A stretch of DNA of 20,000 nt from an uncultured virus (IMG/VR IMGVR_UViG_3300023202_000179) (Duplodnaviria; Heunggongvirae; Uroviricota; Caudoviricetes). This document shows, piece by piece, positions 1 to 20,000 of this stretch (its first letter is position 1; each line of letters opens with the position of its first letter). The translations under genes were made by a program, and so were the position numbers. The notes below the pieces were generated by a model. It ran no database searches. It was not told the origin of the DNA and saw nothing but the letters and a program-made list of their open reading frames with translations. The stretch lies in IMG/VR virus record IMGVR_UViG_3300023202_000179; one strand, written 5' to 3'.

Positions 1-472
1 CCCTTGTAGCACACAGAGCGTCCGAATCAAAGTAGTTCTCCCAGGGCTCTTTGAGCTTCGTTGCGTTCACCACGCTCAGAGGGAGTTCTACGTCAATGGA
101 ACGAAACCCCTCCTCCAGTCCGTCTTCGTACCGGATGAGGGTGTGCGAGTAGGGGACGTGGTAGAAGAGGAGCCCGTCGTACGTGAAGAACGGACCCTCG
201 TAGGTGGCAATGAACTCCCCCAGAGACGTCTTGTGCCCTCGGTCGCGGCACTGCCGGATCCACCATGTCACCAGGCAAGTGTACGGGTTCCGCACCACTG
301 AGATCACGCGCTCGCCCCGGTAGACGTCCTGGACCTGCGACGTGTTGAAGCGGGCGTGGTGCCCGTAGATGAGCTCTGCCCCCGGCTGGGTGAGAAGAGC
401 GTTGCGGATGGCGTTGGAACCTGTTCTCGGGTGAGCGAGGAACAGGAGTTTCCCCGGGACGATGACAGCCAT
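1..472 (-). CDS. Sulfotransferase-family protein (3' end runs off the window)
   Basis: Not in the ORF track; translated by hand from ATG at 472: MAVIVPGKLLFLAHPRTGSNAIRNAL...SVVRNPYTCL...LIRYEDG..., open to position 1. HPRTGS (5'-PSB), VRNPY (3'-PB) and IRYED match PAPS-binding sulfotransferase motifs. Confidence 0.8.
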   Translation of the reverse strand, partial: MAVIVPGKLLFLAHPRTGSNAIRNALLTQPGAELIYGHHARFNTSQVQDVYRGERVISVVRNPYTCLVTWWIRQCRDRGHKTSLGEFIATYEGPFFTYDGLLFYHVPYSHTLIRYEDGLEEGFRSIDVELPLSVVNATKLKEPWENYFDSDALCATR

Positions 473-473
473 G

Positions 474-707
474 TCAGGCGACTCCAAGATTGACAGGGTC
501 ATGGAGGGTTAGCTTGGCGGCGGTTCGAAGCCGGGCGGACCTCGGCGATGGAGAGAAACCCTCGCAGGGGCCGTCCGCCGTGAACGACGACCCCACGTAC
601 CGCTGCCCCCCGGTGACGACCACCCAAGGACGCTGGTCACGGAACATGCGCTCGGTGCTGACGGAGATGGTCTTTTCGGGTCCTGGTTCGAAGATCATGA
701 AGGACAT
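474..707 (-). CDS. Hypothetical phage protein
   Basis: 77-aa ORF with GAGG upstream; tiles tightly between neighbours on the same strand. Confidence 0.6.
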   Translation of the reverse strand: MSFMIFEPGPEKTISVSTERMFRDQRPWVVVTGGQRYVGSSFTADGPCEGFSPSPRSARLRTAAKLTLHDPVNLGVA

Positions 708-717
708 AGGGGGTGCC

Positions 718-909
718 TCAATATACGGGTTCTATGTGGTCGAGGGCTTGCCATAGAGTGCATACTTCTTCTATGTCTTTGGAGCGCCCTTTGTCCTGCT
801 TGGCGTCCTTGATCTTGGGTTTGTCCTTGAAGACAATTTGACACGCTCCGCACTTCTTTCTCCCCCTCGGACAAGAACGCTCCGGGTTTTTCTTCCGGGA
901 TCGGCTCAC
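718..909 (-). CDS. Small basic Cys-containing hypothetical protein
   Basis: 63 aa; GTG start overlaps the TGA of the upstream ORF (GTGA at 906-909). Confidence 0.5.
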   Translation of the reverse strand: MSRSRKKNPERSCPRGRKKCGACQIVFKDKPKIKDAKQDKGRSKDIEEVCTLWQALDHIEPVY

Positions 910-1067
910 GAAGCTCTCTCCGTCTGAGCCTCGTACGAGTCGATGAGAAGGTTCAGTTCGACCATTTCCCTTTCCAGGGCAGGATTGAACCGGTGTTCGA
1001 GCTCGTTCATGACCTCTTCCACGCGTTCCAGTGCTTCTACGTATTCCATGTGAGTAATGTTCTTCAT
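906..1067 (-). CDS. 53-aa protein resembling the N-terminal (non-HTH) part of HigA-type antitoxins
   Basis: Hand translation: MKNITHMEYVEALERVEEVMNELEHRFNPALEREMVELNLLIDSYEAQTERAS. ATGA-coupled to the peptidase stop. Pattern EY..AL.R.E.(L/V)M....E...L..LI..YE. Confidence 0.55.
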   Translation of the reverse strand: MKNITHMEYVEALERVEEVMNELEHRFNPALEREMVELNLLIDSYEAQTERAS

Positions 1068-1726
1068 ACCGACTTCATCCACTTCCGAGTTGCGGCATAG
1101 GGGGTGAATCTGTCTCGCACCAATGCATCCACGTGAACTCCCGTCATCTGGGGGTAGTTGTAGATGCCCATCCCCATGCGGTACTCCTTTCCGTGTTTCT
1201 TGGCGTAACGTGCGGCGATCTCCGCTAATCGCTTGCGGTCCGAGTAGTTGACCGGGATCAAGTCGAGAGCGGCGTTACGGATGTGCAGGCTCGAAGGAGC
1301 TCCTCCGACCTCGCTGTTGTACCGCTCCGGGCGGAAGGCGTTGTAGATCCGCAAGGGCTCGTCCAACTCCTTCCGAATCGGCTGGGCTGCTGCCAGGATG
1401 GTTCTCACCATCTCGTCCCACAGGTGTTTCGGGGGGATGGCGTGAGTCCCGTAGCGCCGGAGTCTGGTCAGCTCCTCGGCGGAGAACCAGTCCGTATTGA
1501 CCCCCTGGTCGCGGAGGTAGGCGTTGTACTCGCGCAGAAGGTCCGCGATTTGCGGGTCCGAGGCTTTGCCTCGGGCAATCTCCGCAAGACTCGTCCCCTC
1601 GGCGAGGGGGATGACGTTCTCGGGACCTTTAGGCCCAGGGACGAGGTAGACAGTGCGGCGTACAAGGGCGAGTAGAGCTGCTGTAAGGGATCCAATGCTG
1701 ATCATCTGCCAAACCTTCACCCTCAA
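1064..1726 (-). CDS. Peptidase M15 (Zn D-Ala-D-Ala peptidase fold) with N-terminal hydrophobic anchor; possible endolysin or virion lysin
   Basis: IYNAFRPERYNSEVGGAPSSLHIRNAALDL and GMGIY...GVHVD match the M15 R..SxH..A.D / HxD motifs. The N-terminal MISIGSLTAALLALV segment is hydrophobic. The true start may be GTG at 1720. Confidence 0.85.
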   Translation of the reverse strand: MRVKVWQMISIGSLTAALLALVRRTVYLVPGPKGPENVIPLAEGTSLAEIARGKASDPQIADLLREYNAYLRDQGVNTDWFSAEELTRLRRYGTHAIPPKHLWDEMVRTILAAAQPIRKELDEPLRIYNAFRPERYNSEVGGAPSSLHIRNAALDLIPVNYSDRKRLAEIAARYAKKHGKEYRMGMGIYNYPQMTGVHVDALVRDRFTPYAATRKWMKSV

Positions 1727-1741
1727 AGTCTAGCACTTTGA
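1723..1741 (-). promoter_or_regulatory. Putative extended -10 promoter (TGcTAGACT) inside a 7-bp inverted repeat
   Basis: Minus-strand TAGACT at 1727-1732 is preceded by TGn and lies 6 nt before the in-frame GTG at 1720. TCAAAGT-ctagc-ACTTTGA is a palindrome. Confidence 0.4.
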
Positions 1742-1775
1742 TGGTGAGCCGCCCGCCGCGTTATTGGCGCAAATG

Positions 1776-1851
1776 TGGAGCCCTGGGACGGGATCGAACC
1801 GCCGACCTGCGGAGTACAAAACCGCTGCTCTCCCAGCTGAGCTACCAGGGC
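1776..1851 (-). tRNA. tRNA-Thr(UGU), CCA encoded
   Basis: Reverse complement GCCCTGG TA GCTC AGCTGGGA GAGC A GCGGT TTTGTAC TCCGC AGGTC GGCGG TTCGATC CCGTC CCAGGGC T CCA folds into a 76-nt cloverleaf with anticodon TGT (one U-U mismatch in the anticodon stem). Confidence 0.95.
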
Positions 1852-2057
1852 GGGGCTACTTTGAAAGGCTTACAGCCGTCCTTCCTGTCCCGTTCCTCTG
1901 CAGAGCCCTCGTCCTTGATGGCTTCGACGACCTCGGGGGCGATGGGGAACGCCCAACAGTTCGGCATCTTGCATCGAAGGTTGCCAATGTCGAACTCCCC
2001 CCAGTTCTCATGGAGTCCATGCACTGGGCACCAGCGTTTCTTCCGACCATCATCCAT
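1842..2057 (-). CDS. Small Cys/His-rich hypothetical protein
   Basis: 71 aa with CPVH and CxxxxC. Overlaps the upstream stop, and its own stop lies in the tRNA 5' end. Confidence 0.55.
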   Translation of the reverse strand: MDDGRKKRWCPVHGLHENWGEFDIGNLRCKMPNCWAFPIAPEVVEAIKDEGSAEERDRKDGCKPFKVAPPW

Positions 2058-2499
2058 TGGTCAGCGACTCCAGTGCCTCGAACATCGAGATCCCGTGGCG
2101 GAGCACGCCCGCGCGCCACAGCGACGATTCCAGGTCTTCGAGCCCGTGCGAGACCCAATCCTCACGGAGTTGGAAGGTTTCGTGGATCCGGTCGATCTCG
2201 TCTTCGCCCGATAGGTCTTCGGTGTACGTCCGGACGGCCTCGACGATCTCCTCGATCCCGTCCGGCTGCGCAGCGAACTTCCGGAGTTGATCGATAGCTT
2301 CGCACAAGACGCCAGCGTGATCATCGTCTTCGGCGACGTCACCCTTGAGCGAACGCCGGAACTCCGCCCAGTACGAGTCTGGGATGATGTCATCCTCCTT
2401 GCCGGAAACGCGGTTGGCGAGCTCCTGTTCTAGCGCAGTGATTCGGGCGGAGGCGTCAGCGAGCTCCTGTTCAAGTTGGGCTTGGGTCTTGCGGCTCAT
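2050..2499 (-). CDS. Hypothetical acidic protein with N-terminal coiled coil
   Basis: 149 aa; heptad pattern QLEQELADASARITALEQEL. Confidence 0.7.
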   Translation of the reverse strand: MSRKTQAQLEQELADASARITALEQELANRVSGKEDDIIPDSYWAEFRRSLKGDVAEDDDHAGVLCEAIDQLRKFAAQPDGIEEIVEAVRTYTEDLSGEDEIDRIHETFQLREDWVSHGLEDLESSLWRAGVLRHGISMFEALESLTNG

Positions 2500-2505
2500 T
2501 CTTAC

Positions 2506-2841
2506 TCATCTTCCCATCGCTTTGTCTGCGATCTTTTTCATTGCGAGCCCGCCCCAGGCGAGAGACGCCTGCAACGCTTTGCTGTCTTCGAGTTTTTCCT
2601 TCGCCCGCATTGCGGGGGCAATGTACCCCCAGTGCCGGGCGAACCAGGCGGAGATCTCCTTGGCAGGTTGGAGCTCACCTGCAGCGATGCTTTTGGCTCT
2701 GGCAACGCCGGTGGACGTCGCTCCGCGCTTGGACTTGGGGATCGTCGGACGGGTCTTGAGGAACCTCCTGGCGTTCGCCCGGGACTCTTTGTTAGGCACG
2801 ACCCAGGTCTCGTCGTCGTAGCGGTGCGGTCCTTGTTTCAT
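2506..2841 (-). CDS. Conserved basic phage protein (G.T..G.ARA / FARH / AWGG family, often fused to head-morphogenesis or ChaB-like proteins)
   Basis: Motifs RGATSTGVARAKSIAAGE, WFARH and LAWGG; family recognised from memory. Confidence 0.6.
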   Translation of the reverse strand: MKQGPHRYDDETWVVPNKESRANARRFLKTRPTIPKSKRGATSTGVARAKSIAAGELQPAKEISAWFARHWGYIAPAMRAKEKLEDSKALQASLAWGGLAMKKIADKAMGR

Positions 2842-3350
2842 AGCTCTTCTTTGGGTACCACACGGAGGCGGGTCTTGGTGAAGCTCCGTTTGCTTTTGAT
2901 CTCAGGGATGTACACGTCGACTCGGCGATCGTACCTGGTAGGAGTCCCTGTCACTACACCCCTAGCGATGACGTCTTTGAAGGAGACGTCTTCAAGGATG
3001 TCGACGACGGTCTTTTTTCGGAAAGTATTGTCGAGTCTGGGTAACAGAGGTTTCACAGGTTCTTCTTCCTTTTGTTCGGTGAACCGCTTGTTGCAGAAAT
3101 CCCAGTGACGGTGCAAGAGAAGAGCGAGATCCTGTGCCAGAGCCGTCCTCAGACCTCGCGCCCAAAGGAAGTGGTGGGCTTCAGCTCCATGCCCGCGCCA
3201 ACCAGGAAATTTGGAGCGACGGATCAAGTACATGAGAGGCTGTACGTGATCAAGAGGAATGCGGTGAAGTTTGGCAAAGGAATGGGCTTCCTCAGCAATC
3301 CCCGTCCATTCTCCCGCATCGTGAGAGGCATTCTCTGGCTCGTTGCTCAT
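2838..3350 (-). CDS. Hypothetical protein
   Basis: 170 aa; AAGGA upstream; ATGA overlap with the next gene. Confidence 0.65.
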   Translation of the reverse strand: MSNEPENASHDAGEWTGIAEEAHSFAKLHRIPLDHVQPLMYLIRRSKFPGWRGHGAEAHHFLWARGLRTALAQDLALLLHRHWDFCNKRFTEQKEEEPVKPLLPRLDNTFRKKTVVDILEDVSFKDVIARGVVTGTPTRYDRRVDVYIPEIKSKRSFTKTRLRVVPKEEL

Positions 3351-3370
3351 AGGTTCTTATCCTTGAACGC

Positions 3371-3616
3371 TCACTGGTGATTTTCCTTCAGACATTCTTC
3401 CACATCCTCAAGCATCTTGATAAGGACTTTGACGGAGTACCCCTCTCCGTCTGTCTCTTCCAGGTGGCAGATGGCTTCGTTGAGGGCAAAAAACCGTCCA
3501 CGATCAAAGTCAGATTTGGATTTCTTTTCTCTCACGGACAACCATTTGGCGAGCGGGCTCGAAAAAAGTTCAGCGAGTTTGGTGCGCCATTCTCTTGCGC
3601 GTTGCAGCTCGTTCAT
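3371..3616 (-). CDS. Hypothetical protein
   Basis: 81 aa; ATGA-coupled to the upstream gene. Confidence 0.65.
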   Translation of the reverse strand: MNELQRAREWRTKLAELFSSPLAKWLSVREKKSKSDFDRGRFFALNEAICHLEETDGEGYSVKVLIKMLEDVEECLKENHQ

Positions 3617-3978
3617 AGCCCCAGATACCTCCGTTCTTCCGACTCCCCTCCGAGGGAGTACTCGTCTTCGAGATCGTCTCCGAAGACGTCAAAAAGGTCG
3701 TCTTGCTCGTGCCCTTCAAGGAGCTCTCGAAGTTGCTCCGCGATCTCATCATAGGCATACACCCTTTCAATGGTATCTGCCAGCGCTGAGAACAGGAGAT
3801 TCAACTCAGCGTAGGTTGGAGGGAACAGACGGCGGAGCGAGAGACGGAACAGGCAGTCGTGCACGAGGAGGCACATCTCGGGTTGGCTCTCTCGGTGTTT
3901 GAGGTGGAACAACTTGACCCTCCGCATCAACTCCTCGCTGTCCTGTGGAGGCAGGAGCCTAGGCTTCATGCGACTCAT
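3613..3978 (-). CDS. Hypothetical protein with acidic C-terminus
   Basis: C-terminal 121 aa of the 3613-4308 ORF. ATG at 3978 (MSRMKPRLL...) forms an ATGA overlap with the stop of 3975-4355. Confidence 0.6.
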   Translation of the reverse strand: MSRMKPRLLPPQDSEELMRRVKLFHLKHRESQPEMCLLVHDCLFRLSLRRLFPPTYAELNLLFSALADTIERVYAYDEIAEQLRELLEGHEQDDLFDVFGDDLEDEYSLGGESEERRYLGL

Positions 3979-4355
3979 TTCACAGCTCCGTGGAGGGTCA
4001 GCGCTGTTGCGAACATCCTCCGCAAGGTCTTGACGTTGCTCGGGTGCCCAGCCACGACGCGACGTCCGCGTTCGAATCCTTCTGTAAGTTTGCTTAGGAT
4101 TTCCGAGAAGTGGAACGGCTTCAACAGAGAGCTCCATTTCCGCGGGACCAAGATTCGCTGAGGAGCGTCTCCGTGGATGCGGTTCAACAGCACATTCATG
4201 CCCGTGTCCCATCGCCATTCGTCGCGTGGGGAGCAAATGGACAGTGCGATGCCGATGGTCTCGGGGTAGACTTTGAGTCCAACGATCCCGCAGTGGACAG
4301 GCCACCACGCGTCTTTGGGGTCAATCAAGAGGAAGGTGAATAGTTCGGGGTTCAT
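3975..4355 (-). CDS. Hypothetical protein
   Basis: 126 aa; ATGA overlaps at both ends. Confidence 0.6.
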   Translation of the reverse strand: MNPELFTFLLIDPKDAWWPVHCGIVGLKVYPETIGIALSICSPRDEWRWDTGMNVLLNRIHGDAPQRILVPRKWSSLLKPFHFSEILSKLTEGFERGRRVVAGHPSNVKTLRRMFATALTLHGAVK

Positions 4356-4564
4356 CGTCTTGTACTTCTTTCTAGGGCCGAGATGATTTCCGCGCGGTCT
4401 GTGAGAGGTGGAAAGGACCGTCCGCTAATCCAGTTCTGGACGTCTTCCAGGGAGATCTCTTTGTCGACTTCCCGGGCCCGGGTGGAGACCATTCGAGCGG
4501 ACATGTGAGGACGGTGCATGCTGATGATTTGGAGAAGGAAGAGCCGGAATGTGGTTGTGCTCAT
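4352..4564 (-). CDS. Putative Cro/XRE-like helix-turn-helix protein
   Basis: ISLEDVQNWISGRSFPPLTDRAEIISAL resembles the XRE recognition helix with the W..G...P motif. Confidence 0.5.
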   Translation of the reverse strand: MSTTTFRLFLLQIISMHRPHMSARMVSTRAREVDKEISLEDVQNWISGRSFPPLTDRAEIISALERSTRR

Positions 4565-4848
4565 AGGAGGAGTTGCTGGTGCGGGTGGTCGTTTCGGGGG
4601 AGCATGGCGACGACCTTGCGTGACCGCATCGTCGTCCCAGTTTTTCTGAGCGTTATCCTGGCACAGGCTCCGAGCTCCACGTACAGATCCGTGTACTCGT
4701 GCCAGGGAGGTTCTTTCTTTGCCTTATTCGGTTTCAGCCTGCGGAAGAGTACGTTGTCTAGGTCGACTTCGAACTGAGCCCCTGAAGCTGTGATGAAGGT
4801 GCAGAATCTGATTCTAGTTTCAACGTTAGTCGTTGGCTGAGAGGACAT
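4561..4848 (-). CDS. Hypothetical protein
   Basis: 95 aa; overlaps neighbours in operon fashion. Confidence 0.6.
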   Translation of the reverse strand: MSSQPTTNVETRIRFCTFITASGAQFEVDLDNVLFRRLKPNKAKKEPPWHEYTDLYVELGACARITLRKTGTTMRSRKVVAMLPRNDHPHQQLLL

Positions 4849-5008
4849 CGGACACCAGTTCTAGTGCTTCTTCATGTTCTTGAAGTTGTTTCTTGATAGG
4901 GCGCAGACTTCGTTCCAGTAGTGCCTCGAAGTTCAGGATCTCTGACTTCATGGTCCGAATCTTCCGCTGGATCTCTATCAAGACATTCTCTACTTGCTTC
5001 GGGTTCAT
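4826..5008 (-). CDS. Small coiled-coil hypothetical protein
   Basis: 60 aa; AAGG upstream. Confidence 0.6.
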   Translation of the reverse strand: MNPKQVENVLIEIQRKIRTMKSEILNFEALLERSLRPIKKQLQEHEEALELVSDVLSAND

Positions 5009-5026
5009 GTCAGTTTTTGCCTTCTT

Positions 5027-5344
5027 TCACCTCAGCGGACGGAGACAGACCGTACATCGACCTGCACCGACTTCAAGAGGGACAAGGACATGGCACCGAG
5101 GACAGGGACGGCTTTGTTGTGGACGAAGCGATGTATTTTGGATCGGACGCCACTGTATCGACTCTGCGACAAGCCCTAGGACGGGGACGCAGCCATAGCC
5201 TCCGCACGAATCGCATTGCTCCGGCGGGTATCCTTGGGGCTGCTCCCAGTCCCCGGGAGAGCCGCCGTCGTGCCCGAGACCTCGGCACTCCCGGCACCGG
5301 ACGTGGTCTGGGAGCACGGGGAGCGGCGTGTGCCAAGGGTTCAC
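5027..5344 (-). CDS. Zinc-finger protein with DnaJ-type CxxCxGxG motifs
   Basis: GTG at 5344 (GTGA overlap) is in the frame of the 5027-5623 ORF. Motifs CRECRGLG, CDSCGGYG, CPRC and CTVC. Confidence 0.6.
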   Translation of the reverse strand: MNPWHTPLPVLPDHVRCRECRGLGHDGGSPGDWEQPQGYPPEQCDSCGGYGCVPVLGLVAESIQWRPIQNTSLRPQQSRPCPRCHVLVPLEVGAGRCTVCLRPLR

Positions 5345-5592
5345 GACCGCCTCCACAGATACACGTTGGGCAGTACTTGGATGCGCTTGCCGACAGCCGG
5401 GCACTCGTCGATGACTACAGGGTGTGAGCAGCAGTAACTCATGAAGGTTGCGGCATCCTCCGCGGCTTTGTCGGGAGACTTCTTGATGTCGACACCGTTG
5501 GCGAGGAGCTTCCCTGCGCGCCCGAGCGCTTGCCACTTCCATCCAGGTCCGACTTTCAGGATTTTGATTGTTCCGGTGTCCCCGATCCTCAT
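5341..5592 (-). CDS. Hypothetical protein
   Basis: 83 aa; ATGA and GTGA coupling. Confidence 0.6.
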   Translation of the reverse strand: MRIGDTGTIKILKVGPGWKWQALGRAGKLLANGVDIKKSPDKAAEDAATFMSYCCSHPVVIDECPAVGKRIQVLPNVYLWRRS

Positions 5593-5870
5593 TCGCCCTC
5601 ACTCTCTTCGAGATCCCATTCATCGATCTCGTCGTCGCCTTCGTCGAGGGGAGGAAGGCTGAGCAGATCGACTGCCTTGTTGAAGTGACTCAAAGCGGTC
5701 TCGATGGACGCTTGAGCCTGAAGTACGTGCATTGCTGCGAAGTTGACATCCTCCACAGGGTAGGCGTTCAAGAGAGTTGAACGCGTTTTGTCAGAGACAG
5801 GTCCGGGGAGCATTTGATCGAGCTCCCCGAGCAGGTCGTTGATGTGGTCGATGATGTGGTTTGCGTCCAT
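5589..5870 (-). CDS. Hypothetical acidic protein
   Basis: 93 aa; AAGG upstream; ATGA overlap. Confidence 0.65.
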   Translation of the reverse strand: MDANHIIDHINDLLGELDQMLPGPVSDKTRSTLLNAYPVEDVNFAAMHVLQAQASIETALSHFNKAVDLLSLPPLDEGDDEIDEWDLEESEGE

Positions 5871-5882
5871 TTGGGTGCCTTA

Positions 5883-6263
5883 CTATGTTTCTTTGGGAGG
5901 GTCAACTTGTTGCCCGAAATCTGTGGGGAGAGGTTCGCCGGGAAGCCAGAACGCTAGAGCTGCGACCTCCGCGGGAGGCGGCTCCCCGGAAGCATCCTCC
6001 CACGTCTCGCCGCAATTCAACTCCAGCTCGACAACATCGGCGAATCCCGAGGCGTGCAGGGCTTTCACCATGGCCCAGCACCGGGCGCAGTGCTTTATAC
6101 TCGCCCATCTCCCGTCGAGTACGGAGCTCCAAATATGGTAGTGGTGCCCTTTGGGGATCGTCTCTAGGCACGCACCGCATTTGTGCTCCTTAGCAGCGGC
6201 CCTCCACATACCCATTCCGAACCCTTGCCCATCCTCAGCGTCGATATCGCACATGTCGTTCAC
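5883..6263 (-). CDS. Phage zinc-finger hypothetical protein
   Basis: AAKEHKCGACLETIPKGHHY...KHCARC pattern (two CxxC), common in phage proteins. Confidence 0.7.
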   Translation of the reverse strand: MNDMCDIDAEDGQGFGMGMWRAAAKEHKCGACLETIPKGHHYHIWSSVLDGRWASIKHCARCWAMVKALHASGFADVVELELNCGETWEDASGEPPPAEVAALAFWLPGEPLPTDFGQQVDPPKET

Positions 6264-6445
6264 ATTCCTTGTTCTTCTTTGTTTGCATCTTCTACCAACT
6301 CCATGTAGTAGAGCGCGAGCTCAGCCATGTCTTTCGCGATCTTGCGCCAAACGACTGCGGGATAGAACTTCTTGGTCGTGACGACGCCGAGCGCACGTTC
6401 ACGTTCAAGAGCGAGATTGCCGAGGTTTTTTGGGTATTTGTTCAT
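6260..6445 (-). CDS. Hypothetical protein
   Basis: 61 aa; AAGGAG ribosome-binding site upstream. Confidence 0.65.
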   Translation of the reverse strand: MNKYPKNLGNLALERERALGVVTTKKFYPAVVWRKIAKDMAELALYYMELVEDANKEEQGM

Positions 6446-6467
6446 CGTGTCTGCTCCTTACACCAGT

Positions 6468-7214
6468 CTAGTCTCTCGGGGTGAGACGATCGGCGACGCA
6501 CCACAGAGCCATCTCCGGGGACATCTCCGCACACAAGTCGAGTCTCTCCGGGGTGAGATGATCAGCGGCGCGCCGCAGAGCCACCCACGGGAGCCTCTCC
6601 GCACACCGATCGAGTCTCTCCGGGGTGAGATGATCGGAGGCGTACTGCAGAGCCGCCCACGGGAACCTCTCCGCACACCAATCGAGTCTCTCCGGGGTGA
6701 GACGATCGGGGGCGTACTGCAGAGCCACCCACGGGAACCTCTCCGCACACCGATCGAGTCTCTCCGGGGTGAGACGATCGGCAGCGAACCTCAGCGCCGC
6801 CCACGGGATCCTCTCCGCACACCGATCGAGTCTCTCCGGGGTGAGACGATCAGCGGCGCGCCGCAGCGCCGCCCCCGGCTGCTTCTGCGCACACCAGTCA
6901 AGTCTCTCCGGGGTGAGACGATCGGCGACGCACTGCAGAGCGACCCCCGGCTCCTTCTGCGCACACCAGTCAAGTCTCTCCGGGGTGAGACGATCGACTA
7001 CGTGCTTCAGCGCCGCCCACGGGAGCCTCTCCGCACACCAATCGAGTCTCTCCGGGGTGAGGTGGTCGGTGGCGTGCTCCAGAGGCCAGTCGGCGTACTC
7101 CTCGATCACCTCTTCCCACGTCCGGGGAGCTTCTTCCAGCCATTCGAGAGCGTCTTCGCAGGCTCCCCTCTTCCGAGCGGTTTCGATCTCTTCGGGTGTG
7201 ATGTAGTCGTTCAT
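6468..7214 (-). CDS. Tandem 24-aa repeat protein, paralog A (248 aa, 8 full repeats)
   Basis: ATG at 7214 follows AAAGGAGG. A 51-aa N-terminal domain (MNDYITPEEIETARKRGACEDALEWL...) is followed by LTPERLD(W/R)CAxxxPxxALxxxxD(R/H) units. Confidence 0.85.
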   Translation of the reverse strand: MNDYITPEEIETARKRGACEDALEWLEEAPRTWEEVIEEYADWPLEHATDHLTPERLDWCAERLPWAALKHVVDRLTPERLDWCAQKEPGVALQCVADRLTPERLDWCAQKQPGAALRRAADRLTPERLDRCAERIPWAALRFAADRLTPERLDRCAERFPWVALQYAPDRLTPERLDWCAERFPWAALQYASDHLTPERLDRCAERLPWVALRRAADHLTPERLDLCAEMSPEMALWCVADRLTPRD

Positions 7215-7460
7215 CTGTCCTCCTTTATACGAGCTCACGTCGATCTGGTTGCTGTCTTCCATGCCCCAATAAACGCATCTTCGGTGCGTGTATTCAACCA
7301 AAAAGCCACCAGCTGGCAAGAAAACACGTAACTAGTTGAAATCATTGGATTTTTACCTAAATCGACCTACATCTCAGTGCTGGACGTCTACATAAGGCTC
7401 ATTTAGTAGACTTTCCCTCTTGACCTCGACCGAGGGCTGTGCCAGGGTGCGGAGGTCCCA
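7215..7460. promoter_or_regulatory. Divergent control region with candidate promoters and an IHF-like site
   Basis: AT-richer non-coding gap at the strand switch. Rightward TTGACC(7420-7425)-17 nt-CAGGGT. Leftward TTGCCA(7314-7319)-16 nt-TTGAAT. TAACTAGTTGAAA (7329-7341) is one mismatch from the IHF consensus YAANNNNTTGATW. GTCTAC-N14-GTAGAC at 7386-7411. Confidence 0.5.
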
Positions 7461-8018
7461 ATGAGCAGTTACATCACACCCGAAGAGATCGAAACCGCCC
7501 GGAAGAGGGGAGCCTGCGAAGATGCTCTCGAATGGCTGGAAGAGGGTCCCCGAACGTGGGAGGAGGTGATCAATAAGTACGCCTACTGGCTTCTGGCGCA
7601 CGTCGCATATCACCTCACCCCGGAGAGACTCGATCGGTGTGCGGAGAGGTTCCCGTGGGTGGCTCTGGGGCACGCTGCCGATCGTCTCACCCCGGAGAGA
7701 TTCGACTGGTGTGCGGAGAGGTCCCCGTGGGCGGCTCTGCGGTACGCCGCTGATCGTCTCACCCCGGAGAGACTTGACTGGTGTGCGCAGAAGGAGCCGG
7801 GGGCCGCTCTGCGGCGCGCCGCTGATCGTCTCACCCCGGAGAGACTTGACTGGTGTGCGCAGAAGGAGCCGGGGGCCGCTCTGCGGCGCGCCGCTGATCA
7901 TCTCACCCCGGAGAGACTTGACTGGTGTGCGGAGAGGATCCCGTGGGTGGCTCTGCAGTACGCCTCCGATCGTCTCACCCCGGAGAGATTCCAATGGTGC
8001 CAGGAACAAACACGATGA
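7461..8018 (+). CDS. Tandem 24-aa repeat protein, paralog B (185 aa, 5 full repeats plus cap)
   Basis: GGAGG ribosome-binding site; same N-terminal domain and repeats as A; ends LTPERFQWCQEQTR. Confidence 0.88.
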   Translation: MSSYITPEEIETARKRGACEDALEWLEEGPRTWEEVINKYAYWLLAHVAYHLTPERLDRCAERFPWVALGHAADRLTPERFDWCAERSPWAALRYAADRLTPERLDWCAQKEPGAALRRAADRLTPERLDWCAQKEPGAALRRAADHLTPERLDWCAERIPWVALQYASDRLTPERFQWCQEQTR

Positions 8019-8305
8019 ACGACTACATCACACCCGAAAAGATCGAGACCGCCCGGAAGAGGGGAGCCTGCGAAGATGCTCTCGCATGGCTGGAAGAAGC
8101 TCCCCGGACGTGGGAAGAGGTGATCGAGGGGTACGCCGACTGGCTTCTGGTGCACGCCACCGACCACCTCACCCCGGAGAGACTCGATCGGTGTGCGGAG
8201 AGGTTCCCGTGGGTGGCTCTGCAGTGCGCCTCCGATCATCTCACCCCGGAGAGACTCGATCGGTGTGCGGAGAGACTAGGTTTGGTGTGGAAGCAGACAC
8301 GATGA
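8015..8305 (+). CDS. Tandem 24-aa repeat protein, paralog C (96 aa, about 1.5 repeats)
   Basis: ATG at 8015 in an ATGA overlap with B. The first 153 nt differ from paralog A at only 8 positions by hand alignment. Confidence 0.82.
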   Translation: MNDYITPEKIETARKRGACEDALAWLEEAPRTWEEVIEGYADWLLVHATDHLTPERLDRCAERFPWVALQCASDHLTPERLDRCAERLGLVWKQTR

Positions 8306-8336
8306 ACCAACAGAAGAAGACAAGGACAAAACCAAC

Positions 8337-8588
8337 ATGCAACAACAACGACATTTGAGGATCGCCGAACCGTACCCCCGGCTCGATACCCTGAAAACCC
8401 TCCTCATCTGCATCGCAGACAAGGACTATGAGATCCCGATCCGAGGGTGTACAGGTCTTTTGCGCAAGGCCGAAAAGATGGGGCTCGTCCGTCGGGAGAA
8501 ACCGGTGTGCGCGAACGGGAACGAGCGCAGGAACCCGGTGACTCTCACGAATCTGGGAGCATCCGTTATCTACAAGAAGGGGGAATGA
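8337..8588 (+). CDS. Hypothetical protein, possibly winged-helix-like
   Basis: 83 aa; LRKAEKMGLVRR...VTLTNLG resembles a wHTH wing. ATGA overlap with the next gene. Confidence 0.5.
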   Translation: MQQQRHLRIAEPYPRLDTLKTLLICIADKDYEIPIRGCTGLLRKAEKMGLVRREKPVCANGNERRNPVTLTNLGASVIYKKGE

Positions 8589-9184
8589 AGATGAAAGACA
8601 AAGAAATGCCGAAGGTGGGAGAGGTTTGGAGAAACACGATCATGGGGGTCGGGGAGCCCGTCACGGTCACAGCTTTTGGTCTCGATTACAAATGGAACCG
8701 CTCACCCGACAGGGTCCAGTTCAGAGACGCGAACGGCTACCTTGATTCGACCCCTCTGAACGTCTTTATGGAGGAATATGAGAAGTACAGTGACGTGCCT
8801 GAAAAGGAAACGGGGGATCTCCCCGAAGAGATGTCCTGCGAAGAGTATCGAAAGCGGGTCCTCGAACTCGACCGCGGAGGACCGTCCCAGTTCGAGCACG
8901 CTGTTGTGGGTCTCTGCTCTGAGGCCGGGGAGATCGCCGACCTATTGAAGAAAAGCTACACGCAGAAGGAGGGGGTGGATGGCATCGACGCATGCGATGC
9001 TCTCTCAGAGGGAGGGGATGCCCTATACTATCTCGACTTGTACCTCGCATCGAAAGGATGGACGATGGAGCAGGCCCGGCGGACGAATATCGCCAAACTC
9101 CAGCGCCGACGGATGGTTGGCAACGACCCGGAAGCCGAGCGAAAGATCTTCTTGGATGAGTTCAAGAAGAGAGGGTGCCGATGA
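8585..9184 (+). CDS. MazG-like NTP pyrophosphohydrolase with an extra N-terminal beta domain
   Basis: HAVVGLCSEAGEIADLLKK...SEGGDALYYL...NIAKLQRR is the MazG-like ExxE..ExxD signature. ATG at 8585 follows AAGGGG. Confidence 0.85.
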   Translation: MKMKDKEMPKVGEVWRNTIMGVGEPVTVTAFGLDYKWNRSPDRVQFRDANGYLDSTPLNVFMEEYEKYSDVPEKETGDLPEEMSCEEYRKRVLELDRGGPSQFEHAVVGLCSEAGEIADLLKKSYTQKEGVDGIDACDALSEGGDALYYLDLYLASKGWTMEQARRTNIAKLQRRRMVGNDPEAERKIFLDEFKKRGCR

Positions 9185-9360
9185 TTTACCATAGATTCGA
9201 GGGAGAGGCTCAAGCCTTCGGACGCAATCTTGATATCGAGTACGACGGGGACTCGCTGATCGTTCAAGGCATCAGCATCGAGGAGGCGTACCGAATCATC
9301 CGGGGGCTAGAGAACAAACCAACGATCACAGTGCTGAAACGAGAGGATGAAAGCGAATGA
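9175..9360 (+). CDS. Hypothetical protein
   Basis: About 60 aa (start 9175 or 9181); ATGA overlaps. Confidence 0.6.
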   Translation: MPMIYHRFEGEAQAFGRNLDIEYDGDSLIVQGISIEEAYRIIRGLENKPTITVLKREDESE

Positions 9361-9941
9361 GCAAAGAGAACTACTTCTTTTGGGTGGACTTGGAGACGAC
9401 AGGGCTCGACCCCAGACGGTGCGATGTCCTGGAACTCGCAGCGGTGATCACAGACTTCGATCTCAAAAAACTCGGGACCTATGAACGGGTGTACTACCAC
9501 GACAAAAACGAGCTTCGTGGGGTTGAAAGCGGTTCCATTTCCAAACACGTGCTAGATATGCACACCGAGAACGGTTTGTGGGACGATTGCGCCGCCGCCC
9601 CCACAGGCCCCTGCTGGCGGAGGGACAGGCAGTCGGAGATCATTGATTTCATTCACATCCACTGCGGAGACGTGAAACCTGTTCCTGCTGGTAGCAGCAT
9701 CCACTTCGATATGGGGTTCATCCAGGAGAACATGAAAGCGTTGTGTGGACATCTTCACTATCGCCGGTTCGACTGCCGAACCCTACAGACAGCGCTGGAG
9801 GGGTGGGGAGGGTGTCCGAAGTTCCCGAAGAAGGGCGCACACCGGGCGATGCCTGACATCCTTGAGACCCTCGACTATGCGAGGAAGATCAAGAAGATCC
9901 TTGGGGGGATGGACCGCAGTCGGTTCGGGAGCTTCCAGTGA
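9357..9941 (+). CDS. orn: Oligoribonuclease (DEDDh 3'-5' exonuclease)
   Basis: WVDLETTGLD, MHTENGLW, AGSSIHFDMGFI, LHYRRFD and HRAMPDI are characteristic Orn motifs. Confidence 0.88.
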   Translation: MSKENYFFWVDLETTGLDPRRCDVLELAAVITDFDLKKLGTYERVYYHDKNELRGVESGSISKHVLDMHTENGLWDDCAAAPTGPCWRRDRQSEIIDFIHIHCGDVKPVPAGSSIHFDMGFIQENMKALCGHLHYRRFDCRTLQTALEGWGGCPKFPKKGAHRAMPDILETLDYARKIKKILGGMDRSRFGSFQ

Positions 9942-10144
9942 AGCACAACAACGACCTGATTCAGTCCCTCGAATGTGCGCAGAGAGCTACATTCCATGTG
10001 TTGAGGTCCCTGGTCTGTGACTCCCGAGGGGATAAGACAGGACTGAGAATGTGCCACGCGATCTCGGCGAAAAACTACTTTGAAGATGGATTGACGTTCC
10101 TGAAACGGTGGATCGCACAAAAAGAAGAAAAGGCGGAGCCATGA
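9938..10144 (+). CDS. Hypothetical protein
   Basis: 68 aa; GTGA and ATGA coupling. Confidence 0.55.
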   Translation: MKHNNDLIQSLECAQRATFHVLRSLVCDSRGDKTGLRMCHAISAKNYFEDGLTFLKRWIAQKEEKAEP

Positions 10145-10293
10145 AAATCAAGTCCAAGTGTCCTCACTGTAAGGGCAAGAAATCCTTCAAGACCCGGAGG
10201 CAGCACCCCCGCGGTGCGGGACACACTGTTCCTTGTTCCAAGTGCGGAGGGTTGGGGCACGTATGGGTCGAAGGCGGCGAAGACGGCGAATGA
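10141..10293 (+). CDS. Small DnaJ-type zinc-finger protein
   Basis: MKIKSKCPHCKGK...CSKCGGLG; GGAG ribosome-binding site; ATGA overlap. Confidence 0.65.
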   Translation: MKIKSKCPHCKGKKSFKTRRQHPRGAGHTVPCSKCGGLGHVWVEGGEDGE

Positions 10294-10406
10294 CCCTGAA
10301 AGAGTCCATCGGCGTTACCCTGGTGATCGTCTTCGGACTGTGTCTGTGGGCTCTTGTCGCCCTGGTCGTGGCGTTCTCCGTGTTCTGGATGACAGGTCAA
10401 CCATGA
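10290..10406 (+). CDS. 38-aa single-pass membrane protein
   Basis: Hand translation MTLKESIGVTLVIVFGLCLWALVALVVAFSVFWMTGQP; ATGA overlaps at both ends. Confidence 0.55.
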   Translation: MTLKESIGVTLVIVFGLCLWALVALVVAFSVFWMTGQP

Positions 10407-10468
10407 AAAGCATCGATACCTTTGACGTGGCGCGGGATGAGAACAAGAAGTAACTGGAAGAAAAGTGT

Positions 10469-10648
10469 ATGAGCAAACACCGAGAAATTGCCAAGAAATG
10501 GCTCCCACACCTGACGGCTGCAGACTTAATTGGGGAGCTCCAGAAGAGGGGGCATCCTGGGTATGACGTACAAGTCCGTGAAGAAGAATCCTTACGCGAT
10601 CCCATGCTCATCGGCCCGGACGTAGCACGGGACGAGACCAAGAAGTGA
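10469..10648 (+). CDS. 59-aa hypothetical protein coupled to the recombinase
   Basis: Hand translation MSKHREIAKKWLPHLTAADLIGELQKRG...; GTGA overlap with the recombinase start. Confidence 0.55.
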   Translation: MSKHREIAKKWLPHLTAADLIGELQKRGHPGYDVQVREEESLRDPMLIGPDVARDETKK

Positions 10649-11625
10649 CGACTCGTCTGAAACGACGAGAATCGGTCTCCGCTCTCGTAGAATCGTCAAC
10701 GCAGGACGACATTGATACGTTCATGCTCGTCCTGCGGAACTGGCTGGCACCGCTGACCGATTCATCGCAGGCGGCGTACCATGCCTGCTTGATTGACTTC
10801 GCCCGTTTTTGGGGCTCAGACGAAACCCGTTCGGTGTTTGAGTGGGTCTGGCTTCCTGCGAAGGAGTCATACAAAGAACTGCTCGCGTACAAGGTGAACC
10901 TCAGCGAGCGGAAACTCTCTGCCCCCACGATCAACCAACGATTATCCTGCCTCATGTCGGTTTCAAAGGCGGCTTCCAAGGTCTTTGGGCATAACCCGGT
11001 CTCGATCGAGCTCCTCCACGTCCCTGAAAAGGAGGCGAGAGTCGTCAGCAACGCTCAGTGGCACGCTGTTGTCCGTCACCTACGACAGGAGCGTGACAGG
11101 GCGACCCCGGGGACCAGAGGCGAGATGCTGGCAGTGCGGATGCTGGCGATCGTCAGACTTTTGCGGGACGTTGGACTTCGGCGAAAAGAGGTGGTAGGTC
11201 TGGACTACTCGGATGTGGTCTATGCCGACAAGGTGCTGGTGATTCAGCCTAAAGGCCCCAAAGAAGTACGCAAGCGGCACCCTTGCGACGGTCGAGCTTG
11301 GGAGTGTCTTGTCGAGTGGATGGAGCTCCGAGGAGATGAGCCTGGACCGCTATTTGGGTTCACACACCTGTCCAACTTGAACAAGCTCGTCGGTCGGCTG
11401 GGGTCCGCCCTAGGCTTCGAACTCACCCCCCACATGTTTCGGCACAACGCTACATCTGCCGTCGAGATGATCGCTGATCGGGATATGGCGCAGACCTTCG
11501 CTAGACACGCCAGCCCCGTCACCACTGCAAAATACCTGCACAACAAACACGAAGAAGCGTTGCGAGAGATTCAGAGGAGCTTAGGAGAAGATGAAGAAGA
11601 AGACATCGGATCTGAAGAAGGGTGA
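10645..11625 (+). CDS. Tyrosine recombinase/integrase (XerC-like)
   Basis: Catalytic motifs GLRRKEV (R), K, TPHMFRH (HxxR) and ARHASPVTTAKY (H...Y); N-terminal LSAPTINQRLS core-binding domain. Confidence 0.92.
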   Translation: MTTRLKRRESVSALVESSTQDDIDTFMLVLRNWLAPLTDSSQAAYHACLIDFARFWGSDETRSVFEWVWLPAKESYKELLAYKVNLSERKLSAPTINQRLSCLMSVSKAASKVFGHNPVSIELLHVPEKEARVVSNAQWHAVVRHLRQERDRATPGTRGEMLAVRMLAIVRLLRDVGLRRKEVVGLDYSDVVYADKVLVIQPKGPKEVRKRHPCDGRAWECLVEWMELRGDEPGPLFGFTHLSNLNKLVGRLGSALGFELTPHMFRHNATSAVEMIADRDMAQTFARHASPVTTAKYLHNKHEEALREIQRSLGEDEEEDIGSEEG

Positions 11626-11863
11626 TCTCATTTACATTTACGAAGAGTGGAGGGAGGTGTGGAGTGTCGAACGGGACGGCGACTTGTATGCGGTCGACTT
11701 GATGGGTGCTCCACATACAACCGCGATCACCCACAAAGACATGCAGTGGAGGGTGCGCGAGATAGTACGTAAGTGGACGACCACCATCTACAGCGATGGC
11801 TTCATGTGGATCGGGGATGTGAAGCGCCGTAGGCTGAAGATCGAGAGCGAAGACGAGGGATGA
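11591..11863 (+). CDS. Hypothetical protein
   Basis: 90 aa; AGGAG ribosome-binding site; DLKKGDLI is a KOW/SH3-like start. Confidence 0.7.
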   Translation: MKKKTSDLKKGDLIYIYEEWREVWSVERDGDLYAVDLMGAPHTTAITHKDMQWRVREIVRKWTTTIYSDGFMWIGDVKRRRLKIESEDEG

Positions 11864-12192
11864 TGCGGGTGGGGACCGACAAGTTCCGGGAGTGGTGCCG
11901 CAGGCTGCGCCAGCTTTTCCCTTTGGATCGCCCGGTCCGAATCCGCCGCCTGAAGTTATCGGACAAGACCATGACCCGTTTCGGGGTAGCTTGGTCGGCG
12001 ATCGCCGACGACGGGTACGATATCGTGATCCACAAAGGGTTGGATTGGTGCTCGGTCTCTGACTGCCTGATGCACGAGTGGTGTCACCTCCGTCGGCATG
12101 AGGACAGCGATGGCGCTGCGGGGCACCTCCATGATGACGAGTTCTGGACCGAGTTCGGAAAGATTTACAGGACATTCCACAAGGAGAAGTGA
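11860..12192 (+). CDS. SprT-like HExxH metalloprotease-domain protein
   Basis: LMHEWCHL followed by GHLHDDEFW. Confidence 0.65.
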   Translation: MMRVGTDKFREWCRRLRQLFPLDRPVRIRRLKLSDKTMTRFGVAWSAIADDGYDIVIHKGLDWCSVSDCLMHEWCHLRRHEDSDGAAGHLHDDEFWTEFGKIYRTFHKEK

Positions 12193-12596
12193 TGAGCGAT
12201 ATCAAACGTAAACCGACTTTCAGCAACGACCTTGGCGATGACACGGTCGACCTCAGGATCCCCACCCATAGGCGGTGCTACATCATCGTCGAACCAGACC
12301 CGCTTCCAGACAAAGCGGGAAGCTTGTTCATCCCTGAGAAGCACCAAGAGCAACGCGAGCACCGCTGCTTGTTGGGGACAGTGCGGCAAGTGCCCGAGGG
12401 ACACTACAACGAACGCGGACGGTTGATCCGTCCCGACGTCGCGCCGGGGGACCGGGTCGTCTACGATCGCAACTCTGGGGCCGAGGGTGACCCCCTCGGG
12501 TACTACGGGGTGGCGTTGATTCCAGAGGAAGCGATTCTCCTCAAAGAGCCGCGAGACGATAGAGATCAAGACGGAGAAGTGGAGAAGATCGGATGA
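12192..12596 (+). CDS. GroES/Cpn10-like co-chaperonin
   Basis: IIVEPD..PDKAGSLFIPE (mobile loop), GTVRQVPEG...GRLIRPDVAPGDRVVY and IPEEAIL follow the GroES pattern. Confidence 0.75.
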   Translation: MSDIKRKPTFSNDLGDDTVDLRIPTHRRCYIIVEPDPLPDKAGSLFIPEKHQEQREHRCLLGTVRQVPEGHYNERGRLIRPDVAPGDRVVYDRNSGAEGDPLGYYGVALIPEEAILLKEPRDDRDQDGEVEKIG

Positions 12597-12931
12597 AGAT
12601 GCGAAAGAAGGACAAAGAAATTTGGGTCAAAGCGTTGCGCTCTGGAGAGTACAAGCAAGGGAGGAAGAAACTGTACAACGAGAAGACCGATTCATATTGC
12701 TGTCTCGGAGTGTGCTACGACGTCCTGTGTGACGGGGACTGGGTGCGCGTCGAGGAAGGCCACTGGGGCGTCCCTGGCTACGAAGACGGAATCAATTGTG
12801 GCTCCCTCGATGGATACACGTTCCGCCCGAGAGGACTATCCCTTGACAGTATTACAGGCCTCATAATGCTGAACGACATCGCGTGTAAAACCTTCGGCCA
12901 AATCGCCGACTATATCGAGGAAAAACTATGA
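12593..12931 (+). CDS. Conserved phage hypothetical protein
   Basis: WVKALRSGEYKQG...YCCLGV...LND...TFGQIADYIE, a pattern widespread in phages. Confidence 0.75.
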   Translation: MKMRKKDKEIWVKALRSGEYKQGRKKLYNEKTDSYCCLGVCYDVLCDGDWVRVEEGHWGVPGYEDGINCGSLDGYTFRPRGLSLDSITGLIMLNDIACKTFGQIADYIEEKL

Positions 12932-13296
12932 ACAAGATCGATCCCCTCAAAGACAGTGTGCAAGACCTGAAACCTCGGGGGAAGAAAGTCCCCATGTCTC
13001 TCCTCCCGTACCGTCCGCTGCGAGCCATCGTTGCAGCCTTTCACGACGGGGCGACCAAGTACGCCAAGGACAACTGGCGGAACCAGGGGGGGACTGACGA
13101 TTGGCGGGAGACGTACACGGACGCCTTGCAGCGGCACGTGAACGCGTTTGCCGATCCAGACTATCCAGATGTGGCAGACGATTCAGGTGTCCACCACCTC
13201 GCGCACGCAGGGGCGTGCGCCATTATCCTTCTCTACCACCTGGGGGCCGACTACGTCATCCCCAACAGCCTCAAGAAGAAAGAGCAGAACCAATGA
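12928..13296 (+). CDS. dATP/dGTP diphosphohydrolase domain protein (DUF5664-like)
   Basis: K..MSLLP, GATKYAKDNWR, DALQRH and DDSGVHHLAHA motifs. Confidence 0.82.
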   Translation: MNKIDPLKDSVQDLKPRGKKVPMSLLPYRPLRAIVAAFHDGATKYAKDNWRNQGGTDDWRETYTDALQRHVNAFADPDYPDVADDSGVHHLAHAGACAIILLYHLGADYVIPNSLKKKEQNQ

Positions 13297-13862
13297 GGTG
13301 CATCTACTTGGACATGGACGGGGTCATCGTGGACTTCGTTGGAGCAGCGCTGAGTCTCTACAAGGTTCCGCGAGAATCCCGCAAGTACGTCAAAGGGTGG
13401 GACGGGATCCCCGGGGTCGTCAGCGAGCACCACGGTGTCGAACTTGAAGACTCTCAGATGTGGGAGGACATCGCAGAGGCGGGTTCTGCCTTCTGGCGGG
13501 ACATCGAGTGGATGCCGTGGGGGAGGGAGTTGTACGAGATGTGCTGCTCGACAGCTCCGACGGTGTTGATGACCACCCCGACGGGAGCTCCGAGCGCGGC
13601 CGGGAAGATGCAGTGGGTCGAAGACCATATCGGTCCGACCGGAGGCAAGGACAAGATCCGCCTCTCGATGACCAACTGCAAACACCACTTCGCACGGGAC
13701 ACATCGGTGTTGATTGACGACAATACGATTAACTGTAAGATGTTCCAGGAGTACGGCGGGCACGCAATGCTGTTCCCGGCTCCCTGGAACGCTCACGGGA
13801 TCGTACCCAGCCATTCGTTCGCGTTGAACTACGTCAAAGAGTTTCTGGAGGAGTGGAAATGA
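13293..13862 (+). CDS. HAD-family 5'(3')-deoxyribonucleotidase (NT5C-like)
   Basis: ATG at 13293 (ATGA overlap); IYLDMDGVIVDF (DxDG), GKMQW, LIDDNTIN and PAPWN. Confidence 0.88.
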   Translation: MRCIYLDMDGVIVDFVGAALSLYKVPRESRKYVKGWDGIPGVVSEHHGVELEDSQMWEDIAEAGSAFWRDIEWMPWGRELYEMCCSTAPTVLMTTPTGAPSAAGKMQWVEDHIGPTGGKDKIRLSMTNCKHHFARDTSVLIDDNTINCKMFQEYGGHAMLFPAPWNAHGIVPSHSFALNYVKEFLEEWK

Positions 13863-13948
13863 GAGAAAGCATTCAGGAAGTGATCATGGTCGTGGCTTTC
13901 CTCTTTCTCGTAACCTCCGTCACGATTGCAGGGATCATCAGTAGGTGA
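13859..13948 (+). CDS. 29-aa hydrophobic peptide
   Basis: Hand translation MRESIQEVIMVVAFLFLVTSVTIAGIISR; GGAG ribosome-binding site and ATGA overlap. Ends 1 nt before the first 39-bp repeat. Confidence 0.5.
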   Translation: MRESIQEVIMVVAFLFLVTSVTIAGIISR

Positions 13949-13949
13949 G

Positions 13950-14086
13950 AAGTCGACCCGGAGACTCAAAACCCGGGAGTTTTCCTCGGCGCTGCGCAAC
14001 GCTGCGCATCGCTCCGCTGCGCACCGCACCGCTACGCTACGCAACGAAAGTCGACCCGGAGACTCAAAACCCGGGAGTTTTCCTCG
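13950..14086 (+). repeat. Pair of identical 39-bp direct repeats separated by 59 bp
   Basis: AAGTCGACCCGGAGACTCAAAACCCGGGAGTTTTCCTCG at 13950-13988 and 14048-14086. Can fold as GGAGACTC/GAGTTTTC (two G-U pairs) or CCCGG/CCGGG. Confidence 0.95.
13990..14044 (+). repeat. CGC-NN pentamer array 1 (11 perfect units); candidate guide RNA
   Basis: cgcTG cgcAA cgcTG cgcAT cgcTC cgcTG cgcAC cgcAC cgcTA cgcTA cgcAA. Confidence 0.92.
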
Positions 14087-14119
14087 CTGAACCTAACCAA
14101 ACAACGCAAAGCAGGACAA
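14085..14119 (+). repeat. Degenerate pentamer array 2 (NNC-NN x7) in the 5' leader of the RAMP-like gene
   Basis: cgcTG aacCT aacCA aacAA cgcAA agcAG gacAA: C at position 3 of all 7 units, abutting the AGGA ribosome-binding site. Confidence 0.6.
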
Positions 14120-14129
14120 AGGAAAGAAG

Positions 14130-14711
14130 ATGCGACAGTACAGAGCCAAACTCAAAGCCTTCTCCGACTTCTACTCACAGTCCCGGCAGTTCCCGGATGA
14201 GGATGAACTTGCGAAGGGGAATGACGAGAGCCACGACAAATACGCATGGCGCACTTGGCCCGAGAAGATGCACGTGACCGAGGACGGTTACGTCAAGATC
14301 CCTGGGATGGCGATCAAGCAAGCTATCGACGCCGCCGCGAAGGATTCAGGGGCGAAGATCAAGGGTCGCGGGAACAAGACCTGGGGCTCTCTTTTCCCGG
14401 GAGGTGTCATGGTCATGCGGGATGCGAAGACCAACATCAAAACCGATGAAGTCGAGCCAGGGGTGTACTGGTGCGACACAACTGGGCAGAAGGGTGACAA
14501 GTCTTCCCGACGGGTGCGCCGGGTGTTCCCGATGATCCCGAAGTGGGAAGCTGAGGTCGAATTCGTCGTAACGAACGACGACATTCCCGGGGAGAAGTTG
14601 CACGAGTATCTCAGCCGAGCCGGGATCCAAGTCGGTATCGGTAGATTCCGTCCGTCCAAGGGTGGGAACAACGGGATGTTTTTGGTCGAGAAGTTCGAAG
14701 AGATTCAATAG
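14130..14711 (+). CDS. Solitary RAMP/Cas7-like RNA-binding protein
   Basis: N-terminal beta strand (YRAKLKAFS); GYVKIPGMAIKQAIDAAAK resembles the RAMP IPGSSxKGxxR motif; RVRRVFPMIPKWEAEVEF; C-terminal Gly-rich loop AGIQVGIGRFRPSKGGNNGMFLV. No other cas genes in the window. Confidence 0.75.
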   Translation: MRQYRAKLKAFSDFYSQSRQFPDEDELAKGNDESHDKYAWRTWPEKMHVTEDGYVKIPGMAIKQAIDAAAKDSGAKIKGRGNKTWGSLFPGGVMVMRDAKTNIKTDEVEPGVYWCDTTGQKGDKSSRRVRRVFPMIPKWEAEVEFVVTNDDIPGEKLHEYLSRAGIQVGIGRFRPSKGGNNGMFLVEKFEEIQ

Positions 14712-14714
14712 AGA

Positions 14715-14799
14715 CACATCGCTGCGCTCCGCGGCGCGCCGCATCGCTACGCTACACGTCGCTACTCATCGCCCGGCGCCTCAGCGGGAAATCTGAGGC
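14715..14799 (+). ncRNA. CGC-NN pentamer array 3 (12 units) plus 3' hairpin; candidate guide RNA
   Basis: cacAT cgcTG cgcTC cgcGG cgcGC cgcAT cgcTA cgcTA cacGT cgcTA ctcAT cgcCC (14715-14774), then a perfect 7-bp stem GCCTCAG-cgggaaat-CTGAGGC (14778-14799). The repeat is certain; expression as an RNA is inferred. Confidence 0.65.
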
Positions 14800-14808
14800 A
14801 TTTCCATC

Positions 14809-15978
14809 ATGAATCCAGAAGACTTCAAGAAACTCGCAGAGTTGCGGCTTCAACACGAAGAGGAGGAGCGGCGCAAGACCGTCGAAGCACCATCAGGTGT
14901 GGATGCCGATGGCATGAAAAGCGCTTGGGAGAAGGTCATAGAAGAGAGGGAGGAACGGCAAAGGGCTCTGGGGGCTTGGGAGCCGCACTATGACCCGGAC
15001 AATCTCCCCCCAGGGTTCCACGTCAAAGGGGTGTCGACTCTTCGAAGAGGCGACGGGTCTGTCGCTTTGCGCTGGGAGAAGACGTCCATCGACCGGAGCA
15101 TCCAAATCCAGTTGCTTCGGGACGCGTTCGCCTCGATTGCGGAGGAGATCCCTCAAGTCGAGCCCACTCCGGAGCCAGAGTCGACAGATGACGATCTCAT
15201 CGCTGTATACCCGATGGGCGACCCTCACCTGGGGATGCTCTCTTGGGCGCCTGAGACGGGGGATGATTTCGATCTCAAGATCGCAACGAGGAACCTGCTC
15301 GACGCTTCTGACTGGCTCGTCCGGCGAGCTCCGCCGGCATCCACAGCGATGCTGATCAACCTCGGGGACTTCTTCCACGCCGACAACAACATGGGACAGA
15401 CATCCCGCAGTGGGCACAACCTGGACACTGACACCCGGTGGCCCAAGATGTTGAAAGCTGGTGTGATGACGATGGTCCGTATCATCGACAGAGCGCTGGA
15501 GAAGCACGACAGGGTGGTGGTCCGAAACGAGATCGGGAACCATGACGACCACTCTTCGATTATGCTTGCTATCGCCCTGGGGCTTCGATACCAAGACGAG
15601 CCAAGAGTCCTGATCGACGAGAGTCCAAACAAGTTCTGGTACTACCGCTTCGGTCGCTGTTTGTTCGGGACAACGCACGGGAACGGGATCAAGTTGAACG
15701 ACCTTGGGGAGATCATGGCGTTTGATGAACGGGAGAACTGGGGTGCTACGCGGTTTCGGCACTGGTACGTGGGTCACGTCCACCACGAGTCTCTCAAAGA
15801 GAAGCGAGGCGTGACGATCGAGACCTTCCGCACCCTCGCTCCTCGGGACGCCTGGACCCATGCGGCAGGCTACCGATCCGGAAGAGACATGCGGTGCGAC
15901 GTGTGGCACAGAGATTACGGGCTGGAAACTCGGCACGTTGTCGGAGTTGAACGTCTCATGCGAGGGCTGAGGCTATGA
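14809..15978 (+). CDS. Calcineurin-like metallophosphoesterase
   Basis: All five motifs present: GDPHLG, GDFFH, GNHD, THG and GHVHH. Confidence 0.88.
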   Translation: MNPEDFKKLAELRLQHEEEERRKTVEAPSGVDADGMKSAWEKVIEEREERQRALGAWEPHYDPDNLPPGFHVKGVSTLRRGDGSVALRWEKTSIDRSIQIQLLRDAFASIAEEIPQVEPTPEPESTDDDLIAVYPMGDPHLGMLSWAPETGDDFDLKIATRNLLDASDWLVRRAPPASTAMLINLGDFFHADNNMGQTSRSGHNLDTDTRWPKMLKAGVMTMVRIIDRALEKHDRVVVRNEIGNHDDHSSIMLAIALGLRYQDEPRVLIDESPNKFWYYRFGRCLFGTTHGNGIKLNDLGEIMAFDERENWGATRFRHWYVGHVHHESLKEKRGVTIETFRTLAPRDAWTHAAGYRSGRDMRCDVWHRDYGLETRHVVGVERLMRGLRL

Positions 15979-16038
15979 TGCTGGACATGCAAGTGCAACA
16001 CCCTAAGAAGAGTGAAACCCGTCTGGAGGTCTGTATCC

Positions 16039-16446
16039 ATGTCCGATGAGTCGATCGTCCGGTGGGCGGCGTCAGCGTCCCACGACCCAAAACGACCGCT
16101 CAAGGTGGCGGTGCGGGACTACTCCTTGGACCTCGGCACAGAGAGGTTTCTCTCCGGGATGGCTGCGGTCGGTCCTCTGTGCGGGCTGGCTGTCTTCGTC
16201 TTTAGCTTCATGCCCGGAGGACTCACCTTTTCTGTTGCCCTCTGCTGCCTTCCTCTGGTAATCTGGAGGGTGCACAAGAACTACCTTGAACGTCAAACCC
16301 AGACCCGCCTCGGGGTTCTCGAAAAGGAAATCGAAAATGCTACCTCAAGCCCTCAACCACGCGTTAGCCGTCAGATCTCGAAAACAAAAGCGCTCCCCCC
16401 ACCGGCGCGCCGTGAAGAACCACAAAGTGTGGGGTGGGAGGGCTAA
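16039..16446 (+). CDS. Hypothetical membrane protein (2 TM)
   Basis: ATG at 16039 follows GGAGG; two hydrophobic segments. Confidence 0.65.
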   Translation: MSDESIVRWAASASHDPKRPLKVAVRDYSLDLGTERFLSGMAAVGPLCGLAVFVFSFMPGGLTFSVALCCLPLVIWRVHKNYLERQTQTRLGVLEKEIENATSSPQPRVSRQISKTKALPPPARREEPQSVGWEG

Positions 16447-16530
16447 GATGTCGTTCCGCGTCTACATGCGGCAGCAAGCCAACTCTGGAGACGGGGTCGC
16501 TTTGCAGTGGCTCAAGAACAAGGGGATCGC

Positions 16531-16842
16531 GTGAAACGTCTCTTCCTTCGTTTTCTGGCGTGGCTCGGGCTCGAACTCGTCCCCGAGAAAACACCGCTTG
16601 CCCGTGCTCTGGAGATCCGGAGCACAGTGGACAGCCGCCAGCCCGTTCCGATCCTCGACTACTACCGCGGGACGGAAGACCTGACTCCTGGCGGTGAGGC
16701 GCAACTCAGGACCGCCGCGGCACTTGCTGAGTTCACAGCGCGGGTCATGGAGGCCAAAGGCCTTGGCCCTTCTGAAGTCGGCGACATCGTCGCCCGAATG
16801 TGGTATGCCCACGAAGACGAAGAGCTGTGGAAAGGGTTGTGA
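16531..16842 (+). CDS. Hypothetical protein
   Basis: GTG at 16531 follows AAGGGG and overlaps the stop of a 28-aa ORF (16448-16534). Confidence 0.65.
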   Translation: MKRLFLRFLAWLGLELVPEKTPLARALEIRSTVDSRQPVPILDYYRGTEDLTPGGEAQLRTAAALAEFTARVMEAKGLGPSEVGDIVARMWYAHEDEELWKGL

Positions 16843-16870
16843 TGTTGCGCTAGATGCGCTAAAAGAGGCC

Positions 16871-16904
16871 ATGACGTCATCCGTTTTCGCGCTATACTGA
16901 AGGC
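16871..16904 (+). promoter_or_regulatory. Putative promoter for a leaderless transcript, with a palindrome at -35
   Basis: ATGACG-16 nt-TATACT (16893-16898), 6 nt before ATG 16905. ATGACGTCAT (16871-16880) is a perfect palindrome. Confidence 0.45.
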
Positions 16905-18017
16905 ATGGCTTCTTATCTCCCCTCAGATTCTTACCCCCGGGAGCAAGGCGTATTTTGGGGTCGTTGCGGATCTACTTGGAACCGAGAAATCGAGGTTACC
17001 GGTTGGATTCAATCCCTTCGGTTTGGCGATCAATTTGCGGTCGACCTTCAACCCTTGGCCACTGACGAGGAAGTTGCCGCTGTTGGGCGAGACTCCGCCG
17101 AAGAGCGGCAACTTTTCCAGTACTTGGACGGTCGTCGACAGTACTTCGCAGGTCTCGCTGCGACGGTTTCCTACCTGAAACCCGCTCAACGCGCATCGAT
17201 CCAAGAGCTGCTCGACCGGGCAGACGAACTCGTAGAGCTCATCGGCGATATTTACCGGAAATGGGAGCGATTCCCTTGTTTCATCGATCTTGGAGAGCAA
17301 TCTCCAGTGTGCGCGTGGCCGTTGTCCTGGGCGGATAATGTGGGAGCTTGGAGGAAGAGATGCGGCGAGCTCCCCTTCGAACCAGGAAAGTCCTACAGCG
17401 CTTTCGATGCGACCTCGGGCACGCAGAGAACCTTCACTTGCCCGATCTCCCCTGGCTCGCCCTTGGCACGGCTCGACGGCACAACCCGCGCACAAGACCG
17501 TGAACAGATCCGGGACATCACGAAAGGCGTTCTGCATCACCTTCGGTGCGCACATTACACCCTCAATCGTTTGAAGCTCTACAGCCAAGCCTGGCGTGAA
17601 TACCGCGACAGTCAGATGAAAGGCACCTGGGTCGGCTTGGAGCCTCCGGAGGAGGAACCTGAAACGCTCGGGTTTGGGGGATTGAAAGCCGATATCCCTC
17701 CGGGCGTGGACCCGAACGATTTCCTCCCCGATCCTCCAACGCCTGGAGAGATTTTCCCTGTCCCTGCCGACCTGGACTTCGACTTCGACCCTCCGGGCGA
17801 GAAAGACGAGGAGGACCCGTCCGAGCTCCCAGAACCAGACCCCGATTCCTTGCCGCCATGGGATCAAGGGCCGGACGCTGAAGGAGCCCCCGACACCGGT
17901 GCTCCCGGTGCTGCTAGCGCTTCCGACGATACACACTCCCGAACCCTGAAATACGGCGCCATCGGGCTGGGAGCCGTTGCAGTTGGCGCCATCATCTACA
18001 AAGGAATCAAGAAGTGA
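16905..18017 (+). CDS. Hypothetical protein with Pro/acidic linker and C-terminal membrane anchor
   Basis: 370 aa; Cys/Trp-containing N-terminal domain, P/D/E-rich stalk and terminal YGAIGLGAVAVGAIIYKGIKK. Confidence 0.78.
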   Translation: MASYLPSDSYPREQGVFWGRCGSTWNREIEVTGWIQSLRFGDQFAVDLQPLATDEEVAAVGRDSAEERQLFQYLDGRRQYFAGLAATVSYLKPAQRASIQELLDRADELVELIGDIYRKWERFPCFIDLGEQSPVCAWPLSWADNVGAWRKRCGELPFEPGKSYSAFDATSGTQRTFTCPISPGSPLARLDGTTRAQDREQIRDITKGVLHHLRCAHYTLNRLKLYSQAWREYRDSQMKGTWVGLEPPEEEPETLGFGGLKADIPPGVDPNDFLPDPPTPGEIFPVPADLDFDFDPPGEKDEEDPSELPEPDPDSLPPWDQGPDAEGAPDTGAPGAASASDDTHSRTLKYGAIGLGAVAVGAIIYKGIKK

Positions 18018-18343
18018 GCTTCAAAAAACTCTTCAACGATCTCGCCTCTGACTTCGACCAAGCCAAGGAAGAAGCCCTCAGAGAAGCCGTCGACACGTGT
18101 GACCTCAACCCCTTGAGCGGTCCTATCTCCCCTCTTGGACTCTTTTCGAGGACGGTCCAGAAGACCCGGCAAAACGGACGAGGATATGTGCCGGACTTGA
18201 TTCACGCAGGCATCCGCGCCACCCAGGAGATCTTGAAACCGGAACCCGAAGAAGTCGAGGTCGAGGTCGTCGAAGAAGACGAAGATGGGAACACGGAGAA
18301 GTTCGAAGCCAAGATCACTCAGATCTACGAAAGCGAAACCTGA
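18014..18343 (+). CDS. Hypothetical acidic protein
   Basis: 109 aa; AAGGA upstream; GTGA overlap. Confidence 0.7.
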   Translation: MSFKKLFNDLASDFDQAKEEALREAVDTCDLNPLSGPISPLGLFSRTVQKTRQNGRGYVPDLIHAGIRATQEILKPEPEEVEVEVVEEDEDGNTEKFEAKITQIYESET

Positions 18344-18357
18344 AAGACGATCTGAAA

Positions 18358-18395
18358 CAAAGGGCGCTTGCTTCGGGGGAGGCAAGCGCCCTTTG
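18358..18395. terminator. Strong hairpin between convergent gene blocks; probable bidirectional terminator
   Basis: CAAAGGGCGCTTGC-ttcgggggag-GCAAGCGCCCTTTG is a perfect 14-bp stem with T-rich tails on both strands. Confidence 0.85.
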
Positions 18396-18396
18396 C

Positions 18397-18508
18397 TTAC
18401 GTGTACGTAAGAAGAACGCACCCTCGGATGTTGCTCGGAGGGGTGGTGATGGCGTCGAGCTCAAAGTTTAGGTAGTCGTCCGGAGTCACATGCAACACGG
18501 GTGCCTTT
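18397..18508 (-). pseudogene. Orphan C-terminal fragment resembling the ends of the neighbouring beta-rich proteins
   Basis: APVLHVTPDDYLNFELDAITTPPSNIRGCVLLTYT* aligns in pattern with FAVVQGTKLAFTVEATQAPGLSQMVLTLRYA* and HTFVDGDLVALTHTADDGLSDFMDWTVVIND. Confidence 0.4.
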
Positions 18509-18940
18509 TCACGCGTACCGGAGCGTGAGCACCATCTGAGACAGCCCCGGGGCTTGTGTGGCCTCAACCGTGAAAGCCAGCTTCGTTCCCTGGACCACAG
18601 CAAAACCGGGGCAGACCGCTTCGCTGAACGTGTCCGCCCCGCCGGGGGTCGTGGTAGCCGTCGCCGCCGGTGTGGTGAGGCTGTTGGACGTGCTCGGCGG
18701 GTCTCGGGAGTAGACTCGGAACGTCACCGTCCCGGGGTCGCTCGCGGACTGGAAACCGAGCGACACAATCATTGTCCCCGCAGACGGGCACAGGTATCCC
18801 GTCCGGTTGTTCATCCGCAGGTTGGGGGACAGTAGGCGGCTGATCAGAGTCGGCTGATATTCCGTATTGGCGTTGAACGTTTGTGAGCCGCCCGGAATGA
18901 TCGATATTCGATGTCCGTTGGGGAGGTATACGCTCGGCAT
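18509..18940 (-). CDS. Beta-rich putative virion structural or receptor-binding protein
   Basis: 143 aa; Thr/Ser/Gly-rich; TGATG coupling with the upstream gene. Confidence 0.65.
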   Translation of the reverse strand: MPSVYLPNGHRISIIPGGSQTFNANTEYQPTLISRLLSPNLRMNNRTGYLCPSAGTMIVSLGFQSASDPGTVTFRVYSRDPPSTSNSLTTPAATATTTPGGADTFSEAVCPGFAVVQGTKLAFTVEATQAPGLSQMVLTLRYA

Positions 18941-19359
18941 CAGGGAATCACCTCGTCAGAGACTTGAACGTACGAGCTGCGAAACCGTCCGCCGTTTTGG
19001 AACTGCGGATCGTTGAAAAGCTCAAACTGATCTTGCTCCGTCAAACCCAGCCCCGTCGCTTGCAATCGAACTTCAACGCTACCGGCCGCATACGCGCCGA
19101 GAGTCAACGTCGTGCTATCCACGGCAGTGCCCGAACCGTTGATGTGCAACCGGAACTGGCAGTTCCCTAGGCTCGCCCCGGTCCCGTCCCACGCCGCGAA
19201 GCGCCATCGAATGTATAGATCGCCCGTGGCGAAAAACGTCGGATAGAACTGTTGAACGACTCGAAACGTGGGGTTCGTTTGCTCGGTGTTCTCGATCCAA
19301 GGGATATAAACCCCCGTCGTGCGCCCTTGATATGAGCAATAGATATACTCAACGGCCAT
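18940..19359 (-). CDS. Beta-rich putative virion structural protein
   Basis: 139 aa; FRLHINGSGT pattern parallels FRVYSRD and LRLYRD in the neighbours. Confidence 0.65.
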   Translation of the reverse strand: MAVEYIYCSYQGRTTGVYIPWIENTEQTNPTFRVVQQFYPTFFATGDLYIRWRFAAWDGTGASLGNCQFRLHINGSGTAVDSTTLTLGAYAAGSVEVRLQATGLGLTEQDQFELFNDPQFQNGGRFRSSYVQVSDEVIP

Positions 19360-19852
19360 CGTTGATTACCACAGTCCAGTCCATGAAGTCACTAAGACCA
19401 TCGTCCGCAGTGTGGGTCAACGCAACAAGATCGCCATCCACGAACGTATGAGTCGCGAACTCGAACACCATCGGTTCGCCGTTGTCGACCGTCACTTGCA
19501 GTTCTTCAAGGAGAGTCGAGGACGCGGTATCGTTCTGAACGTCGCGGTACAGCCGCAACGTATGGGTGACAGCCGCTGCCCCGGTTTCGACCATCATCCC
19601 GATGACCGTGAATGTGAGCTCGCCGCCGTCCAACATGACCATGACTTGCCCGTCCGTCCCGCCGAGCGTTGTAGCCAGCGTTGTCTGGAAGTTCGGCGAA
19701 AAGAACGACCCGACGACGGGGTTCTGGACCATCCCCGGCGAGTACTGGAAACCGTCGAGCTCCAGCCCTGCCGTCGACGGAGGTAGCCCGTCGATGCGGA
19801 CCAGGCAACAATTGCCGTCGATCACCGGTTCGCCGTCGAGTCTTCGCGTCAC
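19349..19852 (-). CDS. Beta-rich putative virion structural protein
   Basis: Probable start GTG at 19852 (MTRRLDGEPVIDG...) in a GTGA overlap with the upstream stop; in frame with the 19349-19969 ORF. Confidence 0.65.
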   Translation of the reverse strand: MTRRLDGEPVIDGNCCLVRIDGLPPSTAGLELDGFQYSPGMVQNPVVGSFFSPNFQTTLATTLGGTDGQVMVMLDGGELTFTVIGMMVETGAAAVTHTLRLYRDVQNDTASSTLLEELQVTVDNGEPMVFEFATHTFVDGDLVALTHTADDGLSDFMDWTVVINDGR

Positions 19853-20000
19853 AGGGTCGCCGTCCTCACGAGGCCAAACGCAGTCCAGGAGATCGTGGTC
19901 GCGGCCTCCCCCGTCACCGTCTGGACGACATCGCTGCCCGACACAGAAGGGGCGTTCGTGTTCGACCACCCCGTGCCGGCGCCGAACTGCACGCCCCCGG
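19849..20000 (-). CDS. C-terminus of a putative structural protein (starts outside the window)
   Basis: Hand translation ...GGVQFGAGTGWSNTNAPSVSGSDVVQTVTGEAATTISWTAFGLVRTATL*, with the stop at 19849-19851. Confidence 0.65.
   Translation of the reverse strand, partial: GGVQFGAGTGWSNTNAPSVSGSDVVQTVTGEAATTISWTAFGLVRTATL

What the first reader, a model, noticed from the sequence alone, without database searches (positions are those of the whole stretch)
6442..8307. Three paralogous 24-aa repeat proteins in inverted arrangement, with combinatorial repeat units
Seen: a shared 51-aa N-terminal domain is followed by 8, 5 and about 1.5 repeats of 72 bp. Units are mosaics of interchangeable sub-blocks: DW/DR, AER[L/F/I/S]PW versus AQK[E/Q]PG, VAL/AAL, a hypervariable pair (KH, QC, RR, RF, QY, WC, GH, RY) and DR/DH. 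A and B are the first genes of the two divergent arms. Inference: an alpha-solenoid binder family diversified by recombination or gene conversion, possibly for host takeover or anti-defence. The hypervariable di-residue recalls TALE/PPR-type specificity codes. Recombination between A and B/C would invert the control region and swap repeat tails.
Basis: partly seen in the sequence, partly recalled or inferred. Interest (0 to 1): 0.7.

Follow-up and report, generated by a model that had tools for sequence, protein, structure and literature searches.

The report
Phage hypervariable helical-repeat protein family
Three related genes of an uncultured phage belong to a widespread, unnamed family of small helical-repeat proteins whose repeats are kept nearly identical except at four fast-changing surface positions, which suggests a natural library of binding proteins whose targets are still unknown.

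Summary
Genes A (6468-7214, -), B (7461-8018, +) and C (8015-8305, +) share a 51-aa N-terminal module followed by 8, 5 and 1.5 mosaic 72-bp units, and A and B head the two divergent arms. One correction: A has lost its last capping helix to a 1-nt deletion. The family is widespread in phages (563 clusters), has no Pfam or PHROG name, and folds as a 24-residue two-helix solenoid related to DUF4116 and LRV (1LRV). The new result comes from relatives. In nine other lineages with recently homogenised arrays, amino-acid changes concentrate at unit positions 13, 15, 16 and 19 (omega 3.5-5.4, each significant after correction), one inferred helix face. In this window alone the signal is not significant. 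Best reading: a paralogue library of protein binders, diversified by recombination plus selection, like fungal NLR high-internal-conservation repeats. A TALE-like code is weakly hinted at and unlikely. Inversion is unsupported: no relative has head-to-head copies. No target is known. The scan noted similar behaviour before in other repeat types, not in this family.

The parts
6468..7214 (-). Gene A, 248 aa: 51-aa N-terminal module plus 8 full 24-aa units; ends early, without the terminal capping helix
   Evidence: single-sequence model pLDDT 88.6, repeats 94-98
6486..7061 (-). Repeat array of A, 8 x 72 nt
6442..6485 (-). Terminal-helix sequence of A, out of frame after a 1-nt deletion near 6477; still carries the ribosome-binding site and start overlap of the next gene (6260-6445)
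   Evidence: crossed without a gap by X1 record 1
7215..7460 (.). 246-nt divergent intergenic region between the two gene arms; A+T-rich centre 7291-7380 (GC 0.39)
   Evidence: spanned by X1 record 6, 7114-7530; no sigma-70 consensus site
7461..8018 (+). Gene B, 185 aa: N-terminal module, 5 full units (7614-7973), terminal helix; the only intact architecture of the three
   Evidence: model pLDDT 97.4, pTM 0.88
8015..8305 (+). Gene C, 96 aa: A-like N-terminal module (8 differences from A, 22 from B in 153 nt), 1 full unit (8168-8239), half a unit, A-like tail; start overlaps the stop of B
8302..8358 (+). 18-codon ORF whose start overlaps the stop of C; probably not a protein gene, out of frame with the gene at 8337
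   Evidence: status not tested

Best explanation
A, B and C are members of a phage family of small, stand-alone alpha-solenoid binding proteins. Each 24-aa unit folds as helix A (positions 3-12), a one-residue turn (13), helix B (14-20) and a short helical turn (predicted). A conserved framework builds the solenoid. Positions 13, 15, 16 and 19 of successive units form a repeated variable stripe (position on one helix face inferred from helical geometry). Short-tract recombination within and between paralogues keeps the units alike, reshuffles sub-blocks and changes unit number (shown from sequence), while selection keeps those four codons diverse (shown in relatives, only a trend in this window). 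The likely job is to bind variable host proteins early in infection, such as defence components or host machinery, with several paralogues covering several targets or alleles (inferred; no target shown). The head-to-head layout here is a lineage-specific result of duplication to the other arm, not a conserved switch.
For: Fold; DUF4116 proteins head the viral fold list; 1LRV TM 0.54/0.57 over 208 columns, Z 7.9, rmsd 4.5 over 212 residues, and best sequence hit of an 11-unit relative, E 8.5e-4; profile-profile match to DUF4116 proteins, probability 86%. Breadth: 563 clusters at E <= 0.001. Selection: 9 other lineages, 56 units, 31.7 synonymous changes on 172.6 sites; omega 4.7, 3.6, 3.5, 5.4 at positions 13, 15, 16, 19, Bonferroni p 2e-5, 0.007, 0.012, 1e-6; the other 20 positions 0-1.3; the quartet against local synonymous sites omega 5.0, p 1e-8. 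Framework pN below pS in 41 of 44 arrays. Recombination; exact 52-58-nt tracts shared between genes in shifted register. Paralogue clusters: 25 of 63 loci hold 2 or more family ORFs. Neighbours are mostly replication, recombination and methylase genes. Variable sites use broad alphabets rich in W, G, A, V, Y, E, R.
Against: No binding partner, phenotype or expression is shown. In this window alone no position is significant (best: position 13, omega 4.2, corrected p 0.15; quartet against local synonymous sites p 0.065), and positions 20 and 22 vary here although they do not in relatives. Arrays were chosen for low synonymous divergence (13 of 44), which inflates omega; in diverged arrays the ratio is near 1. 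The one-face claim rests on secondary structure and a helical wheel, not on coordinates. A lacks its C-cap and C has only 1.5 units, so some copies may be decaying. PUF RNA-binding domains tie with LRV in the fold list, and some relatives are fused to RepC or HTH domains, which fits nucleic-acid binding as well.
Confidence: 0.55

Rival explanations
1. The units read nucleic acid one base per repeat, as a shortened TALE-like or PUF-like code; A and B, flanking the divergent region, could be regulators.
For: The family profile's two best PDB sequence hits are TAL effector chains (E 2.4e-6 and 3.5e-6), with helix A in register and position 13 lying over the TALE variable di-residue. PUF domains score Z 8.0. 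Four RepC fusions and one HTH fusion among 104 relatives scanned. The 15/16/19 spacing equals the PUF recognition spacing (recalled, not from a call).
Against: The TALE score is summed over repeats; single stretches score 3.5-7.6 bits and none is significant, and the alignment needs a gap of about 9-10 residues per repeat. An 11-unit relative hits 1LRV and no TALE. Of 77 proteins with the N-terminal module, 71 have 1-5 HMM-counted units, one has 8: too few for a base-per-repeat address. Mean unit charge -0.7 over 264 units. Ten or more residue types at each variable site.
Confidence: 0.15
2. The inverted genes form a recombination switch that flips the 246-nt control region and swaps repeat tails, giving phase variation.
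For: 539-nt arms at 87% with exact tracts up to 54 nt between A and B and 58 nt between A and C; C on the right arm has an A-type start and tail, so exchange between arms has occurred; an integrase-family gene lies at 10645-11625.
Against: 0 of 63 related loci and 0 of 12 whole records show opposite-strand copies; no short dedicated inversion site stands out in the intergenic region.
Confidence: 0.1
3. The arrays are unstable coding minisatellites under relaxed constraint at surface sites; the variation has no binding role.
For: Window-wide dN/dS 0.89; window sites not significant; frameshift in A and truncated C; wide spread of unit numbers.
Against: Other exposed positions (8, 11, 12, 23) give omega 0.5-1.3 under the same selection of arrays while four positions give 3.5-5.4; quartet omega is above 1 in 9 of 9 lineages; framework under purifying selection.
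Confidence: 0.1
4. Variation is written by a diversity-generating retroelement.
For: Changes fall almost only on first and second codon positions of a few codons.
Against: No reverse transcriptase (PF00078) in 5 of 5 virus records, 27-88% complete, nor among 82 neighbouring ORFs or the 29 window proteins scanned; no non-coding template copy in the window; 17 of 21 fourfold-degenerate A columns are invariant.
Confidence: 0.02
5. The three-gene arrangement is an assembly artefact.
For: X1 contigs break inside the arrays and no listed piece spans the stretch; one contig differs at 6768 and 6839. Short-read assemblies of such arrays are unreliable (PMC11761791, abstract and passages).
Against: Three distinct N-termini and 14 distinct units; unique contigs reach the ends of A and C and link the intergenic region to the starts of A and B; paralogue clusters recur in other phages. 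Unit order may still hold errors.
Confidence: 0.03

Closest known systems
DUF4116 (PF13475) repeat proteins
   Same: Two-helix repeat with a shared A-L-x-Y-A block; our profile retrieves DUF4116 proteins; hhalign probability 86%; DUF4116 proteins head the viral fold search; modelled as an alpha-solenoid in PMC8078820 (passages).
   Different: 24-aa rather than 25-aa period (one gap per unit), conserved Cys and Pro, a distinct N-terminal module, short arrays; A, B and C do not match PF13475. DUF4116 has no known function in the papers found.
Leucine-rich repeat variant, PDB 1LRV (PF01816)
   Same: Closest solved structure by fold and by sequence for a long relative; a relative carries the same N-terminal module in front of LRV repeats (P0148). 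The 24-residue period of 1LRV is recalled.
   Different: About 20% identity, rmsd 4-6 A, Foldseek E only 0.05; PF01816 not matched by A, B or C.
High-internal-conservation repeats of fungal NLRs (Podospora HET-D/HET-E WD40)
   Same: Near-identical repeats kept by concerted evolution, four hypervariable codons under diversifying selection on a binding surface, repeat exchange between paralogues (PMC11761791 and PMC13449251, abstracts and passages). This is what the family works like in evolutionary terms.
   Different: Not homologous: no NACHT or NB-ARC or effector domain, helical instead of beta-propeller units, carried by phages rather than by the host.
TAL effectors and STAR proteins
   Same: Weak sequence likeness of helix A and the following turn, variable residue in the same register. 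STARs bind 9-bp sites with few repeats (PMC11417379, abstract and passages).
   Different: Unit about 10 residues shorter, four variable sites rather than a di-residue, no significant single-repeat match, mostly 1-5 units.
PUF domains; engineered alphaRep and DARPin binders; PRDM9 zinc-finger array
   Same: PUF and alphaRep appear among generic fold matches. Variable residues on one helix of each unit, and homogenised units with selected contact sites, are recalled features.
   Different: Z below the level at which helical repeats can be told apart; no sequence relation shown.

Membership tests
DUF4116 (PF13475) | Match to PF13475 above the curated cut-off | tested here: not met
   No match for A, B, C at E <= 0.05; 3 of 82 aligned members match at best E 0.01; two longer relatives just pass the cut-off.
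DUF4116 (PF13475) | Homologous two-helix solenoid repeat | tested here: met
   hhalign 86%, E 5e-6 against a three-sequence alignment; top viral fold matches, none with E <= 0.001. Distant relation, moderate strength.
LRV (PF01816, 1LRV) | Match to PF01816 | tested here: not met
   Not listed for A, B, C at E <= 0.05.
LRV (PF01816, 1LRV) | Same superhelical fold | tested here: inconclusive
   TM 0.54/0.57; Z 7.9, rmsd 4.5, 212 aligned, tied with PUF and a Phytophthora effector.
TALE / TALE-like | 33-35-aa repeat (length recalled) matching the TAL effector family | tested here: not met
   Period is 24 aa; no TAL effector family match for A, B, C or among 104 relatives; PDB alignment needs a 9-10-residue gap per repeat.
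TALE / TALE-like | DNA-wrapping superhelix | tested here: inconclusive
   Fold lists show only the best 50 rows.
TALE / TALE-like | Sequence-specific DNA binding, one base per repeat | not testable with these tools
   Needs SELEX or equivalent.
High-internal-conservation (HIC) repeat arrays | High identity between units with recombination | tested here: met
   1-18 differences in 72 nt between window units; Rm 7.
High-internal-conservation (HIC) repeat arrays | A few codons under diversifying selection | tested here: met
   Met for the family (9 other lineages); not significant in this window alone.
HIC NLR receptors | NACHT or NB-ARC domain with effector domain | tested here: not met
   Proteins are 96-248 aa, module plus repeats only.
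Diversity-generating retroelement target | Reverse transcriptase and template repeat; adenine-specific changes | tested here: not met
   the records searched are incomplete and the rest of this window's genome is not held.
Invertible (phase-variable) locus | Both orientations present in the population | tested here: inconclusive
   Only short-read contigs exist; they break in the repeats and list no joint.

The most novel reading that the evidence does not exclude
The 24-aa unit is a minimal TALE-related reader: position 13 and the 15/16/19 face of each unit recognise successive bases of DNA or RNA, and phages reprogramme specificity by shuffling sub-blocks between paralogues. That would be a new, compact, phage-borne programmable nucleic-acid-binding code.
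Probability: 0.12. Interest if true: 0.9.

Novelty: new variant of a known kind. Interest (0 to 1): 0.56.

Why it matters
If the reading holds, many unrelated phages carry small paralogue libraries of natural repeat binders with a four-residue variable surface per unit, evolving as fungal immune-receptor repeats do but on the virus side. Finding their targets would point to host proteins under phage attack, possibly unknown defence systems. The 24-aa unit, predicted to fold without an alignment, is also a candidate binder scaffold. The four positions make the function directly testable by swaps.

Tried and rejected
No whole genome is held, so the rest of this virus was not seen. Pfam and PHROG give no meaningful name: DUF6374 and TIP49_C hits have no stretch passing on its own. 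ESM Atlas gave only unnamed, mostly viral clusters below 0.9. A search with the N-terminal 50 residues found no candidates. No close relative of this virus was found by gene B, the integrase or the 370-aa gene, so the same locus could not be compared in a sister phage; host unknown. Among cultured phages only Dolichospermum phage Dfl-JY45 has a diverged relative. No RNA holder listed. X2 and X3 hold next to none of the stretch. No sigma-70 promoter or terminator consensus and no unusual fold in the intergenic DNA (z -0.81). No TALE among the listed rows of five PDB or viral fold searches. The 22-aa repeat family that shares the N-terminal module shows only mild site excesses, omega up to about 2-4 on saturated or tiny samples, untested for significance. 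Paper searches that found nothing on this family: (DUF4116, 4 papers, 3 listed); subscription journals and supplements were not searched, and the tables of PMC11417379 that list screened repeat proteins were not read. No complex prediction was sent because no partner is claimed.

Full report
Observation. The window is phage-like: integrase, MazG-like protein, exonuclease, GroES, dATP/dGTP diphosphohydrolase and an M15 peptidase among 29 proteins scanned. Genes run on the - strand left of 7214 and on the + strand from 7461 to about 18343, with an AT-skew switch at that point. The first gene of the left arm (A, 6468-7214, 248 aa) and the first two of the right arm (B, 7461-8018, 185 aa; C, 8015-8305, 96 aa) are paralogues. 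Each has a 153-nt N-terminal part, then 72-nt units: 8 in A, 5 in B, 1 plus 12 codons in C. All 14 full units are distinct and differ by 1-18 nt. One correction: A ends at 6468, not 6442, because one G is missing near 6477 and the terminal helix that B keeps is out of frame.

Reality of the assembly. One public run holds the stretch (91% of words) and may be the source sample. Its contigs cover 30 of 30 bins; 26 of 29 laid records are 99% or more alike; 8 of the 29 were shown. One reaches from the left flank through the A deletion without a gap, one spans the intergenic region into the starts of A and B, one covers the end of C, and one 174-nt piece inside A differs at 6768 and 6839. No joint is listed, but the contigs break in the arrays, so neither unit order nor orientation is proven.

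Recombination. Among 14 informative biallelic sites, 64 of 91 pairs show all four gametes, Rm is 7, and incompatible pairs lie further apart than compatible ones (p 0.009). Exact tracts of 52-58 nt are shared between genes in shifted register. The N-terminal part of C differs from A at 8 of 153 nt but from its neighbour B at 22, and its tail is A-like. So sequence has moved between the two arms at least once.

Family. A word-based search found 21 relatives; a profile found 563 clusters at E <= 0.001 among 1.84 billion representatives, of which the best 150 were listed. Of 160 proteins held at that point, 77 carry the N-terminal module, and 71 of these have 1-5 HMM-counted units. No Pfam or PHROG family names A, B or C. 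Among 104 relatives scanned, three are true DUF4116 proteins, two just pass that cut-off, four are RepC fusions, one an HTH fusion and one pairs the N-terminal module with LRV repeats. The same module also heads a different 22-aa repeat in other phages (L012-L014). An exact two-unit pattern found only 2 stretches in 185,579 species genomes, both on short contigs with virus-like genes, so the family looks viral. Neighbours are mostly single-strand annealing proteins, exonucleases, replication initiators, primases and methylases (82 ORFs from selected longer loci).

Paralogues and orientation. After dropping 13 duplicate loci and L001, 25 of 63 loci hold two or more family ORFs (some may be frameshifted halves, and a few loci are not independent), 11 of 22 among those of 4 kb or more; none has copies on opposite strands; 39 of 63 have a copy within 150 nt of a locus end. 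In 12 of 12 whole virus records all matches lie on one strand. Paralogue clusters are a family trait; the head-to-head layout is peculiar to this virus as far as sampled.

Structure. With an 82-sequence alignment, B folds at pLDDT 97.4, pTM 0.88; A folds from its sequence alone at 88.6. Each unit is helix A (3-12), a one-residue turn (13), helix B (14-20) and a short helical turn. DUF4116 proteins head the viral fold list without reaching E 0.001. In the PDB, 1LRV gives TM 0.54/0.57 and Z 7.9, rmsd 4.5 over 212 residues, tied with a PUF domain (8.0) and a Phytophthora effector (8.6): a common crescent arrangement that shows no function. By sequence, an 11-unit relative hits 1LRV at E 8.5e-4, and the family profile matches DUF4116 proteins at 86%.

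Selection, the main new result. Of 44 arrays with three or more units, framework pN is below pS in 41 and pN at positions 13/15/16/19 is above pS in 31. Thirteen arrays have pS below 0.25. I dropped three as the same lineage as another (L009, L025, L048) and set the window apart, leaving nine lineages with 56 units. With a minimal-change count per codon, they show 31.7 synonymous changes on 172.6 sites; omega is 4.7, 3.6, 3.5 and 5.4 at positions 13, 15, 16 and 19 (p after correction for 24 positions 2e-5, 0.007, 0.012, 1e-6) and 0-1.3 at the other 20. The local synonymous rate is not raised, and quartet omega exceeds 1 in 9 of 9 lineages. In L009 six units differ at no synonymous site. Limits: choosing low-pS arrays inflates omega, although equally exposed positions 8, 11, 12 and 23 stay near 1; the count is not a likelihood model; arrays come from short reads. 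In the window alone omega is 4.2, 1.4, 1.8 and 3.3 at those sites, 3.0 at 20 and 2.8 at 22, none significant. On a helical wheel the conserved residues 14, 17, 18, 21 lie at 300-40 degrees and 15, 16, 19 at 100-200 degrees; with the turn residue 13 they should form one exposed stripe. No coordinates were available, so this is inferred, and concave or convex is open.

How it most likely works. Shown: solenoid framework under purifying selection, unit shuffling, paralogue expansion, four diversifying codons in relatives. Inferred: these codons form a binding surface, and the ligand is a variable host protein met early in infection (defence component or host machinery). The variable sites use broad, partly aromatic and aliphatic alphabets, the units average -0.7 charge, and arrays are short, all of which fit protein binding better than a base code. 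Against this, no partner is known, the profile's best PDB sequence hits are two TAL effector chains (E about 3e-6 summed; no single repeat significant; a 9-10-residue gap per repeat), PUF domains tie in the fold list, and RepC and HTH fusions exist. I put protein binder at 0.55, nucleic-acid reader 0.15, functional inversion switch 0.10, relaxed minisatellite 0.10, retroelement 0.02 (no RT in 5 of 5 incomplete records; invariant degenerate adenines in 17 of 21 columns), artefact 0.03.

Comparison and novelty. In evolutionary behaviour the family works like the high-internal-conservation WD40 repeats of Podospora NLRs: near-identical units, four hypervariable codons on a binding surface, exchange between paralogues (PMC11761791, PMC13449251; abstracts and passages read). 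It is not a member: no NLR domains. It is a distant DUF4116/LRV relative that fails both Pfam tests. PMC8078820 (passages) models DUF4116 as an alpha-solenoid. PMC11417379 (abstract, passages, sections 52 and 53) describes STAR, MOON and pTERF; its main text does not hold the whole words DUF4116 or phage; its supplements were not read. Eight literature searches found no description of this family, within open-licence papers and preprints only. PRDM9, DARPin, alphaRep and the PUF recognition spacing are recalled analogies. Earlier scan notes describe similar behaviour in a TPR-like gene and a jumbo-phage propeller family (unchecked, seen after my reading was formed); none concerns this family.

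Verdict. Real; a new variant of a known kind. An unnamed, widespread phage solenoid family with a statistically defined four-site variable surface. Interest 0.56: clear experiments follow, but function and host are unshown, and the code and inversion ideas lack support.

Noticed in passing
L012, L013, L014, L089-L098: The same N-terminal module (conserved Gly-Ala-Cys) heads a different 22-aa repeat, again in 2-4 paralogues per phage, and heads LRV/HEAT repeats three times in P0148. It may be a portable cap or a docking module.
   Followed up: partly
P0044, P0046, P0115, P0128: IncQ-type RepC replication proteins with C-terminal 24-aa repeats of this family; no plasmid record covers 80% of P0044.
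   Followed up: partly
window 6442-6460, 8003-8020, 8290-8307: All three genes end in a near-identical tail whose stop overlaps the next start, and the next genes all begin Met-Asn as A and C do; the unit of duplication includes the translational coupling junction.
   Followed up: partly
window 6768 and 6839: A run X1 contig (depth 8.1) has other letters at two otherwise invariant framework positions of A; population variant or smoothing in the window's assembly.
   Followed up: no
window 13950-14086 and 14713-14772: An exact 39-nt direct repeat 98 nt apart enclosing a 5-nt-period run, with a similar run about 700 nt downstream; they flank the gene at 14130-14711, as if it were an inserted cassette.
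   Followed up: no
window 7291-7380: A+T-rich centre of the divergent region with two 8-nt palindromes (7309, 7330); could be operator, origin or attachment sequence.
   Followed up: no
window 16905-19969 and 1064-1726: Genes without PHROG head or tail matches, one with a C-terminal hydrophobic stretch ending in lysines; L078 has similar genes. A tailless, membrane-containing virus is possible (recalled resemblance, untested).
   Followed up: no
L009:5710-6804: One unit holds a triplicated four-residue insert around positions 12-15, a sign of slippage inside the variable patch.
   Followed up: no
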